A stretch of DNA of 64,000 bases from Persephonella sp. (GTDB lineage Bacteria; Aquificota; Aquificia; Aquificales; Hydrogenothermaceae). Shown piece by piece: positions 1 to 64,000 of this stretch. Below the pieces are notes generated by a model. It was not told where the DNA came from. It saw only the letters and a list, made by a program, of their open reading frames with translations, and did not search any database. The position numbers and the translations under genes were made by a program. The number at the start of each line of letters is the position of its first letter. Position 1 is the stretch's first letter. The stretch lies in assembly GCF_027023985.1 (NCBI RefSeq), contig NZ_JALVTW010000035.1, positions 1,374 to 65,373 on the forward strand, given 5' to 3'.

Positions 1-315
1 ATAATAACCTCCTGAAGCGGCTACATTTCCCATTGACACAACAACAGGCTTGGTTTTTCTGAGTTTTTCAATGGCAGTATATATCTCTTGTGCAGCACCT
101 ACTGCGCCACCGGGGCTATCAACCAGTAAAACTACAGCCTTGATTGAGGAATCTTTTTGGGCTTTATCTATATTGGAAACAGTATCCATATAACCGGATA
201 TTACTCCTTTTACCTCAATTACGGCAATTTTAGGCGAAGATTTATAGTTTAAATAAGATAAGAACCAGAAAACTCCCAGAAATATTAAAATTCCTATTAT
301 TATTTTCTTCTTCAT
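1..315 (-). CDS. sppA: Signal peptide peptidase SppA (S49), N-terminal part; runs off the window edge
   Basis: Not in ORF track. Manual translation from ATG at 315: MKKKIIIGILIFLGVFWFL...IAVIEVKGVI...VDSPGGAVGAAQEIY...KPVVVSMGNVAASGGYY, which carries the S49 motifs. Confidence 0.9.
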   Translation of the reverse strand, partial: MKKKIIIGILIFLGVFWFLSYLNYKSSPKIAVIEVKGVISGYMDTVSNIDKAQKDSSIKAVVLLVDSPGGAVGAAQEIYTAIEKLRKTKPVVVSMGNVAASGGYY

Positions 316-325
316 ATTTCCCCCG

Positions 326-619
326 TTAGATAGTTGATGAAGGAACCGGTATAAATTTTAGCATTGGTATTTTTCTTATTTTTATTCTTTTACTGAGTAA
401 ATGTCCGATATAACCCTGCTTTTGATTTAGTTCTTCGGCAACTTTTTCAACATCCTTCAGGGCTGTTATATAAACATCAGATTTGCTTAAATCAGGTGCA
501 GTTTCCACATTTGTAATGGTAATTAGATTATCTTGCAAGGGCATATCATATAGGAATACCTCACTTAATGCTTTTCTTATTGCTGCATTTACTTTTTCTG
601 ATTTGTGGCTTTTTTTCAT
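326..619 (-). CDS. rbfA: Ribosome-binding factor A
   Basis: ITITNVETAPDLSKSDVYIT and RIKIRKIPMLKF motifs; follows a DUF503 gene. Confidence 0.9.
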   Translation of the reverse strand: MKKSHKSEKVNAAIRKALSEVFLYDMPLQDNLITITNVETAPDLSKSDVYITALKDVEKVAEELNQKQGYIGHLLSKRIKIRKIPMLKFIPVPSSTI

Positions 620-901
620 TTAATATATCTCCTTATAAATATTTATATGAACTTCCGGAAAATTAATCTCTACAAAGTTTATTATATTTTGCATTACTTT
701 TTCTACTTGTTTTTGGTCCGGAGCAACTGTTACAACTGCAACCTGTGCAGACTGCCATAAATCCTGATTTCCAACCTCTGATACTGAAACATTAAATTTA
801 GCCTTTAATTTTTCTTTCATTGAACGGATTACCATCCTTTTTTCCTTTAATGAGGTAGCATGAGGAATATACATATCAAAAACGATACTTCCTATAAACA
901 T
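620..901 (-). CDS. DUF503 (YlxP-like) protein
   Basis: SLKEKRMVIRS...KFNVSVSEVGNQDLWQ signature; adjacent to rbfA. Confidence 0.88.
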   Translation of the reverse strand: MFIGSIVFDMYIPHATSLKEKRMVIRSMKEKLKAKFNVSVSEVGNQDLWQSAQVAVVTVAPDQKQVEKVMQNIINFVEINFPEVHINIYKEIY

Positions 902-956
902 CTTCTCCCTGAAAAAAATTTTTTTGTGAATATATATATTTTAAGGAATTTTTCAA

Positions 957-1721
957 TCAGGAATTTTTAAAAAGGTTTATAAAGTCTTCTACTGTTAACT
1001 CTTCAGCCCTTGCAGTCTCAGGGATATCTGCTTTTTTCAAAACCTCAACAGGCAATTTAGTCCTGAGCATCTTTCTACGGGCTGAAAAAAGATGAGAAAC
1101 AAAATTTTTATACTCTTTTATTTTGTCGATAGGAGGGTTTTCTTTTGGGATAAGTTTTACAACTGCGGATGTTACTTTAGGTGGTGGTTTAAAAAATCTG
1201 GCAGGAACACTCATAACGTATTCCACATCAAAAAATGTCTGTATGAAAACAGATAAAAATGTGTATTGCTTGGTTTTTGGTTTTGCAATTAGTTTTTCTG
1301 CTACTTCTTTTTGTAGCATGAATACGCAAAGCTGGATAATATTAAGATAAAAAGGCATATTTACCAGAATAAGAGATGCCACATTATAGGGAAGATTTCC
1401 AACTACTTTGATTTTCTGACCTTCTGCCAGTTCAAAGAGATTAACATCAAAAAAGTCTTTTTTTATTAGCTGGAAATTTTCATATCCGGAAAATTTCTCC
1501 TCTATTATAGGATAGGCCTCAGGGTCTATTTCTATTCCGTAAAGTTTTTTAGGATTTCTTTTTAAAATTTCTTCTGTTAATTGCCCTGTGCCTACCCCTA
1601 TTTCAACAATAATATCTTCCGGCTTGACATCTATCTCATCTACTATTTTTTGTATTACCCCTGATGCTATTAAAAGGTGCTGCCCGAACTTTTTCTTTGT
1701 TCGGAATCCTTTATCCTTCAA
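957..1721 (-). CDS. rsmA: 16S rRNA m6,2A dimethyltransferase RsmA/KsgA
   Basis: KKKFGQHLL, EIGVGTG, VGNLPYN, FKPPPKVTSAVV, RAEEL motifs. Confidence 0.96.
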   Translation of the reverse strand: MKDKGFRTKKKFGQHLLIASGVIQKIVDEIDVKPEDIIVEIGVGTGQLTEEILKRNPKKLYGIEIDPEAYPIIEEKFSGYENFQLIKKDFFDVNLFELAEGQKIKVVGNLPYNVASLILVNMPFYLNIIQLCVFMLQKEVAEKLIAKPKTKQYTFLSVFIQTFFDVEYVMSVPARFFKPPPKVTSAVVKLIPKENPPIDKIKEYKNFVSHLFSARRKMLRTKLPVEVLKKADIPETARAEELTVEDFINLFKNS

Positions 1722-2592
1722 GCTCTTTTGCCTTTCTGAGTATTAACTCCTTTACAAAATCCCTTGTGTCTTCCCTTTCAAGTGCAAAATCAACGATAGC
1801 CTGAATATAACCGAATTTATTACCTGTATCGTGTCTTATTCCTTCTATATCCTTTGAATAGATAACCTCATCTTTTCTCAGGGTCATCAGGGCATCTGTA
1901 AGCTGGAGTTCACCGCCTTTTCCAAATGGTGTTCTTTTTAGGGCATCAAATATATTTGGAGTAAGAATATATCTACCTATAATTGCAGATGTAGACGGAG
2001 CTTCTTCCGGTTCCGGTTTTTCCACCAGATAATTAACCAGTCTTATATTTTCTTCTATAAATGTTCCTTCCACTATTCCGTATTTGTATGTTTCTTCCTT
2101 TGGAACTTCTGTTGTTCCTATAACAGATTTACCGAATTTTCTGTAAACATCTATTAATTGTTTTAATCCGGGATATTCATGGTTTATGATTAATTCATCC
2201 CCCAGTAAAACGGCAAATGGCTCATTACCTATAGCCGGTTCAGCGGTAAGTATAGCATGACCAAGTCCAAGCTGCTCTTTTTGTCTGATATATATGAAAT
2301 TTGCAAGGTTTGATACTTCTCTAACAAGCTTAACAAGTTCTTCTTTTCCTGCTCTCTCAAGAGCTTCCTCAAGGTCTGGAGCATAATCAAAATGGTCTTC
2401 TATTGCTCTTTTGTGCCTACCTGTAACGAAGATTATAGTATCAATACCTGAAGCAACAGCTTCCTCAACTATATACTGGATTATAGGTTTATCCACAATA
2501 GGCATCATCTCCTTAGGAGTTGCCTTTGTGGCAGGTAAAAATCTTGTTCCAAATCCTGCAACAGGAATAACTGCTTTTTTTACTTCAAGCAT
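1711..2592 (-). CDS. galU: UTP-glucose-1-phosphate uridylyltransferase
   Basis: KAVIPVAGFGTRFLPATKATPKEM, LGLGHA, VEKP, GELQLTDA motifs. Confidence 0.96.
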   Translation of the reverse strand: MLEVKKAVIPVAGFGTRFLPATKATPKEMMPIVDKPIIQYIVEEAVASGIDTIIFVTGRHKRAIEDHFDYAPDLEEALERAGKEELVKLVREVSNLANFIYIRQKEQLGLGHAILTAEPAIGNEPFAVLLGDELIINHEYPGLKQLIDVYRKFGKSVIGTTEVPKEETYKYGIVEGTFIEENIRLVNYLVEKPEPEEAPSTSAIIGRYILTPNIFDALKRTPFGKGGELQLTDALMTLRKDEVIYSKDIEGIRHDTGNKFGYIQAIVDFALEREDTRDFVKELILRKAKELEG

Positions 2593-3304
2593 CCTTCCCT
2601 TCTCCTTCTATTTTTTCAAGTATTTTTTTGTATCCTTCTATAAGGTCTCCAAGGTCAAATCTAAATCTATCTTTATCAAGGCTTTCTCCTGTTTTGGCAT
2701 CCCAGAATCTACATGTATCAGGTGATATTTCATCTGCAAGAACTATCTCACCATCTTTTCTTCCAAATTCCAGTTTAAAATCAACAAGGATTATTCCCTG
2801 TTTTGCCATAAAATCTTTGATGATTTCATTTACTTTCAGGGCAAGTTCTTTCATCTTTTGAACTTCTTCAGGTTTTGCCAAATTCATAGCATATATGTGT
2901 TGTTCACATATTATCGGGTCGTGGAGTTCATCATTTTTTAGATAAAATTCAACCAAAGGTGGATTAAATTCAGTTTTTTCCGGAATACCAAGTCTTTTTA
3001 CTATACTTCCTGCTGCAATATTTCTGACAACAACCTCAACAGGTATTATTTCAACTTTGTATATAAGCATCTCTCTATCTGAGAGCTGTTTTATAAAGTG
3101 TGTTGGGATACCTTTTTCGTTGAGAAGTTTAAAGAAAAAAGAAGCTATTGTGTTGTTAAGGACACCTTTTCCTTTTATTGTAGCTTTTTTAAGTGCATCA
3201 AAAGCTGTTGCAGAATCTTTGTAATAGGCTATTACTTTATCAGGCTCGTCTGTGGCATATATGATTTTCGCTTTTCCCTCATACAGTTTTTCTCTTTTTT
3301 CCAT
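2585..3304 (-). CDS. purC: SAICAR synthetase
   Basis: LYEGKAK, PVEVVVRN, LVDFKLEFG, LADEISPDTCRFWD motifs. Confidence 0.97.
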   Translation of the reverse strand: MEKREKLYEGKAKIIYATDEPDKVIAYYKDSATAFDALKKATIKGKGVLNNTIASFFFKLLNEKGIPTHFIKQLSDREMLIYKVEIIPVEVVVRNIAAGSIVKRLGIPEKTEFNPPLVEFYLKNDELHDPIICEQHIYAMNLAKPEEVQKMKELALKVNEIIKDFMAKQGIILVDFKLEFGRKDGEIVLADEISPDTCRFWDAKTGESLDKDRFRFDLGDLIEGYKKILEKIEGEGKDA

Positions 3305-3314
3305 TAAAATCCTC

Positions 3315-3950
3315 CTATAAATTCTCTTTAGCTAAAAGTTTAAAGTAGTCATATTTTGAAAGCTGGAGAATTTCATTAAATATATTTTTTGCTTCTGAAG
3401 AATTACCTGTTTTTTGCAGCGTGAAAGCCTTTAGAGTAAGTGCTGAAATATAGTTATAATATCTCTGGTCTATTGTTTTGATTGTATTTAATGTTTTACC
3501 ATACTCTTTGTTTTTGTAATACAGATATCCTTTATACTCTGTAAGTCCTGCGTTAAGCTGCTGAGAGTTAAGCCTTACCTGTAATTTGTTTATATCTTCA
3601 GGAGTTATTTTGTTCTTGTCTTTTTTGATAAGAAGGTCATAGGCAATTGCAACTTTAACAAATGGGGAATCTGGATACTCTTTTTTTATTTTATCTATAA
3701 GTTTTTGGGCTTCTTGATATTTCTTGTCCTGATAAAGTTTGCTGATTTGATAGGCTATTGATGAGGATTTATTAAGAATTTCCTGTTGATGATGTTTGTA
3801 ATAGAAAAATGCAACTATCAGCAAAATAATTAAGACTATACCTGCAATAAAAAGTTTGATATTTTTCCTGACAAAGTCATAGAACATATAGACTTTATAT
3901 TCAAACTCAATATCAACATCTTGTTCAAGGGGAAGTTTTTTCTTTTCCAT
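3315..3950 (-). CDS. Membrane-anchored TPR protein, YfgM-like
   Basis: Single N-terminal TM helix followed by a TPR-like helical domain. Confidence 0.65.
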   Translation of the reverse strand: MEKKKLPLEQDVDIEFEYKVYMFYDFVRKNIKLFIAGIVLIILLIVAFFYYKHHQQEILNKSSSIAYQISKLYQDKKYQEAQKLIDKIKKEYPDSPFVKVAIAYDLLIKKDKNKITPEDINKLQVRLNSQQLNAGLTEYKGYLYYKNKEYGKTLNTIKTIDQRYYNYISALTLKAFTLQKTGNSSEAKNIFNEILQLSKYDYFKLLAKENL

Positions 3951-3979
3951 GTTATCTCCGGAAAAATTTTTAATAATTA

Positions 3980-4957
3980 TTATAACTTAATTAACTGTAA
4001 GGCTTTTTCTGTAATTTCAGCAGGGGCTATACCGGTAAGACAATCCACTGTCTCAAGTTTGCATTTTTTCTTTCCGTGTATATCACAGGGCTGACAGGGA
4101 AGGTTAAGGCACATATAATCCCCTTCTTCTTTTAATGGCGCAAATCCAAAATATGGATGTGTAGCACCATAAACCATAAGAACAGGAACTTGAACAGCCC
4201 TTGACATGTGAGCCACTGCACTATCATTGCTGATTGTAAGCTTTGCATGGGAAATGGCAGCAAGGCTTTCCCTGAGGGAAAGCCTTCCCCTTAAATCAAT
4301 GGTGTTTTCAGGATAGATATTAGAGTCGCTTTCTTTGTCTTCTTTGCTACCAATCAGCACAACATTAAATCCTTTCTGTCCAAGTAATTTTGCAACTTTG
4401 TCGTAGTATGGATAAGATTTATTTTGATATCTGGCTCCTGCTCCGATAGCAACAAAACTTTCAGGGAGAATTTTTTTAACTTTTTCTTTTTCTTCTGGGG
4501 TCAAGATTATCTCTGGTTTTGGTATTTCAGATAGATTTATTCCCAGTTCCTTTAAGGGCTGGCTGTAAGCCTGTAGAACATTAAACTCATCTTTTATAAA
4601 TTTTCTTAAAAATGGATTTGTGTATGCCCTTCTTTTTAATACATTTTTTGGATATTTTAAGACTCTGGCATTTAAGAACTTGGTTAACAAAAAAGACCTT
4701 AGATTTCTGTGGATATCAATAACCATGTCGTAGTTTTCAAGAGAAGAGGCAAACTGTTTTATCTGTGAAAGTGATTTAAGCTGATTTTTATCAGGAGATA
4801 TTAGCCTATTAATCCTGTAATCCTTTTCAAACAAAGGTGCAAAAGGTTTAAGTGTAAGAAAATCAACGGTATATCCTGCTTTATAAAGAGGGTCAAGAAT
4901 GCTACTAACTAATATCACATCTCCCAATGAAGAAAATCTGATTACCAGTATTCTCAA
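3980..4957 (-). CDS. Glycosyltransferase family 9 (LPS heptosyltransferase-like)
   Basis: RILVIRFSSLGDV, ISNDSAVAHM, YGAT motifs; TTG start. Confidence 0.9.
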   Translation of the reverse strand: MRILVIRFSSLGDVILVSSILDPLYKAGYTVDFLTLKPFAPLFEKDYRINRLISPDKNQLKSLSQIKQFASSLENYDMVIDIHRNLRSFLLTKFLNARVLKYPKNVLKRRAYTNPFLRKFIKDEFNVLQAYSQPLKELGINLSEIPKPEIILTPEEKEKVKKILPESFVAIGAGARYQNKSYPYYDKVAKLLGQKGFNVVLIGSKEDKESDSNIYPENTIDLRGRLSLRESLAAISHAKLTISNDSAVAHMSRAVQVPVLMVYGATHPYFGFAPLKEEGDYMCLNLPCQPCDIHGKKKCKLETVDCLTGIAPAEITEKALQLIKL

Positions 4958-4965
4958 ATTTTCCC

Positions 4966-5286
4966 CTAAAGCATGTTTTTCAGATTTTCTATTTCAGCCT
5001 GAAACTCTTCAACCATAGAGTCGTGATGGAATTTTTTAGCCTGTTCAATACCTTTTTGATAATATTCTATAGCTTTTTCAATATCTCCAATATTCAGGTA
5101 AGATTGTGCCATTAATCTATAAGCAGAACCTTCATCTTCATGGATATCCAGATATTTTTTTAGATATAAAATTGCCTCATCATATCTTTTCTCTTTAAAT
5201 AATTCCAGCGCAAGCCCGTATAATCCAAGAGGATTATTCGGGTCTTTTTCTAAAGCCTTTTTTAAGATATTTATCCTATCTGACAT
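4966..5286 (-). CDS. Small TPR protein
   Basis: Two TPR-like repeats (GLYGLALEL..., AYRLMAQSY...). Confidence 0.8.
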   Translation of the reverse strand: MSDRINILKKALEKDPNNPLGLYGLALELFKEKRYDEAILYLKKYLDIHEDEGSAYRLMAQSYLNIGDIEKAIEYYQKGIEQAKKFHHDSMVEEFQAEIENLKNML

Positions 5287-5415
5287 GACTTCCTCCTTTA
5301 CCAGAAATAGATATTATATGCCATTTCAAAACAATTTCATAAATATATTTTTGTATAGACAATACTTAATTATATTTCTATATTTAATATAAAAGATATA
5401 AAGGAGGTAATTGTT

Positions 5416-5904
5416 ATGAGAGCTATTATAATAGCTATAGCTCTTTTGATAGGCTATAGCTATGCTTACGAAGATTTTGTCCAGTATGAAAAGGGTTATT
5501 ACTATGTGGTAATCAAGAAGGGCTCTTTCAAGGTGATAAATGCTAAATTGCAGGAGGAAATTACCAATCATGGATGGGATGTAATTCATACTATCAATGT
5601 TGACCAAACTGTAAAATCAAAAGTCCCTTACAAAACTCATCTGCTTTGCAAAGCCAAATATCTAAAACAGGGTGTTCAATATTTTAAACCTATCGGTGTT
5701 ATTATCCCCTGTAAGATGGCAATATTTGTGGATGGGAATAATGTTGTGATTATGGTTGAGGATGTTATGGAACTTGCCAGAATTTATGCTCCGGGAAATA
5801 AAAAATTTGAAGGATTCTTGAATCAGGTTAAAGATGAGATGATAGATATTCTCAACAGAACTGCTGCCAGATTTATGAGTAGTAAATATACTCCTTATGA
5901 ATAA
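5416..5904 (+). CDS. Exported DUF302-like protein
   Basis: Strong SD AAGGAGG; signal peptide; HTINV...LLCKAKY...IPCKMAIF pattern. Confidence 0.7.
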   Translation: MRAIIIAIALLIGYSYAYEDFVQYEKGYYYVVIKKGSFKVINAKLQEEITNHGWDVIHTINVDQTVKSKVPYKTHLLCKAKYLKQGVQYFKPIGVIIPCKMAIFVDGNNVVIMVEDVMELARIYAPGNKKFEGFLNQVKDEMIDILNRTAARFMSSKYTPYE

Positions 5905-5907
5905 TAA

Positions 5908-5927
5908 AAGGGGGCAAAAGCCCCCTT
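5908..5927. terminator. Bidirectional intrinsic terminator between convergent genes
   Basis: AAGGGGGC-AAAA-GCCCCCTT 8-bp stem with A-rich and T-rich flanks. Confidence 0.8.
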
Positions 5928-5931
5928 GATT

Positions 5932-6954
5932 TTAATCTTCTGGAACTTTGAATAATTCTTCGTAGTCAATACCTTCTTCTTCTGCAAGTTTCTTAGACAT
6001 TTCTTCAAGGTGAAGAAGGAGGTTCCATTTTTCATCAACTTCTTTCTGGATTCTTTCCAGAACTTCAGGATATTTAAGAACGTGTTTCCATCTTGGCTGA
6101 GCTGCAATGTATTCTTCGATTGGTTTTGGTTTTTTAGGTTTGATATTTACTTTCCAATATTTTCCGTTTATTACTTCAAATACAGGCCAGTATCTTGTTT
6201 CAACGGCCAGTTTTGCTATTCTCATTGTATCTTCCGGAGCAAATCTCCATGAGAGTGTGCAAGGTTCAAGAACATTTATAAACTTAAATCCTTCCATAGA
6301 CATTGCTTTTTTGGTTTTTCTTGTAAGGTCTCTGAATATGTGTGGAGAAGCTTGTGCCACATAAGGAATTCCATGAGCAGCCATTATCATTGTAAGGTCT
6401 TTTCTTGGTTCCTGTTTTCCTACACGTTCCTTTCCTACAGGTGTTGTTTTTGTATAAGCTCCTATAGGTGTTGCAGAAGATCTTTGATATCCTGTGTTTT
6501 GATATCCTTCGTTGTTATAGCAAACGTAGAGAACATTATGTCCTCTTTCTGCTGTAGCAGATAAAGCCTGAAAACCGATATCGTAAGTTCCACCATCTCC
6601 ACCGAAAGCCACCACGTGTATTTTCTTATCCTCAGGAATAACTCCTTTTTTCTTGAGAACTTTGTAAGCAGCTTCAACACCAGCTGCAACTGTTGCAGTT
6701 GATTGGAAGTTTACGTGTATCCACGGAACATTCCAGGATGTAACAGGATAAACACCTGTTGTAACCTCAAGACATCCTGTTGCATTTGCAACAATAACAG
6801 GTTCATTTATTGCAAGTAAAACTTCATTAACAATTGGTGGAATACCACAACCAATACACATTCTATGACCAGGTGCGAGAGGTTGATGACCACCAAAAGT
6901 CTCTCTATGGGAAGCTAATTCTGATAATAATGCTATAGGTCTCTTTTTTGCCAT
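5932..6954 (-). CDS. porB: Pyruvate/2-oxoacid:ferredoxin oxidoreductase beta subunit
   Basis: GHRMCIGCG, NATGC, GGDG TPP motif, NNEGYQNTG. Confidence 0.92.
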   Translation of the reverse strand: MAKKRPIALLSELASHRETFGGHQPLAPGHRMCIGCGIPPIVNEVLLAINEPVIVANATGCLEVTTGVYPVTSWNVPWIHVNFQSTATVAAGVEAAYKVLKKKGVIPEDKKIHVVAFGGDGGTYDIGFQALSATAERGHNVLYVCYNNEGYQNTGYQRSSATPIGAYTKTTPVGKERVGKQEPRKDLTMIMAAHGIPYVAQASPHIFRDLTRKTKKAMSMEGFKFINVLEPCTLSWRFAPEDTMRIAKLAVETRYWPVFEVINGKYWKVNIKPKKPKPIEEYIAAQPRWKHVLKYPEVLERIQKEVDEKWNLLLHLEEMSKKLAEEEGIDYEELFKVPED

Positions 6955-6956
6955 GA

Positions 6957-8150
6957 TTACTCCCTCACTTGTAAGTATTCTACAAAGGTGTCTCTTGTAT
7001 CAATGCCTTTCTCAAGGCGTTCAAGTCTATCAAATGCTTTCATAAATTCTTCTTCGTGGATTTCCCTTCCGCCGAGTCCATAGATAAAGTTATGAACCAG
7101 TGGATTATTTTCTGTCCACATAAGAGAAGTAACTATATCTTTGAATAATGGTCCTCCGATTCCATCAAAAGAATCTGCCCTGTCTAAAACAACTACTCCT
7201 TTAGCTTTAGAAAGTGCCTGTGCTACTTCTTTTGCAGGGAAAGGTCTGTAAAGTCTGATTTTTATTGCACCTACTTTTTTACCCTGCTCTCTTAATCTAT
7301 CAACAGCATCTTTCAGCGTTCCAAAAGATGAACCCATTGATATTCCGATATATTCGGCATCGTCTGTTTTGTATTCCTCTATAAAGTCATAATGTTTTCC
7401 TGTGATTTCTCCAAATTCCGTAAACACTTCTTTAACAATGTCATACACCTTTAAGAAGTCATGATGCTGCTGATATTTACATTCTGTATAGTAGTCAGGT
7501 TGAGCAGTTGCACCGTAAGTAACCGGTTTTTCCACATCTAAAAGTGGATATGGAATTCTGTGTATATCAGAAGGTCCGACAAAGTTTTTAACTGTTTCGT
7601 CATCTAAGATTTCTACATCTTCTATAGAGTGAGAAACGATATACCCGTCATAATTAACAATTATTGGGAACATTGCCTTTTCAGATATTTTCACAGACAT
7701 AATAATGTTATGGTAAGCTTCCTGTGCATTTTCTGAGAAAAGGGAAATCCAACCTGTATCCCTGGTTAACATAGTATCGCCATGGTCACAGTGAATAGAA
7801 AGTGGCGCAGATAATGCCCTGTTAACATCTAAAAGAACAATAGGAACCCTCATTCCAGAAGCAACATAAAGATTTTCTATCATGTAAGCAATTCCGGGAC
7901 CTGCAGAAGCTGTTATTGTTCTTGCACCTGCTGCTGCTGCACCTATACAGGTTGCCATTGCAGAGTGTTCACCATCAACGGCGATTAACTCTGTATCAAC
8001 CTCTCCATTTGCAACATACTCAGCAAAGAAGCCCATTAGTTCTGTTTGTGGAGATATTGGATAGACTGCTGCAACATCAAAATTTATCTGTCTCATAGCC
8101 TCTGCAGCAGCCTGATTACCTGTTAAAGCAACTACTTTTGTTTGAGCCAT
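6957..8150 (-). CDS. porA: Pyruvate/2-oxoacid:ferredoxin oxidoreductase alpha subunit
   Basis: GNQAAA, YPISPQTE, EHSA, NRALSAP, RLYRPFP, YGLGGRE. Confidence 0.92.
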   Translation of the reverse strand: MAQTKVVALTGNQAAAEAMRQINFDVAAVYPISPQTELMGFFAEYVANGEVDTELIAVDGEHSAMATCIGAAAAGARTITASAGPGIAYMIENLYVASGMRVPIVLLDVNRALSAPLSIHCDHGDTMLTRDTGWISLFSENAQEAYHNIIMSVKISEKAMFPIIVNYDGYIVSHSIEDVEILDDETVKNFVGPSDIHRIPYPLLDVEKPVTYGATAQPDYYTECKYQQHHDFLKVYDIVKEVFTEFGEITGKHYDFIEEYKTDDAEYIGISMGSSFGTLKDAVDRLREQGKKVGAIKIRLYRPFPAKEVAQALSKAKGVVVLDRADSFDGIGGPLFKDIVTSLMWTENNPLVHNFIYGLGGREIHEEEFMKAFDRLERLEKGIDTRDTFVEYLQVRE

Positions 8151-8175
8151 ATTTTAAACCTCCAAAATTTTAAAC

Positions 8176-8493
8176 TTATAGTTGTTCTTCAAGCTCTTTA
8201 AGCTTAATTTCCATTTCTGGAACCATCTCAAGAGCATTATATGGACATTCAACTGCACATATTCCGCAACCTTTGCAATAATCAAAATCAGTCTCAAATC
8301 TTTCTTGTGGAGATACAGGAATAGAATCGTCTGGACAGAAAATCCAGCATATAAGGCAGTGTGTGCATTTGTCATAATTCAGGACAGGTCTGAGCATTCT
8401 CCAGGAACCTGTATGGTTAATTTTACTTGAACCAGGTTCGGTAACTATTGAACCAATTGGTATTTCATTCCATGGTTTAAGTTCATAGCTCAT
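8176..8493 (-). CDS. porD: 2-oxoacid:ferredoxin oxidoreductase delta subunit (2x4Fe-4S)
   Basis: TGSWR, CTHCLICWIFCP and CKGCGICAVECP ferredoxin motifs. Confidence 0.93.
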   Translation of the reverse strand: MSYELKPWNEIPIGSIVTEPGSSKINHTGSWRMLRPVLNYDKCTHCLICWIFCPDDSIPVSPQERFETDFDYCKGCGICAVECPYNALEMVPEMEIKLKELEEQL

Positions 8494-8562
8494 TTATATA
8501 ATCCTCCTTTTACTTTGATTATACATTTATTCTATTTTCAAACAGCGTTTGATTTTATGAGA

Positions 8563-9162
8563 TTATTCAGCTTTATAAACTTCTTCATATCCTCTTTCAA
8601 GTGCTTTAAGGTTTTGAGGAAGCAGTGCTCTAAGTTTAGAAGAGGCTTCAAATGCTTCTGTGATTTCCTGTTTTAAAGCATCAAGGTCAACAATTCCTGT
8701 TGCTTTAGCAACTGCCCCAAGCATAGCTGTGTTTGGAATATTTCTTCCAAATTCCTCTAAAGCTATTTTTGAAGCATCAACAATCCATAGCTCGTTATTT
8801 GGAATATCAAGGATTTTTCGGACTTTGTCTGCAGGGAAGTTTGTGTTTACAATAAAAACTGTATTTTCATCTGTTCCGGCCTTGATAACATCTTTTATCG
8901 TAAACATAAGAGATGGGTCTGTGATAATTACTATTTCAGGGTGTTCTACAGGGGCTCTTGTATTTATATATTGGTCACTTATTCTTGTTGAAACTTTAAC
9001 AGGAGTTCCTGACCTTTCAAGTCCAAATTCAGGCATCGCCTGTCCGTGTTTTCCTCTGATAATCGCTGCTGAAGCAAGCATTTTTGCCGCTGTAACTGTT
9101 CCTTGACCACCTCTACCGTGCCAGCGGATTTCTCTCATAGACTTATCTGTAGCGGTTGCCAT
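8563..9162 (-). CDS. porC: 2-oxoacid:ferredoxin oxidoreductase gamma subunit (PorC/PorG)
   Basis: EIRWHGRGGQG, FGLERSGTPV, PNTAMLGA. Confidence 0.93.
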   Translation of the reverse strand: MATATDKSMREIRWHGRGGQGTVTAAKMLASAAIIRGKHGQAMPEFGLERSGTPVKVSTRISDQYINTRAPVEHPEIVIITDPSLMFTIKDVIKAGTDENTVFIVNTNFPADKVRKILDIPNNELWIVDASKIALEEFGRNIPNTAMLGAVAKATGIVDLDALKQEITEAFEASSKLRALLPQNLKALERGYEEVYKAE

Positions 9163-9182
9163 TGCGTTGACCTCCTAAATTT

Positions 9183-9229
9183 TATAACGCTGTTATATAA
9201 ATAATAACATAATGACATATATAAAACAA
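9183..9229 (-). promoter_or_regulatory. Putative sigma70 promoter of the por operon with an overlapping palindrome
   Basis: Minus strand TTGTTT-17 nt-TATTAT with TGn extension; palindrome TATAAC-GCT-GTTATA at 9183-9197 spans the predicted +1. Confidence 0.45.
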
Positions 9230-9301
9230 AAAAGATAAGGGAATAAAATACAAGTTAAATATAGAAGGATTAAAATAGAGGGGGAGTATGCGCAGAGTTA
9301 T

Positions 9302-9541
9302 TTAGTTTTGTTTATAGTGCCAGTTAATATAAGGGATTAAATCTTCTTCTAAAATTTCCTGTATAACAGAATTTATTTTGTCATGAAGTTTCCAATTTCT
9401 TTTTTTATAAACATAAATATTTAAGCCTATATCAGCTCCTTCCCTTGCTTCTGCAATATCTACTTTTACAGGCAGGTTATATTTATTAAGAGCCTTTTGT
9501 ATTTCTTGAATAATTTCTACGGTTGTCTTTTCTTTAATCAT
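9302..9541 (-). CDS. Small protein, probably a degenerate minimal-nucleotidyltransferase (MNT)-like partner of the HEPN gene
   Basis: 79 aa; AEAREGADIGLNIYV loosely resembles the MNT ARx...SDIDL segment; its start overlaps the restored HEPN stop. Family call is inference. Confidence 0.5.
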   Translation of the reverse strand: MIKEKTTVEIIQEIQKALNKYNLPVKVDIAEAREGADIGLNIYVYKKRNWKLHDKINSVIQEILEEDLIPYINWHYKQN

Positions 9542-9894
9542 TTTTTAAAACCTCAAATAATCTTTCTACAAGATTAATATATACTTCTACTTCCTCTTTT
9601 TCTATAGAGTTCATAATCAGCTAATCTTCTTAGCTCATAAAAATCCCTTAATCTTTTTCTATCTTCCTTATTTAAGGTGATATCTTCCTCAAAAAGGGCT
9701 TTGAAAAAGCATTTAAGTATTCCTTTGTGTGCCCATCTACCAGATGGAGGGTCACCGCACACAGAAACCATTATAGAATATGCAGAGTAATATAATCTTG
9801 CCAGACTATCTCTGTATAGTTTATTTTCATATAAAATTTTCCCGGCAATAAAATGTTCCTTTGCTTTTGATTTCCACTTTTTGTTTTGACTCAA
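9534..9894 (-). pseudogene. HEPN-domain protein with a frameshift near 9610
   Basis: SLARLYYSAY, AHKG, YELRRLADY motifs; an alternative frame continues NSIEKEEVEVYINLVERLFEVLKND* to 9534. Confidence 0.7.
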
Positions 9895-9954
9895 AATCTT
9901 ATTTCCTGTTTGTTTAACTTTAAAAGATATCGTCCTTTTTATGAAGAAAGTTGA

Positions 9955-10557
9955 TTAAAGGGGAGTTTTATGTTCAAGGGCTTTGGATAGTGTGAAATCA
10001 TCTGCGTTTTCAAGGACGGCTCCAAATGGGAGTCCATATCCTATTCTGAATATGGTGATGTTTTTATCTTTGAGAAGATTATAGATATATGAAGCCGTTG
10101 CTTCACCTTCTACCGTTGGGTTTGTCGCCAGTATAACCTCTTTTACTGGTAGTTTATCTACCCTTTCTATAAGGCTATCAATATTTAAATCTTCCGGTGT
10201 TATTTCTTCAAGGGGAGATAGTCTTCCACCTATCACATGATAAAGTCCATTGAATTTTCCTGTTCTTTCTATTGCAAATGCATCAAAGCTTTCTTCCACC
10301 ACACATATAACCGATCTGTCCCTGTCTTCATTTTTGCATATTGGACAAAGCTCATCTTCCGTATAAATACCACACTCTCTGCAAGGGTGAACTTTTTCCA
10401 GAAGTTGCATAAATGTTTTTATAAGGTCTAAAGCTTCTCCACGGGGCATGTTCAAAATATTCACAGCAAGTCTCTGGGCAGACTTCTCCCCGTAGCCTGG
10501 AAGTCTGGATATTTCTTCTACTACTTTTGAAAGTGTTTCAGGAATTATATTTTCCAT
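9955..10557 (-). CDS. recR: Recombination mediator RecR
   Basis: LPGYGEKSAQR, C4 Zn finger, Toprim EVILATNPTVEGEATA. Confidence 0.97.
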   Translation of the reverse strand: MENIIPETLSKVVEEISRLPGYGEKSAQRLAVNILNMPRGEALDLIKTFMQLLEKVHPCRECGIYTEDELCPICKNEDRDRSVICVVEESFDAFAIERTGKFNGLYHVIGGRLSPLEEITPEDLNIDSLIERVDKLPVKEVILATNPTVEGEATASYIYNLLKDKNITIFRIGYGLPFGAVLENADDFTLSKALEHKTPL

Positions 10558-10889
10558 TAGAGTAAGTTATTCAACCCCGGAATATTCCCAAGCATTCCTG
10601 CAGCTTGAGATAGCTTTTCTGTCATAACTTCTTTTGCCCTTGCATTTGCTTCATTTATTGCTGCAACAAGTAAATCCTGCAGTATTTCATGGTTGTCTTC
10701 TGTTAAGAGGGATTTATCTATAAAAACATCCTTTGCTTCTCCAAGACCATTAACTACTATCTTTACCATTCCACCGCCAACTTCAACAATAATCTCTTCA
10801 TTTCTCAGTTCCTCTTTTGCCTTGGCCATATTTTCCTGCATTGTTTTCATCATCTTCATCATATCGCCTAAATTTCCTAAATTAAACAT
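10557..10889 (-). CDS. ebfC: YbaB/EbfC nucleoid-associated protein
   Basis: VEVGGGMVKI, LQDLLVAAINEA; dnaX-ybaB-recR synteny. Confidence 0.95.
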   Translation of the reverse strand: MFNLGNLGDMMKMMKTMQENMAKAKEELRNEEIIVEVGGGMVKIVVNGLGEAKDVFIDKSLLTEDNHEILQDLLVAAINEANARAKEVMTEKLSQAAGMLGNIPGLNNLL

Positions 10890-12332
10890 TTACTCCTCCT
10901 TATAGCTAATTAGTTTTCCTTGAAACAAATCCAGCACCTTGTCTACTGATTCATCTCTCTTTTTGCTCTTTTTTTTCTCAGGCTTTATCTCAATCTCTTG
11001 TATTTCCACAGTTTTTGGGAAATATTTCTGTATTATATCTAATTTGCTTTTTAAAAGATCTGCTATTGTTTTTTCAACCAATATCACAAATTTATCGTTT
11101 TCTTCTTTTATGCTGGCGTTTTTCAGTGCTCCTGATACTATTCCACCTGCTTCTTTGCCTATTTTTAAAATTGCCTTTTGAATATCAAACTTTTCTTCTT
11201 TAGGTTTTGTTTGCTGGGTTTCCTTTGTCTGCGGTGTTGTTTGAACAGAAATTCCTTTTTCCAGCAGTTCTTTTATTGGAATAAGATTTTTCATAAATTT
11301 AAGCTTTAAAACTGCAAGCTGATAGATATCCTTTTTCTCTGTAAAATTTCTTGCTTCAAGGTATGTCTTTTTGAATATATCAAGTGTATAAATCAGAAGT
11401 TCTGTATCGTCTTCTGAGAATATATCATCTTTTTGTCCCAGTGCAATGGATACCATTGCTTTATGGAGTTTTTCCATTATTTGCTGCCAGAATACATTCA
11501 GGTCATATCCTTCGCTGTCAAGGGTTTCTATGGTTTTCAGCATATCTTTTAAAGATTTTTCTTTAAGATCTGTTAAAAATTTATTGACTATATTCTCTGG
11601 AATTACGCCAAGTAGTTGTCTAGTAGTTTCTACTTTAACAGAACCATTGCCGTATATAACAGCCTGGTCTAATATGCTTGCTGCATCTCTGACTCCACCT
11701 TCGCTTGCCTCTGCTATCAGATAAAGTGCTTCCTCCTCATAAGGTATATTTTCATTTTCTAAAATCCATTTCAGGTATTCCTTAATCTGCTCCTTTGTCG
11801 GTGGCTTAAAGATAAAAGTCTGACATCTGGAACGGATTGTATCCGGTATTTTGTGAAGTTCAGTTGTCGCCAGTATAAAAATATTATTAGATGGTGGTTC
11901 TTCCAATGTTTTCAAAAGTGCATTAAAGGCCTCTCTGGTAAGCATATGGGCTTCATCTATTATATAAACCTTGTATCTGCCTTTTATGGGGGCATAAGAA
12001 ACATTATCTCTTAGTGCTCTAATATCATCTATTCCACGGTTTGAGGCTGCATCTATTTCATACATATCAGGGAAAGAGCCTTTTTCTATTTCCTGACAGT
12101 TTTCACATACTCCGCAAGGTTCAGGGGTTATTCCCTTTTCACAGTTGAGGCATTTTGTAATTATTCTGGCTATGGTTGTTTTTCCAAGTCCACGGGAACC
12201 GGCGAATATATATGCATGGGATATTCTATCCAGCTTTATAGCATTTTCCAGAGTCTTTTTAACAGTTTCCTGTCCTACAACCTGACTGAAGTTTTTAGGT
12301 CTGTATTTCCGTGCAAAAGATTGGTAAGCCAT
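10890..12332 (-). CDS. dnaX: DNA polymerase III subunit gamma/tau
   Basis: ARKYRP, GSRGLGKTT, EIDAASNRG, DEAHML, SRCQ. Confidence 0.97.
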   Translation of the reverse strand: MAYQSFARKYRPKNFSQVVGQETVKKTLENAIKLDRISHAYIFAGSRGLGKTTIARIITKCLNCEKGITPEPCGVCENCQEIEKGSFPDMYEIDAASNRGIDDIRALRDNVSYAPIKGRYKVYIIDEAHMLTREAFNALLKTLEEPPSNNIFILATTELHKIPDTIRSRCQTFIFKPPTKEQIKEYLKWILENENIPYEEEALYLIAEASEGGVRDAASILDQAVIYGNGSVKVETTRQLLGVIPENIVNKFLTDLKEKSLKDMLKTIETLDSEGYDLNVFWQQIMEKLHKAMVSIALGQKDDIFSEDDTELLIYTLDIFKKTYLEARNFTEKKDIYQLAVLKLKFMKNLIPIKELLEKGISVQTTPQTKETQQTKPKEEKFDIQKAILKIGKEAGGIVSGALKNASIKEENDKFVILVEKTIADLLKSKLDIIQKYFPKTVEIQEIEIKPEKKKSKKRDESVDKVLDLFQGKLISYKEE

Positions 12333-12399
12333 AAAAATGCTCCATTTTTCAAATATTTATAAAATATTTTATGTCAATTTAATGTTTTATTGGGAAAAA

Positions 12400-12798
12400 T
12401 CAACCTTCCATGATTTTTACAATAACTTTTCTGGTTCTGGGACCATCAAACTCAGCAAAGAATATACCCTGCCATGTTCCAAGCATAAGCCTGCCGTCTT
12501 TTATTGGAATAAATGTATTTGTGCCTACTAAAACAGATTTGATATGGGCAGCTGCATTTCCTTCTATATGTTTGTAGTTATTTTCCCATGGAATTAATTT
12601 TTCAAGGGTCTGTTCAATATCCCATTTTACATCTGGGTCTGCATTTTCATTAATAAAAATCCCTGCTGTTGTATGTGGCACATATAGATAACATATTCCT
12701 TCTTGAACTCCGCTTTCATCAACTACTTCCTGAACTTCGTCTGTTATGTCTTCAAAATGTGTTCTTTTCTGGGTTACAACTTCAAGAAATTTAATCAT
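12400..12798 (-). CDS. yjbQ: YjbQ/UPF0047 protein
   Basis: [38 protein letters not shown]. Confidence 0.93.
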
Positions 12799-13475
12799 TC
12801 TTTCTCCTCCTTTAGATAGTATAAAACATCTTCATTAGTAAGGTCATACCAGTTTTTGTAAGCATCTGCAACAGCATAAGGATAAAAATCCCGATAGTTT
12901 AGGCAAACAATAGCATCTACTTCAGGAAGAAGTTTATCCACTGCAGATTTTGAGCAGGTAGGCACCGCTACTATTATTTTTTTGGGATTTTTCCTTTTAA
13001 CCATTTGTATAGCTGTAAACATTGTATATCCGGAGGCAAGACCGTCATCTACTATAACAACCGTTTTTCCTGTTAAGTTTGGAAATGGTCTGTTTTTTCT
13101 GAAAATCTCGTTTCTGTGTTTTAGTGTCTGAATAGTCTTTTCTTTCTGTTTTTCTATTATCTCATCTGTAAGACCTGTATACTGAACAGCCTCTTTATTT
13201 AGAATATAATCCCCTTCAATGCTTACAGCACCGAACCCTGCCTCGGTATTCCATGGGTAAGTAATTTTTTTAACAAGAATCAAATCAAAGGGGATTTTTA
13301 ATTTCTGGGAGATTTTTTTACCTACTGGAACTCCACCTGATGGAATTGCAACAACAATACTATTTTTATCAACCAAATCTTTTAAAAATTCTGCCAGTCT
13401 TTCCCCTGCCTCATCCCTATCCTCAAAAACAAATACCTTATTTTTAAGATTTTCATCCTGAATAAGTTTTCCCAT
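12795..13475 (-). CDS. Type I phosphoribosyltransferase family protein
   Basis: [28 protein letters not shown]. Start placed at ATG 13475; the longer ORF call overlaps dtd. Confidence 0.88.
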
Positions 13476-13512
13476 ACAATAAATATATAAACCAAAAGTA
13501 GAGAGGTTCAAA

Positions 13513-13956
13513 TTGAAGGCTGTTATACAAAGAGTGAATAAATCATGGGTTGAGGTTGATGGTAGAATAGTAGGCAGCATAGATAAAGGTTTGAATATAC
13601 TTCTCGGTGTTGAGAAAGGAGATACAGAAGAGGACATAAAGAAAATGATTAATAAGATTCCTTACCTCAGGATTTTCGAGGATGAAAATGGAAAGATGAA
13701 TTTATCCCTAATTGATATAAACGGTAAAGCTCTTGTAATCTCCCAATTCACTCTGGCAGGAAATATAAAAAAAGGTAGAAGACCTTCTTTTGATACTGCA
13801 GAAGAACCTGAAAAGGCTAAAAAACTTTATGAAAAATTTGTTGAGGAACTGGGAAAAATTGTTCCTGTTGAAACCGGCATCTTTGCAGCACATATGAAGG
13901 TTTTTATTGAAAATGATGGTCCCGTAACATTTATAGTGGATTCACGGCAGTTGTAG
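13513..13956 (+). CDS. dtd: D-aminoacyl-tRNA deacylase
   Basis: MKAVIQRV, SQFTL, GRRPSF, NDGPVT; TTG start. Confidence 0.97.
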
Positions 13957-15396
13957 TATTTCGTGGAGTGGAAAGTCTTCCTCAAGGACAGGGAAATCCT
14001 CTATTTTCCTGTCAAAAGCCGCTTCCAAGAATGCATTACTCCACCAGTTTATATCATATTTTTGGATATGTTTTCTTAAGTTTTTCATTCTTTTGGATTT
14101 CTGGTTATCTTTCATTGTCAAAGCTTTATACAGGGTATAAGCTGTTCCCTCAAGGTCATAAGGATTTATAAGTAAGGCATCTTTATATAGCTCTGTGGCA
14201 GCCCCTGCAAACTCACTCAAGAGTAATACCCCGTTTTCATCAATATTTGCCGCTGCATACTCTTTTCCAACAAGATTCATACCGTCTTTTATCGGATTAA
14301 CCCAGCACACATCTGAATATCTGTAATAGGCGATTAGTTTCTCAAAATCCAGTCTACCTGCGATATACCTGACAGGTGTCCATCTATCTGTCCCGAATTT
14401 TCCGTTAATCTCACTTACAAGATGTTCAAATTCAATCTTTAGCTGGTCGTATTCCGGAAGTTTTTTGATATTAGGGGCTACTGCCTGAACAAGCTGGACT
14501 TTGCAGTGAAATTCCGGATATTTTTCAAGGAAAAGTTTAAATGCTCTAAGCTTATGTATCAGACCTTTTGTATAATCAAGTCTATCTATTCCCAGTATAA
14601 GTTTTCTTTTTTTATCCAGAGATTTTACCTGTTTTGCAAAGGAGTTATACTTTTCAAAATCAATACTTATAGGGAATACCCCTACCTTAATGGTTTTACC
14701 TTTGTATTTTATCTGGGTTATTGGCTCTTTTACTTTAATCTGGATACCGTCTATAAGCTCATCAAGGCAGTCAAGGAAATTTTTCCTGTCTATGTATGTA
14801 TGAAATCCAATAAGGTCGTAATGGAGCAGTCCTTCAAGCAGTTCTATTCGCCATGGGATTTTGAAAAACAGTTCAGGATTTGGAAATGGAATATGAAGGA
14901 AAAAGCCTGTTTTGTTTTTGACCCCTGATTCTTTTAGATATTCCGGCAGCAAGAAAAAGTGGTAATCATGCACCCAGATTAAATCGTTTTTGCTGACTAA
15001 TTTTTTTATATAATTTGCAAACTTTTTATTGACTTTTTTATAGGCCTGCCAGTATTCCGGCTCAAATCTGGTATAAGCGGGAAATGTATGGAAAAGCGGC
15101 CATATAATTCCATTGGAAAAACCATCAAAGAAGTTTTTCCTTTCTTCTTCTGTAAGGGAAACAGGATAAAGGGCAAATCCTTCCTTTTTCCCTGTTTCAA
15201 GGATTAATTGTTTCAACTCTTTGTTTATCTGATTGGTTCCTGCCCAGCCAAGCCATATTGCCTGTCTTTTGTAAAGTGCCTGTTTTAATGCTGTAACCAG
15301 TCCTCCGGGACTTACCTTAACTGAATACTGTTTATCCTTTTTTTCAACATGAATAGGCAGTATCGCCGAAACAACAAACAGCCGCTCTTTTTCCAT
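13942..15396 (-). CDS. otsA: Trehalose-6-phosphate synthase (GT20)
   Basis: [42 protein letters not shown]. Start is ATG 15396 or GTG 15402. Confidence 0.92.
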
Positions 15397-15405
15397 TTCC
15401 ACCTC

Positions 15406-16749
15406 TTATTCTCTATCTCTACCTCTAAATATTAATTTAATAGGTGCTTTTTCAAAGCCAAGTATTTCTCTAAGGTTATTTTCCAGAAATCTGACATAAT
15501 GTTCTTTGAAGCCTTCCGGATAGTTTACGAACATAAGGAAGCAAGGGGGTTTCCCTTCAAGCTGTGTTGCATAGTAAATCTTGAGAGGCTTTCCTCTATA
15601 TGCCGGTGGTTGTCTGAGGGATAAGATTTGCTGTAGTGCCCTGTTAAGCTGCCCTGTTCCAACCCTTTTCCATGCCTGATTATAAACCTCAACTATTTCT
15701 TGAAGCAGCTGTTTTATTCCTCTTTTCTGCTTTGCTGAGGTTAAAACTATCGGAGCATAAGGCAGAAAATATAATCTCTCTCTAACCTGATTTTTTATTC
15801 TGTTTAAAACTTCTTTTCGCTGAGGGAGTGTATCAATTTTGTTTATTACGATAATAGCTGGTTTTGAATACTTTTGTATAAGATGGGCTATTTTAGTGTC
15901 CTGCTCTGTTGCTCCTTCTTTTGCATCTATAACATGAACAACAACATCTGCTCTTTTTAATGCCTCAAGGGTCCTTCCTACGCTGAAAAATTCTATTCCG
16001 TAATCAACTTTGGACTTTTTTCTTAGTCCTGCTGTGTCAAGGAAAAGAAATTTATGTCCATTCCATTCAAAAAGGGTGTCAATAACATCTCTTGTTGTTC
16101 CGGGAATGTTTGATACTACTGCCCTTTCCTCTCCTAAAATTGCATTTAATAGTGAAGATTTTCCGGCATTTGGTTTTCCTACAATAGCAACTTTTATGAC
16201 CTCATCTTTTTCTTTTTTCTCTTGTTTTATTTCCTCTTTGGCAGCTTCTACTTCATAATCAGGTATATGTTTCACAACCTCATCAAGCAAATCTCCAACG
16301 CCGTATTTCTGGATAGATGAAACAGGAAAAACCTTATCAAATCCAAGCTCATAAAATTCATAAATCCTGTCCTCATGAGAAGGGTCATCAATTTTGTTTA
16401 CCGCTACCAAAACAGGTTTTTTTGTTTTGTGGAGTATTTTTGCTATATCTTTGTCTGTCGGTGTTAAGCCTTCTTTCCCATCAACAACAAATATAAACAG
16501 GTCAGATAAATCAAGCTCTTTTTCAATCTGTTTTCTAATATAAGGTGCAAATTTATCCTCATCTCCTTCTATGTATCCGCCTGTATCAACAACTTCAAAA
16601 GGCACACCAAGCCATTCGGTTTTTGCAACAACTCTATCCCGGGTTACACCGGGGATATCTTCCACTATTGCCTTTCTTTTTCCTATTATCCTGTTAAAAA
16701 GGGAAGACTTACCGACATTAGGTCTTCCGACAATGGCTACTCTAAACAT
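15406..16749 (-). CDS. der: Ribosome biogenesis GTPase Der
   Basis: Tandem G domains (GRPNVGKSS, GKPNAGKSS, DTGG, DTAG) and a KH-like C-terminus. Confidence 0.98.
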   Translation of the reverse strand: MFRVAIVGRPNVGKSSLFNRIIGKRKAIVEDIPGVTRDRVVAKTEWLGVPFEVVDTGGYIEGDEDKFAPYIRKQIEKELDLSDLFIFVVDGKEGLTPTDKDIAKILHKTKKPVLVAVNKIDDPSHEDRIYEFYELGFDKVFPVSSIQKYGVGDLLDEVVKHIPDYEVEAAKEEIKQEKKEKDEVIKVAIVGKPNAGKSSLLNAILGEERAVVSNIPGTTRDVIDTLFEWNGHKFLFLDTAGLRKKSKVDYGIEFFSVGRTLEALKRADVVVHVIDAKEGATEQDTKIAHLIQKYSKPAIIVINKIDTLPQRKEVLNRIKNQVRERLYFLPYAPIVLTSAKQKRGIKQLLQEIVEVYNQAWKRVGTGQLNRALQQILSLRQPPAYRGKPLKIYYATQLEGKPPCFLMFVNYPEGFKEHYVRFLENNLREILGFEKAPIKLIFRGRDRE

Positions 16750-16828
16750 TTTTTCTCCTTGATTAGATTAGATTTTTGTATAAAATTTTTAAAAGATATT
16801 AAATATTCTATAACTAAAGGGGTATAAA

Positions 16829-17233
16829 ATGTTAAAAAAAGTAGTTCCAGTTTTTTTAATCTTTAGCACATTCTCTTTTGCTGCCCTATCAGCAGGGAAG
16901 ATAGAATTTAAGCCAGAAAAAACAATTTTCAAGAAATCAGAAAAAGTTTGCTTTTTTCTGAAAAATGACTCAGACCAGAAGATATATCTTCCTTCATCTG
17001 CTCCATGGGCAGTATTCAAAGATAAAAAATATGAAAAAGTTGTTTATTCTCCAATTGCAACACAATCAATAGTGGAAATTAAACCATCAGAAGAAAAGAA
17101 ATGGTGCTGGAATCAGAAGGATTTCAAAAATGAGCAGGTTCCATCTGGAGAATATACAATCAGATTAACAGCATTTCAAAACGGTAAAAAAATATTTTTA
17201 AGTTCTTCTGTGCAGATTAAAAACTCACAATGA
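16829..17233 (+). CDS. Exported Ig-like protein (BsuPI-like pattern)
   Basis: Signal peptide; beta-rich pattern [10 protein letters not shown]...WNQKD...VPSGEYTI. Family is inference. Confidence 0.55.
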
Positions 17234-17616
17234 GGATTTTTTTATTAGGTTTAGCCCTTATCTTTCTGTTTTCCTGTGCAGAAAAGAAGCATTACCATTA
17301 TCATAGTAAATGCCCTTCTACGTTTAAAGGACTGGCCTCCTATTATGGCAAAAAATTCCATGGCAGAAGAACCGCCAGTGGTGAGATTTATAATATGTAT
17401 AAATACACTGCAGCCCATAGATATCTGCCCTTTGGGACAATATTACTGGTAAAAAATTTAAAAAATGGTAGAACGGTAAAAGTTAGGATTAATGATAGGG
17501 GACCCTTTGTAAGAGGAAGGGTTATTGACCTGTCCTATGCTGCTGCCAAAAAATTAAGAATGCTAAGGGCAGGGGTTGTTCCCGTAATCGTTAGAGTTCT
17601 AAGGTGCGGCAGGTGA
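17230..17616 (+). CDS. rlpA: RlpA-family septal ring lytic transglycosylase lipoprotein
   Basis: Lipobox LFSC; [36 protein letters not shown]. Confidence 0.93.
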
Positions 17617-19118
17617 AAAAAACACATTTTGTTAAAGGAACCCTTTTATTTTCTTCTGCAACCTTTATAAGCAGGATTTTAGGCTATCTCAGGGATGCCA
17701 CCATAGCTTATGTTTTCGGGGCAAATCCTTTAACAGATGCCTTTTTTGTAGCATGGAGAATTCCCAATACCCTCAGGCAGCTTGTTGCAGAAGGTAGCTT
17801 TAATGCTGCTTTTATTCCTATTTATACTCAGCTAAACAAAAATGACCCTGAATATGCAAAAAAATTTGCTTCTTCAATGTTTTCCTTTTATACACTTATA
17901 CTGGCAGCTATTACCGTTATTTCTATTGTTTTTGCAAAATATATTGTCGTTCTTATTGCACCGGGGCTTGCTGAAAAGGGGACTTTAGACACAGCTGCAT
18001 CACTTTTAAAAATTGTTTTTCCTTATCTGGTGCTTGTTGGATGGGTTTCATTTTTTATGGCCTTGTTGAATACAAGGGATAGATTTTTTATCCCTGCTGT
18101 ATCTCCGGCATTACTTAATTTATCCTTTATATTTTTTGCGCTGCTATTATCTGATAGATATGGCATATATGCCCTTGCTTATGGGGCAATTGTAGGTGGC
18201 GTTTTGCAGGTAGTTCTCCAGATACCACTGCTAATAAAAGAAAAGATGATGCCTTCTGTATCATTTGAATTTTTACCTGAAATTAAAGAAACTATAAAAA
18301 GACTTGCTCCTGCTTTTGCATCCTTTGGTGTCAGTCAGTTTGGATTTGTGGTTGATACCATTATTGCATCATTTTTGATTGGCGGTGCAATATCCTATCT
18401 TTATTATGCAAATAGAATTTTCCAGCTTCCTATTGGGCTGTTTGCAATAGGGCTGGGTAATGCTTTGCTTGTTTCTTTGTCAAGGCATTTTTCCGAGGAA
18501 AATATAAAGGAATTTAACAAGGATTTAAATAACGGTCTTAGATTTGCATTTTTTATATCAATCCCTGCAGTGGTAGGAATGATAGTTCTGGGACAGGAAA
18601 TTATAAAAATTCTGTTTGAAAGGGGTGCATTTTCCCAAAAAGATGGTCTGTGGACTTATTATGCCCTTGTTGGATACTCAATAGGGCTGGTAGGATATGC
18701 TGCGTCAAGGCCGCTAAAAAGTGCATTCTTTGCTATGGGCAATACAAAAATTCCCCTTTATTCAACTATTGTAGGTGTTCTGGTCAGTATTATTCTTGCA
18801 ATTATTTTTGGTTTTATTCTTAACTGGGGAGTGTTTGGTCTTGCATTTGCTTCATCAATTGGCGGAATAATGAGTTTTGTTTATTTATATCTAATCTCAA
18901 AATTTGAAATTGATAAAAAGGAAGTTTTTGAAACCATTTTAAAATCTGTTTTGTCTGCTGTTTTGATGGCAGCTGCCGTGTTTGGTGTAAAATTTTTAGC
19001 AGAAAATCTGTATATTCAGGTTTTTGGTGGAATAACCATTGCAATTATAGTTTATTTTGGTGTGGCCTATCTGCTAAAGGAAAATTCTGTTTTAATGCTT
19101 AAAAAACTCAGGAAATAA
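17613..19118 (+). CDS. murJ: Lipid II flippase MurJ
   Basis: [35 protein letters not shown] at 17613 gives a GTGA overlap with rlpA. Confidence 0.95.
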
Positions 19119-19785
19119 TATTTTTTATCAAATCTTGTGTATTCTTTTCCAAAAATGGTGCATGGTTAGAATTTGTCAGATAAAGCTGAGAGTTTTTAAT
19201 CTGCTGTGAGGCAAAAACGCTACCCTGATAATTGATTATTTTGTCTTTTTTGCCGTGGATTAAATAAGCTGGGATAGGAATATCCTTCATTTTTTGTGTC
19301 AAATCCAGCTCTATAAATTCCCGCAACAGTTTAATACTGCCTTCTTTCTCCGGCAATGGAATATCTCTAAATGTATCCCCTGCAGCTGTTTTACGAAAGT
19401 TGTAAATCGTATCCGAGAAATCAACCTTTAGTGCGACCATAAAGGCCTTTACAAAAACAGGATTGTGTCCCAGATTTTTGTCTTTGAATTTAGGAGAAAA
19501 TCCGATTAAGACAAGCTTTTTCAAATTTGATGGTTTTTTTAACGCTGTTAAAACGGATATTGAAGCACCCAGTGACCAGCCTATTAAAACAACTTCTTCC
19601 TGTGATTTTTGTATCTGATGGTATATATCCTCTGAAAAATTTTCCATTATGTTTTGGCCTGTGTAGTCTTTATTCTGACCGTGGAATGGAAGGTCTATAA
19701 ACTGGCTATCTGGGATATCAAAAAACCCTTTCCATATCTGAGAGGAAAAGCTCCAGCCGTGGATAAATATCTTTTTAATCTTCAA
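19108..19785 (-). CDS. bioH: BioH-like alpha/beta hydrolase
   Basis: FIHGW, GWSLG nucleophile elbow, HAPF; downstream of bioW. Confidence 0.7.
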   Translation of the reverse strand: MKIKKIFIHGWSFSSQIWKGFFDIPDSQFIDLPFHGQNKDYTGQNIMENFSEDIYHQIQKSQEEVVLIGWSLGASISVLTALKKPSNLKKLVLIGFSPKFKDKNLGHNPVFVKAFMVALKVDFSDTIYNFRKTAAGDTFRDIPLPEKEGSIKLLREFIELDLTQKMKDIPIPAYLIHGKKDKIINYQGSVFASQQIKNSQLYLTNSNHAPFLEKNTQDLIKNIIS

Positions 19786-20125
19786 ACTCCTTAAATATTC
19801 TTTTTAACTCATTTTGCCAAAATTTTAGTTTTTCTTCATCATTTTTAAATTTTATGTTGTAAAGCTTTTGGGCAAATTTAAAAAATCCCTCAGATGGAAT
19901 ACCTGATTTTTTACTTACAACAAGGCTACCTATCATTGCTTTTCCATCTTTTACATAGCTTTTGCATAGTTTGTGAAGATATTTTGACAGAACTATGCCC
20001 ATTAATTTTCCTGATGGAATTTTTTTGTCAGAAGTTTGATTTATCTGTTTTGCAAGCTCACTGTAGGTTATTGTTTTTTTATTTTTTGCACAATCAATCA
20101 AAATTTTTTCAATTTTATTTAACAT
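19775..20125 (-). CDS. Hypothetical protein, possibly winged-helix-like
   Basis: TITYSELA...LVVSKKSGIPSEGFF...FWQNELKRIF; 11-nt overlaps with both neighbours. Confidence 0.65.
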   Translation of the reverse strand: MLNKIEKILIDCAKNKKTITYSELAKQINQTSDKKIPSGKLMGIVLSKYLHKLCKSYVKDGKAMIGSLVVSKKSGIPSEGFFKFAQKLYNIKFKNDEEKLKFWQNELKRIFKEFED

Positions 20126-20855
20126 CTTTGATTAAAACCGGAGTTTCCTGCAAAAATTTATAAAGACTATCTATATCAACCTGATTTTTTACAAAATATA
20201 TCCTGCCGCCTTTTGTGTTTCCTTTTTCTTTCAGGGGGGTAAATCTGTAATATTTTTCCTTTGTCGCTACATAGCCGGTCAGATAATCAGGCTCATCTGA
20301 TATACAGTATTCTGCAACTATATCAGGATGAAGCATATTTTTCGTGGCTAAGGCTAAAGCATCTGCTGTTCTTTCTGTCCAGCCTTTTTGTAAAAGTTTC
20401 TGAACTACCTTTTCCCTGTCCATGAAATCCACATCTGTTGTCCTCACTCCCCTGAAACTATCTTTTTCTATTCTTTCTCCTTCTAAATTTACTATCATGG
20501 CTCCACGCATATTACTGCCGTCAGGTGCAGCTCCAGAGTGTATTAGAGTGATAAGTTGTTTGAGCTTTTTTTCAGATAATCCTGTTACTTCCTTTAAGAG
20601 CCGAATAGCCTTTTGGTTAGCCTCAATATAATCATCAAACTGTAGTTCTTCTATTGGCAGTGTTTTTTCTACTATTAAAGGTTTTTCTTTTACAGACTGG
20701 ATTTTTATATTTATATCATCGTGTTCTTTTGAAGCAACACGATTATATAAATTGGACAGGGTTTGCTCAATTTTTTCTTCAGGAACTATCCTTTCGGCTC
20801 CTGAAACATGCTTTCCCTCTAAGGAAGCCCTAAGTTTTATACTAAAAAGTTTCAT
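20115..20855 (-). CDS. bioW: 6-carboxyhexanoate-CoA ligase
   Basis: HVSGAER, NMRGAM, RGVRTT, ALALATK, EYCISDEPDYLTGY, GGRIYF. Confidence 0.93.
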   Translation of the reverse strand: MKLFSIKLRASLEGKHVSGAERIVPEEKIEQTLSNLYNRVASKEHDDINIKIQSVKEKPLIVEKTLPIEELQFDDYIEANQKAIRLLKEVTGLSEKKLKQLITLIHSGAAPDGSNMRGAMIVNLEGERIEKDSFRGVRTTDVDFMDREKVVQKLLQKGWTERTADALALATKNMLHPDIVAEYCISDEPDYLTGYVATKEKYYRFTPLKEKGNTKGGRIYFVKNQVDIDSLYKFLQETPVLIKDVK

Positions 20856-21448
20856 AGCTCAAGATGATGTTGAATTCCCAGATTAAAACTTCTTCTATGT
20901 ATTGGAGTTAAACCGTATTTTTGGATTTCCTGTTTATGTAGCTTTGTTGGATAGCCTTTGTGTTTTTCAAAGGAATGGGGAAAGACCTTCCCAAACTCTT
21001 CCATTATTTTATCTCTTGTAACCTTTGCTATTATTGAAGCTGCTGCAACAGACAGGCTTTTTTCATCAGCTTTTTTTACGGAAATATGGGGATATGGTTC
21101 AAATCTAACATAATCGGTAATTAAAAAATCATAATCTGTTTTAAGGTCTTCAAGGGCTCTTTCCATTGCCAGTTTTGTGGCATTGTAGATATTAATTTTG
21201 TCTATTATATTGCTGTCAACTATGCCTATGCCAATTGCTATGGCTTTTTGTTTAATTTCTTCTATCAGATTTTCCCTTTGTTTAGGGGTGAGTTTCTTTG
21301 AGTCTTTGAAAATAAAAGGTTTTATATCAGGTGGAAAAATAACAGCGGCAGCAACTACGGGGCCTGCCAGAGGGCCCCTACCTGCCTCATCTATTCCTAC
21401 AACTTTTGAATAACCTTTTTCCCAAAGGCTTTTTTCAATTTCAAGCAT
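20852..21448 (-). CDS. rnhB: Ribonuclease HII
   Basis: GIDEAGRGPLAGPVV, DSKKL, AAASIIAKVTRD, HKGYPT. Start placed at ATG 21448. Confidence 0.96.
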   Translation of the reverse strand: MLEIEKSLWEKGYSKVVGIDEAGRGPLAGPVVAAAVIFPPDIKPFIFKDSKKLTPKQRENLIEEIKQKAIAIGIGIVDSNIIDKINIYNATKLAMERALEDLKTDYDFLITDYVRFEPYPHISVKKADEKSLSVAAASIIAKVTRDKIMEEFGKVFPHSFEKHKGYPTKLHKQEIQKYGLTPIHRRSFNLGIQHHLEL

Positions 21449-21452
21449 TAAC

Positions 21453-21851
21453 CTACTGATTTTCTTTAGCAGCAGCAGATTCTTCTGCTCTTTTTCTGAG
21501 TTCCCACTCTTTGATTTCTCTAATCTTAGCAGCTTTACCTCTTCTTTCTCTGAGGTAGTAGAGTTTAGCCCTTCTAACTTTACCTCTTTTGGAGAGTTCA
21601 ATTTTTTCTATTGATGGACATGCAAATGGGAATGTTCTTTCAATTCCTACACCATAAGATTCTTTTCTTACAGTAAAGCTTTTTCCTGTTCCACTTCCTT
21701 TAATTCTAATTACAACACCTTCAAAAACCTGAATTCTCTCTTTGTTTCTTTCTTTAACTTTTACATGAACTTTTACTGTGTCACCAACTCTAAATTCAGG
21801 AATGTCCTGCGGGATGTATTTTTGCTCTATTTCTCTGATTAACTGGTGCAT
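21453..21851 (-). CDS. rplS: 50S ribosomal protein L19
   Basis: [29 protein letters not shown]. Confidence 0.98.
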
Positions 21852-21935
21852 TTCTTCCTCCTCAAGCTAATTTAGCAAAACAATAGTTTACTATAATGTT
21901 TAAAAAAAATAAAGTATCCTTAAAGTAAGCCGTTA

Positions 21936-23153
21936 TTAATTATGTTGAAGATCAAATTTTTCTTGGGCTAAAGGAATAAATTTCCTTTCTATCACTGGAT
22001 AATCGTTGACTACGCCTTTTGACAATAAGATTTGGAACACATAATTTGAACCCACCCAAAAAGAAACAGCAGAAGCTATAAGGTATAAATCCCACATTCT
22101 GATAAATTTTTCATCAAACATTTCCCGAATTTTATCTATGTTTTTCCAGAAATTTTCCCTCCATTTTTTCAATGTATAGTAGTAATGCATACGCCAGTTA
22201 TCAAAATCCACAAGAAAATACTTAAACTGAAATGAACATAAAGAATCCATTATTTCACTAATTGAAGGTAGATAACCTCCCGGGAATATATATTTCCTTA
22301 TCCATCTGCTCTGGGTATCTGTGTGCATTTTACCTATTGTGTGAAGGAGAAATAATCCACCCTTATCAAGCACTTGATATACCTTATCGAAAAAGTCACG
22401 GTAATGTTCCCTTCCCACATGTTCAAACATTCCTACAGAAACGACCTTGGTAAACTTTTTGTTTAAGTCAGGAAGCTGGGTATAATGCATAAGATATACT
22501 TCAACTCTATCTTCTAAATTCCTATTTTTAATTTCTTCTTTCACATGCTTATATTGATTTTCTGAAAGGGTTATTCCAACTGCTTTTAAACCATATCTTT
22601 CTGCACTTTCCAGTATAATTGAGCCCCATCCACAACCAATATCAAGTAAAGTATCATTTTCATTTAATTGAAGTTTGTCATATATTATTTTTCTTTTTAA
22701 TTTTTGAGCATCTTCAAGACTCATATCGGGACTTTCAAAAAAGGCACAGGAGTAAGTCATACTATCATCAAGAAATAGTTTATAAAAGTCATCTCCAATA
22801 TCATAATGATACTGGATATTTTCTTTATCCCGGGAAACGCTCCATCTAAATATATTTTTAATTAATGTGGTGGCTTTATTTTTCTCCATCTGATTTGCAA
22901 GATAAAATCCTCTTTTTAGTATTTCTTCCAAATCTCCCTCTATTTCTATATCACCATTCATATAACCTTCCCCAAATCCCATTTCAATATCTTTTAATAC
23001 ATTATTAAGAGCAGTTTCTGTTTTGAATTTAATAAGGTAGTCTGGCTTTGAAGACGATATTATTTTTCCGGATGGTAATTGAATACCGATGATTTTATCT
23101 TGATTTTGATTGATTTGGGAAAGGAATTTTTCTATTATCTTTTCTTTAATCAA
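21936..23153 (-). CDS. cfa: Cyclopropane-fatty-acyl-phospholipid synthase family methyltransferase
   Basis: HYDIG, MTYSCAFF, LDIGCGWG, SVGMFEHVG, YIFPGG. Confidence 0.9.
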   Translation of the reverse strand: MIKEKIIEKFLSQINQNQDKIIGIQLPSGKIISSSKPDYLIKFKTETALNNVLKDIEMGFGEGYMNGDIEIEGDLEEILKRGFYLANQMEKNKATTLIKNIFRWSVSRDKENIQYHYDIGDDFYKLFLDDSMTYSCAFFESPDMSLEDAQKLKRKIIYDKLQLNENDTLLDIGCGWGSIILESAERYGLKAVGITLSENQYKHVKEEIKNRNLEDRVEVYLMHYTQLPDLNKKFTKVVSVGMFEHVGREHYRDFFDKVYQVLDKGGLFLLHTIGKMHTDTQSRWIRKYIFPGGYLPSISEIMDSLCSFQFKYFLVDFDNWRMHYYYTLKKWRENFWKNIDKIREMFDEKFIRMWDLYLIASAVSFWVGSNYVFQILLSKGVVNDYPVIERKFIPLAQEKFDLQHN

Positions 23154-23227
23154 TGGGAGCCCCTCCGGGAGAAAGATACAATAAAAATATATGCGCTGTA
23201 ATTTTATTTTCCAGAGGGGCTAAATAT

Positions 23228-23713
23228 TTATTTATTTAACAATTTATCCAGTTCTTCTACTACTTTTGCAACATGACCTTTGGCCTTAACATTTCTCCAT
23301 TTTTTGACTATTGTTCCATCAGGGGCAATTATGTATGTGGAGCGAATAACACCTTTTGTTACCTTGCCATACATTTTTTTCTCGCCATAGGCATCATAAG
23401 CTTCTAAAACTTTTTTATCTGGGTCTGAAAGGAGATAAAAGTTCAGATTATACTTCTCTTTAAATTTTTTGTGGCTGTTCATACTATCCGGGCTAACTCC
23501 TGCAACAACTGCTTTGTCTCCAATTACATTAAGATTATCCCTGAAATCGCAAGCTTCTGTGGTGCAACCTGGAGTATTATCCTTCGGATAAAAATATAAA
23601 ATGAGATATTTACCTTCAGAAAGTAAGTCTTTAAGGCAGATTTCCTTTTCTTCACCTTCAGGCGTTAATCCCTGCAGACAAAAATCTGGTGCTTTATCTC
23701 CTTCTTTTAACAT
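23228..23713 (-). CDS. bcp: Peroxiredoxin Bcp/PrxQ
   Basis: YFYPKDNTPGCTTEAC. Confidence 0.95.
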   Translation of the reverse strand: MLKEGDKAPDFCLQGLTPEGEEKEICLKDLLSEGKYLILYFYPKDNTPGCTTEACDFRDNLNVIGDKAVVAGVSPDSMNSHKKFKEKYNLNFYLLSDPDKKVLEAYDAYGEKKMYGKVTKGVIRSTYIIAPDGTIVKKWRNVKAKGHVAKVVEELDKLLNK

Positions 23714-23727
23714 TGTTTTCCTCCTTT

Positions 23728-24357
23728 TTATTTATATCTTCTTAGTAACTCTTCCTGAATATCTTCTAATTTTATTCCTGTATCGGCAAGTGCAATAATC
23801 AAATGAAAAATAAGGTCTGCAGTTTCATAGACAATTTCGTCTTTATCTTTATTTTTCAGGGCTATTACAGTTTCTATAGCTTCCTCTCCTACTTTTTGGA
23901 TAATTTTGTCTGAACCTTTTTCAAATAATTTTGCAACATAAGAGCCTTCAGGTTTTGTTGTTTTTCTTTCTAGGACTTTTTCATATAAAGCGTGGAATAT
24001 CTCATAGGCATCAGGTTTTTCTTCTTTTTTCAGGTTTATATCCCTGTAAAAACAGCTTTCTTCCCCTGTATGACAGGCCACTCCGTAATCTTTTACAAGA
24101 TATAAAACACTATCTTCATCACAATCTATTTTTATTTTTACTACTTTTTGCTTATTTCCAGAGGTTTCTCCCTTTACCCATAGTTCCTGTCTGGAACGGG
24201 AATAGTATGTGGCATAACCGGTTTCAATGGTTTTTTCTATAGCTTCTTTATTGGCATAGGCCTGCATAAGAACCTTTCCTGTGTAATAGCTCTGGGTTAC
24301 AACAGGCACAAGTCCATGGGAGTTGAATTTTATTTTTTCCAGAATAGATTTATCCAA
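23728..24357 (-). CDS. hisIE: Bifunctional PR-AMP cyclohydrolase/PR-ATP pyrophosphatase
   Basis: [35 protein letters not shown]. Confidence 0.96.
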
Positions 24358-24425
24358 TAGAATTACCTCTTAATAATTTGTTATATAATTAAGAAATTAT
24401 ACTTAAATTAAGTGGGAAAGAAAAA

Positions 24426-26324
24426 ATGTTAAGTAAATATAAAGTTTTAAATAAAATAAATGATTATAAAGACCTGAAAAATCTTTCTGATGAAGAGATA
24501 AAATCTCTAATAGAAGAAATCAGGGATTATATCATTGAGGTAACCTCCAGAAATGGTGGTCATATTGGGCCTTCCCTTGGTGTCGTTGAGTTAACAGTAG
24601 CACTTCTAAAGGTATTTAACCCTGAGATGGATAGAATCGTCTGGGATATAGGTCATCAGGCCTATTCATGGAAAATCCTAACAGGTAGAAAAGAGCAATT
24701 TAAAACACTCAGACAGTATAAAGGCATTTCAGGATTTCTAAAAAGGACTGAAAGTCCCTACGACCATTTTGGTGCAGGACACAGTAGCACCTCAATCTCT
24801 GCTGCCCTTGGAATGAGAATGGCAAAAGACCTGAAAAAAGAGGAAGGCTGGAGTATTGCCGTTATCGGTGATGGTGCAATGACAGCCGGTCAAGCTTTTG
24901 AAGGTCTAAATAATGCAGGATGGTTAGACCCAAGCAAGTTTATCGTCATTCTTAATGATAATCAGATGTCTATATCTCCAAACGTCGGGGCAATTTATAC
25001 ATATTTCAACAGAATAATAACAAATGAAGTATTCCAGAAATCAAGACAAAAACTAAAAGATGTAATAAAGAAAGTTTTTGGTGAACAAGGTGCAAAGGTT
25101 GCAAGGAAGTTTGAAGAATACATAAAAGGGCTTTTTGCCCCAGGTGTCATATTTGAGGAACTTGGTTTCACATACGTGGGACCTGTTGATGGACACAATG
25201 TTTTTGAACTAGAAAAAACACTGGAAAATATCAAAAAAATGAGAGGTCCTATAATTCTGCATATACTCACCCAAAAAGGAAAAGGATATAAACCTGCAGA
25301 AGAAAACCCAACTCCATTTCATGGAATATCTCCTTTTGACAAAATAACAGGAACACCAATTAAGAAAGTCGGTGCTCCACCTTCCTGGAGTAAAGTTTTT
25401 GGTAAGGCTCTGACAGAGATTGCAGAAAAGGATGAGAAGGTTGTAGCAATTACGCCGGCTATGAAAGAAGGCTCAGGGCTTACCGAATTTGCAGATAGAT
25501 TTCCGGATAGATTTTTTGATGTTGGTATAGCTGAACAGCATGCTGCCACATTTGCTGCAGGACTTGCAGCAGAAGGAATGAAACCTGTTCTATCTTATTA
25601 TTCAACATTTCTACAAAGGGGATATGACCAGGTTATCCATGATATTGCCCTTCAACATTTACCTGTTGTAATTGCAATTGATAGGGCAGGACTGGTAGGA
25701 GAAGATGGACCAACACACCATGGAGTTTATGATATAGCATTTTTAAGGGCTATTCCTGATATCGTTATATCTGCCCCTAAAGACCAACAAGAGTTAAGAA
25801 ATCTCCTTTATACTGCAATAAACTCTGGCAAAACATTTGCCATAAGATATCCCCGAGGTTCAGCTATAGGAGAAAAAGCAGAAGGATTTGAGGAAATTCC
25901 TATAGGTAGTTGGGAAGTTTTAGATGAAGGAAAAGATATAGCTATCCTTGCTGTTGGTAAGTATGTAGAAAAAGCTAAAGAAACCAAAAATCAGCTTAAA
26001 AAATATGGAATAAATCCGACTATTGTTAATGCAAGATTTATTAGACCTCTGGATAAAAAACTCCTAAATGAAATTCTAAGCGCCCATCATTTTGTTATAA
26101 CTATGGAAGATGGAACTGTAAATGGTGGTTTTGGAAGTGCTATAGCCGAGTATATTCTGGATAATAGATACTCCAACGAACTGCTGAGATTTGGTATTCC
26201 TGATAGATTTGTTCAACACGGAAAGATAGACAAATTAGAAGAGGAACTGGGACTGTTACCGTCCCAAATGGTTGTTAAAATCATGGACTTTATAAAAGGA
26301 GAAAACTACAAAGTAGTAGGTTAA
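24426..26324 (+). CDS. dxs: 1-deoxy-D-xylulose-5-phosphate synthase
   Basis: GGHIGPSLG, DIGHQAY, GHSSTSIS, GDG...NDN, IAEQH, DGPTH. Confidence 0.98.
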   Translation: MLSKYKVLNKINDYKDLKNLSDEEIKSLIEEIRDYIIEVTSRNGGHIGPSLGVVELTVALLKVFNPEMDRIVWDIGHQAYSWKILTGRKEQFKTLRQYKGISGFLKRTESPYDHFGAGHSSTSISAALGMRMAKDLKKEEGWSIAVIGDGAMTAGQAFEGLNNAGWLDPSKFIVILNDNQMSISPNVGAIYTYFNRIITNEVFQKSRQKLKDVIKKVFGEQGAKVARKFEEYIKGLFAPGVIFEELGFTYVGPVDGHNVFELEKTLENIKKMRGPIILHILTQKGKGYKPAEENPTPFHGISPFDKITGTPIKKVGAPPSWSKVFGKALTEIAEKDEKVVAITPAMKEGSGLTEFADRFPDRFFDVGIAEQHAATFAAGLAAEGMKPVLSYYSTFLQRGYDQVIHDIALQHLPVVIAIDRAGLVGEDGPTHHGVYDIAFLRAIPDIVISAPKDQQELRNLLYTAINSGKTFAIRYPRGSAIGEKAEGFEEIPIGSWEVLDEGKDIAILAVGKYVEKAKETKNQLKKYGINPTIVNARFIRPLDKKLLNEILSAHHFVITMEDGTVNGGFGSAIAEYILDNRYSNELLRFGIPDRFVQHGKIDKLEEELGLLPSQMVVKIMDFIKGENYKVVG

Positions 26325-26325
26325 A

Positions 26326-27540
26326 TTAGGAGTGCTCTTCAACCCATTTGTATGCCAGATAAGCCATTACTGATACGCCTATAGGTAGGACATCCTCATC
26401 TATATCAAACAGTGGACTGTGGAGAGGTGCTGTTATTCCTTTTTCCTCATTTCTAATTCCAATTCTGATAAATGTTCCTGGAACTTTCATAAGATATTCA
26501 GCAAAATCTTCGCCACCCATACTTGGATTTTCCAGCTCAACCACATTTTCTTCTCCAAGTAAATCCTTCATCATACCAAGGGCAAATTTTGTTGTTTTCT
26601 CATCATTTATTACAGGTGGAGTTCCATGTTGATAATCAAATTCATAAGCAGCTCCATAGGCAAGGGTTACACCCCAGATAGTATGCTCCATCCATTTTGG
26701 TATCTGATCTCTAAGCTCAAGGCTAAGAGTTCTAACTGTTCCTCCCATCTCAATTTCATCGGGAATAATGTTATCTGCATATCCGCCTTTTATCCTTCCG
26801 ATAGTTAAAACTGCCGGATGCAGCGGATCAACTTTTCTGCTAACTATATGATGGAGGGAGTTTATAACCTGTGCTCCTACAAGAACAGGGTCAACTCCAA
26901 GGTGTGGTCTGGAGGCATGGGCACCTTTCCCTTTAATTTTTATATGGAATATATCGGAGGAAGCCATCATATGACCTATCTTTGTTCCCACTTTTCCTGC
27001 AGGAAGTTCAGGGAACATGTGGGCTCCAAAAATAGCTGATACTTTCGGATTATCTAAAACTCCTGCTTCTACTAATTTTTTTGCTCCATCACAATCATGT
27101 CTTTCTTCACAGGGCTGGAATATAAGTTTTACATTCCCCTGAAGATGTTCCTTTAATTCAGTTAAAACCTTGGCAGCCCCTAATAAGATGGTAGTATGAG
27201 CATCATGGCCACAGGAATGCATAACATTTGGAACTTTTGAGGCATAGGGTTTTCCTGTTTTTTCCTGCATAGGCAGGGCATCCATATCAGCCCTAAGGGC
27301 TACGGTTATATCATGTTTTCCTTTAATAAGACCGACAACTGCTGTAGTTCCACCGAAATTTTCTATTACTTCATCAACTCCAAATTCTCTTAGTTTTTCT
27401 GCAACAAATTTTGCTGTTTTATGCTCTTGTGCAGAAAGTTCAGGATACATATGTATATGTCTTCTCCACTGGATAAGTTCATCTTTTATCTGGTTTGATA
27501 ATTTTTTGATTTCTTCTCTGGCGTCAATATGAATAGACAT
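26326..27540 (-). CDS. M20 family amidohydrolase
   Basis: RADMDALP, HSCGHDAH, QPCEE, MGGEDF, LHSP. Confidence 0.92.
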   Translation of the reverse strand: MSIHIDAREEIKKLSNQIKDELIQWRRHIHMYPELSAQEHKTAKFVAEKLREFGVDEVIENFGGTTAVVGLIKGKHDITVALRADMDALPMQEKTGKPYASKVPNVMHSCGHDAHTTILLGAAKVLTELKEHLQGNVKLIFQPCEERHDCDGAKKLVEAGVLDNPKVSAIFGAHMFPELPAGKVGTKIGHMMASSDIFHIKIKGKGAHASRPHLGVDPVLVGAQVINSLHHIVSRKVDPLHPAVLTIGRIKGGYADNIIPDEIEMGGTVRTLSLELRDQIPKWMEHTIWGVTLAYGAAYEFDYQHGTPPVINDEKTTKFALGMMKDLLGEENVVELENPSMGGEDFAEYLMKVPGTFIRIGIRNEEKGITAPLHSPLFDIDEDVLPIGVSVMAYLAYKWVEEHS

Positions 27541-27591
27541 TAGACCCTCCTGTGATATAGTTATAAATACAATATATTGCTATTAATTATT

Positions 27592-28584
27592 TTATTCCAT
27601 GAGATTTTTCAGGCCATTTAAAACCATATCAGGAGTTATATCTTGCATGCACTCAAATGTGCCTGTTGGACATTCGTTGTGACCATGAAGTCCGCAAGGT
27701 CTACATTTTAGGCCTTTAACTTCAACAACAATACCGTTTCTGTATGGATAAAACCCAAAATCTGTTATTGTGGGACCATATATATCAACCACAGGGGTAT
27801 TAAATGCAACTGCCATATGAACAGGTGCCGAATCATTTGATATAAGGGCTTTTGCATGTTTTATCAGAGAAAAACTTTCCCTTAAATTTGTTTTGCCAAC
27901 GAGATTTAAAGGTTTATTTTTCAAAAGAGATATTATTTTTTGAGTAAAAGGTAAATCCTCTTCTCCACCAATCAGCACAATATTTTCATTTTCCATAAGA
28001 GCTTTTATTACTTCCCTGAAACCCTCTACCGTCCATCTTTTTGTATTCCATTTTGAACCGGGAGCTATTAGGATATAGTCTTTATCTTTTAATCCATATT
28101 TTTGATAACTTTTATCTTCCTCTTCAGTTAAAAACAGTTCCGGGATTTTATGGAGTTTATCCTCAGAATATTCAGGAAAAACCTTAAGCAAAGATAGATT
28201 TCTGTCTATCTCATGGGTTCCATCAAATCTATGGGGAATCGTTTTTGAGTATAAAAAAGAGAAGCCTGCTTTATCAAAGCCTACCCTGAACGGAATTCCT
28301 GATAAAAACAGAGAATAAGCTGCCCTATGGGAACGATGGGGAGATATTGCTATATCAAATTTTTCCTTTCTTAATCTTTTGATTAAAGAAAAGGTTGAAT
28401 CTTTTGATTTATCAAAAATAATAAGCTCATCTACATACGGATTATTCTTTAAGACTTGTTTCCCAAATGGTTTTGCAATTACATAAAGTTTGCTATCAGG
28501 AAAGAGATTTTTTATTGAATGGAATAGGGGAGTAGAAAGGATTAAATCCCCCAAAAAAGCTGTCTGCCAGACTACTATCTTCAT
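27592..28584 (-). CDS. waaF: LPS heptosyltransferase II-like (GT9)
   Basis: QTAFLGDL, APGSKWNTKRW, SNDSAPVH, YGPT. Confidence 0.8.
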   Translation of the reverse strand: MKIVVWQTAFLGDLILSTPLFHSIKNLFPDSKLYVIAKPFGKQVLKNNPYVDELIIFDKSKDSTFSLIKRLRKEKFDIAISPHRSHRAAYSLFLSGIPFRVGFDKAGFSFLYSKTIPHRFDGTHEIDRNLSLLKVFPEYSEDKLHKIPELFLTEEEDKSYQKYGLKDKDYILIAPGSKWNTKRWTVEGFREVIKALMENENIVLIGGEEDLPFTQKIISLLKNKPLNLVGKTNLRESFSLIKHAKALISNDSAPVHMAVAFNTPVVDIYGPTITDFGFYPYRNGIVVEVKGLKCRPCGLHGHNECPTGTFECMQDITPDMVLNGLKNLME

Positions 28585-29529
28585 TTATTTTTCTATAAAC
28601 CTGCCCATTGAGTAGAATTTGGATTGTCTTTCCTCTACAAGCTGGTCAGGTGGAATATCTATTATTTCTCTTAATGCTTTTCTAAGTGCTCTTTTTAAAA
28701 GTCTGTATGTTTTTTTAGGTTGCAGGTGTGCTCCTCCCGGTGGCTCAGGAACTATACAGTCTATAATTCCGAGCTCTTTTAAATGTTTTGCGGTTATTTT
28801 CAGATTTTCTGCTGCTTCAGGGGCTTTTTCCTGTGATTTAAACAGAATTGCTGCACATCCTTCAGGGGATATTACAGAGTATATAGAGTTTTCAAGCATC
28901 AGTATTCTATCCCCAACACCAAGGGCAAGTGCTCCACCGCTTCCGCCTTCTCCAATAACAGTAGCAACAATAGGAACTCTTAAACCACCCATTGTCATTA
29001 TACTTTCTGCAATAGCCTGTGATTGTCCTCTTTCTTCTGCTCCAATTCCCGGGTATGCTCCTGGTGTATCTATAAATGTAAAAACAGGACGGCCAAATTT
29101 TTCTGCCAGTTTCATAATTCTTATAGCTTTTCTATATCCTTCTGGGTGTGGCATACCAAAATTTCTTTCTATTTTTTCCTTTGTATCTTTCCCTTTCTCA
29201 TGACCTATAACAGCAACAGGTATCCCTTCAAAAAATGCAAATCCTGCAATTATAGCTTTGTCATCTCCAAATCTTCTATCCCCGTGCAGTTCAACAAAAT
29301 CTGTAAATAGATTATTTATATAATCACTGGTATGTGGCCTTTTTGGGTGCCTTGCCAGTTGAACTCTTTCCCATGCAGAAAGCTCTTCTATTCTATTTCT
29401 TGTAAGCTTTCTAAATTCTTTTCTTGCCTGTATTAATTCTTTTAATTTTTCTTTATTTCCTTTCTTAACTTCCTTTCTTAAAAGCTCTATTCTTTCTGAT
29501 AAAGACTGTATATCTTTGTTTCCTTCCAT
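28585..29529 (-). CDS. accA: Acetyl-CoA carboxylase carboxyltransferase alpha
   Basis: ARHPKRP, NFGMPHPEGYRKA, DTPGAYPG, GEGGSGGA, SPEGCA. Confidence 0.98.
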   Translation of the reverse strand: MEGNKDIQSLSERIELLRKEVKKGNKEKLKELIQARKEFRKLTRNRIEELSAWERVQLARHPKRPHTSDYINNLFTDFVELHGDRRFGDDKAIIAGFAFFEGIPVAVIGHEKGKDTKEKIERNFGMPHPEGYRKAIRIMKLAEKFGRPVFTFIDTPGAYPGIGAEERGQSQAIAESIMTMGGLRVPIVATVIGEGGSGGALALGVGDRILMLENSIYSVISPEGCAAILFKSQEKAPEAAENLKITAKHLKELGIIDCIVPEPPGGAHLQPKKTYRLLKRALRKALREIIDIPPDQLVEERQSKFYSMGRFIEK

Positions 29530-29542
29530 ACTCCCAAGCCCT

Positions 29543-30544
29543 TTAAAAATTTTGTTTTATTACCAAAAAGATATAAATAATATAAAACATTCCTCCCAGT
29601 GTAAGCCCAAAGGGAATTAATTTCTTTTCGACATAAGATGTTACCAATGCAATAAATCCTGCCATAATTGTGAAAATTCCTGACACAAAAGCAAGCCCTG
29701 TAATGTCCCATTGTGTAAAAACAACCCCTATAGAAACCGGTATTGTGCTCTGGAAAACCATTGCTCCGCTTATATTACCAACAGCGAGGGTGTCTTTCCC
29801 CCGTAAAATCCATAAAACACTGTTTATTTTTTCAGGCAGTTCTGTTGCTATAGGTGCCACAAGCAGTGAAAAAATAAGCGCAGGAAAACCAATTGCAATA
29901 CTTATATTTTCAAGACCTTTTATAAAAATGTTTGCCCCTGTAATCATAATAATAAGGGATACAATTACTTGCAGAAGTATTATTAATATAGAAGGCTCCG
30001 GATTTTTGGGTGCAAAATATAGATGTTCCACTTCTTCCATTTCTTGACTTTCGCCTTTAAGCGTAAGGAAAACATACAAAATATAAATTCCTAATAAAAA
30101 TAATGCTGTAAAAATCCTTAATAAATGGTCTTCAAAAGGCACTATAAATAAAGCTACTGAATATGCGAAAAGGAAGAATACAAGGTCTCTTCTAAAGCCT
30201 ATTGTTTCTATATTTATCTCAAGGCTTCTTTTTTTCAGAAGAAAATATCCTATTAGGACGGTTATTCCAACAAGTGGAAATGCCAGAGTTGATAGCATAA
30301 ACGGTGCTCCGAGTATTGCCCCGACACCTATATCATGTCCGTGATTATGACCAAAAAAGAATATAGCTATTATAGGCAAAATAGTCTCCGGTAGAGCCGT
30401 TCCAATTGCAGCCAGAATACTGCCTGTAAAATTCTGGGATAGATTAAGCTTGTCCCCTAAAGCCTCTACGCCGTTTGTAAAAAGCTCTGCAGATATCAGA
30501 ATAAATACAAGACCTGCTATAAAAAGCAGTATATCTATAATCAC
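29543..30544 (-). CDS. Sodium/calcium antiporter (CaCA family)
   Basis: Two alpha repeats (GTALPE, ATELPE); multi-TM. Confidence 0.88.
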   Translation of the reverse strand: MIIDILLFIAGLVFILISAELFTNGVEALGDKLNLSQNFTGSILAAIGTALPETILPIIAIFFFGHNHGHDIGVGAILGAPFMLSTLAFPLVGITVLIGYFLLKKRSLEINIETIGFRRDLVFFLFAYSVALFIVPFEDHLLRIFTALFLLGIYILYVFLTLKGESQEMEEVEHLYFAPKNPEPSILIILLQVIVSLIIMITGANIFIKGLENISIAIGFPALIFSLLVAPIATELPEKINSVLWILRGKDTLAVGNISGAMVFQSTIPVSIGVVFTQWDITGLAFVSGIFTIMAGFIALVTSYVEKKLIPFGLTLGGMFYIIYIFLVIKQNF

Positions 30545-32199
30545 TTATTTTTCAGCTCCTTAAGTTTGTCTTTAAGTAGTTCTCCAAGGGTTCCAAGTCC
30601 TTCTCCGGAAGGCTTAACCTTATTCAGAACCTCTTCTAATTCTTTTTTCTCTTTGTCTTTTTCCAGTGCTTTTATACTAAGGATTATATCCTTGCCTTTA
30701 ATTTTAATTATTTTAGCCTCAATTTCCTGTCCTTTGGATAATTTATCACTTGGAATTTCTATTTTTTCTTTTGATATCTGATTTACAGGGATAAATCCTT
30801 CTACTTCATCTGCAAGCTCAACAAATGCTCCCCTATCTATCAGTTTGATTACTTTTCCTTTTACCACATCTCCAACTTTATGGGTCTTCAGGAATATTTC
30901 CCACGGATTTTCTTTAAATTGTTTTAGGCCGAGTTTTATTCTATTTCCTTCTCTGCCGAGGACTTTAAACTTTTTGATATTTTTACCTTTTAAAACGGTA
31001 GAAATATTTTTAACTTTTGGGTTCCATGTGGCATCTATGAGATGGAGAACACCTTCCAGTTCATTTCCAAGGTCTATAATTGCCATTTTTGTTTTGATTT
31101 CTTTAATCTTTCCTTCTATTTCTGAACCTTCAGGATTTTCTTCAAGGAATTTATCAACAGGATGAGGCTGTGCCTGTTTTATACTAAGTTTGAGTTTTCT
31201 ATTATCCCTGTCTAACTCAATAATCTTTGCTTGAACTTTTTGTCCAGGCTTGAATTTTTCTTTATATGCAAGGGGTTTTATATGGTCTGTTTCCATTTTA
31301 TAGATAAATCCTTCTAAATCCCCGACTTTTACGACAAGTCCGTAATCATTTATTTCTTTAACAACTGCTTCAACTACATCTCCAACTTCTTTATCAAATT
31401 CTATCCATGGATTTGGTTCAAGGTCTCTTTTAGAGAAAACAACCTTTTGGTTTTCCCTGTCTATGCTTTTTACTTTAACTTCTATTTCGTCGCCAACAGA
31501 CAGCTCATCCTGTAATTTTTTGTTTTTGTCCCAAGAATATAAAGCCTGTGGCAAGAAGCCAAAAACCACATTTTCAAGGGATAAAACTGCTCCTTTATCT
31601 GTGATTTTTACAACTTTTCCACGAACAACCTGTCCTTCTTGGAGAAGGTCAAATATTTCTTTTCTTTTTTTCTCCTCTTCTTCCTGAATAACCTGTTTTC
31701 TGGAAACAACTATGTTAGGAGTTTTTCCTATTTTTTCAAATTTCAGGACATATACATCAAATTCTGCAGGTGGAAATTCTTCCCCTTTTTTCAGTCCTGA
31801 TTCTGAAAATGGTAGATAAGCCCTTACTCCTCCGAGGTCTAACAGGAAACCTTTTGTGGCTTTCTTAATTAGTTTTGCTTTTATTTTAGAGTTTGTATTA
31901 AATGCGTTCTCAACATTTTGTAACGCCTGCTGATATAGGATTGGTTTTCTTGATATTACTGCATAACCTTCTTTATTTCTTTTGCCCAGGTATACGGCTT
32001 CTATCTCGTCCCCTTCTTGTAATCCCTGAACTTCGGAGGGATCTATAACAACTTCAGTTTTTTGTCCAATATCAACAAATGCAACATCATCCTGAATTTT
32101 TACAATTTTTCCTTTTATTACTTCACCTTTTGAATAATGGTGAATATTGGCTGATTCTTCTTCAAGAAGTTTTTCAAATTCTGACTGGAAATTTTCCAT
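30541..32199 (-). CDS. rpsA: 30S ribosomal protein S1
   Basis: Six S1-like repeats; C-terminal GTLGELL. Confidence 0.93.
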   Translation of the reverse strand: MENFQSEFEKLLEEESANIHHYSKGEVIKGKIVKIQDDVAFVDIGQKTEVVIDPSEVQGLQEGDEIEAVYLGKRNKEGYAVISRKPILYQQALQNVENAFNTNSKIKAKLIKKATKGFLLDLGGVRAYLPFSESGLKKGEEFPPAEFDVYVLKFEKIGKTPNIVVSRKQVIQEEEEKKRKEIFDLLQEGQVVRGKVVKITDKGAVLSLENVVFGFLPQALYSWDKNKKLQDELSVGDEIEVKVKSIDRENQKVVFSKRDLEPNPWIEFDKEVGDVVEAVVKEINDYGLVVKVGDLEGFIYKMETDHIKPLAYKEKFKPGQKVQAKIIELDRDNRKLKLSIKQAQPHPVDKFLEENPEGSEIEGKIKEIKTKMAIIDLGNELEGVLHLIDATWNPKVKNISTVLKGKNIKKFKVLGREGNRIKLGLKQFKENPWEIFLKTHKVGDVVKGKVIKLIDRGAFVELADEVEGFIPVNQISKEKIEIPSDKLSKGQEIEAKIIKIKGKDIILSIKALEKDKEKKELEEVLNKVKPSGEGLGTLGELLKDKLKELKNK

Positions 32200-32365
32200 A
32201 ATTTAAGACCTCTAATTTGATATTAATAGCTAAACTAAAATTTTATCATTTTTTTAGTTAACTATGAAATACGATTTAAATCTAAGATGAACTACAAAAT
32301 CAAAATTTGTCTATAGATTGATGGTGATTTATAATATTATTAGCAATAATTATAGGAAGATGACT

Positions 32366-32689
32366 ATGAAGAAATACCTCTTATTACTACTAACTATTAT
32401 CTACTTAATTCCTGGAATGGCGAATGCGAATTGTGCAGAAGGAGATATTTGTATAATATCAAAGGAATGTATTGGATTTGTAAACAAAAACTTAATTACC
32501 GACGATTCCAATAGACAAAAGGAGCTTGTGGAACAGAAATTAGCCAGAAAATTTAAACCTGGAGAACTTGTAAAAGTTTTATCAACTAATTTTTTCTGGT
32601 ATAGAACATTTGTAGAACCTCTTGAGCCAAAAACAAAAAACAAAATCAAATATTGGATAGATAGTAGATGTTTAATACCAAATAAATAA
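32366..32689 (+). CDS. Small exported hypothetical protein
   Basis: SD AGGAAG before ATG 32366; signal peptide; four Cys; SH3-like pattern (inference). Confidence 0.6.
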   Translation: MKKYLLLLLTIIYLIPGMANANCAEGDICIISKECIGFVNKNLITDDSNRQKELVEQKLARKFKPGELVKVLSTNFFWYRTFVEPLEPKTKNKIKYWIDSRCLIPNK

Positions 32690-32717
32690 CCTAAAATCTT
32701 TACTAAATTTGAAAGGA

Positions 32718-33419
32718 CTATTTTTGTAAACTCTTACTTTCCTTCATCAAATCATCTCGCTGGGTTTTGACTTTTATTATGATTTCAACTCTGTCGTTCC
32801 GTCTTCTCAAAAGTGGATGGTTCCATGTATATAAGGGCTTTGTATTCCCATATCCTGTGGCTGATATTTTTTTTGGGTCTACGCCATTTTTGATTAGAAA
32901 CTCAGCCACGTTTACAGCCCGCTCAATTGAAAGTTTCCATGGGTCAACACCTTTTGGAACTTCAATATCTGTATGTCCTTCCACTAATATTTCTGTTTCA
33001 TTCTTAGATAAACCTTTTAAAACCTTTGCTATTTGCTTTAAAGCTTTTTTAGCTTCATTTGTAAGCTCAGCACTTCCTGGTTTGAAAACAACATCATTAA
33101 ACAAACGGACTATAACATAATCCTCAATTACTTCTATCTGGTATGCATGAACAGGTAAAACTCTTTTAATTCTCTCTTTAAGGGATAAAGCCATATCCTT
33201 AGGAAGTAAACTTATTGGAGGTAGCAAAGCTGTTGTTTTTGTATATTGAAGAACTCTTTCACCCTGAAAATACCACAGGAATTTCATTAATTTTTTTATA
33301 TCAAGGACAGACATTGAATACAAAAGAATAAAGAATGTCAGCAGCAGAGACATTAAATCACTAAAACTTATTAGCCAAGCCGGTGCACTGGGACATTCCT
33401 CTTTTTTCTTTCTTGCCAT
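32718..33419 (-). CDS. motB: Flagellar stator MotB (second copy)
   Basis: WLISFSDLMSLLLTFF TM with conserved Asp; OmpA-like GHTD...RA...NDRVEI. Confidence 0.92.
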   Translation of the reverse strand: MARKKKEECPSAPAWLISFSDLMSLLLTFFILLYSMSVLDIKKLMKFLWYFQGERVLQYTKTTALLPPISLLPKDMALSLKERIKRVLPVHAYQIEVIEDYVIVRLFNDVVFKPGSAELTNEAKKALKQIAKVLKGLSKNETEILVEGHTDIEVPKGVDPWKLSIERAVNVAEFLIKNGVDPKKISATGYGNTKPLYTWNHPLLRRRNDRVEIIIKVKTQRDDLMKESKSLQK

Positions 33420-33431
33420 TTTTAATCCTTT

Positions 33432-34130
33432 TTATGAAGCATTTATAACAAATTCAACCCTTCTGTTTTTAGCCCTGCCCTGTGGTGTGTTATTTGGTGC
33501 AATAGGTCTATAAGGGCCATAACCTCTGGCAGCCATATCTTTTTCTGGATAGCCACACTGTCTAAAAAGTTTCAAAATACTTAAAGCTCTAAGGGCAGAA
33601 AGCTCAAGATTTGATTTATATTTACCACTTCTTATTGGAATGTTATCTGTATGTCCTTCAATTATTACCGTAAAACCAGCCTGTTTAAGACTTTTACATA
33701 TTTCAAGTATAAATGGCACAACTTCTGGATAAGGTGTTTCGCTTCCTGGAGGAAAAACTTTATCTGTATTTAATCTAAATCTGATAATACTTCCATGTTT
33801 GATAATATCTGCTTCTATACCTGCTTTTTTCAGTTTTTGCTGTATATCTAATAACGCCTTTGTAAGCATTTTTCTTCTTTTGATTTTTGGATACATATTT
33901 GGAAATTCAACAGGCACATTTGATTGATTAAGGAGTTTTTGCTCCAAAAATATCTTCCTTCCACCTAAACTCTCTGTAACACCTTTTATAACCATATGAA
34001 ATTTTTCAAGGGATATTGTTCCCATAGAGAATAGAAGAATAAAGAATGTAAGAAGCAATGACATAAGGTCGCCGAAGCTTATTAGCCAGCCAGGTATTTT
34101 TTTACATTCCTCTTTTTTTTTACGTGCCAT
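33432..34130 (-). CDS. motB: Flagellar stator MotB (first copy)
   Basis: WLISFGDLMSLLLTFF; GHTDN, NLELSALRA, NRRVE. Confidence 0.93.
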   Translation of the reverse strand: MARKKKEECKKIPGWLISFGDLMSLLLTFFILLFSMGTISLEKFHMVIKGVTESLGGRKIFLEQKLLNQSNVPVEFPNMYPKIKRRKMLTKALLDIQQKLKKAGIEADIIKHGSIIRFRLNTDKVFPPGSETPYPEVVPFILEICKSLKQAGFTVIIEGHTDNIPIRSGKYKSNLELSALRALSILKLFRQCGYPEKDMAARGYGPYRPIAPNNTPQGRAKNRRVEFVINAS

Positions 34131-34894
34131 TATCCTTCTTCTCCGGCTTTAACGCCAAGCAGGGACATAAGTTTTGCCCTGAGGACATTAGGGTTTGTTC
34201 CGCTGTTTATAGCTTCTATGGTCAGGATGTAACTTTCTTTCATAAGCAGGGATAGGTCTTTGTAATATTTCAGCTTTTTGGACACAGGCACACACAAAAC
34301 GTTTGCAAGAACAGCACCGTAAAGGGTTGTAATCATAGCAACGGCCATACCGGGGCCTAATGCAGATGGGTCGTTCAAGTTTTGTAACATCTGGATAAGA
34401 CCAATCAATGTTCCTATCATACCGAAAGCAGGGAATAATTCTCCTAAAGCCTCCCAGATAGCAACTTCTGTAGATAAATCCTGGTCTATTTTCATAAGGG
34501 CTGTATCTGCATTACTTTTGATTTCTTCAATATCCTGACCATCTATAAGCATTCTCATTAAATCCCCAAAAAATGGGTCTTTTTCATAGAAATTATCAAT
34601 ATCTGATTCCAGTGCCAGAATTCCATTTTTCCTTGCTTTGTTAACCACATCAACCAGAAAATCTATATGCTCAACAGGGTCAGGAAGACCGGGTTTAAAG
34701 GCTTTTAGAACAGCTTTGAGGCCGTTTATCATTTCTTTAAGGGGATAGGATGCAAGGGATGCTGCAAGTCCTCCACCTACAACTATAAGTAATGAAGGTA
34801 TATTTACGAAAGCAAGGGGACTACCACCTAAGGCTATTGAGATTACCAGTAGAAGCGTCGCACCAACAATACCAATGACCGTGGCTATGTCCAA
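34130..34894 (-). CDS. motA: Flagellar stator MotA
   Basis: PSLLIVVGG, GILALE, PAFGMIGTLIGL, MITTLYG. Confidence 0.95.
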   Translation of the reverse strand: MDIATVIGIVGATLLLVISIALGGSPLAFVNIPSLLIVVGGGLAASLASYPLKEMINGLKAVLKAFKPGLPDPVEHIDFLVDVVNKARKNGILALESDIDNFYEKDPFFGDLMRMLIDGQDIEEIKSNADTALMKIDQDLSTEVAIWEALGELFPAFGMIGTLIGLIQMLQNLNDPSALGPGMAVAMITTLYGAVLANVLCVPVSKKLKYYKDLSLLMKESYILTIEAINSGTNPNVLRAKLMSLLGVKAGEEG

Positions 34895-34905
34895 GGTTAT
34901 CCTCT

Positions 34906-35961
34906 CTATTCAAATAGTTTAAGTCTTTTGTATTCCTTAAGTAATTTCTGTTGCTCGGCCTGAACGAATTTTATAATAAAGTTTTTATTTTCACCCTTAA
35001 GGTCTTTGAATTCTGCCCCGTAACATATGTTCTTGCCCATTTCCCTTATATTTTTAATAACTGCCTGAACAGGTATTTGGGCATCTTCAAACTCAAGCAC
35101 AAGATTTATCTCTGCCCCAATATTCATTTTCAAATTCCGTGCTTCTTTTATTGGAATACAAAAACCTACTCCGTCAATACTAATATCGGTTGTTTTGAAC
35201 TCTTTTTTTACCTTATTTCCGTTAATGTCGTAAGTCTCTAAAATTAAAGGAATTTCTTTTTTGACCCGGAAATCTTTTCTCCTTTGAATCTGAAGGAATT
35301 TAAATGTATGGGGGATTTTTATTATGTATTTTCCATCTTCTTCAAAGATTTCCTCAATATTACCATCAATTAGATATATTGCATCATCTTCCCTTATAAA
35401 TTTTATTTTCACATTATCTCCTTCTTTAAAAGGAAAAGGAGGTTTCTGGTCTATAAGATACCAATACATATATTTTTCATCCTTATCATAAAGGGCAACG
35501 GGATAGGTTCTATTTTGATACATAAAGTTTCCAGTCTGGAAAAGGTCTATATCTTTGGTTGATATAAGAGGCATGAATGGCGGTATTTTGTCAAATCCTA
35601 ATTTTTTACGCATATTTTTTATAAGTTTTTCATCAAAATCAGGATTGTCTTCTATGTATGCCTGAACTACCTTTTCAAATGGTGCTTTATATTCAAGAAC
35701 AAGAAATGGGTCCTTATGGGTTTTATGGGAGTATTCCCAGAGAATTTCCAGCTCTCGTCTTGTTAAACCATAAGCTTCTCCATTTCTAAAAAATAATCTT
35801 TTCATATATCTCTGGGAGATAAACTCCTCAAATTTCTCCCAGAAAAACAGAAAAAAAGCAATTAAAACAAAAATAAGGACTACTATAAAAACTGCTATCA
35901 GATTAACATGCTCTATTGTTGTTCTAAATGCATCAACAACAATATTTACCCTTTCATCCAC
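34906..35961 (-). CDS. Membrane-anchored YcgR-like PilZ-domain protein (flagellar brake candidate)
   Basis: N-terminal TM; QRRKDFR (RxxxR) and DISIDG (DxSxxG) motifs; directly upstream of motA. Confidence 0.85.
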   Translation of the reverse strand: MDERVNIVVDAFRTTIEHVNLIAVFIVVLIFVLIAFFLFFWEKFEEFISQRYMKRLFFRNGEAYGLTRRELEILWEYSHKTHKDPFLVLEYKAPFEKVVQAYIEDNPDFDEKLIKNMRKKLGFDKIPPFMPLISTKDIDLFQTGNFMYQNRTYPVALYDKDEKYMYWYLIDQKPPFPFKEGDNVKIKFIREDDAIYLIDGNIEEIFEEDGKYIIKIPHTFKFLQIQRRKDFRVKKEIPLILETYDINGNKVKKEFKTTDISIDGVGFCIPIKEARNLKMNIGAEINLVLEFEDAQIPVQAVIKNIREMGKNICYGAEFKDLKGENKNFIIKFVQAEQQKLLKEYKRLKLFE

Positions 35962-35996
35962 ATTTTACTCCAGACTGGTAAGAAATAGGTTTTTAA

Positions 35997-36851
35997 CTAT
36001 TTCGTAATTTCCTGAATTTTCTCAACAACTTCCTTTATTATCCAGTCTGGAGTGGATGCTCCTGCTGATACACCTATATTTTCAGCATTTTCAAACCATT
36101 CAGGTTGAAGTTCATCCGCCTTTTCTACGTGGTATGTATTTGGATTTAAGGCCTTTGATATCTGTGTCAGTCTTCTGGTATTTCCGCTGTGCTTTCCGCC
36201 AATAATAATCATTACATCAACTTCTTTTGCCAGTTTTTTAACTTCTTCCTGACGGACAGATGTTGCGTCGCATATAGTATTGAATACTTTGAGTTCCTCA
36301 ACATTAGAAGCTATATATCCAACAGCTTCTTCAAAAAATTCTTCATTTTGGGTTGTTTGAGCTACAACACCTACTTTGTTCCTTTTGGGAAATTTTCTAA
36401 TCAGGTCTTCCATATTCTCCACTACAATTCCTTTTCCCCCAACCTCTTCAAGATGTCCAAGAATTCCGATGACTTCAGGGTGTCCTTCTTCTCCGATAAT
36501 AATTACATAATATCCTTCCTCAACAAGCTGACGCACCTTTTCATGAACTTTTTTAACAAATGGACAGGTGGCATCTATAACATTAACACCCAGCTCTTGT
36601 AGTTTTCTTTCTGTGGAAGGTGGAACACCATGGGAACGAATTAAAATCGTATCCCCTGCTTTTAATTCATCATAGCTGCTTAGTTCCCTTACATTCAGGT
36701 TTTCAAGAAATTGGACAACCTGCTTGTTGTGGATTATTGGACCATTTGTGTATGCTTTACCATATTTTTTTCCTGCTTCTATGGCACTATCAACAGCAAT
36801 CTTAACACCAAAGCAAAATCCTGCTGTTTCTGCAACTTTTATATTAGCCAT
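35997..36851 (-). CDS. ispH: HMBPP reductase
   Basis: GFCFGV, IIHN, SHG, DATCP, TICDAT, HSGNT, AGASTP. Confidence 0.97.
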   Translation of the reverse strand: MANIKVAETAGFCFGVKIAVDSAIEAGKKYGKAYTNGPIIHNKQVVQFLENLNVRELSSYDELKAGDTILIRSHGVPPSTERKLQELGVNVIDATCPFVKKVHEKVRQLVEEGYYVIIIGEEGHPEVIGILGHLEEVGGKGIVVENMEDLIRKFPKRNKVGVVAQTTQNEEFFEEAVGYIASNVEELKVFNTICDATSVRQEEVKKLAKEVDVMIIIGGKHSGNTRRLTQISKALNPNTYHVEKADELQPEWFENAENIGVSAGASTPDWIIKEVVEKIQEITK

Positions 36852-36862
36852 TTTGTTTCCTC

Positions 36863-37468
36863 CTAAAGTTTTTTAATTTCTTCCATTATATACTCTGCAA
36901 TTTCCATATATTCTTTATTTTTGTCTATTTTTAATGGTTTTCCAAACTTTATCTGAACAGGACTTTTCCATATTTTTGGAAAGCTGCTTCCCACAGGCAT
37001 AATAAGGTCTGTTCCCTCTATTCTAACAGGGACAACTTCTCCTGAAGTTTTGGATACAAGAAGTCCAACACCACTCTGGGGTTTCCTAAACTGTCCGGGT
37101 TTTGCCCTTGTTCCTTCAGGGAAAATACCAATGCAATAGCCATTATTAACCAGTTCTATAGCCTTCTTTAAAGCTCCTATATCTCTTGTTGTTCTTTTTA
37201 CAGGAATTGCACCTGCTTTTCTGATAATCCAGCTTAAAACAGGAATTTTAAACAGTTCATGTTTTGCCATAAAAAATATAGGCCGTGGAGATACCGTATT
37301 CAGCACAAAAGGGTCAAGATTACTCCTGTGGTTTGCAGCAAGGATACATCCGCCTTCCTTTGGAATATTCTCTATCCCTTCTGCTGATATTCTAAAAATC
37401 AGCCTAAATATCGGCCTTATTAAAAACCAGAGTTTATATCCAAATTTAGAATATTCAAAGTTTTCCAT
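36863..37468 (-). CDS. plsC: 1-acyl-sn-glycerol-3-phosphate acyltransferase
   Basis: NHRSNLD (HxxxxD), IFPEGTR. Confidence 0.93.
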   Translation of the reverse strand: MENFEYSKFGYKLWFLIRPIFRLIFRISAEGIENIPKEGGCILAANHRSNLDPFVLNTVSPRPIFFMAKHELFKIPVLSWIIRKAGAIPVKRTTRDIGALKKAIELVNNGYCIGIFPEGTRAKPGQFRKPQSGVGLLVSKTSGEVVPVRIEGTDLIMPVGSSFPKIWKSPVQIKFGKPLKIDKNKEYMEIAEYIMEEIKKL

Positions 37469-37511
37469 TTTTCCTGAACCCTTTGCCTTAAAATTATATT
37501 AATTATATTTT

Positions 37512-38150
37512 TCATTTCAAATTCTGCTGGCATATATTCTTTATAGGACAGTTTTCACATACAGGTTTTTTCTTACAATAATTTTTCCCAAGCTCAACTA
37601 TAAGTGCATGATACTCTTTGTAAACTTCTAAATCCTTCGGAATATTATCTGTTATTAATTTTTGTAGCTGGGAATATCTGATTTTAGGGTTATCTATAAT
37701 ACCAGCACGATAAAACAGCCTTTTTGTATATGCATCAACAACAAAATAAGGTCTATCCAGTCCATAAAGGAGAATACTGTCTGCAGTTTCTTCTCCTATG
37801 CCTTTAAGGGATAATAAAAACTCCCTTGTTATCTCTTCCCTTGGCTTATTTTTTATAGCATTCACAAAATTTTTGATATATCTGGCCTTTTGTCTGTAAA
37901 ATCCTGCCGGTTTAATCAGTTTTTCAAGTTTTTCTGTTTCTATATTTGCAAGGGCATTCCATTCAAGCAGATTTTCCTTTATCAAGTTTTCAATGGCTTT
38001 TTCAACATTTGACCAGTTCGTATTCTGGGTCAGGATTGCCCCTATAGAAACTTCAAGAAATCTATCTACACCCTGATGAACAGGCCACCAGTTTTGATAA
38101 CCAAAAGCCTCTAAAAGTTTTTCATAAATAGTAAAAATTTTGTTTTCCAT
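37512..38150 (-). CDS. Endonuclease III-like HhH-GPD glycosylase
   Basis: GAILTQNT, LKGIGEETADSIL, VVDAY, C-terminal 4Fe-4S Cys motif. Confidence 0.9.
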   Translation of the reverse strand: MENKIFTIYEKLLEAFGYQNWWPVHQGVDRFLEVSIGAILTQNTNWSNVEKAIENLIKENLLEWNALANIETEKLEKLIKPAGFYRQKARYIKNFVNAIKNKPREEITREFLLSLKGIGEETADSILLYGLDRPYFVVDAYTKRLFYRAGIIDNPKIRYSQLQKLITDNIPKDLEVYKEYHALIVELGKNYCKKKPVCENCPIKNICQQNLK

Positions 38151-38244
38151 AAGCTAAAAATTTATAATAGTTTTATTGCATATTGCAATATTCAAAATAG
38201 AAATAAATTAATGACCGTGAACAATTCAAGGAGGTGTTTCTTAA

Positions 38245-38997
38245 ATGGCTGGACATAGTAAATGGCACAATATAAGACACAAAAAAGCAAAACAGGATGC
38301 TAAAAGAGGACAGCTTTTTACAAAGCTTCTCAGGGAAATAACAGTTGCAGCAAGACAGGGCGGTGGTGACCCTGAATTTAACCCAAGGCTCAGAATTGCC
38401 ATCGAAAAGGCTAAAAAAGCAAATATGCCAATTGAAAATATTGAAAGAGCAATCAAAAGAGGAACAGGTGAATTAGAAGGTGTAAACTACGAAGAGGTTG
38501 TTTATGAAGGATACGGTCCTGAAGGTGTCGCTATTATAGTTGAATGTCTCACAGATAACAGAAACAGAACAACGTCAGAGGTAAGACACCTGTTCACAAA
38601 ACACGGTGGAAATCTTGGTGCATCCGGTTGTGTATCATTCCTTTTTGAAGAAAAAGGAGTAATTCTTGTCCCTAAGGACAGCATCTCTGAAGAAGAACTC
38701 TTTGAGAAAGCAATAGAAGCAGGTGCAGAAGACCTTATAACCGATGATGAAAACTACTATGAAGTCAGAACAGAACCAAAAGACCTGTATGCTGTTAAGG
38801 AAGCCCTTGAGAAAGAAGGAATTTCCATAGAAAAAGCAGAAATAACAAGAATTCCAACAACAACAGTTGAAATAAAAGACCCTGAAACAGCACAAAAACT
38901 TCTTAAACTACTTGATGCCCTTGAGGATAATGACGATGTTCAAAAGGTTTACTCAAACTTTGAAATGTCAGATGAACTGATAAATCAGGTGGCATGA
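38245..38997 (+). CDS. yebC: YebC/PmpR family protein
   Basis: [33 protein letters not shown]. Confidence 0.97.
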
Positions 38998-39458
38998 TAA
39001 AAGTTCTTGGTATAGACCCGGGGAATTATTCCACCGGGTTTTCTATTTTGATAGGCAAAGGAAATAATTTTAAGGTTGAACGTTCAGGAACAATAAAATC
39101 CAGAAAAAGACCTGACAATCTTAAAAATATATTTAATAGCTTACAGGAAATTATTGACAACCATTCTCCAGATGAGATAGCTCTTGAGGCTGCATTCTAT
39201 GGGAAAAATCCCCAGTCATTAATCAGACTTGGGGAGGTAAGAGGTATAATTCTTTTAATCTCTTCAATAAATAATATCAAGTTGTTTGAATATACACCCC
39301 AGCAGGTAAAAAATGCTATTACCGGATATGGCTGGTCTAAAAAAGAGGAAGTTTCTCTAATGGTAGAAAAAATTCTGGGAGTCAAAACCCAGACCCATGA
39401 TGAAGCTGATGCTATTGCCGTTGCATTTTGTCATCTTTTATCAAGGGGGAAAATATGA
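38994..39458 (+). CDS. ruvC: Holliday junction resolvase RuvC
   Basis: [25 protein letters not shown]. Confidence 0.95.
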
Positions 39459-40072
39459 TTGATAAAGTTCTGGTAGCCACAACAAATAAAGGAAAATTAA
39501 AGGAATTCAAGCAGCTTTTATCAAAATACGGAATACAGGTTTTATCCCTTGAAGATATGCCTGAAAAATTTGAAGTAGAAGAGGATAAAGAAACATTTTT
39601 AGAAAATGCGATTAAAAAAGCCAGAGAGTATGCCCAGTTTTACAAAATACCTGTTATTGCTGAGGATGCAGGTTTAGAGGTAAAAGCCTTAAACGGATAT
39701 CCCGGTGTGTATTCTGCAAGATTTTATGATATTGAGTTTGGAGGCAAACAGCCTCTAGAGGAAAATAAGGATAAAGCCAATATTAAAAAGCTCCTCAGAC
39801 TTATGGAAGGTGTTGAGGATAGGGAGGCCAGATTTGTCAGTGTTGTTGTTTTTTATAATCCTGAGGATTTCGGTCTATGGACAGAAGGATACTGCTACGG
39901 GAAAATAACAGATAAGCCTATCGGGGATAAAGGCTTTGGATATGACCCAATTTTTGTTCCTGAAGGATATTTGGTAACAATGGCACAGCTTACACCTGAA
40001 GAAAAAAACAAAATATCCCATAGAGGAAAGGCAGTTAGAAAATTAGTGGAAAAACTTCAAAAACTCCTCTAA
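39455..40072 (+). CDS. rdgB: Non-canonical purine NTP pyrophosphatase
   Basis: [26 protein letters not shown]. Start placed at ATG 39455. Confidence 0.95.
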
Positions 40073-41490
40073 AAACTTTCATACAAAAATGGTGAAACAG
40101 CAACCTTATAGTTAAGTAAGAATATAGCTATCAAAAACAAAATAGAAGATACTGCATAAAATCTATATGGAGGAAGATTTACAATAAATTTCTCCTTTAG
40201 CCAGCTATCTATGAAGGCTATCCCAAAACCAATGATTAAGGGAATAACAATATCTGTTCTGAAAACAATAAAAGAAGCCAGTCCTACAGGATTAAAACCT
40301 GTAACCATTGTCACAAAATAATCCTTTAAAGTTGATATATCAGTAATCGCAAAAACAATCCATAACACAGCAATTAGATTAAATGTCAAAAACCACATCA
40401 GATATCTTTTTATTCTGCTATCTTCCTTTAAATCCCGCGTAAAAATCACACCAAGTCCATGGGAAAATCCCCAGATAATATAGTTAAAGTAATTACCATG
40501 CCATATTCCACTTAAAATAAAGGCAATCAATATATTGATATATGTCCTGATTTTTCCCTTCCTATTGCCACCTAATAAATCAATATAAACATAATCCCTT
40601 ATCCACTGATAAAGTGTTATATGCCATCTTCTCCAAAATTCCCTGAAACTTTTGGAAAGATATGGCGACCTGAAATTTTCAGGGAGGTTAATTCCCATAA
40701 GCAAAGAAGTTCCCCTTGCAATGTCTGTATATCCCGAAAAATCCAGAAATATATAAGCTGTATAAACATAAATATTCATAAATAACTCTTCACCACCAAA
40801 GCCTGCAGGATTTGAAAAAATAGCCGAGGAATACTGGAACAGATAATCAGCAAACCATTTTTTTATAATACCCAGTGCCAGTAAAAAAACACCAAGATTT
40901 AGCTCATTAAAAGTTTTATTTTTGTAATTCCAGTTAACCTGCCTGATAAATTCCCTGTATCTAACAAGGGGACCTGCAAATATTTTTGGAAAATATATTG
41001 AATAAAGCAGAAAATCTATCAGGAAAAACTTTCTAAATTTCTTTTTATAAAAATCAACAAACATTGAGATTGCATTTAAAGAAAAGTAAGAAAGACCTAT
41101 AATCTGAATAAAATAATTAGGCTCTGTTTTTAAAAGTGGCAGATAATCCTTCATCATAATTAGAGGGATAAGATTTATAACAATAGCAACAATCAAAATA
41201 GCTTTACGGACAGAGGGCTTATTATCAAATAAATCCATATTCCTGAGCAGGAGATAGTTAATAGCAATAAGGTTCATAAATATAAAAAGTGCAGGCAGGT
41301 TTCCCTTGAGAATCAGTAGATAATAAATAAATCCAATAAAAACCTGAAAAAGTTTATAGCCTGTAATGCTCAGTCTGGAGGAAAAATAACTCAGCAAAAA
41401 TAATGGAGGAAGTAACAGAAAAAACAAAAAATTACCGATTCTCAGGTGGTCTATACATCCATTTATTAGCTCTTGCATACTATTTCCCAT
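40069..41490 (-). CDS. MBOAT O-acyltransferase (AlgI/PatA/DltB-like)
   Basis: GLSY, GPLVR, DFSGYTD, NFRSPY, FWRRWHI, SGIWHG; C-terminal PFLYESF. Start is 41490 or 41478. Confidence 0.92.
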
Positions 41491-42278
41491 CTTTTTTTAA
41501 GTTTACCTAATATCTTTTCCCAAAGGATTTTGTAACCGCCTTTTTTAATGGAAGGATGTATTTTGTCTTTTTTCAGAGGAATTTCATCTATAAACTCATC
41601 CATTGCAATGGTTCTGTCTCTGCCTATTGTATCTTCAATAATAGTCTTTAGATTTTTATTCTTTACAGCAGGGACAACCCAATATATATCTATATTTGGG
41701 TTTATCTTATGTATTTTTTTGTAAAATTTTTTGATGGAAACAAGCATGCTAACCCTGTCCATTTTCCATTGATTAGCTCCAAGAACAACCAGAAGCAGCT
41801 TGTATTTAGGTTTTTTTAATTCTTCTAAAAAATCCTTATCAGACATCCATTTATATGTGGTTGTAGAATGTTCAACAAAAAATTTGATATTTTTGAAACA
41901 ATGTTCTTTCCTTACGTGTTTTACATACTCAAGATAAAGGCCTTCTCCAAGGGAATCACCAACCACCAAAATACCATCAAGAGACCTTTTATTTTCCGGC
42001 TGGATATCAATATTTAAGATGTTTGACAAATTCAGATTCAGTTCCAGATTCTCAGGGGGTTCCGTTTTAGCTATTTTCTTATCTTTAGGCTCTTCTTCCG
42101 GCTGTAATTCTGTTATTACAGTTTTTTTATTATCTAAAACAATTTTTGCCAACTGAACACATTTATTTGATGGCACAGGAGGCTCTAATTCAGAACTTTC
42201 CACAACCCATGAATAAACAATATTAAGCCATGCTGCCATTAAGGTAATAAAGATAAGAAGAATACTTTTATTTTGCAT
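41466..42278 (-). CDS. Exported SGNH/GDSL-fold protein
   Basis: N-terminal hydrophobic helix; GDSL, LGAN, DKIHP motifs. Confidence 0.8.
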   Translation of the reverse strand: MQNKSILLIFITLMAAWLNIVYSWVVESSELEPPVPSNKCVQLAKIVLDNKKTVITELQPEEEPKDKKIAKTEPPENLELNLNLSNILNIDIQPENKRSLDGILVVGDSLGEGLYLEYVKHVRKEHCFKNIKFFVEHSTTTYKWMSDKDFLEELKKPKYKLLLVVLGANQWKMDRVSMLVSIKKFYKKIHKINPNIDIYWVVPAVKNKNLKTIIEDTIGRDRTIAMDEFIDEIPLKKDKIHPSIKKGGYKILWEKILGKLKKRWEIVCKS

Positions 42279-42996
42279 CTACCGACGGAATTGCTTTTTT
42301 TAGTATTATTTTCGCCCAGATTTCACTGCTTTTGATATCTGGATGAACTCCATCCCACAGTGAAAAATCATAATACTTAGACAAAATTAGTTTGATATTC
42401 CTACTGGAAAACTTCCTTACAAGATATTCGTTCAAATTGTTATCATTTGGAATAGGAGGTGCCACCAAAACAATCTGGGGTTGTTTATGGTAATGACGAG
42501 AAACCTTCTTAATAAAGTTTATAAGCTGAACCAGCTCTATATAAATCTTTTCATTACTTTCCTTGTTATATATATCATTTGTCCCTGTTGATATAACAAC
42601 AATATCAGGCTTGTGGATATGAAGGGAAAAAAGAAGATTTTCCTTATAAAGTTCATCTTCTGTCCATTTTTCTGTTCTTAAACCTCTTTTGAATACATAC
42701 GCACACTTAATTCCTTTTTGGATACATAATTTTTTAGAAGGATTTTTTATGGCTTCAACCATACTATCGCCAACAAAAAGGATACTTAGCTTTTTAGGTC
42801 TATAGAAAACAGGTTTTAGCTTTACTGCTTTTGAGGGTTTATTTTCTAGTTTGTGCTTTATTTCTTCGGTCTGGATTACTGTTTTATCAGGGGTATAAGG
42901 CTTTTTGTCTTTTTCTACAGAACTTTTCTGGGCGCAAGAAATAACAAAAAAACCGAAAAACAAAACAAATGCAAGTTCTATAATTTTTATATTCAT
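42268..42996 (-). CDS. SGNH/GDSL-fold lipoprotein
   Basis: Lipobox-like VISC; GDSM, GTND, DGVHP. Start placed at ATG 42996. Confidence 0.8.
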   Translation of the reverse strand: MNIKIIELAFVLFFGFFVISCAQKSSVEKDKKPYTPDKTVIQTEEIKHKLENKPSKAVKLKPVFYRPKKLSILFVGDSMVEAIKNPSKKLCIQKGIKCAYVFKRGLRTEKWTEDELYKENLLFSLHIHKPDIVVISTGTNDIYNKESNEKIYIELVQLINFIKKVSRHYHKQPQIVLVAPPIPNDNNLNEYLVRKFSSRNIKLILSKYYDFSLWDGVHPDIKSSEIWAKIILKKAIPSVDAK

Positions 42997-43047
42997 TATG
43001 AAAATTCCCCCATATATGACCTGCAACGAGTAATTATATACTACAAT

Positions 43048-43076
43048 TTGATTATTTTCCAAAAACTTTTTATACT
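43048..43076 (+). promoter_or_regulatory. sigma70 promoter of rpmI-rplT-pheST
   Basis: TTGATT-17 nt-TATACT. Confidence 0.7.
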
Positions 43077-43125
43077 ATTAAGTCTATTTCCTGATATTTT
43101 CCTGCAATAAAAAAGGAGGTTTATT

Positions 43126-43332
43126 ATGGCTAAAGTTAAAATGAAAACTAACAAAACAGCTGCAAAAAGGTTTAAAGTTACAGCTAAAGGCAAAATAAAG
43201 TATTGGAAAGGTGGAGTATCCCACTACAATACTAAGAAAACAAGAAAAAGAAAAAGACAGGGAAGAAAAGCACAATACGTTCCTGAAAATCTCAAGGACA
43301 AAGTCGCAGCTTTAATCCCTTATCAAGTGTAA
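43126..43332 (+). CDS. rpmI: 50S ribosomal protein L35
   Basis: KMKTNKTAAKRFKVT; precedes rplT. Confidence 0.96.
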   Translation: MAKVKMKTNKTAAKRFKVTAKGKIKYWKGGVSHYNTKKTRKRKRQGRKAQYVPENLKDKVAALIPYQV

Positions 43333-43346
43333 AAGGAGGAAGATAA

Positions 43347-43703
43347 ATGAGAGTAAAAGGACCATCATCTAAAAAACATAAGAAAAAAATTCTTAAACTT
43401 GCAAAAGGTTATTACGGAGCAAAACACCGCTCTTACAGAAGAGCTAAAGAACAGGTTTTAAGGTCTCTTCAGTATGAATACAGAGATAGAAGACTTAGAA
43501 AAAGGGACTTTAGAAAACTCTGGATAACAAGAATTAATGCAGCAGCAAGATTAAATGGCCTTTCTTACAGCCAGTTTATACACGGGCTCAAGCTTGCAGG
43601 TGTTGACCTCAATAGAAAAGTGCTTGCTGATATCGCTGTTACAGACCCAGAAGGGTTTGCAAAATTAGCAGAAACAGCAAAATCTGCACTGGCATCAAAA
43701 TAA
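43347..43703 (+). CDS. rplT: 50S ribosomal protein L20
   Basis: [28 protein letters not shown]. Confidence 0.98.
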
Positions 43704-43716
43704 GCAGAGGGTAAAC

Positions 43717-44751
43717 TTGAGCCTGAAAGAAGATATAAAAAGCTTAGGAGAAGAGGCAAAAGCCCTTATCCAGAAAGCAACTGATCTAAAACAGCTTAAT
43801 GATATAAGGGTAGCGTTTTTAGGTAAAAAAGGTAAGCTAAAAAATATCCTGAAAACTTTAGGGAAACTATCCCCTGAGGAAAGAAAAGAGATAGGTCAGC
43901 TTGCCAATAAAATAAAAGAAGAATTAGAAGAGCTTTTAAAGTCTCAGGAAACAACTCTAAAACAAAAGGCTTTAGAGGAAGAACTTCGTAAAGAAAAAAT
44001 TGATATAACTCTTCCGGCAAGCTGGATAGATATTGGTTCTTCCCATCCTGTTATATCAACATTAATTGGGATTTCCGAGATATTTATATCTATGGGCTTT
44101 TCTGTTGCCGAGGGTCCAGAGGTTGAAAAGGAAGAGTATAACTTCGATATGCTAAATATCCCTAAAGACCATCCGGCCAGGGATATGCAGGATACATTTT
44201 TCCTGAACAACGGGGATATCCTAAGAACGCACACATCCCCTGTTCAGGTTAGAACAATGCTTACAAGAAAACCACCAATCGCAATAATTGCACCTGGCCG
44301 TGTTTACAGAAAAGATGCAGACCCAACCCACTCACCGATGTTCCACCAGATAGAAGGTCTACTTGTTGATGAAAATGTGACATTTAGAGACCTGAAAGGT
44401 ATCCTGAAAATATTCTTAGAATCTGTATTCGGCAAAGACGTAGGCATAAGATTCAGACCAAGCTATTTCCCATTTACAGAACCATCAGCAGAAGTTGATA
44501 TAAGCTGCACAGTTTGCGGTGGAAAAGGATGCCGTGTCTGCAAAGGAACAGGATGGCTTGAGATACTCGGATGTGGAATGGTTGACCCTAATGTATTCAA
44601 AGCGGTAAATATAGACCCTGATAAATATTCAGGATTTGCATTCGGGCTTGGTATAGAAAGGATTGCAATGCTTAAATACAGAATTACCGATATCAGACTA
44701 CTATTTGAAAACAACATGAGATTTAACCATCAGTTCAAGGGGATAAGATGA
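43717..44751 (+). CDS. pheS: Phenylalanyl-tRNA synthetase alpha
   Basis: HPARDMQDTF, LRTHTSP, HSPMFHQIEG, YFPFTEPS, FGLGIER. Confidence 0.98.
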   Translation: MSLKEDIKSLGEEAKALIQKATDLKQLNDIRVAFLGKKGKLKNILKTLGKLSPEERKEIGQLANKIKEELEELLKSQETTLKQKALEEELRKEKIDITLPASWIDIGSSHPVISTLIGISEIFISMGFSVAEGPEVEKEEYNFDMLNIPKDHPARDMQDTFFLNNGDILRTHTSPVQVRTMLTRKPPIAIIAPGRVYRKDADPTHSPMFHQIEGLLVDENVTFRDLKGILKIFLESVFGKDVGIRFRPSYFPFTEPSAEVDISCTVCGGKGCRVCKGTGWLEILGCGMVDPNVFKAVNIDPDKYSGFAFGLGIERIAMLKYRITDIRLLFENNMRFNHQFKGIR

Positions 44752-47162
44752 GAGTTCCTTATTCATGGATAAAAGAGTTTCTTGATATAGATGAACCTGC
44801 AGAGAAGGTAGCAGAAAAACTTAATGAAACAGGTATTGAAACAGTTGTAGAAAAGTTTGGACAACCGATAGGCAATATTGTTGTTGTAAAAATACTCTCT
44901 GTTGAAAAACATCCTGAAAGGGATAGACTTCTTATATGCAGAGTTACCGACGGAGATAAAGAGTATCAGGTAGTAACAGCAGCCAAAAATGTATTCACAG
45001 GTGCAAAGGTTATACTGGCAAAGGAAGGAGCCCAGATAGGTGATATCACTATAAAACCTGTAAAATTCGGCTCCTTTCAATCTGAAGGAATGTTCTTATC
45101 CCTTGAGGAATTAGGTCTTGCAGAAAAAGCAGAAGGGGTTTTGATACTTCCTGATGAAGTAAAGGAAGGCACAGACCCAAATAAACTCCTTGGACTTGGT
45201 GAGGATTACATATTTGAGATTGAGATAACCCCAAATAGAGGAGATGCTCTCAGCGTTAGGGGTTTAGCCAGAGAAATAGGGGCTATTTTCGGTATTAAAA
45301 GAAAAGAAAAATATCCTGTTGTTTCAATAGCACAGGAAAATCCACCACAGATAGAACTCCAAACAGACAAAGTAAGCAGATACAGAGGAATAGTAATCAA
45401 AGGGGTAAAAATCCAGCCTTCTCCATTTGACCTGCAGCTGAAACTTATAAAATGTGGACAAAACCCAATCAATAATGTGGTGGATATCACCAACTATATT
45501 CTCCTTCAGGAAGGGCAACCTTTACATGCCTTTGATTTAAATAAAATTAAAGGCAAGGTTATAGTTAGAAATGCAAAAGAAGGAGAAACAATTATCACCC
45601 TTGACGGAGAAGAGAGAAAACTAACAACTGAAGATATTGTGATAGCAGATGAAGAAAAACCAATTGCAATAGCCGGTGTAATCGGCGGAGAAAACACAAA
45701 AGTTGATGAAAACACAACAGACATTCTCCTTGAGGCTGCAGTTTTTGATAATATCTCTGTCAGAAAAACAGCAAAAAGACTGGCTATCAGCACAGAGTCT
45801 TCATACAGATTTGAAAGGGGAGTGGATATAGAAAATCTCCCAAATGCTCAGGATAAAGCAGTTGAACTTATTGTGAAACTTGCAGGTGGAGAGGCTGTAG
45901 GTGAAACAGATATATACCCTAAACCATATCAACCTGCAAAAATAAAACTTAGAGAAAAAACTACCAGCAGAATTTTGGGAATAGATATCCCCAAAGAAAG
46001 GGCAAAAGAATTACTGGAAAGACTTGAAATCCCTACAGAAATTGTAGAAGATGGAACAATCTCAGAAATACCGGCATTCAGAGCATTTGATTTAGAAAGG
46101 GAGATAGACCTTGTTGAAGAGGTTGGCAGATTAGAAGGCCTAAATAAACTGGAAGAAACATATCCATCAATATCTGTAAAAAGCTATAAAAAAAGTGATA
46201 GCTTTCTGTTTGAGCTGAGAACAAGAGATTTCTTCAAAGATAACGGCCTTGATGAGGTCGTAACCTATACCTTTGTTGATGAGGACATTTACAACATTTT
46301 AGGACTTCCTGTCCCTCAGATACAGATTAAGAACTATCTACTAAAAACACAGAGTATAATGAGGGACAACCTTGCAGTTAGTTTGATAAAAACTCTGCAG
46401 CATAACTTAAGATTCCAGAATAGAGACCTGAAAATATTTGAAATATCATCTGCTTTCTTTGAAGACCATGAGGAGGTAAGGGCAGGAATTCTGGCAACAG
46501 GTAGATATATAAAAGGATTTAACTACACAAAAGGTGATAAAAAGTTCTCCACAACTGAAAAATGGGATTTCCTTAAGCTGAAAGGTATTATAGAAAGTTA
46601 TCTACATGGTTTAGGTTTTACAGATGTTGAGTATAAACCTTCAGAAAAGCCGTTCCTTAATCCTTACGAATCTGCCGAAATTTATGTAAATAATCAAAAT
46701 ATTGGGTATTTAGGCAGAATACATCCAGAGAAAGCAGATAAACTGGAAATTCCTAAAGATGTCTATATTGGAGAGCTAAAACTGAGATATGTTTCAAGAA
46801 AACTACAGGAAGACACATTAAACAAAACAGGTTATCTGTTTAACCTGTATTTAACAAGAAAACTTCCTGAGTTTAAAGAACTTCCTAAATATCCATCTGT
46901 TAAAAGGGATTTTGCATTTGAAGTTGACGAAAATCTGCAGGTGGATAAATTATTAAAAGCTATAAAAGATAGCTCAAACCTTGTGGAAAAGGTTGAGCTG
47001 TTTGATGTTTACTTTATTGATAAAAACAGAAAAAGCGTTGCTGTTTCTGTTGAATTCAGAGCAGAGGACAGGTCTCTGTCTGATGAAGAGGTAAATAAAA
47101 TTTCTGAAGAAATGATTGAAAAGCTTGAAAAAACTTTTGAAAACCTGAAACTTAGAGCATAG
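44748..47162 (+). CDS. pheT: Phenylalanyl-tRNA synthetase beta
   Basis: ITPNRGD, NVVDITNY, RFERG, FDX-ACB C-terminus. Confidence 0.97.
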   Translation: MRVPYSWIKEFLDIDEPAEKVAEKLNETGIETVVEKFGQPIGNIVVVKILSVEKHPERDRLLICRVTDGDKEYQVVTAAKNVFTGAKVILAKEGAQIGDITIKPVKFGSFQSEGMFLSLEELGLAEKAEGVLILPDEVKEGTDPNKLLGLGEDYIFEIEITPNRGDALSVRGLAREIGAIFGIKRKEKYPVVSIAQENPPQIELQTDKVSRYRGIVIKGVKIQPSPFDLQLKLIKCGQNPINNVVDITNYILLQEGQPLHAFDLNKIKGKVIVRNAKEGETIITLDGEERKLTTEDIVIADEEKPIAIAGVIGGENTKVDENTTDILLEAAVFDNISVRKTAKRLAISTESSYRFERGVDIENLPNAQDKAVELIVKLAGGEAVGETDIYPKPYQPAKIKLREKTTSRILGIDIPKERAKELLERLEIPTEIVEDGTISEIPAFRAFDLEREIDLVEEVGRLEGLNKLEETYPSISVKSYKKSDSFLFELRTRDFFKDNGLDEVVTYTFVDEDIYNILGLPVPQIQIKNYLLKTQSIMRDNLAVSLIKTLQHNLRFQNRDLKIFEISSAFFEDHEEVRAGILATGRYIKGFNYTKGDKKFSTTEKWDFLKLKGIIESYLHGLGFTDVEYKPSEKPFLNPYESAEIYVNNQNIGYLGRIHPEKADKLEIPKDVYIGELKLRYVSRKLQEDTLNKTGYLFNLYLTRKLPEFKELPKYPSVKRDFAFEVDENLQVDKLLKAIKDSSNLVEKVELFDVYFIDKNRKSVAVSVEFRAEDRSLSDEEVNKISEEMIEKLEKTFENLKLRA

Positions 47163-47219
47163 GAAGGCTAAAGCGGTAATAATGGAATTTTATATAGATT
47201 TTTATAAAAGAATACGTTT

Positions 47220-47375
47220 CCTGCGGGGCTCGATAGGGATGTGACGATAGTTTCTGGGCTATAGCTACTGGAAAGGGAGCCCTATATCCCGTGTATCCCG
47301 TGGGAACACGGTGCGGGCACCCACCTTTGATTTGGGTCCAGAAAGGGACTCACCATCCCGTCGGCCCTCCGCGGG
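47220..47375 (+). ncRNA. ssrS: 6S RNA (core rod; may extend to 47162-47398)
   Basis: GC-rich irregular hairpin: 47220-47244 pairs with 47350-47375, TTTCTGGGC with GTCCAGAAA, AAAGG with CCTTT, CCGTGT with ACACGG, leaving a central bubble. Sits upstream of ygfA, the conserved ssrS-ygfA synteny. Ends are estimated. Confidence 0.8.
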
Positions 47376-47392
47376 GTTTTATACCGCGTTGG

Positions 47393-47412
47393 CCTTCCAT
47401 GTTAATGGGAGG
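47393..47412 (+). promoter_or_regulatory. Hairpin sequestering the ygfA Shine-Dalgarno
   Basis: CCTTCCAT-GTTA-ATGGGAGG; SD GGAGG at 47408-47412, TTG start at 47418. Confidence 0.6.
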
Positions 47413-47417
47413 TCAGA

Positions 47418-47975
47418 TTGAAAGAGAGTATTAGAAAAGAGATTTTAAGTAAGAGATTAAGCCACAGGCAGATTGAGGAGCAGTCTGCCAAAATAGCAGA
47501 AAAATTCTGCTCCCTGCCTGATGTAAAAAATGCAAAGAATATACTTCTTTACTATCCTCATAAAAATGAGGTAGACACAAGACCTCTTATTGAAAAACTT
47601 CTAAAAAAATCAGATATTTCTGTCTTCCTCCCTAAAGTTTCAGGTGAAGATATTTTACCTGTTCATGTCAAAGACCTGTCCTCACTAAAGTCAGGCTATG
47701 CAGGAATTAAAGAACCGGAAGGATTACCTGTAAATCCAGAAGAACTTGATATTGTTGTTGTTCCGGCTATTGCATTTGACAAAAGAGGGCATAGACTTGG
47801 ATATGGCAAAGGATATTACGATAGGTTTTTAAAGAAAACTAATGCACTGAAGGTGGGGTTTGCATTTGATTTTCAGGTGATTGATGAGCTACCAGTAGAA
47901 GAACATGACATTCCTGTGGATTTAATCATAACCCCTACCAGAGTAATAAAGACAAAGGAGGAAGAGAAAAGATGA
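47418..47975 (+). CDS. ygfA: 5-formyltetrahydrofolate cyclo-ligase
   Basis: NEVDT, LPKV, GIKEP, VVPAIAFD...RLGYGKGYYDR, EEHD. Confidence 0.95.
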   Translation: MKESIRKEILSKRLSHRQIEEQSAKIAEKFCSLPDVKNAKNILLYYPHKNEVDTRPLIEKLLKKSDISVFLPKVSGEDILPVHVKDLSSLKSGYAGIKEPEGLPVNPEELDIVVVPAIAFDKRGHRLGYGKGYYDRFLKKTNALKVGFAFDFQVIDELPVEEHDIPVDLIITPTRVIKTKEEEKR

Positions 47976-49633
47976 TAGAGATAATAGTTGGAGTTTCAGC
48001 TTTAGCAGTAGGAGGCGCTGCAGGATTTGCAGCATGCAAGACAACTGTAGGAAAAGCACTTCAAGAAAAAGAAAAAGAAGCAGAAAGGATAATTGCTGAA
48101 AAAAATAGAATTGAGTCAGAAGCAAAAAGAAAAGCTGAGGAAATCATCAGACAGGCAGAAAAAGAAGCAATGATTAAGGCAAAAGAGATTGAAAATGAAG
48201 CTTTGCAGCTGAAAAAAGAGCAGGAAATTATTATTGAAAAAGAAATTCTCAAAAGAAAACAACAACTTGAAGAAGAACTTAAAAAGGAAAGGGAAGAACT
48301 TCAAAATCTTGAAAAAACCCTTATGACAAGGGAAGCTCAACTTGAGAAAAGAATTGCAAGAATAGAACACAGAGAGGAAGAACTTGAGAAAAAATGGGAC
48401 GAGGTTAAAAAGTTAGAGGAAGAAATCAAGGCTATCCAGAAAGAGATTGAAGAAAAAGAACAAAAAATCAAAGCTGCAGAGGAGCAGTATATCCTTGAGC
48501 TCCAGAGAATCGCTTCTATGACTAAAGAGGAAGCCAGAGAAGAGCTTATGAAAAAAGTTGAAGAAGAAGCAAAATTAGAAGCTGCTAAACTGATGAAAGA
48601 GATAGAAGAAGAAGCAAGAAAAGAAGCAGAAAAAGAGGCAAAATGGAATCTGGTTACAGCAATACAGAGACTTGCACCAGAAGTAACAACATCATATACA
48701 ATCTCTGTTGTTGACCTGCCTTCCAACGACCTAAAAGGTAGAATTATTGGAAGGGAAGGTAGAAATATCAGAGCATTTGAGATGGAAACAGGAGTTGACC
48801 TGATTATTGATGATACCCCTGACATTGTTACGATTTCATCATTTGACCCTCTTAGAAGGGAAATAGCAAAAGAATCCCTTGAAAGATTGATAGCAGACGG
48901 AAGAATACATCCAGGAAGAATTGAAGAGGTAGTATCAAAAGTAAAAGAAGAAATGGAAGCAAAGGTCAGAAAACTTGGTGAAGAAACATGTCTTGAGCTT
49001 GGATTTACAGATGTCCATCCTGAACTTTATTACTACATAGGAAAACTATACTATAGAACATCCTATACACAAAACGTTCTGCTGCATACAAAAGAAGTTG
49101 CATACCTTGCAGGAATGATGGCTGCTGAACTGGGACTTGATGAAAAAGCAGCCAGAAGAGGAGGTTTAATGCATGACATTGGAAAATCTATTTCCCACGA
49201 AGTTGGGGGTTCCCACTCTAAAGTCGGAGCAGAACTGGCAAAAAGATACGGAGAACCTGATGTGGTTATAAATGCAATTCTTTATCACCATAATGATGAG
49301 CCTGCAAGATATCCGGAAGCGGTCTTAGTAGCTGCTGCAGATGCTTTATCAGCAGCAAGACCAGGAGCAAGAAGAGAAGCTCTCCAGTCTTATATCAACA
49401 GACTGGAAAAAATTGAAGCCATTGTTAACTCATTTGAAAATGTTGAAAAATCATTTGCTATACAGGCAGGAAGAGAAGTTAGGATTATAGTAAACGCAGA
49501 AAAATTATCAGATGAAGAGGCATATCTTCTGACAAAAGAAATCGCAAAAAGAATAGAAAAAGAAGTAGAATTCCCAGGACAAATCAAGGTAACCACAATC
49601 AGAGAATCAAGATTTGTAGAAGTTGCCAAGTAA
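47972..49633 (+). CDS. rny: Ribonuclease Y
   Basis: TM helix, coiled coil, KH (KGRIIGREGRNIR), HD domain (LMHDIGK), AADALSAARPGAR. Confidence 0.97.
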   Translation: MIEIIVGVSALAVGGAAGFAACKTTVGKALQEKEKEAERIIAEKNRIESEAKRKAEEIIRQAEKEAMIKAKEIENEALQLKKEQEIIIEKEILKRKQQLEEELKKEREELQNLEKTLMTREAQLEKRIARIEHREEELEKKWDEVKKLEEEIKAIQKEIEEKEQKIKAAEEQYILELQRIASMTKEEAREELMKKVEEEAKLEAAKLMKEIEEEARKEAEKEAKWNLVTAIQRLAPEVTTSYTISVVDLPSNDLKGRIIGREGRNIRAFEMETGVDLIIDDTPDIVTISSFDPLRREIAKESLERLIADGRIHPGRIEEVVSKVKEEMEAKVRKLGEETCLELGFTDVHPELYYYIGKLYYRTSYTQNVLLHTKEVAYLAGMMAAELGLDEKAARRGGLMHDIGKSISHEVGGSHSKVGAELAKRYGEPDVVINAILYHHNDEPARYPEAVLVAAADALSAARPGARREALQSYINRLEKIEAIVNSFENVEKSFAIQAGREVRIIVNAEKLSDEEAYLLTKEIAKRIEKEVEFPGQIKVTTIRESRFVEVAK

Positions 49634-49640
49634 TAAATTT

Positions 49641-49669
49641 AAAGGGGCTATATATTAGCCCCTTTCTTT
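49641..49669 (+). terminator. Intrinsic terminator after rny
   Basis: AAAGGGGCTA-TATAT-TAGCCCCTTT followed by CTTT. Confidence 0.85.
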
Positions 49670-49744
49670 ATTTCCTCCTTTTTCTCTTTTGATTTATAAT
49701 TTTCAGGTTATCCTCATCAATAATAAGGTTAGGAGGAGCAAAAA

Positions 49745-50970
49745 ATGAAAATCGCCCCTGCAGACAATGTCTGGATTTTAGTTTCAACAGCCCTTGTTTT
49801 ACTGATGTCTATTCCGGGACTTGCTATTTTTTACGGAGGTCTTACCAGAACAAAAAATATCTTAAACACAATTATGATGGTTTTTGGAACCTTTGGTGTT
49901 GTTAGTCTGCTGTGGATTTTATTTGGATACTCTTTAACGTTTGGAAATGATATCGGCGGAATAATAGGAAATCTGCAGTATTTCCTATTATCAGGAATAA
50001 AACCTTCTGACCCTGCACCTGCAGCAGAAAATCTTTACCATTATTTATTTATATTCTTCCAGATGACATTTGCAGCAATTACCGTTGCCCTTATGGCTGG
50101 TGCTTTTATTGAAAGAATGAAATTCTCTGCATGGCTAATTGTATCTGCATTATGGGGAATTTTTGTTTATTTCCCTGTAGCCCACTGGATATGGGGTGGA
50201 GGTGGCTTTCCAATTTAGGAACACTGGATTTTGCCGGTGGTCTTGTCGTTCATGAAACATCAGGATTGGGTGCACTGGTTGGAGCGTTTATATTAGGCAA
50301 AAGAAAAGAGCCTATAATGCTACCTGCTAATCTTGCACTTGTTGCAATAGGAACAGGGCTATTGTGGTTTGGATGGTTCGGATTTAACGGTGGTTCTGCA
50401 CTTGGCATATCTGCACAGGCCGTATCAGCAGCATTTACAACATCTATTGCTGCATTTATGGGTGGTTTAACATGGATGTTCCTTGAATGGATATTATTCA
50501 AAAAACCAACCTCCCTTGGTATGTTTACAGGAATAATAGCAGGACTTGCCACCATTACCCCTGCTTCAGGTTTTGTTGATCTTGGGGCTGCTTTAATTAT
50601 AGGAATACTTGCAGGTATCGTATGTTTTACAGCTGTTGTATATGTAAAAAACAAAGTTGGATATGATGATTCTCTGGACGTATTTGGTGTTCACGGTGTA
50701 GGTGGAATGCTTGGGGCTTTATTACTGGCCGTATTTGCAAATCCAGATATAGCTGATGTTGCCGGAATTATTTATGGAAGTGCTTCACAATTAATGCCAC
50801 AGATAATTGGTATTATCGCCGTTGGTATTTATACAATTATTGTTTCTGCAATCATATTTAAAGTAGTTGATGTTATTATTGGCCTCAGAGTTCCTAAAGA
50901 ATATGAGATAGAAGGCCTTGATGAAAGAATTCATGGTGAAAGGGTTATGAACGAACCTATAAAATTTTAG
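49745..50970 (+). pseudogene. amtB: Ammonium transporter Amt with a one-base deletion near 50201-50205 (pseudogene or sequencing error)
   Basis: ORFs 49745-50218 and 50131-50970 join into one 408-aa Amt (FFQMTFA, HWIWGGG|WLSNLG, DFAGGLVVH, DVFGVHG). Confidence 0.85.
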
Positions 50971-50983
50971 GTAAGGAAAGAAA

Positions 50984-51757
50984 ATGAAATTTTTATGTAT
51001 TGGCGATGTTATAGGAAGAACAGGGAGGAACGCATTAAAACGCTTCCTCCCTGAAATTAAAGAAAAATATAAACCGGATTTTGTAGTTTTAAATGGAGAA
51101 AATGCAGCAGGTGGTTTTGGTTTAACAAAAAAGGTTTATGATGAACTTCTGTCTATGGGAATTGACGTAATAACCTCAGGAAATCATATCTTTGATAAAA
51201 AGGAGATTACCCAGTTTATTGACCAGGAAGAAAAACTTCTTAGACCTGCAAACTATCCCCCCCAAGCCCTTGGCAGAGGATACGGCATTTATGAAAAAAA
51301 CGGCAAAAAAATAGCTGTTATTAATTTGATGGGAAGGGTTTTTATGGGAATTCCATTAGACTGTCCATTTAGAAAATTTGATGAAATTTATGAAAAAATC
51401 AAAGATGAAGCTGACTATATAATCGTGGATTTCCATGCAGAAGCAACTTCAGAAAAGACAGCCTTTGGATATTATGTTGATGGGAGAGCCGATATTGTTT
51501 TTGGCACCCATTCCCATGTGGCAACTGCTGATGAAATGATACTACCAAAGGGAACAGCCTATATTACAGACGTAGGCCTTACGGGACCCAAATACTCTGT
51601 AATAGGGATGAAAATTGAAGAACCAATCCAGAAATTTACAACAGGAATGCCTGTTAAATATGATGTAGCAAAAGGTCCATTGTTATTTCAGGCATTATTT
51701 GTTAAAAAAACAGAAGAAAAAACCGAAATTATAAGACTAAAGCTTGAAGAGGAGTGA
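50984..51757 (+). CDS. ymdB: YmdB-family metallophosphoesterase
   Basis: GDVIG, NGENAAGG, TSGNH, DFHAEATSEK, GTHSH, TDVG. Confidence 0.93.
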   Translation: MKFLCIGDVIGRTGRNALKRFLPEIKEKYKPDFVVLNGENAAGGFGLTKKVYDELLSMGIDVITSGNHIFDKKEITQFIDQEEKLLRPANYPPQALGRGYGIYEKNGKKIAVINLMGRVFMGIPLDCPFRKFDEIYEKIKDEADYIIVDFHAEATSEKTAFGYYVDGRADIVFGTHSHVATADEMILPKGTAYITDVGLTGPKYSVIGMKIEEPIQKFTTGMPVKYDVAKGPLLFQALFVKKTEEKTEIIRLKLEEE

Positions 51758-51763
51758 AAAAAT

Positions 51764-52930
51764 ATGGCTTTCTCCGGAGAGTTCTACCTTACCAAAGTTC
51801 CTATACTGGATAAACACAAAAAAATTTTTGGATATTTTTTGTCTATAAAAGATTATGAAGATAAGCCTGTATCGGTAAAAGAATTAGCAGATATCCTGGT
51901 TCATACAGACCTGAAAAAACTCTCCGGAAACTATCCTGTGTTTTTGAAAGTTGAACCTGAAATACTTACCCATGACATCCTTGATTATCTTCCTGCTGAC
52001 CAGATTATATTTTTACTTGATACTTTTTCCCTGAGTGATGAGCTAATCGCAATTATCAAAGAGTTAAAAAAAGAGTTTTTTAGATTTTCCTTTGTTTATG
52101 ATTCGGATTTTGAAAAAGTTAAAGACCTCGCTGACTATATATTCGTAAATATTGATGATATAGATTCACAGATATATATGCTAAAAGACAAAGCTATAAT
52201 CACAGAAATATATACCATGGAAGAATTCAATGACCTTGTTAATGAAGGATTTAAGTATTTTAAAGGGGATTTTATATTTAAACCTGCCACTATTGTTGAA
52301 AAAAAGATAAATCCATCAAAACTTGCTGTAATGGAACTTTTTACAAAGGTAAGGGAGAATTTCAATCCTAAAGAGATTGAGGAGTTAATAAAGAGAAATC
52401 CTGATTTGAGTATAAGTCTTTTAAGATACGTTAATTCGGCAGCTTTCAGTTTTCGTAGTAAGATTACTTCTATCAGGCATGCTATATCAATACTGGGTCA
52501 GAGAAATCTGCTCCAGTGGTTATTGTTATTTTTATACAGGACAGGAGAAAGTGAGCCTTTTGCAGAAACATTACTTGAAGTTTCTGCAGAAAGGGGAAAA
52601 ACAATGGAAATTTTAGCCCAACAAATAGGTCTTCCTGATGAAGAAACAGAAAAAGCCTTTCTGGTTGGAATCCTATCCCTTGTTGATAAATTACTCGGAG
52701 TATCCCCTGAAAAATTAGGTAAAGAATTAAATCTTGATGAAGAAATTGTAAACGCCATCTCCCAAAAAGAAGGTATATTAGGAGAACTTTTATTTATAGT
52801 TGAAAAAACAGAAGAAGGGAAAATAGGAGAGGCCTCAGATATTATTGAAAAATTAGGCCTCCACCTTAATGATGTTATGTCTGCCCAGTTAAAAGCATTC
52901 GCCTGGTTTGAAGAAATAAATCTTGTTTAA
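51764..52930 (+). CDS. Degenerate-EAL plus HDOD domain protein (YuxH-like)
   Basis: N-terminal EAL-like fold without the ExL motif; HDOD LLRYVNSA...SIRHAISILG. Confidence 0.82.
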   Translation: MAFSGEFYLTKVPILDKHKKIFGYFLSIKDYEDKPVSVKELADILVHTDLKKLSGNYPVFLKVEPEILTHDILDYLPADQIIFLLDTFSLSDELIAIIKELKKEFFRFSFVYDSDFEKVKDLADYIFVNIDDIDSQIYMLKDKAIITEIYTMEEFNDLVNEGFKYFKGDFIFKPATIVEKKINPSKLAVMELFTKVRENFNPKEIEELIKRNPDLSISLLRYVNSAAFSFRSKITSIRHAISILGQRNLLQWLLLFLYRTGESEPFAETLLEVSAERGKTMEILAQQIGLPDEETEKAFLVGILSLVDKLLGVSPEKLGKELNLDEEIVNAISQKEGILGELLFIVEKTEEGKIGEASDIIEKLGLHLNDVMSAQLKAFAWFEEINLV

Positions 52931-55900
52931 ACTGCAAAATAGGTTGCCTCTGGGTGATAGACCACTATAGCATCTGTTGATTGTTCTGGCACTATCAGGT
53001 AGTTTTCTGTCAGGGATATTCCCAGCTCTTCAGGTTTCAGGAGTTCAAATATCTTTTCGTTCAAGCTAAGGTCTGGGCATGCCGGATAACCGGGAGAATA
53101 TCTTGCTCCCTGATAGTTCCTAATCTGCCAGTTTACGTCTTCAAGGCTTTCTCCTTCATTTTTTGCTATTCCAAGCTCTATTCTAATCTGTTTATGGACT
53201 ATCTCTGCAAGTGCTTCTGCAAGTTCTACACCAAGACCATGTATAAGATGGTATTCCTTGTATTTTCCTTCTTTGAAAAGCTGGTTTTCATACTCAGATA
53301 GCTTATCCCCTGCAGAAACTACTGTAAAAGCCACAACATCATGTCTGTCATTGTGGAAATAATCTGCAAGACATCTGTAAGGTGGTTTTGTTGAACGGGG
53401 GAAGTTCATAACAAGCTCTGCTGTGCCTATTATATTCTCAAGGGGTTCCCTATTTGCATCTTCGTCTCTTTTCCAGCCTTCTGTTTCAGGGAATATAATA
53501 AGGGAACATTCTCTATTTTCTTCATTTTCCTCAGGAAAATCAGACCTACAAGGCCAGTATCCATATATAATTTTTGGCTGGAACAGGTCTTCTTCTATTA
53601 GTAGTTTTTTTAGTCTTTCAAATGCTGGGAGTATTTCTTCTTTTTTCAGCCTTTCATACTCTTCTTTTGTTTTTCCAGACCTTGTGTATCCCCATGCTCT
53701 TTTGAATAGCCCGCCTTTATTTATCCATTTAAAAGCAAGTTCCTGTATATACCTGTAAAGTTTTTTATCTTCCATCTCAGGATAAATCCATATCTTTCTT
53801 CCCCAGAATGGAGGAACAGGGACAGGAACGCTTCTGTCTGGCATTTTAATCTGGCTAATAGGAGGTATTTGGACTTCTTCTTTAGGTTCTTTTAGTTTTT
53901 CTTCTATCTCTTCTTCCTCTTTGTCATATCCCAGATCTGTATCAAGGGGAGATACACCGTCCCATTTTTCAATCCTTGTCATTGCCTCTATTCCATCAAA
54001 GGCATCCCTGCAGTAAAAAATTGGACCATCATAGATAGGTCTGCAATATTCATCAACAAAGGCTTTATTTAGGGCAGCTCCACCAAGGAGAACTGGGACT
54101 TTAAGTCCTCTTTTTTGCATCTCTTCAAGGTTATTTTTCATCTCAAGGGTTGATTTTACAAGGAGGCCGCTCATTCCTATGGCATCAGCGTTATGCTCCT
54201 TATAAGCCTTTAGGAATTCTTCAAGCTCAACTTTTATCCCAATATTCACAACCTTAAATCCGTTGTTAGTCAGAATAATATCCACAAGATTTTTCCCAAC
54301 ATCATGAACATCCCCCTTGACTGTTCCAAGGATAAGGGTTGTTTGTTTGTCCTTTTTCTTTTTAGGTAGATACTGGTTTAGATAATCAACGGCAGCTTTC
54401 ATAGCCTCTGCAGACTGGAGAACAAAAGGAAGTTGCATTTTCCCTTCACCAAATAGGTCTCCTACAACTTTCATCGCATCAATCAGAATTTCATTAATGA
54501 TTTTTTCAGGGGGTATTGTATGCCTTGCCTCCTCAACAGCCTGTATTAGCTTTTCCTTTTCTCCGTCTATAAGAAGTTTCTTAATTCTTTCTTCAATAGG
54601 TAGTTTTTTAAGCTCATCTTCTTCCGCTTTTAAGTCTCTATCTTTTGCATTTGAAAAATGCTGTATAAATTTAAACAGTGGGTCTTCCCCATTTTCCCAT
54701 CTATTGAAAAGCAGGTTTTCACATACCTTTCTGTCTTCCTCTGATATTTTGTGATAAGGGATAAGATGTTTTGGGTTTACTATTGCCATTGTAAGACCGG
54801 CCTGAACACAGTGGTGTAAGAAAACAGAGTTTAGATATTTCCTTGCTGTCATATCCAGACCAAAGGAAACGTTTGATATACCAAGAACAAATCCAACTTC
54901 TGGATGTCTTTTTCTGATTTCCTTAATAGCCTCTATAGTCTGGATAGCTGCATCCCTGTATTCCTCATCTCCAGAACCTACAGTAAAGGTAAGAACATCA
55001 AAAACAAGGTCTTCCGGGTGTAATCCGTGTTTTTCTGTTGCCAGCTTATACATCCTTTCTGCAACTTCAACTTTTCTTTCTTTTGTTTTTGCCATTCCTT
55101 TTTCATCTATGGTAAGAAGAACGACAGCTGCTCCGTATCTTTTTGCCAGCTGGCAAACCTTATTGAACTTTTCTTCTCCATCTTCAAGGTTTGCAGAGTT
55201 TAGGATTGGTCTTCCACCTATCAGCTTAAGGGCGGTTTCAAGTGCAGGTGGCTGTGTGCTGTCAGGCATAAGAGGAATAGGGATTTTTTCATTAAATCTG
55301 CTGATAACCTCTTTCATATCTTTTATTTCATCTCTACCTGCAAAGTTTACAGAAACGTCTAATGCGTGTGCCCCTGCCTTTACCTGCTCCTGTGCTATAG
55401 ACAAAATAGCGTCATAGTCCTCTGCAAGAAGCAGCTCACGGAATTTTTTAGAACCTGTTGCGTTTGTCCTTTCTCCTACTAAAAATGGAGGAGGCTCCTG
55501 TTTTAATGACTGTATGCCATATAGAGAGGCTAATGCCCGTGGCTGTTTCCCTTTTGGTGGCTTTGGTTTTCTTCCTGCCACTTTGTCAGCAAGGGCTTTT
55601 ATATGGGCAGGGGTTGTTCCACAGCATCCACCGACAATAGCAACACCATCTATATCTAAAAATCTGCTTTCTTTTTCTGCGAACTCTTCAGCTCCCATTG
55701 GGTAGTATGTATGTCCACCTCTGTTTTCCGGCAAACCTGCGTTTGAGTGTATAGATATAGGCTTTGGCCAGACTTCAGAAAGCTTTTTTAGATGCTGCTC
55801 TATCTGGTCTGGTCCTGTTCCACAATTAAAACCAAGGGAGAGAATATCAAAAGGTTCCATAATGACAGCAAGGGTCTGGGCATCTGTTCCAATAAGCATT

Positions 55901-56487
55901 GTTCCAGAAAGCTCAATTGTAGCCGAAACCATAACAGGAATATCTCTTCCTTCCTCTTTTGCTGCGTCCTGAACAGCATGTAAAGCAGCCTTTATCTGTA
56001 ATGGGTCTTGAAATGTTTCCAGCAGGAATACATCAACCCCGCCGTGTATAAGGCCTTTTGCTGCTATTTTGTATCCTTCATACATCTCATCGTAATGGAT
56101 ATGTCCAAGTGAAGGCAGTTTTGTTCCAGGTCCCAGAGAACCTGCAACAAATCTTGGTTTTTCCGGAGTTGAGTATTTATCACATACCTGTCTTACAAGC
56201 TGTGCTCCGGCTTTCGCAAGCTCATAGGCTCTGTCTGGTATATCATACTCTTCTAAAACCCAAGGCAAAGCCCCAAATGTATTTGTTTTTATAAGGTCTG
56301 CCCCTGCCTGTGCATACTTTTCATGAATAGAACGGATTATATCAGGGGCTCCAACATTTAAAACCTCATTACAGCCAACCTTTCCCTGCCAGGCATCCAT
56401 AGGAACAATCATAGATTGAATCATTGTTCCCATAGCACCATCTATAACGAGAACCTTTTCTTTAATAAGCTGTCTCAAATCTGCCAT
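52927..56487 (-). CDS. metH: B12-dependent methionine synthase
   Basis: DGAMGT, GGCCGT, GERTNATGS, GDVHDVGKN cobalamin motif, RYSPGYPACP. Confidence 0.98.
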   Translation of the reverse strand: MADLRQLIKEKVLVIDGAMGTMIQSMIVPMDAWQGKVGCNEVLNVGAPDIIRSIHEKYAQAGADLIKTNTFGALPWVLEEYDIPDRAYELAKAGAQLVRQVCDKYSTPEKPRFVAGSLGPGTKLPSLGHIHYDEMYEGYKIAAKGLIHGGVDVFLLETFQDPLQIKAALHAVQDAAKEEGRDIPVMVSATIELSGTMLIGTDAQTLAVIMEPFDILSLGFNCGTGPDQIEQHLKKLSEVWPKPISIHSNAGLPENRGGHTYYPMGAEEFAEKESRFLDIDGVAIVGGCCGTTPAHIKALADKVAGRKPKPPKGKQPRALASLYGIQSLKQEPPPFLVGERTNATGSKKFRELLLAEDYDAILSIAQEQVKAGAHALDVSVNFAGRDEIKDMKEVISRFNEKIPIPLMPDSTQPPALETALKLIGGRPILNSANLEDGEEKFNKVCQLAKRYGAAVVLLTIDEKGMAKTKERKVEVAERMYKLATEKHGLHPEDLVFDVLTFTVGSGDEEYRDAAIQTIEAIKEIRKRHPEVGFVLGISNVSFGLDMTARKYLNSVFLHHCVQAGLTMAIVNPKHLIPYHKISEEDRKVCENLLFNRWENGEDPLFKFIQHFSNAKDRDLKAEEDELKKLPIEERIKKLLIDGEKEKLIQAVEEARHTIPPEKIINEILIDAMKVVGDLFGEGKMQLPFVLQSAEAMKAAVDYLNQYLPKKKKDKQTTLILGTVKGDVHDVGKNLVDIILTNNGFKVVNIGIKVELEEFLKAYKEHNADAIGMSGLLVKSTLEMKNNLEEMQKRGLKVPVLLGGAALNKAFVDEYCRPIYDGPIFYCRDAFDGIEAMTRIEKWDGVSPLDTDLGYDKEEEEIEEKLKEPKEEVQIPPISQIKMPDRSVPVPVPPFWGRKIWIYPEMEDKKLYRYIQELAFKWINKGGLFKRAWGYTRSGKTKEEYERLKKEEILPAFERLKKLLIEEDLFQPKIIYGYWPCRSDFPEENEENRECSLIIFPETEGWKRDEDANREPLENIIGTAELVMNFPRSTKPPYRCLADYFHNDRHDVVAFTVVSAGDKLSEYENQLFKEGKYKEYHLIHGLGVELAEALAEIVHKQIRIELGIAKNEGESLEDVNWQIRNYQGARYSPGYPACPDLSLNEKIFELLKPEELGISLTENYLIVPEQSTDAIVVYHPEATYFAV

Positions 56488-56569
56488 AATCTCTTACCTG
56501 TATAAATTTTTGTGGATTAATAACTTATCAAAATTTATTGCCTTTTCACAGGGTATGATTAATTTAATA

Positions 56570-56599
56570 TTGCAAAAAAATTTAAAGCTAACATATAAT
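56570..56599 (+). promoter_or_regulatory. sigma70 promoter of the speD leader
   Basis: TTGCAA-18 nt-TATAAT. Confidence 0.7.
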
Positions 56600-56643
56600 A
56601 TATTGCTGCAAATTTTATTAAACCTTAAAGGAGGTTTTTTGTC

Positions 56644-56733
56644 ATGGGCAGTTGTAGCCCGACGCGATTTTTAATTGAAAAAACAAAAATGGAGGATAGA
56701 AAATGGAAAAAACCCTCGGACTGCATATCTTAG
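56644..56733 (+). CDS. Putative 29-aa leader uORF overlapping the speD start
   Basis: SD AAGGAGG at 56628-56634; MGSCSPTRFLIEKTKMEDRKWKKPSDCIS*; different frame from speD. Confidence 0.5.
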   Translation: MGSCSPTRFLIEKTKMEDRKWKKPSDCIS

Positions 56734-57104
56734 CTGACCTTTACGGAGTGGAGTTCGACAAAATTGATCATGTCGAAGATGTAAGAGAGCTCCTTGAAGG
56801 AGCAGTCAAGTATGCAGGTCTAAGCAAATTATCTTCCCACTTTCATCAGTTCTATCCACATGGTGCAACAGGTGTAATCCTTCTTGAAGAATCCCATATC
56901 TCAATCCACACATGGCCAGAGCATGGCTATGCTGCGATAGATGTTTATACTTGCGGTGGAAAGGAAAAAACATTCAAAGCAATGGAATATATCTTAAAAG
57001 TTCTCAAGCCTAAGAGAGTTGATGAGAAGGTTGCGGAAAGGGGAGTCGTTCCTGTAAACGAAGCTGCAACCAATATAGAAAAGATAGAACTGGAAACAGT
57101 GTAA
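56703..57104 (+). CDS. speD: S-adenosylmethionine decarboxylase proenzyme (class 1B)
   Basis: GLHILADL, LEESHISIHTWPE (self-cleavage ES), DVYTCG. Confidence 0.95.
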   Translation: MEKTLGLHILADLYGVEFDKIDHVEDVRELLEGAVKYAGLSKLSSHFHQFYPHGATGVILLEESHISIHTWPEHGYAAIDVYTCGGKEKTFKAMEYILKVLKPKRVDEKVAERGVVPVNEAATNIEKIELETV

Positions 57105-57117
57105 TACTGTTTCCTTT
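57092..57117 (+). terminator. Intrinsic terminator overlapping the speD stop
   Basis: GGAAACAGT-GTAAT-ACTGTTTCC followed by TTT. Confidence 0.75.
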
Positions 57118-57194
57118 ATACGTTTTTTGTGATATGAACCATTGTTCTTCCTAAAAGGGATTACTATATTTAAATCTAAAAAGGAGGAAGAACA

Positions 57195-57632
57195 ATGGCA
57201 GAAAAATTTATTCCAGATAATGTTTTACCTGAACTGCAGGATTTAACCCCGTCTGTCCTTGCGACAAGCAAAGATAATAAGCCTTATACGACTTTTATAA
57301 CATGGCTTATTGCCAAAGATAACAGCACGGTAAGATTTGCTCTAAGTAAAGATAGTTTTTCAACAGAAAACTTAAAATCAAACCCTTATGCCAGCATAGA
57401 AGTTTTTGGAGAAGGTTTTGCCCTCAGTATTTCAGGAAATACAAAGCTTATCGTTGATGAAATAGAAGAACTTCCTTTCCCGGTTTCTGTATTTGAACTA
57501 AATGTTGAAAAGGTTGTGGATAATCTATTCCCCGGTACAAGTGTAACAGGTAAAATACCTTTTGAACATACAGGGGATACAGTTCAGGCTAAAGAATTTG
57601 ATAGAATTGTTTTAGAAGAGTTAAAAAAATAA
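57195..57632 (+). CDS. Pyridoxamine-5-phosphate oxidase-like split-barrel protein
   Basis: VLATSKDNKPY, NLKSNPYASI pattern. Confidence 0.75.
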   Translation: MAEKFIPDNVLPELQDLTPSVLATSKDNKPYTTFITWLIAKDNSTVRFALSKDSFSTENLKSNPYASIEVFGEGFALSISGNTKLIVDEIEELPFPVSVFELNVEKVVDNLFPGTSVTGKIPFEHTGDTVQAKEFDRIVLEELKK

Positions 57633-57637
57633 AAGAA

Positions 57638-57657
57638 AAGCCCTGGAAACAGGGCTT
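57638..57657. terminator. Bidirectional intrinsic terminator
   Basis: AAGCCCTG-GAAA-CAGGGCTT between convergent genes. Confidence 0.8.
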
Positions 57658-57666
57658 CGTTTTATA

Positions 57667-58281
57667 TTATAAGCAGGACTTTTTAATCACATCTTCAGGA
57701 ATAGAAACTCTAATAACTCCTCTGAAATCTCCAAGTTTGTATCCAGTTGCTTTATCGTTAGGATAAAGTTCTTTTAATTTTTTTACTACTTTTGGATCCA
57801 TTGATTTTGGATCTCCATGGCATGTAAGACATACACCCTGTATTTTCAATGGCTTGTAATATCTATATTCTCCTTTTAGCTTCTGTATATAGTAAGGAGG
57901 AAGTTTACCTGTTTCTTTATATGTTTTCTCAAAGAATTTAAGTGCTTCAGCTTCATATTTATCAGGTTTGTTTTTAGGATTTCTATATTTAAATGTTGTT
58001 CTTTTTATCTCTATATCTCCAAAATCCTCGGCAACTTCCTGTGTTATTTCCATTGCCTTTTTGGAACAGGTTTCAATAGCTCCTACAGGGCCTTTAGTTT
58101 TAAGGGCTTTTTTCAGCTCAGCCTTTAATTCTTGGAGGAGCATCTGAGCCGCATCTTCACCGAAATCTTTTATTACTTTAATTTTTTTAGGAGACATTTC
58201 CACATTTGTATACTGGGGCTGTCCACACGAAAAAAGTAAACCTGCTGATAATACCGTAGCTGCTACTGTTAATTTTTTCAT
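57667..58281 (-). CDS. DUF3365-type c-type heme lipoprotein
   Basis: Lipobox LFSC; KYRNPKNKPD; single CLTCH; GYKLGDFRGVI. Confidence 0.85.
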   Translation of the reverse strand: MKKLTVAATVLSAGLLFSCGQPQYTNVEMSPKKIKVIKDFGEDAAQMLLQELKAELKKALKTKGPVGAIETCSKKAMEITQEVAEDFGDIEIKRTTFKYRNPKNKPDKYEAEALKFFEKTYKETGKLPPYYIQKLKGEYRYYKPLKIQGVCLTCHGDPKSMDPKVVKKLKELYPNDKATGYKLGDFRGVIRVSIPEDVIKKSCL

Positions 58282-58292
58282 TTTTCTCCTCC

Positions 58293-58937
58293 TTATTGAA
58301 CCAATAAATTTTTTTCTTTGGCTTTCTGCAGATATTCAAAAAGTTCGTAATCCTGAACCTGATGAAAGTCTTGATAATACGCACCAACTGCAAAAAATGG
58401 TGTGTCTACCTTATGATAACATATCACTTCATCAAATATTTCTCTGGCTCTTGATATGCTATCTACAGGACATACAGGAACTGCAAGTATTACTTTTTGA
58501 GCTCCTCTTTCTTTTACAGACTTCCCTGCAGCCATTGCAGTATATCCTGTTGCTATTCCATCATCAACAATGATCACTATTTTTCCTTCAACATCTGGCT
58601 CTTTACCATCTGCATATTTCTCAAGTTTTTTTCTGGCTTCGTTTATGGCTTTTTGTATTGCCTCTTCAATATAAGGATACCCATAAGCATAAGGAGAGAG
58701 TATATATGTCCCATCTGGAGTTGCTGCTCCAATTGCTGCCTCTGGGTTGTCTGGAGGGGTTATTTTTTTGGCAATTATCATCCCAAATGGGATACCCAGC
58801 TTTTCTGCAATTTTATAAGCAACAGGCACTCCACCCCGTGGAATAGCCAAAATAATTGTATTTTCAGGATTATCTATGTAATTTTTCAGTAGATCTGCCA
58901 GTAGTAAGCCCGCTTCCTCTCTATCCTTAAACATCAC
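58293..58937 (-). CDS. Type I phosphoribosyltransferase family protein (second paralogue)
   Basis: FKDREEAG, AIPRGGVP, VDDGIATGYT, FFAVGAYYQDF. Confidence 0.9.
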   Translation of the reverse strand: MMFKDREEAGLLLADLLKNYIDNPENTIILAIPRGGVPVAYKIAEKLGIPFGMIIAKKITPPDNPEAAIGAATPDGTYILSPYAYGYPYIEEAIQKAINEARKKLEKYADGKEPDVEGKIVIIVDDGIATGYTAMAAGKSVKERGAQKVILAVPVCPVDSISRAREIFDEVICYHKVDTPFFAVGAYYQDFHQVQDYELFEYLQKAKEKNLLVQ

Positions 58938-60517
58938 AGATTATCCAGCTCAGATAGTATGTCTTCAACTTTATTGCCTTCTTCTTTTAAAATTTCTTCC
59001 CATTGACCTACTACGTCAATATCATTTCCTTCAATTTTTTCTTCTGCTTTGTCAATTTTTACAAGGAGAGGGATTTTTGTCATATTTCCTATTATTATTG
59101 CTTCTCCAGGGTTTAAACCCGGCAGATAATCCATAAGTTCCTGTGATAAAGCTTCACTGGCTCTCTGGACATGCTTCTGATCTTCCGGTTCTACCAGTTT
59201 AAGAATAATCATATTATTCATCTGGGATAGTATTTCCTTATCCAGACCTTTTGGTCTCTGGGTTACAACGGTTACGCCTAAGCCGAACTTTCTACCTTCC
59301 CTTGCTATCCTTGCAAGATAGTATTTTGCTTCTGTATTCCTTTTTTCTCCTGCAAGTATATGTGCTTCTTCTACTACTATCATTAGCGGGAAAGGTAGTC
59401 TTGAACTTCCCTGCCTAACGGCTTTTTTCCTTTCTTCTAAAGCCCATCTGAGAATATTTGAGGCTATAGCATCTGCCACATCTTCATCTAATTCTGAAAA
59501 ATCAAATACATTTATCATTCCCGGTTTAATATTGTCTATAAGTGGAGGAACACCTAACTTCACTATATGTCCAAGTTCAAGTTCCAGGTCTTCTAACTTA
59601 TTTATAACCTCAAAAAGTGAGTCTTCTCTGATCTTTCCTTTTATGTAGCCTCCTATTTCACTTTCAGGGTCTGCCATATTTTCAAGATTTTCTTTAAGTC
59701 TGTTTAAAAACTGCTGGGTGTCTGTATGGTTTTGCCACTGCTCTCTTTTTTCTTCAAGGAATTTATTTATTGTGTATTCAAGGGCAATTCGGAAATATCT
59801 GAACTGGACATAAGCATTTGGTTTTATTCCTATAAGAGAAGCAAATTCTTTAGGTTTAAGAAGTGCAGGGTTAATAAGAGGCTGTATATGGTTAATTACT
59901 GATTTTCCATTTCTTGTGATTTTAGATTTTGTATACTCACCGTGAAAATCAAAAACAGCAACAGTTCCACCTAAATTTGTTATATTTTTCAAAAGCACTG
60001 AAACTGTATTTGATTTTCCTGCACCTGTTACAGCAAGAACAGCCAGATGTCTGAGGACTATCTGTTCTATATCGACATACACAGGAACTTCTTCTTTTTC
60101 TGAAAGTAGCCTTCCAATTCTTACAAACTTTTTGCTTTTTGCACCAAATATTTTTTTTAAAAGCTCTGGGTTAGCTTCATAGACTTCTGATGCAGGTAAA
60201 GGAGGTGTTCTTGGTATCTGAAGAAAAACCTCATCACCAACATCTATAATTTCACCTAATATCTGGATTTCTCCTTTAAGGATATTCTCCTTTTCTGAGA
60301 ATTTTTTTATGCTTTTGGCCTGCTGTGGTGTTCTTATTGATTCTGATAGATAAGGATTATCTCTCTCTAAACTTTGTATCATTCCAAGGAGAGATTTATC
60401 TTTTCCTTCTTCGTTATATTTCAGGACAACAAACTGACCAATTCTGACAATATCATCAGATAAAAAATTTACTCTGTTAGGTCTGGTAGACCCGACACAT
60501 ATTCCTATTTGTTTCAT
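58934..60517 (-). CDS. herA: HerA-family ATPase (HAS barrel plus DUF87)
   Basis: HAS-barrel N-terminus, AVTGAGKS, DFHGEY, VEEAH, REGRKFG, TQRP. Confidence 0.88.
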   Translation of the reverse strand: MKQIGICVGSTRPNRVNFLSDDIVRIGQFVVLKYNEEGKDKSLLGMIQSLERDNPYLSESIRTPQQAKSIKKFSEKENILKGEIQILGEIIDVGDEVFLQIPRTPPLPASEVYEANPELLKKIFGAKSKKFVRIGRLLSEKEEVPVYVDIEQIVLRHLAVLAVTGAGKSNTVSVLLKNITNLGGTVAVFDFHGEYTKSKITRNGKSVINHIQPLINPALLKPKEFASLIGIKPNAYVQFRYFRIALEYTINKFLEEKREQWQNHTDTQQFLNRLKENLENMADPESEIGGYIKGKIREDSLFEVINKLEDLELELGHIVKLGVPPLIDNIKPGMINVFDFSELDEDVADAIASNILRWALEERKKAVRQGSSRLPFPLMIVVEEAHILAGEKRNTEAKYYLARIAREGRKFGLGVTVVTQRPKGLDKEILSQMNNMIILKLVEPEDQKHVQRASEALSQELMDYLPGLNPGEAIIIGNMTKIPLLVKIDKAEEKIEGNDIDVVGQWEEILKEEGNKVEDILSELDNL

Positions 60518-60579
60518 CCTTCCCGTCCTTATAAAATATTATTTTTCACATTATACAAAAACACAGATAAGAAAACATT

Positions 60580-61695
60580 ATGGATAAAAGGAAAATATCT
60601 GCAATAGCAATAATAAATATACTTACTTTTCTGGTTTCCTTATCCTATGAAATGACATTTACAGTTATGCCGTTTTTCCTTGTTAATTCTCTTGGCGTTT
60701 CTATGGTAGTTATAGGTATTCTTGAAGGTGGTTATGATCTTGTGTCAAATCTTGTGAAAATACTTTCAGGATATTGGTCTGATATATTCAGCAAAAGGAA
60801 ATTTTTACTAACAGGTATTTTTCTGTCCATAGCCGCAAGATTTTATTTCATATTTGGTAAAAAATGGGATGATATATTAATGGGAACAATCTTGGATTCT
60901 GTATCTGATGGCACAATAGTGCCTATTTCAGACACAATCTTGTCTTCTGAAAAGAAAAAAAGCTTAGGAAAAACCTTCGGCATAAACAGGGCTATTGAGA
61001 GTATCGGGGGACTTTTGGGTATCCTTGTTGCATTCCTTTATACTGCTTTATTCCTTGATGTGCCATATCAAAAATATTTTTATTTAAGTATTATTCCCTT
61101 ATTAATTGCAGGGATTGTTATCCTTTTTCTTCCGGAATACAGACCTCCGACAAAAAAATATAGAATTCCCATAATATCCTGGGAAATGTTTTTCCCAAAA
61201 TACCTGTATTTATTTTTTATTCTCTCTTTTGCAAACTTTGGTTATTCCTTTTATATTCTAAAAGTATATGACCAGACACTTAGTGAATATAAAACAGTCG
61301 GCATCTATGTTATATTTACAATAATAATAGCTATAGCTTCATACTTAAGTGGAAAATTTTATGACCGATTAGGAGAGAAAAGGTTTTTATATCTGACAAT
61401 TTTTTTATTTTTTATATCTCATCTGCTGATGATTAGTTTATCCATAATGGGATTTATAATATTTGCTTTTGCAGATGCATTTCTTGAGATTGGAATATGG
61501 GCTACAGTAGGGAAAAAGGTAAAATTTAGAAAAGGATTTGTATTTGGAACTTATCACTTTATTGTAGGATTTTCATCTCTACTTGCAGGGGTTGTTGCAG
61601 GATATTTATGGGATACAATAAATCCCGAGGCTCCTTTTATAATGGGAAGTATAGCCTCTGTAATTGCATTTATTTTAATTAGAAGATTTTTTTAG
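60580..61695 (+). CDS. MFS transporter
   Basis: About 12 hydrophobic segments; GYWSDIFSKRK motif A-like. Confidence 0.85.
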   Translation: MDKRKISAIAIINILTFLVSLSYEMTFTVMPFFLVNSLGVSMVVIGILEGGYDLVSNLVKILSGYWSDIFSKRKFLLTGIFLSIAARFYFIFGKKWDDILMGTILDSVSDGTIVPISDTILSSEKKKSLGKTFGINRAIESIGGLLGILVAFLYTALFLDVPYQKYFYLSIIPLLIAGIVILFLPEYRPPTKKYRIPIISWEMFFPKYLYLFFILSFANFGYSFYILKVYDQTLSEYKTVGIYVIFTIIIAIASYLSGKFYDRLGEKRFLYLTIFLFFISHLLMISLSIMGFIIFAFADAFLEIGIWATVGKKVKFRKGFVFGTYHFIVGFSSLLAGVVAGYLWDTINPEAPFIMGSIASVIAFILIRRFF

Positions 61696-61721
61696 ATAAA
61701 ATTAAAAGAAAAAGGAAAAAA

Positions 61722-62726
61722 ATGAGTAAAATAGGAAAATTTTTAAGCAAAACCCCACAAGAAGAAAATGGAATAGAACAGGATTTAGCTGATATACACC
61801 CGTTTAGTCAGGTTAAACCCAGGAAAAGAAAAAAATATATTGCTCTAATCGCACTTGGGATTTCTACACTAATTGTTTATGCTACTGTGGCTTATTTTCT
61901 ACTTAAAGAAAATTCTGAGAAAAACACTGGAGAAAATTTACATCAGCAAGAGATAGCTAAAAAAGAAATACCTCCGGAAAAATCTGTTAAAGTAGAAACA
62001 AATATAAAAACAGAAAACAAGCCTGAAGCCCTTGAAAAACCTAAAATAACATTTGTCCCAAAAGCTATAGATTTTAAAATAAATGTTTCAACTATTCATA
62101 AGGAAATATCCCTTGGATTAAAACGTATCTCCGTTCCAAAGCTCTCATACAGGAAGCAAAAGCCAGCGTCAAAGTATAAAAGATTACTACAAGAAGCCAA
62201 AACAGCTGAACTTAATAAAAATTATGATGAGGCGATCAGGCTATATAAAAAAATCTGGAGCATATCCAAAAAAAATCCAGAAGTTTTATACAGAATTGCC
62301 TTGAACTACTTTAAAACCGGTAAATTTTCAGTAGCCCAAAGATATTTAGACCAGTATCTAAAAATAAATAAAGACGATATTCAGGCCGTTATTCTAAGTG
62401 CAAAAATTAGCGAGAAACAGGGTGATATGAAAAAAGCCCAGGCTATTCTTGAAGAGGCTTACTTTTTACATCCTGAAAATAAAGATATACTTGAAAATTT
62501 AGGAAAGCTCTATGAAAAACAAAATGAACTACTTGTTGCAAAGGATATTTATAAAACACTTGCTGACCTTGGATATATTGAAGGAAAACTTGGGCTGGCA
62601 AGAATATACGAAAAACTAAATGATAAAGCCTCTGCAATGCAGATATATCAGGAAATTTACGAAGACCCTAATACTCCGGAAGATATACGCCAAAAAGTTG
62701 AAACAAAGATTATTTCTCTGCAGTAA
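61722..62726 (+). CDS. Membrane-anchored TPR protein
   Basis: TM at about aa 39-60, charged linker, several TPR repeats. Confidence 0.8.
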   Translation: MSKIGKFLSKTPQEENGIEQDLADIHPFSQVKPRKRKKYIALIALGISTLIVYATVAYFLLKENSEKNTGENLHQQEIAKKEIPPEKSVKVETNIKTENKPEALEKPKITFVPKAIDFKINVSTIHKEISLGLKRISVPKLSYRKQKPASKYKRLLQEAKTAELNKNYDEAIRLYKKIWSISKKNPEVLYRIALNYFKTGKFSVAQRYLDQYLKINKDDIQAVILSAKISEKQGDMKKAQAILEEAYFLHPENKDILENLGKLYEKQNELLVAKDIYKTLADLGYIEGKLGLARIYEKLNDKASAMQIYQEIYEDPNTPEDIRQKVETKIISLQ

Positions 62727-63308
62727 TTATTCCTGTATTTCTCCAGTTAGATAAAGGTCTATTACATTACATAATGCATGCTCTAGTGTAAGATGAACCT
62801 CCTGAATTCTTGCCGTTCTGTTATGGGGAACGATAAAAGCTGTATCAACAATATCTTTTAGCTTTCCTCCATCTTTACCTAAAAAGCCCACTGTAAATAT
62901 TCCTAACTTTTTTGCAACTTCAACTGCATTAATCACATTTTCAGAATTTCCACTGGTGGATATCCCTATCAGAATATCCCCTTTCTGCCCTAAAGCCTCA
63001 ACCTGTCTGGAAAATATATATTCAAAACCATAATCATTTCCAATGGCTGTTAAAGCTGATGTATCTGTTGTTAGGGCTATGGCAGGATATCCTTTCCTTT
63101 CCTTTTCAAATCTTCCTACTATCTCAGCTGCAAAATGCTGTGCATCTGCGGCAGAACCACCATTTCCACATATTAGAACCTTGTATCCTGCTTTGAGCCT
63201 TTTTGCCATTAATATCCCTAATGCAGCTATTTGCTCTGAATATTTATAAACAAACTCCTTTTTTAATGAGGCACTTTCCTCAAATATATTTATAATAAGG
63301 TCTTCCAT
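62727..63308 (-). CDS. gmhA: Phosphoheptose isomerase
   Basis: [27 protein letters not shown]. Confidence 0.97.
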
Positions 63309-63318
63309 TTTTCTCTCC

Positions 63319-63346
63319 TTGATTTTTTATTAGAAGATATTATAAT
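63319..63346 (+). promoter_or_regulatory. sigma70 promoter of tRNA-Ser
   Basis: TTGATT-16 nt-TATAAT, 16 nt upstream of the tRNA. Confidence 0.65.
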
Positions 63347-63362
63347 ATATACTCTCTCACGC

Positions 63363-63453
63363 GGAGGGTTGGCCGAGCGGACGAAGGCGGGTGATTTGAA
63401 ATCACTTGAGGGTTAACAGCCCTCCGGGGGTTCGAATCCCTCACCCTCCGCCA
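63363..63453 (+). tRNA. tRNA-Ser (anticodon TGA)
   Basis: Acceptor GGAGGGT/ACCCTCC plus G-CCA; anticodon arm GGTGA-TTTGAAA-TCACT; long variable arm; GTTCGAATC. Confidence 0.96.
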
Positions 63454-63469
63454 TTAAACTACTATAATT

Positions 63470-63582
63470 TCCGAAAAAAATGGGACACCCCCACCTTCGC
63501 AAACTCTTGATACTCAATAATCAAAAAGGTGTCCCAGACACATGATTTTTTGGTTTTCACTTTGTCCGAAAAAAATGGGACA
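63470..63582. repeat. Cluster of att-arm-like repeats
   Basis: 18-bp perfect direct repeat TCCGAAAAAAATGGGACA (63470-63487, 63565-63582); inverted pair TGGGACACC (63481-63489) / GGTGTCCCA (63528-63536); IHF-consensus match TATCAAGAGTTTG on the minus strand (63500-63512). Confidence 0.8.
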
Positions 63583-63600
63583 GTTTGAAAAATTTCTGAT

Positions 63601-63777
63601 TTATTTTGAGATTATTCTTTGAAGTTTTAAGCCCAGCTTTCTGAAGCAATTTCTACAAATGTGAAGGTGGTTTTTGAGTTTTCCGTCAACATAACCACTG
63701 TAGTGGAAAATATCTCTGCCTTTATAGGTCTTTTTGCAAAAATCACATTTGATAATAATATCTGGCTTATTGTTCAT
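63601..63777 (-). CDS. 58-aa CxxC...CxxC putative Zn-finger protein
   Basis: Manual translation MNNKPDIIIKCDFCKKTYKGRDIFHYSGYVDGKLKNHLHICRNCFRKLGLKLQRIISK*; overlaps the upstream ORF by 11 nt; below the ORF-track cutoff. Confidence 0.65.
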   Translation of the reverse strand: MNNKPDIIIKCDFCKKTYKGRDIFHYSGYVDGKLKNHLHICRNCFRKLGLKLQRIISK

Positions 63778-64000
63778 TTTTTAAACTCTCTTTCAAACTC
63801 TCACACCAATTTTTATACTTCAACCAATTTTCAGATATTATCTTTGCGTTTTCTGTGTCTGCACAATAATAGTATTTATTTTCAAACTTTACTCTGAATA
63901 TCTGATAAGGCGTAAACTCTGGTTTTTCAGGAATAACAGGCTTCTGGCACTCTATATAAACAGGCTTTTCTATGTATTTGTAAACTATTTTGGGTTGCTG
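63767..64000 (-). CDS. C-terminal part of a small Pro/Cys-containing protein, o-spanin-like; starts beyond the window
   Basis: Open frame QQPKIVYKYIEKPVYIECQKPVIPEKPEF...CADTENAKIISENWLKYKNWCESLKESLKNEQ*. Confidence 0.55.
   Translation of the reverse strand, partial: QQPKIVYKYIEKPVYIECQKPVIPEKPEFTPYQIFRVKFENKYYYCADTENAKIISENWLKYKNWCESLKESLKNEQ

Follow-up and report, generated by a model that had tools for sequence, protein, structure and literature searches.

A long-range helix around 6S RNA and a mutually exclusive SD hairpin before ygfA form a candidate translational switch in Hydrogenothermaceae

Introduction

6S RNA is a global regulator of RNA polymerase, and its gene is frequently linked to ygfA, a linkage that has been known for two decades and for which we know of no mechanistic explanation. 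The locus described here raises the question of whether the RNA around 6S could itself govern access to the ygfA RBS. It comes from Persephonella sp. (Hydrogenothermaceae, Aquificota), where a 64-kb window (the whole stretch of DNA analysed) carries the gene order pheS-pheT, 6S RNA, ygfA, rny. An earlier note on this DNA, made from the sequence alone, had proposed that a helix enclosing 6S and a hairpin burying the ygfA SD exclude each other, and that this could regulate ygfA and, through it, RNase Y.

Results

Features of the locus

The sequence statements in the earlier note (helix arms, hairpin, SD, ATGA overlap) were all verified against the window sequence, and profile matches bear out its gene calls for pheT, ygfA and rny (Table 1). 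The TAG stop codon of pheT (47160-47162) abuts and overlaps the 5' arm of the outer helix, and the SD of ygfA (GGAGG, 47408-47412) lies 5 nt upstream of the TTG start at 47418. 6S RNA is recognised both by a covariance-model score above the gathering threshold and by a rod backed by compensatory changes: the RNAalifold consensus contains 51 predicted pairs, made up of the 6S rod and the anti-SD hairpin, and the 17 that show double changes are nearly all in the rod. No Rfam family other than 6S reached its gathering score in this region. A ligand-sensing riboswitch was considered and rejected, as no Rfam aptamer class reached gathering score and the part that varies is an AU-rich spacer without conservation.

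Table 1. Positions, in window coordinates, of the genes and RNA elements between pheT and rny
Feature	Position	Strand	Evidence
pheT (phenylalanine-tRNA ligase beta subunit)	44748..47162	+	TIGR00472, 754 bits
Outer-helix 5' arm, proposed anti-anti-SD	47156..47178, core 47162-47178 GGAAGGCUAAAGCGGUA	+	Fold, duplex energy, conservation and covariation in 30 loci
AU-rich spacer, 5' arm to 6S	47179..47214	+	Alignments; length and sequence vary among relatives
6S RNA (SsrS)	47215..47381	+	Rfam RF00013, 54.0 bits vs gathering score 46.4, model positions 1-187 (full-length)
Outer-helix 3' arm, with anti-SD CCUUCC 47393-47398	47382..47403, core 47382-47398 UACCGCGUUGGCCUUCC	+	Fold, conservation, covariation
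SD-sequestering hairpin	47390..47415: 5' strand 47390-47400, loop GUUA 47401-47404, 3' strand 47405-47415 including SD	+	MFE fold without 5' arm
ygfA/fau (5-formyltetrahydrofolate cyclo-ligase), TTG start	47418..47975	+	TIGR02727, 180 bits, profile match from residue 2
rny (RNase Y), 47972-49633, with its own SD AAGGAGG (47955-47961)	47955..49633	+	TIGR03319, 628 bits

A conserved helix encloses 6S

The core of the outer helix joins GGAAGGCTAAAGCGGTA (47162-47178) to TACCGCGTTGGCCTTCC (47382-47398) by 10 bp, one A/G mismatch and a further 6 bp; the pheT stop codon ends on the first G of GGAAGGCTAAAGCGGTA, and the MFE fold adds five outer pairs (47156-47160 with 47399-47403). The duplex of the two arms has a computed energy of -28.7 kcal/mol, compared with a mean of -9.2 +/- 3.4 and a best value of -25.6 over approximately 9,090 background windows of the 64 kb, and no other stretch within the window pairs equally well with either arm. 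The helix is found in all 30 Hydrogenothermaceae loci (29 first examined, plus the P. marina-like locus L050), with a predicted length of 16-30 bp (mean approximately 23). At every locus the start of its 5' arm lies within -13 to +4 nt of the end of the pheT stop codon, and its 3' strand continues from the closing stem of 6S after a gap of 0-6 nt.

RNAalifold on an unbiased MAFFT alignment took the SD hairpin as consensus and did not recover the outer helix. The 5' arm is out of register in this plain MAFFT alignment, so the helix was instead assessed on anchored mini-alignments and by an alignment-free comparison of cognate and non-cognate arms. In the anchored alignment 90.6% of cells are paired, four pairs change on both sides and 16 cells are compensatory, a level of covariation that was reached in none of 500 shuffles; position 7, for example, reads C:G in 7 cases, U:A in 9 and U:G in 4, with no mismatches. 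Sulfurihydrogenibium-type loci use different arm sequences, such as GUCAGG-A-GCUGAAAA with UUUUCAGC-C-CCUGAC. When arms were paired at the level of clades, cognate combinations averaged -27.4 kcal/mol vs -19.1 kcal/mol for non-cognate ones (8 kcal/mol better), which was matched by 0 of 20,000 clade-level permutations. The enclosing helix proposed from the single sequence is thus a family-wide structure kept by compensatory changes.

The direct continuation of the 3' strand from the 6S closing stem, taken together with the differing stem lengths of 6S family members, could also suggest that the mature 6S is simply longer (approximately 47162-47398), with the outer helix as a basal extension of its closing stem and ygfA on a separate transcript. 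We consider this very improbable, as a functional RNA of this shape would have to carry an unconserved AU-rich bulge of 25-110 nt and very variable length, and the Rfam model is already matched end to end by 47215-47381. Additionally, in some relatives the 5' arm falls inside pheT codons, and L014 and L038 have a terminator-like hairpin in the spacer.

The helix and the SD hairpin are mutually exclusive

When the 5' arm is omitted from the folded sequence, the MFE structure is a local hairpin with the core CCTTCCAT-GTTA-ATGGGAGG and extensions out to 47390 and 47415. At -17.6 kcal/mol it is the most stable RBS hairpin among the 57 ORF starts in the window (mean -3.8 +/- 3.1), and in the Hydrogenothermaceae alignment 93% of its cells are paired, with three covarying pairs in the upper stem. 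The hairpin that had been proposed to bury the ygfA SD is therefore both conserved and covarying. A role for it as an intrinsic terminator was rejected, since it has no U tract and AGAUUGAAAG comes directly after it, and no terminator-like site was found within 46900-47700.

The exclusivity proposed for the window holds in each of the 30 Hydrogenothermaceae loci: 7-13 nt of the hairpin 5' strand, including all 5-6 anti-SD nucleotides, fall within the outer helix. This overlap persists even with 15-40 nt of extra 3' spacer, which would permit a helix that does not overlap the hairpin. In L019, the variant CCUUCU pairs with AGAAG of the 5' arm and the SD retains a G.U pair. The ygfA SD thus sits in a stable local hairpin, and its anti-SD has a second, exclusive pairing that is conserved and covarying, as would be expected of a switch. 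As the helix takes up the anti-SD and the hairpin otherwise hides the SD, the 5' arm would act as an anti-anti-SD.

Folding models with and without the 5' arm reproduced the toggle predicted in the earlier note, in which removal or occlusion of the arm closes the SD. The modelled probability of an unpaired SD is 0.41 (37 °C) and 0.63 (70 °C) when the arm is present, compared with 0.016 and 0.055 when it is left out; at 70 °C, where folding energy parameters are rough, it is 0.50 with the arm free and 0.02 when a ribosome footprint covers the pheT stop codon. About a third of the loci (L015, L016, L022, L025, L026 and L047) have a low computed SD opening of 0.06-0.3, and the energy balance is thus not uniformly tuned. 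We regard the two-state structure as confirmed in its conservation, covariation, exclusivity and computed toggle. That the toggle would gate ygfA translation is plausible.

The same three-way complementarity and exclusivity could operate in the reverse direction, with a 30S subunit on the ygfA SD freeing CCUUCC so that the helix forms and 6S is processed, in which case 6S maturation would report on downstream initiation. 6S biology is tied to growth state, which would suit such a report. We give this idea hardly any credence, as the sequence order places the 3' arm ahead of the SD in transcription, so that the outer helix can form first.

Aquificaceae have the hairpin and lack the arm

Nine loci from Aquificaceae (Aquifex, Hydrogenivirga, Hydrogenobacter and Thermocrinis; L051, L059-L063, L143, L144 and L146) have the same pheT-6S-ygfA-rny order and, like Hydrogenothermaceae, a conserved GCCUUCC before ygfA. 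Their SD hairpin (CUUCC-CCUCCUG-loop-CAGGAGG-N-GGAAG) is even stronger than that of Hydrogenothermaceae. In contrast to Hydrogenothermaceae, they have no AU-rich spacer, 6S begins 2-10 nt past the pheT stop codon, and there is no significant 5' arm. An outer helix was looked for and rejected here, as duplexes formed by the 3' end of pheT with the 3' flank do not outperform shuffled sequences. The SD is modelled as closed under all conditions, even when a ribosome footprint covers the pheT stop codon. A metagenome scan with an Aquificaceae ygfA profile retrieved distant ygfA genes of many phyla and one relevant locus, L063. 6S at gathering score was found beside none of 20 distant ygfA loci, and at the ygfA-rny loci of Omnitrophota and Planctomycetia no 6S was found even at E < 0.5. 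The anti-anti-SD is a family-level addition and not a general feature of 6S-ygfA loci.

An Aquificaceae hairpin that is always modelled closed, with no 5' arm, may have a role that needs no opening. This bears on the possibility that the hairpin is a constitutive attenuator and 5' stabiliser throughout, keeping ygfA translation low and shielding the mRNA 5' end after 6S release, with the helix used otherwise (for instance, to insulate 6S folding from ribosomes terminating on pheT) and the RBS not opened in vivo. The occurrence of the hairpin in both families, the weak TTG start, the preference of the RNAalifold consensus for the hairpin and the several loci predicted to be mostly closed are all consistent with this. 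We nevertheless find it quite improbable, as it leaves unexplained both the precise pairing of the 5' arm with the anti-SD in every member of Hydrogenothermaceae and the substantial opening predicted in most of their loci.

The spacer and the origin of 6S

The distance from the pheT stop codon to the 6S stem ranges from 44 to 105 nt across relatives. The earlier note had suggested an internal start here, with a possible -10 element (TATAAA, 47203-47208). A consensus scan of the spacer found no sigma-70-like promoter, and a positional conservation profile of the relatives found no -10/-35 pair spaced by 16-18 nt and conserved at a fixed distance from 6S. The only pattern seen is ATG-N(15-17)-TAAAA(A/G), in closely related clades, and the information content of the spacer is low overall. 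A leader peptide, with its start at the conserved ATG downstream of the 5' arm, was considered and rejected, as the ORFs enter 6S in differing frames and are not conserved. The spacer may serve either as a weak promoter or as a single-stranded region for cleavage.

In A. aeolicus, where 6S adjoins pheT, 6S is depleted in the TEX-treated library (382 vs 1384 reads), compared with 5239 vs 456 reads for SRP RNA, indicating that the 5' end of 6S is mostly processed (PMC4227106). By analogy, co-transcription of 6S with pheT is plausible in the family studied here. A search for RNA sequencing runs covering the window region or the relatives L005 and L027 found none, and three vent metatranscriptomes from the L027 sample gave neither reads nor contigs there.

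Such processing is the basis of a serious rival to a switch, namely that the outer helix is only an RNase III-type site that frees pre-6S from a pheST-6S-ygfA-rny transcript, the overlap with the anti-SD being a by-product. RNase III is well characterised in Aquificota. The helix exactly brackets a stable ncRNA, and its length in the family is about that of two helical turns, like that of RNase III substrates; the 21 bp in the window are the near-continuous duplex of approximately 20 bp or more that would be expected to flank the mature RNA of a processing stalk. Covariation, moreover, shows a helix and not a switch, and helix length fits a stalk equally well. As a complete account, however, this is unlikely, as the anti-SD lies inside the helix at every locus even where spare 3' spacer is available, GGAAG is kept in the 5' arm even inside pheT codons (L015, L019 and L012), and 6S of Aquificaceae matures without any such stalk. 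Cleavage in the stalk would also leave a ygfA mRNA that starts at the anti-SD hairpin and so alter RBS access, which makes a complete lack of regulatory meaning hard to sustain. We would like to note that an RNase III stalk is compatible with a switch.

The link to rny

The ATGA overlap between the ygfA stop codon and the rny ATG had been taken in the earlier note to suggest translational coupling and, with it, a tie between the switch and RNase Y supply, possibly autoregulatory. The overlap itself stands. Coupling would call for an overlap and a downstream gene without its own RBS, and rny carries its own canonical AAGGAGG in all 28 loci; the ygfA/rny junction ranges from -14 to +27 nt and is overlapping in 19 of the 28. 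Translational coupling is therefore not supported, the link to RNase Y is weak, and its autoregulation through the switch is speculation.

Discussion

Our reading, put forward tentatively and at slightly less than an even chance, is that the pheT-ygfA region of Hydrogenothermaceae is a bistable RNA in which access to the ygfA RBS depends on the 5' arm. In one state, a long-range helix of approximately 16-26 bp would connect the bases at the pheT stop codon with those immediately 3' of 6S, looping out the AU-rich spacer and the entire 6S rod, and its 3' strand would consume CCUUCC and leave the ygfA SD (GGGAGG) single-stranded. In the other, CCUUCC would pair with GGGAGG instead, and the resulting local hairpin of 8-15 bp would hide the SD. 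The RBS would then be presented only by RNA with a free pheT-proximal arm, that is, by unprocessed pheST read-through on which the arm is clear of the terminating ribosome. RNA without the arm, whether after 6S excision, after pheT decay or from a 6S-proximal start if there is any, would adopt the closed hairpin and be poorly translated. The outer helix very probably also sets the boundaries for excision of 6S from the pheST transcript, and 6S processing would be the event that flips the switch. We infer that ygfA translation would follow the toggle, and the same goes for its cellular trigger and for any effect on rny.

A more ambitious version, which we think rather unlikely, places 6S inside a translational switch with its own excision as the signal. 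Uncut 6S would keep ygfA translatable and affect the rny message in its stability or polarity, and cutting, by RNase III in the stalk and/or RNase Y in the spacer, would let the hairpin close.

In E. coli, the 6S gene (ssrS) lies directly upstream of ygfA (fau) on the same strand; work by Chae et al. in 2011 is said to have found that 6S is co-transcribed and processed out and that ygfA depends on read-through, with Rho-dependent termination. The scheme proposed here shares with it the release of 6S by processing and a tie between downstream expression and what becomes of the 6S transcript. In contrast to the locus described here, the fold of the E. coli fau region has no enclosing helix and no SD-sequestering hairpin, the gene upstream of 6S is zapA instead of pheT, and rny is absent.

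The outer helix resembles the RNase III-cleaved stalks of 16S and 23S rRNA in being a long-range helix of approximately two turns around a structured ncRNA, with compensatory changes. It differs from them in that its 3' strand also serves as the anti-SD in the RBS hairpin of the following gene and its 5' strand lies on a stop codon, and in that cleavage here is a prediction.

Switches built from an SD, an anti-SD and an anti-anti-SD include the long-distance interaction of phage MS2, which makes replicase dependent on coat translation, and RNase III-dependent unmasking of an RBS occurs in the lambda N and E. coli adhE leaders. In all of these, as proposed here, the SD is buried in a local hairpin whose formation depends on a distant complementary segment or on processing. 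Unlike in MS2-type switches, the distant segment here is approximately 220 nt upstream, across a whole ncRNA gene, and the models predict that the downstream RBS closes, instead of opening, when a ribosome sits on the upstream stop codon. The earlier note knew of no description of such an anti-anti-SD arrangement around 6S; literature searches likewise turned up none, and the two-state arrangement is apparently undescribed.

The element, of approximately 260 nt, would show in compact natural form how a long-range anti-anti-SD can act across an entire ncRNA, and it offers a concrete hypothesis for how 6S matures from the pheST transcript in Aquificales. Among its relatives, Persephonella marina and Sulfurihydrogenibium are cultivable. 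If 6S excision does act as the signal, one RNA-processing feedback circuit would couple the synthesis of a global regulator of transcription to that of an enzyme of folate salvage and perhaps also to that of the main RNase that initiates decay. A conserved architecture that ties 6S to the ygfA RBS would give the linkage of these two genes a testable mechanism, and the same would apply to the siting of its other arm at the stop codon of a gene for an essential aminoacyl-tRNA synthetase.

Gene neighbourhood

The RNase Y protein has its nearest relatives in hydrothermal-vent MAGs of Persephonella and other Hydrogenothermaceae, and the DNA runs containing the window stretch are vent metagenomes. 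Elsewhere in the window, amt (ammonium transporter; 49745-50970) consists of two overlapping ORFs, 49745-50218 and 50131-50970, the former covering amt profile positions 1-148 of 406; the split is a frameshift, a pseudogene or an assembly error. At 63363-63450 lies a tRNA of 88 nt that has a long variable arm (Rfam tRNA, 52.8 bits).

Genes and RNA flanking the 6S junction (window positions)
Feature	Position	Strand	Basis
pheS	43717-44751	+	gene call
pheT	44748-47162	+	gene call and profile match
6S RNA	47215-47381	+	Rfam full-length match, 54.0 bits vs gathering score 46.4
ygfA (5-formyl-THF cyclo-ligase), TTG start	47418-47975	+	gene call and profile match
rny	47972-49633	+	gene call and profile match

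Two conserved helices at the 6S-ygfA junction

The sequence statements of the earlier note were all correct when checked on the window sequence. The 5' arm, GGAAGGCUAAAGCGGUA (47162-47178), whose first base is the final base of the pheT UAG stop, pairs with UACCGCGUUGGCCUUCC (47382-47398) through 10 bp, one A/G mismatch and 6 bp, and in the MFE fold of 47155-47435 five extra pairs bring this outer helix to 21 bp in total, so that it closes off the 6S rod along with 36 nt of AU-rich spacer. The arm duplex reaches -28.7 kcal/mol; none of approximately 9,090 windows from the same 64 kb, each tried against either arm, was as stable (mean -9.2 +/- 3.4, best -25.6). When folded without the 5' arm, the MFE structure has a 12-bp hairpin (47390-47415) burying the ygfA SD, GGAGG (47408-47412); at -17.6 kcal/mol this hairpin is more stable than the structure at any other of the window's 57 ORF starts (mean -3.8 +/- 3.1). 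Both structures exceed chance.

An RNase Y scan of species-representative genomes yielded 28 Hydrogenothermaceae loci with the order pheT-intergenic-ygfA-rny, to which a Persephonella marina-like locus was joined. An alignment-free duplex search found the outer helix in every family locus (-24 to -40 kcal/mol); across 30 loci its predicted length is 16-30 bp (mean 23), and its 5' arm always starts within -13 to +4 nt of where the pheT stop codon ends. The covariation alignments were hand-anchored on the helices and are biased towards them; with that bias, the outer helix in alignment A3 (Persephonella/Hydrogenothermus-type loci, anchored on the two sub-helices) has standard pairs in 90.6% of cells, dropping to 35-51% in slid registers, and two-sided changes at four pairs (16 compensatory cells), while the SD hairpin is paired in 93% of cells in relatives, with three covarying upper-stem pairs. 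For each helix the observed covariation was matched by 0/500 shuffles. Helix position 7 is C:G (7), U:A (9) or U:G (4), with 0 mismatches, and past GCGG, U:A and A:U alternate. RNAalifold on a plain MAFFT alignment, which mis-registers the 5' arm, picked the hairpin and not the outer helix.

In Sulfurihydrogenibium-type loci, most of the helix is swapped for other sequence (e.g., GUCAGG-A-GCUGAAAA with UUUUCAGC-C-CCUGAC). Arm-arm duplex energies compared in a 9 x 9 matrix of clades, a test that is alignment-free and without the anchoring bias, averaged -27.4 kcal/mol for cognate and -19.1 for non-cognate arms; the best partner was the cognate in 8/9 rows, and 0/20,000 clade-level permutations equalled the cognate advantage. 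From the covariation and this test, the outer helix is therefore a selected structure. Thus, both helices claimed in the earlier note are present, conserved and covarying across Hydrogenothermaceae loci.

In three loci (L003, L005, L023), an extra palindrome, GGCTTTATATAAAGCC, separates the 3' end of 6S from the 3' arm; the outer helix there still takes the anti-SD, not the spare palindrome. L026 and L046 have a lineage-specific insertion of ~16 nt, GGAGGTGGCTTTATGCCAC, in the 6S rod, within its 5' half (columns 136-151 of alignment A2), and L027 and L029 have a shorter version. In another MAG locus (L028, about 2948-3501), ygfA is apparently frameshifted (tblastn gives two segments, and the expected start does not lead into an intact ORF).

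Mutual exclusivity and modelled switching

The mutual exclusivity of the two helices, also put forward earlier, holds in 30/30 loci: the outer helix takes 7-13 nt of the hairpin's 5' strand, including all 5-6 SD-pairing nt. Judged by predicted pairing, exclusivity is a Hydrogenothermaceae family trait. The overlap is kept in lineages whose 6S and 3' arm are separated by 15-40 additional nt and in which a helix without overlap could have formed; this favours selection. It is also kept where GGAAG of the 5' arm must be coded by the last pheT codons (L015, L019, L012/13/21), and in L019 an anti-SD CCUUCU faces a 5' arm AGAAG, a Watson-Crick compensation with the SD retaining a G.U pair. These cases, too, support selection for the overlap.

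By partition-function folding, in which thermodynamic parameters at 70 C are only approximate, the mean probability of an unpaired SD was 0.41 at 37 C and 0.63 at 70 C with the 5' arm, and 0.016 and 0.055 without it; with 40 nt of pheT included it was 0.50 at 70 C when the arm was free and 0.02 with a ribosome footprint at the pheT stop codon. Arm loss thus closes the SD in the models, a comparison suggested in the earlier note. The probability varies widely among loci (0.06 to 0.86), about one-third of which are predicted to be mostly closed at equilibrium. From sequence order we infer that the outer helix would have a kinetic head start where the 5' arm is free, because the 3' arm is made before the SD.

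We tentatively explain these features, with slightly less than even confidence, by a switch of three elements, with the arm next to pheT as a putative anti-anti-SD for ygfA; as far as models can tell, this core idea withstood every computational test run. The length of the outer helix also fits an RNase III-type processing stalk. As a sole function, such a stalk is a less likely but serious alternative; against it, the anti-SD is always part of the outer helix and Aquificaceae process 6S without a stalk. A stalk is compatible with the switch, because its cleavage would leave a ygfA mRNA starting at the closed hairpin. It is unlikely that the helix belongs to an extended mature 6S, which would hold an unconserved bulge of 25-110 nt.

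The spacer and rny

No promoter was demonstrable in the spacer by consensus scan and positional conservation profile, which leaves the internal start upstream of 6S proposed earlier, and a transcript class starting at 6S, as no more than a possibility. A conserved ATG lies 3-8 nt past the 5' arm (window 47182-47184; equivalent in 18/30 loci), followed in close clades by TAAAA(A/G) after 15-17 nt. Neither frame nor length is conserved in ORFs from this ATG, which may have been inherited by chance or belong to a weak promoter. In the spacers of L014 and L038 (both about 2690-2720), a small GC hairpin, GGGGCTTAAACCCC, precedes a T-rich tail; as a possible weak terminator of pheT, it would leave the arms apart on some transcripts.

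Gene order is what backs the proposed RNase Y autoregulation, which is speculative. A canonical SD of rny itself, AAGGAGG (window 47955-47961), lies 6-11 nt before the ATG in 28/28 Hydrogenothermaceae loci, and at the ygfA/rny junction the two genes range from overlapping by 14 nt to lying 27 nt apart (L001-L050); translation of RNase Y does not require that of ygfA.

Phylogenetic distribution and novelty

The order pheT-6S-ygfA-rny also occurs in nine Aquificaceae loci, including Aquifex, Hydrogenivirga, Hydrogenobacter and Thermocrinis. Unlike in Hydrogenothermaceae, 6S there begins 2-10 nt past the pheT stop, without the AU-rich spacer, so that a ribosome terminating there would unwind the bottom of the stem that closes 6S. 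A conserved GCCUUCC lies within a bipartite SD-burying hairpin, CUUCC-CCUCC(UG)-loop-(CA)GGAGG-N-GGAAG, and in the models the SD stays closed whatever the condition; pairing of the pheT 3' end with the 3' flank was not significant in the nine loci. The anti-SD of the hairpin downstream, CCUCCUG, recurs at the 6S 5' end in these loci (CUCCUG...). In A. aeolicus, 6S is located next to pheT and is depleted in an exonuclease-treated dRNA-seq library (382 vs 1384 reads), in which SRP RNA gave 5239 vs 456 reads (PMC4227106). The depletion indicates that the 5' end of 6S arises by processing, as would fit its excision from a pheST transcript.

E. coli zapA-ssrS-fau shows neither the outer helix nor the SD hairpin. 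In MAG contigs of Omnitrophota and 'Planctomycetia' (L033-L042), rny directly follows ygfA, but Rfam searches found no 6S there, even with all hits below E 0.5 admitted; ygfA and rny are thus paired more widely than 6S is linked to them.

A full-text literature search found no account of the enclosing helix or the SD hairpin at the 6S-ygfA junction, and neither ygfA nor RNase Y is named in a survey of Aquificales ncRNAs (PMC4227106). SD sequestration, long-range competition and processing stalks are already known logic. The novelty lies in the arrangement, with the entire 6S gene between the switch arms, one of them lying on the pheT stop codon and the other doubling as the ygfA anti-SD. Given its occurrence in both families, the SD hairpin is probably ancestral in the two Aquificota families sampled, Hydrogenothermaceae and Aquificaceae, and the spacer and 5' arm are Hydrogenothermaceae additions.

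Follow-up and report, generated by a model that had tools for sequence, protein, structure and literature searches.

The speD locus of Persephonella sp. raises the question whether a short open reading frame (ORF), which precedes the gene and extends across its start codon, is a genuine leader ORF and, if so, how it could influence the synthesis of S-adenosylmethionine decarboxylase (AdoMetDC). This enzyme catalyzes the committed step in the formation of spermidine and of the long and branched polyamines on which thermophiles depend in the heat. In animals, plants, and fungi, AdoMetDC is controlled via peptide-encoding upstream ORFs (uORFs), and to our knowledge an equivalent uORF control has not been described for bacterial speD.

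Layout of the speD leader in Persephonella

The following features were assigned to the locus. Coordinates refer to the window, i.e., the whole stretch of 64,000 nt of Persephonella DNA that was analyzed.

56570..56599, plus strand: predicted sigma-70-type promoter of the speD transcription unit, TTGCAA-18-TATAAT, 10 of 12 consensus matches
56620..56637, plus strand: weak hairpin AAACCUU-AAAG-GAGGUUU in the 37 °C MFE structure, taking in part of the uORF Shine-Dalgarno sequence
56628..56634, plus strand: SD1, the Shine-Dalgarno (SD) sequence of the uORF, AAGGAGG, which extends as AAGGAGGU
56644..56733, plus strand: leader ORF (uORF) of 29 codons with its ATG at 56644, encoding MGSCSPTRFLIEKTKMEDRKWKKPSDCIS followed by the stop
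56646..56660, plus strand: 4-bp G+C hairpin GGGC-AGUUGUA-GCCC, beginning with the G of the uORF start codon; restricted to the Hydrogenothermaceae
56691..56695, plus strand: SD2, the SD sequence of speD, GGAGG, read as ..GAG GAU.. (E D) in the uORF
56703..56733, plus strand: dual-coding overlap, consisting of speD codons 1-10 and the first base of codon 11
56703..57104, plus strand: speD, encoding the AdoMetDC proenzyme of 133 aa, with its ATG at 56703 (Pfam PF02675, AdoMet_dc, 3.7e-37)
56731..56733, plus strand: uORF stop codon TAG, formed by speD Leu10 (TTA) and the G of Ala11
57092..57129, plus strand: terminator-like 9-bp hairpin across the speD stop codon, followed by UUUAUACGUUUUUU

The promoter, SD1, and the uORF had been pointed out in a first-pass annotation of this DNA, together with the run of the uORF through the SD sequence and the start codon of speD and its stop 31 nt inside the gene. 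All coordinates proved to be correct, and the two hairpins mentioned there, the weak one at SD1 and the GGGC/GCCC stem over the first uORF codons, were likewise found. The stop codon of the uORF occupies positions +29 to +31 of speD in the +1 frame of this gene, and the overlap read in that frame encodes ..W K K P S D C I S followed by the stop. The speD product is a class-1 AdoMetDC proenzyme, the closest solved structure being AdoMetDC of A. aeolicus (2III, 3e-57). The hairpin at the end of the gene was flagged on the minus strand, and the U tract on the plus strand is interrupted; since this terminator-like structure is located at the speD stop codon, speD looks monocistronic with a dedicated leader. 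The relatives described below have a TATAAT-like -10 box 24-64 nt 5′ of the uORF ATG, which places the SD and the uORF within the predicted transcript. The uORF is located between the predicted promoter and speD, i.e., in the 5′ leader of AdoMetDC.

A second in-frame ATG is present inside the Persephonella uORF at 56689-56691 (AUGGAGG), 14 nt before the speD ATG, where it overlaps the start of the speD SD. It would yield MEDRKWKKPSDCIS, lacks a separate SD, and is restricted to Persephonella. Divergent from speD, an ORF of 1186 aa is located at 52927-56487 on the minus strand, which, judged by its sequence and length, is a putative cobalamin-dependent methionine synthase gene (metH). If so, two genes of the methionine/SAM cycle share a single intergenic control region of 215 nt in this genome; other genera have a different neighbor of speD. 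Palindromes overlapping the speD promoter were observed in other Aquificales: the Aquificaceae (loci L027-L054) have CTTTTT-CAC-AAAAAG between the two promoter boxes (-35 and -10), and two genera of the Hydrogenothermaceae (loci L022, L024, and L080-L090) have TTGCAC-N7-GTGCAA upstream of the -10 box. These conserved palindromes are possible operator sites, and speD may therefore also be controlled at the transcriptional level.

Conservation and dual coding of the uORF in the Aquificales

The motif AAGGAGG-N4-10-ATG occurs at 13 sites in the window, compared to 0.67 sites expected from shuffled sequences. Twelve of these sites start ORFs of 68-553 aa and the 13th is the uORF. A strong SD followed by ATG is highly specific for real starts in the window.

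To compare the locus between species, we collected speD and its upstream DNA from 77 Aquificales genomes, which represent 23 genera and three families: the Hydrogenothermaceae, which include Persephonella, the Aquificaceae (with Aquifex, Hydrogenivirga, Hydrogenobacter, Hydrogenobaculum, and Thermocrinis), and a third family with five loci. The first-pass annotation had named presence in close relatives as a check of its proposal, and SD, start codon, frame, and stop were indeed found at 77 of 77 loci. All uORFs start in the +1 frame of speD, with ATG except for two cases of GTG. Their SD is 5-8 nt long and positioned 4-10 nt before the start codon in the Hydrogenothermaceae and Aquificaceae; in the third family it is weak and only of the AGGGG/GAGG type. 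SD2 is invariantly GGAGG and lies about 7 nt before the speD ATG, and binding to the anti-SD is stronger for SD1 than for SD2 at 65 of the 77 loci. All 77 uORFs end at the same TAG formed by speD codons 10 and 11, and none contains an earlier in-frame stop codon. Aquificales-type speD genes (68-69% identical to the query) were also encountered in two records named 'Acidobacteria bacterium J001' and 'Gammaproteobacteria bacterium MAG 128' (loci L149 and L159), which are probably mislabelled or contaminated bins.

The encoded peptides read MG[ST]x[SG]P[TR]...KE[DE]RKWKKPSDCIS in the Hydrogenothermaceae, MRQFKLLQKLDKEECKWSKPSDCIS and MSCF..LFQNFSREDRKWQRPSDCIS in the Aquificaceae, and MRQIKKFFKEVEKWQRPSDCTL in the third family; in Hydrogenobaculum the uORF has 46-49 aa. 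Common to all of them is the C-terminus KW[KQS][KR]PSDC[IT][SL]. The N-terminal peptide, whose conservation was also listed as a check in the first-pass annotation, is not conserved at the protein level, and neither is the middle of the uORF. The diversities at the three codon positions in this part are 0.27, 0.33, and 0.33, with no excess at the third position; by this measure the frame is kept there, but the sequence is not.

Maintenance of the frame is evident from the distance between the ATG codons of the uORF and speD. It takes 12 different values (29, 38, 47, 50, 53, 56, 59, 62, 65, 68, 110, and 119 nt), all of which are 2 mod 3, and the chance that 12 distances share one residue would be about (1/3)^11 = 6e-6 if the length were independent of the frame. 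The untranslated spacer between the -10 box and the uORF ATG, which served as control, showed 27 values distributed 8/10/9 over the residues mod 3. Moreover, although the leader is A+T-rich, no stop codon interrupts the +1 frame over at least 17 codons before speD at any of the loci, whereas frame 0 is usually open for only 1-8 codons.

Within the overlap, both reading frames leave their mark. The synonymous diversity of speD is 0.14 in codons 2-10 compared to 0.52 in all other codons (p = 8e-6 in a Mann-Whitney test, loci treated as independent) and rises to 0.62 at codon 11, the first one past the uORF stop. Codon 10 is TTA at 39, CTA at 27, and ATA at 11 of the 77 Aquificales loci, i.e., the third base is invariant and the first one free. 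The changes that occur freely in the overlap are silent in both frames (CTG/TTG corresponding to GAC/GAT, and TTA/CTA to TCT/TCC), and other changes are conservative in the uORF (K/R). Tolerance of doubly silent changes is what dual protein coding predicts and not what would be expected from a constraint on the RNA sequence. A non-regulatory reason for keeping the TAG could simply be that it curbs wasteful translation out of frame. Taken together, the statistics on conservation, frame, and stop exclude that the ORF arose by chance and agree with the first-pass annotation in that the leader ORF overlapping the ribosome-binding site and start of speD is genuine and under selection. These comparisons show that selection maintains not only the start signals and the frame, but also the place where the uORF stops and the identity of its last approximately nine residues. 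Judged by this conservation, the uORF is a real, evolutionarily maintained leader ORF throughout the heat-loving Aquificales.

Three other explanations of this pattern were considered. The uORF of the Hydrogenothermaceae reads UGG AAA AAA CCC with a GGAGG 10 nt upstream, which resembles dnaX and would suit a programmed -1 frameshift on G AAA AAA leading to an N-terminally extended SpeD. The dnaX-type slippery heptamer is not conserved, however: the A-run is confined to the Hydrogenothermaceae, and the Aquificaceae and the third family read UGG CAA AGA/AAG CCC, which has no slippery run, with the whole architecture being kept. In addition, speD has an SD and AUG of its own. A frameshift was rejected for these reasons and appears extremely unlikely.

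A second possibility is that the leader, together with the first 30 nt of speD, harbors an RNA element which acts by its structure or binds a protein or sRNA, the ORF being incidental. Constraint at the nucleotide level is indeed seen at the GGGC/GCCC hairpin, which was present in 39 of 40 distinct Hydrogenothermaceae sequences with varying loop length and loop codons; one genome of this family has GGCC...GGCC instead. The stem codons are always GGC and AGC/GGC/GCC plus CCN, GGC being a rare Gly codon in these genomes, and in a covariation count the stem was almost invariant and indel variants were misaligned. Furthermore, speD codons 4-8 contain ACUGC and CCUCGG, with which the leader segments GCAGU and CCGA(C/G)G could pair, and the MFE structures at 70 °C repeatedly show a GAGG/CCUC pairing of 4 bp. 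On the other hand, the whole leader folds no better than shuffled sequences (z = 0.04) and the leaders are nearly unstructured at 70 °C (MFE about -5 kcal/mol per 160 nt), so that the two small hairpins are minor features. The one at 56620-56637 is marginal at this temperature, and the upstream CCU/A-run complementary to SD1 occurs in many, but not all, Hydrogenothermaceae and not in the Aquificaceae. With cmscan against Rfam 15 (E up to 10, positions 56400-57250), all hits were at chance level with scores well short of the gathering thresholds, and the leader had none on its plus strand. The folding results led us to drop a riboswitch or thermometer. Pairing of the 5′ part of the uORF with speD codons 4-8 and the 4-bp SD2/CCUC pairing were rejected as cause of the constraint, since the complementary leader segments are missing in the Aquificaceae, which nevertheless keep the same frozen speD codons. 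With indels occurring only in multiples of three, a stop codon under selection, and variation exactly at the doubly silent sites, we consider an incidental ORF on an RNA element highly improbable.

Selection on the amino acid identity of the C-terminal 9-10 residues would also fit a free micropeptide of 22-49 aa which acts in trans, e.g., on SpeD or another polyamine enzyme, the overlap only coupling the synthesis of both. The long form of Hydrogenobaculum, the only deposited one, is annotated as hypothetical protein, which is in line with such a function; eight of the ten uORF peptides looked up were absent from a collection of 15 billion proteins. No family match was obtained for the peptides in Pfam or NCBIfam, and no similarity to SpeFL was found; a Pfam-A hmmscan of six representative peptides with E values up to 10 did not reveal a match to AdoMetDC_leader (PF08132). 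Apart from this lack of a family, the N-terminal two thirds of the peptide are conserved neither in sequence nor in length, the C-terminus differs between orders (see below), and the conserved part is exactly the one that is forced to co-evolve with the N-terminus of SpeD. A micropeptide acting in trans is thus very unlikely in our opinion.

speD leaders in the sister order and in other bacteria

All 26 speD-bearing genomes of the sister order (Desulfurobacteriales-type genera) were analyzed as a natural control. The overlapping uORF is kept in two lineages, starting with ATG in one family and with TTG in one genus. In several other genera it is replaced by a mini-uORF of four codons, and in still others no uORF is present. 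The mini-uORF (loci L067, L180, L184-L188, and L063) consists of the SD GGAGG, about 10 nt, and the codons TTG AGT GTT ATY TAA, which encode MSVI-stop; the version in L063 encodes MIV-stop. It is located at about -50 to -23 relative to speD in the frame of the long uORF, ends just before SD2, and looks like a truncated derivative of the long uORF. One further genus (g25) has no start codon, and here an SD-like GGAG lies in the loop of a GGGGA/UCCCC hairpin.

The two orders taken together, codon 10 of speD is NTA at 83 of 83 loci with an overlapping uORF, but only at 8 of the 20 loci without it, where GTT occurs ten times, GTA eight times, and GTG and GTC once each (Fisher's exact p = 8e-11, loci treated as independent). 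In the group without overlapping uORF, GTA and GTT replace each other within at least three genera, and codons 2-9 are less constrained, with 0.26 vs. 0.42 in the rest of the gene. As far as this comparison goes, part of the synonymous constraint at the 5′ end of speD is generic, and most of it, as well as the entire conservation of the stop codon, is uORF-dependent. The C-terminus of the uORF peptide differs between the orders (PSDCIS, HWESTL, LSASTL), which makes a universal, sequence-specific arrest peptide unlikely.

The mini-uORF bears on a further explanation, a constitutive positive coupling, in which SD1 loads ribosomes that terminate and re-initiate at the speD AUG with the help of SD2. 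Termination would take place at +31 or, in the mini-uORF variants, 23 nt upstream of the speD ATG, and the uORF would serve as a translational enhancer or ribosome-delivery device and not as a sensor. Termination and re-initiation fit to a mini-uORF that shares the frame and the SD of the long uORF and ends just before SD2, and the variable N-terminal and middle part of the peptide suggests that translating counts more than the sequence. In thermophiles, translational coupling through overlapping genes is common. Several points speak against coupling: speD has a good SD of its own at ideal spacing within a leader that is unstructured at 70 °C and should need no help, a backward re-initiation over 31 nt is long, and several Desulfurobacteriales genera apparently express speD without any uORF. 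As coupling also leaves the frozen last residues of the uORF unexplained, we regard it as unlikely.

Outside the Aquificota, different leader ORFs were found. Similarity searches with SpeD of Aquificota returned only Aquificota; with T. maritima SpeD (PDB sequence) as query, 80 metagenomic speD loci were fetched, of which 74 had enough upstream DNA for analysis. Three loci of candidate division WOR-3/TA06 (L241, L250, and L271) possess an SD-led uORF of 25 codons over the speD start, whose peptide reads MC[LF]FLCRFELNPLTSD[YF]GGMKECKP-stop, also given as MCFFLCRFELNPLTSDYGGMKECKP-stop. It starts 65 nt upstream of speD (2 mod 3) in the +1 frame and stops at +13, the element extending from about -76 to +13. 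Two copies differ at nine codons synonymously and at two non-synonymously, a clear indication that the whole peptide is under purifying selection. The WOR-3 uORF resembles the one of the Aquificales in the +1 frame, the overlap with the start, and ..K-P near the speD start, but the peptides are unrelated. At seven loci of Clostridium sensu stricto (L243, L245, L246, L248, L251, L264, and L273; C. tertium, saudiense, celatum, and intestinale group), an SD-led uORF of 14-16 codons was detected at about -90 to -30, which ends approximately 13 nt before the speD SD. Its peptide, M..AFLL.KYLS.GW.-stop, is likewise unrelated to that of the Aquificales. These unrelated leader ORFs in WOR-3 and Clostridium suggest, on the basis of small samples, that speD leader ORFs have arisen repeatedly in bacteria, where SD-led uORFs at speD may turn out to be a recurring arrangement.

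Thermotoga-like lineages and several others have a gene for a Cupin_2-domain protein directly upstream of speD and no uORF. This gene (L219, L221, L226, L234, and L252; positions 1-380, where its C-terminal half was seen) ends 20-30 nt before speD and possibly encodes a PuuR-like regulator; it represents a different regulatory neighborhood for speD. The speD paralogue of the Persephonella genome (G000 contig C30, L092 1460-1500; 32% identical), possibly a neofunctionalised decarboxylase, has no comparable uORF. It starts at a universally conserved TTG (L190-L204), and in four genera a two-codon start-stop, ATG-GAT-TGA, is located between its SD and the TTG, which it overlaps.

Possible mode of action and relation to known leader peptides

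What was found for the uORF in the Aquificales corresponds to the general features of bacterial cis-regulatory leader ORFs, i.e., a conserved SD and start codon and a frame and stop under selection. The uORF probably tunes speD translation, and we consider it rather likely that it does so as a translated, cis-acting element that meters or represses speD translation. Occlusion or exposure of the speD start by ribosomes on the uORF would be the most natural reading, as it best fits the anatomy of the locus. The mRNA is predicted to begin approximately 35 nt upstream of the strong SD AAGGAGGU and the AUG. Ribosomes initiating there would cross the SD and AUG of speD in the +1 frame and terminate at the UAG 31 nt inside speD. 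Since they and the ribosomes initiating at speD would need the same approximately 45 nt of mRNA, uORF traffic would gate speD initiation. With a ribosome at the uORF stop, the P site would lie only 25 nt downstream of the speD AUG, which is less than the spacing of stacked ribosomes, and speD initiation would have to wait until the terminating ribosome has left. Dwell time at the end of the uORF would in this way set the output of SpeD and might depend on the nascent C-terminus KW[KQ][KR]PSDC[IT][SL] and on the UAG-C stop context. In E. coli, a C directly after UAG makes a poor context for termination; in the uORF, this C is fixed by the Ala11 codon (GCN) of speD. The conserved C-terminus suggests that the nascent peptide matters. 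Only analogy suggests that polyamines, dcSAM, SAM, or similar metabolites could affect the dwell time; an input of polyamines or dcSAM is plausible, although we would place it on the doubtful side.

The analogy comes from the eukaryotic AdoMetDC uORFs, where a ribosome stalled at the uORF stop lowers initiation at the main ORF at high polyamine levels (PMC2811004). Like the MAGDIS hexapeptide uORF and the plant 'small uORF' (PF08132), the speD uORF is a short ORF in the leader of an AdoMetDC mRNA, and the C-terminal residues of the peptide are under selection in both cases. In contrast to them, it is bacterial and SD-driven, does not involve scanning, shows no sequence similarity, and extends 31 nt into the main ORF in a different frame, whereas the eukaryotic uORFs end upstream. 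SpeFL, an ornithine-sensing arrest peptide upstream of speF in Gammaproteobacteria which acts at the termination codon of the leader (bioRxiv 10.1101/604074), is likewise encoded by a bacterial leader ORF before a polyamine biosynthesis gene. It ends upstream of speF (ornithine decarboxylase), operates via Rho-dependent transcription termination, and is conserved over its whole length. The speD overlap, unlike SpeFL, would act directly on the ribosome-binding site, and as the uORF ends inside the gene, no untranslated stretch is left before the gene on which Rho could act. Leaders of the Erm/Cat type and coupled overlapping genes also comprise an SD-led short ORF whose occupancy decides on the access to the downstream ribosome-binding site. 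Erm/Cat-type leaders, however, remodel a hairpin that hides the downstream SD, whereas the speD leader, being almost unstructured at growth temperature, offers no RNA fold for the uORF to open. Again unlike these leaders, the speD uORF runs over the SD, the AUG, and ten codons with dual-coding constraint, and this long dual-coding overlap is unusual. A bacterial speD uORF was not found described in the literature, including a survey of Aquificales ncRNAs (PMC4227106) and a study on the neofunctionalisation of SpeD (PMC10407285), and the speD leader ORF is apparently undescribed and outside every described family.

Carried further, the analogy leads to the tentative idea that bacteria have independently invented the eukaryotic mode of AdoMetDC control. 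The uORF ribosome would stall at or near the UAG at high levels of polyamines (or dcSAM) and sterically block speD initiation, and the unrelated speD leader peptides of Aquificota, WOR-3, and Clostridium would together form a widespread, overlooked layer of polyamine homeostasis in bacteria. We consider this possible, but it goes well beyond the tuning of speD translation that we favor.

The speD leader ORF provides a clean, small, and highly conserved candidate for uORF control of AdoMetDC in bacteria, and changes that are silent in speD but recode the uORF or remove its stop offer a built-in experimental handle. It is also a rare clear case of a dual-coding overlap of ten codons that has been kept throughout a bacterial order. 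Such ORFs escape gene callers, as seen from the eight of ten peptides absent from the protein collection, and in view of the unrelated uORFs at speD in WOR-3 and Clostridium, a systematic survey appears worthwhile.
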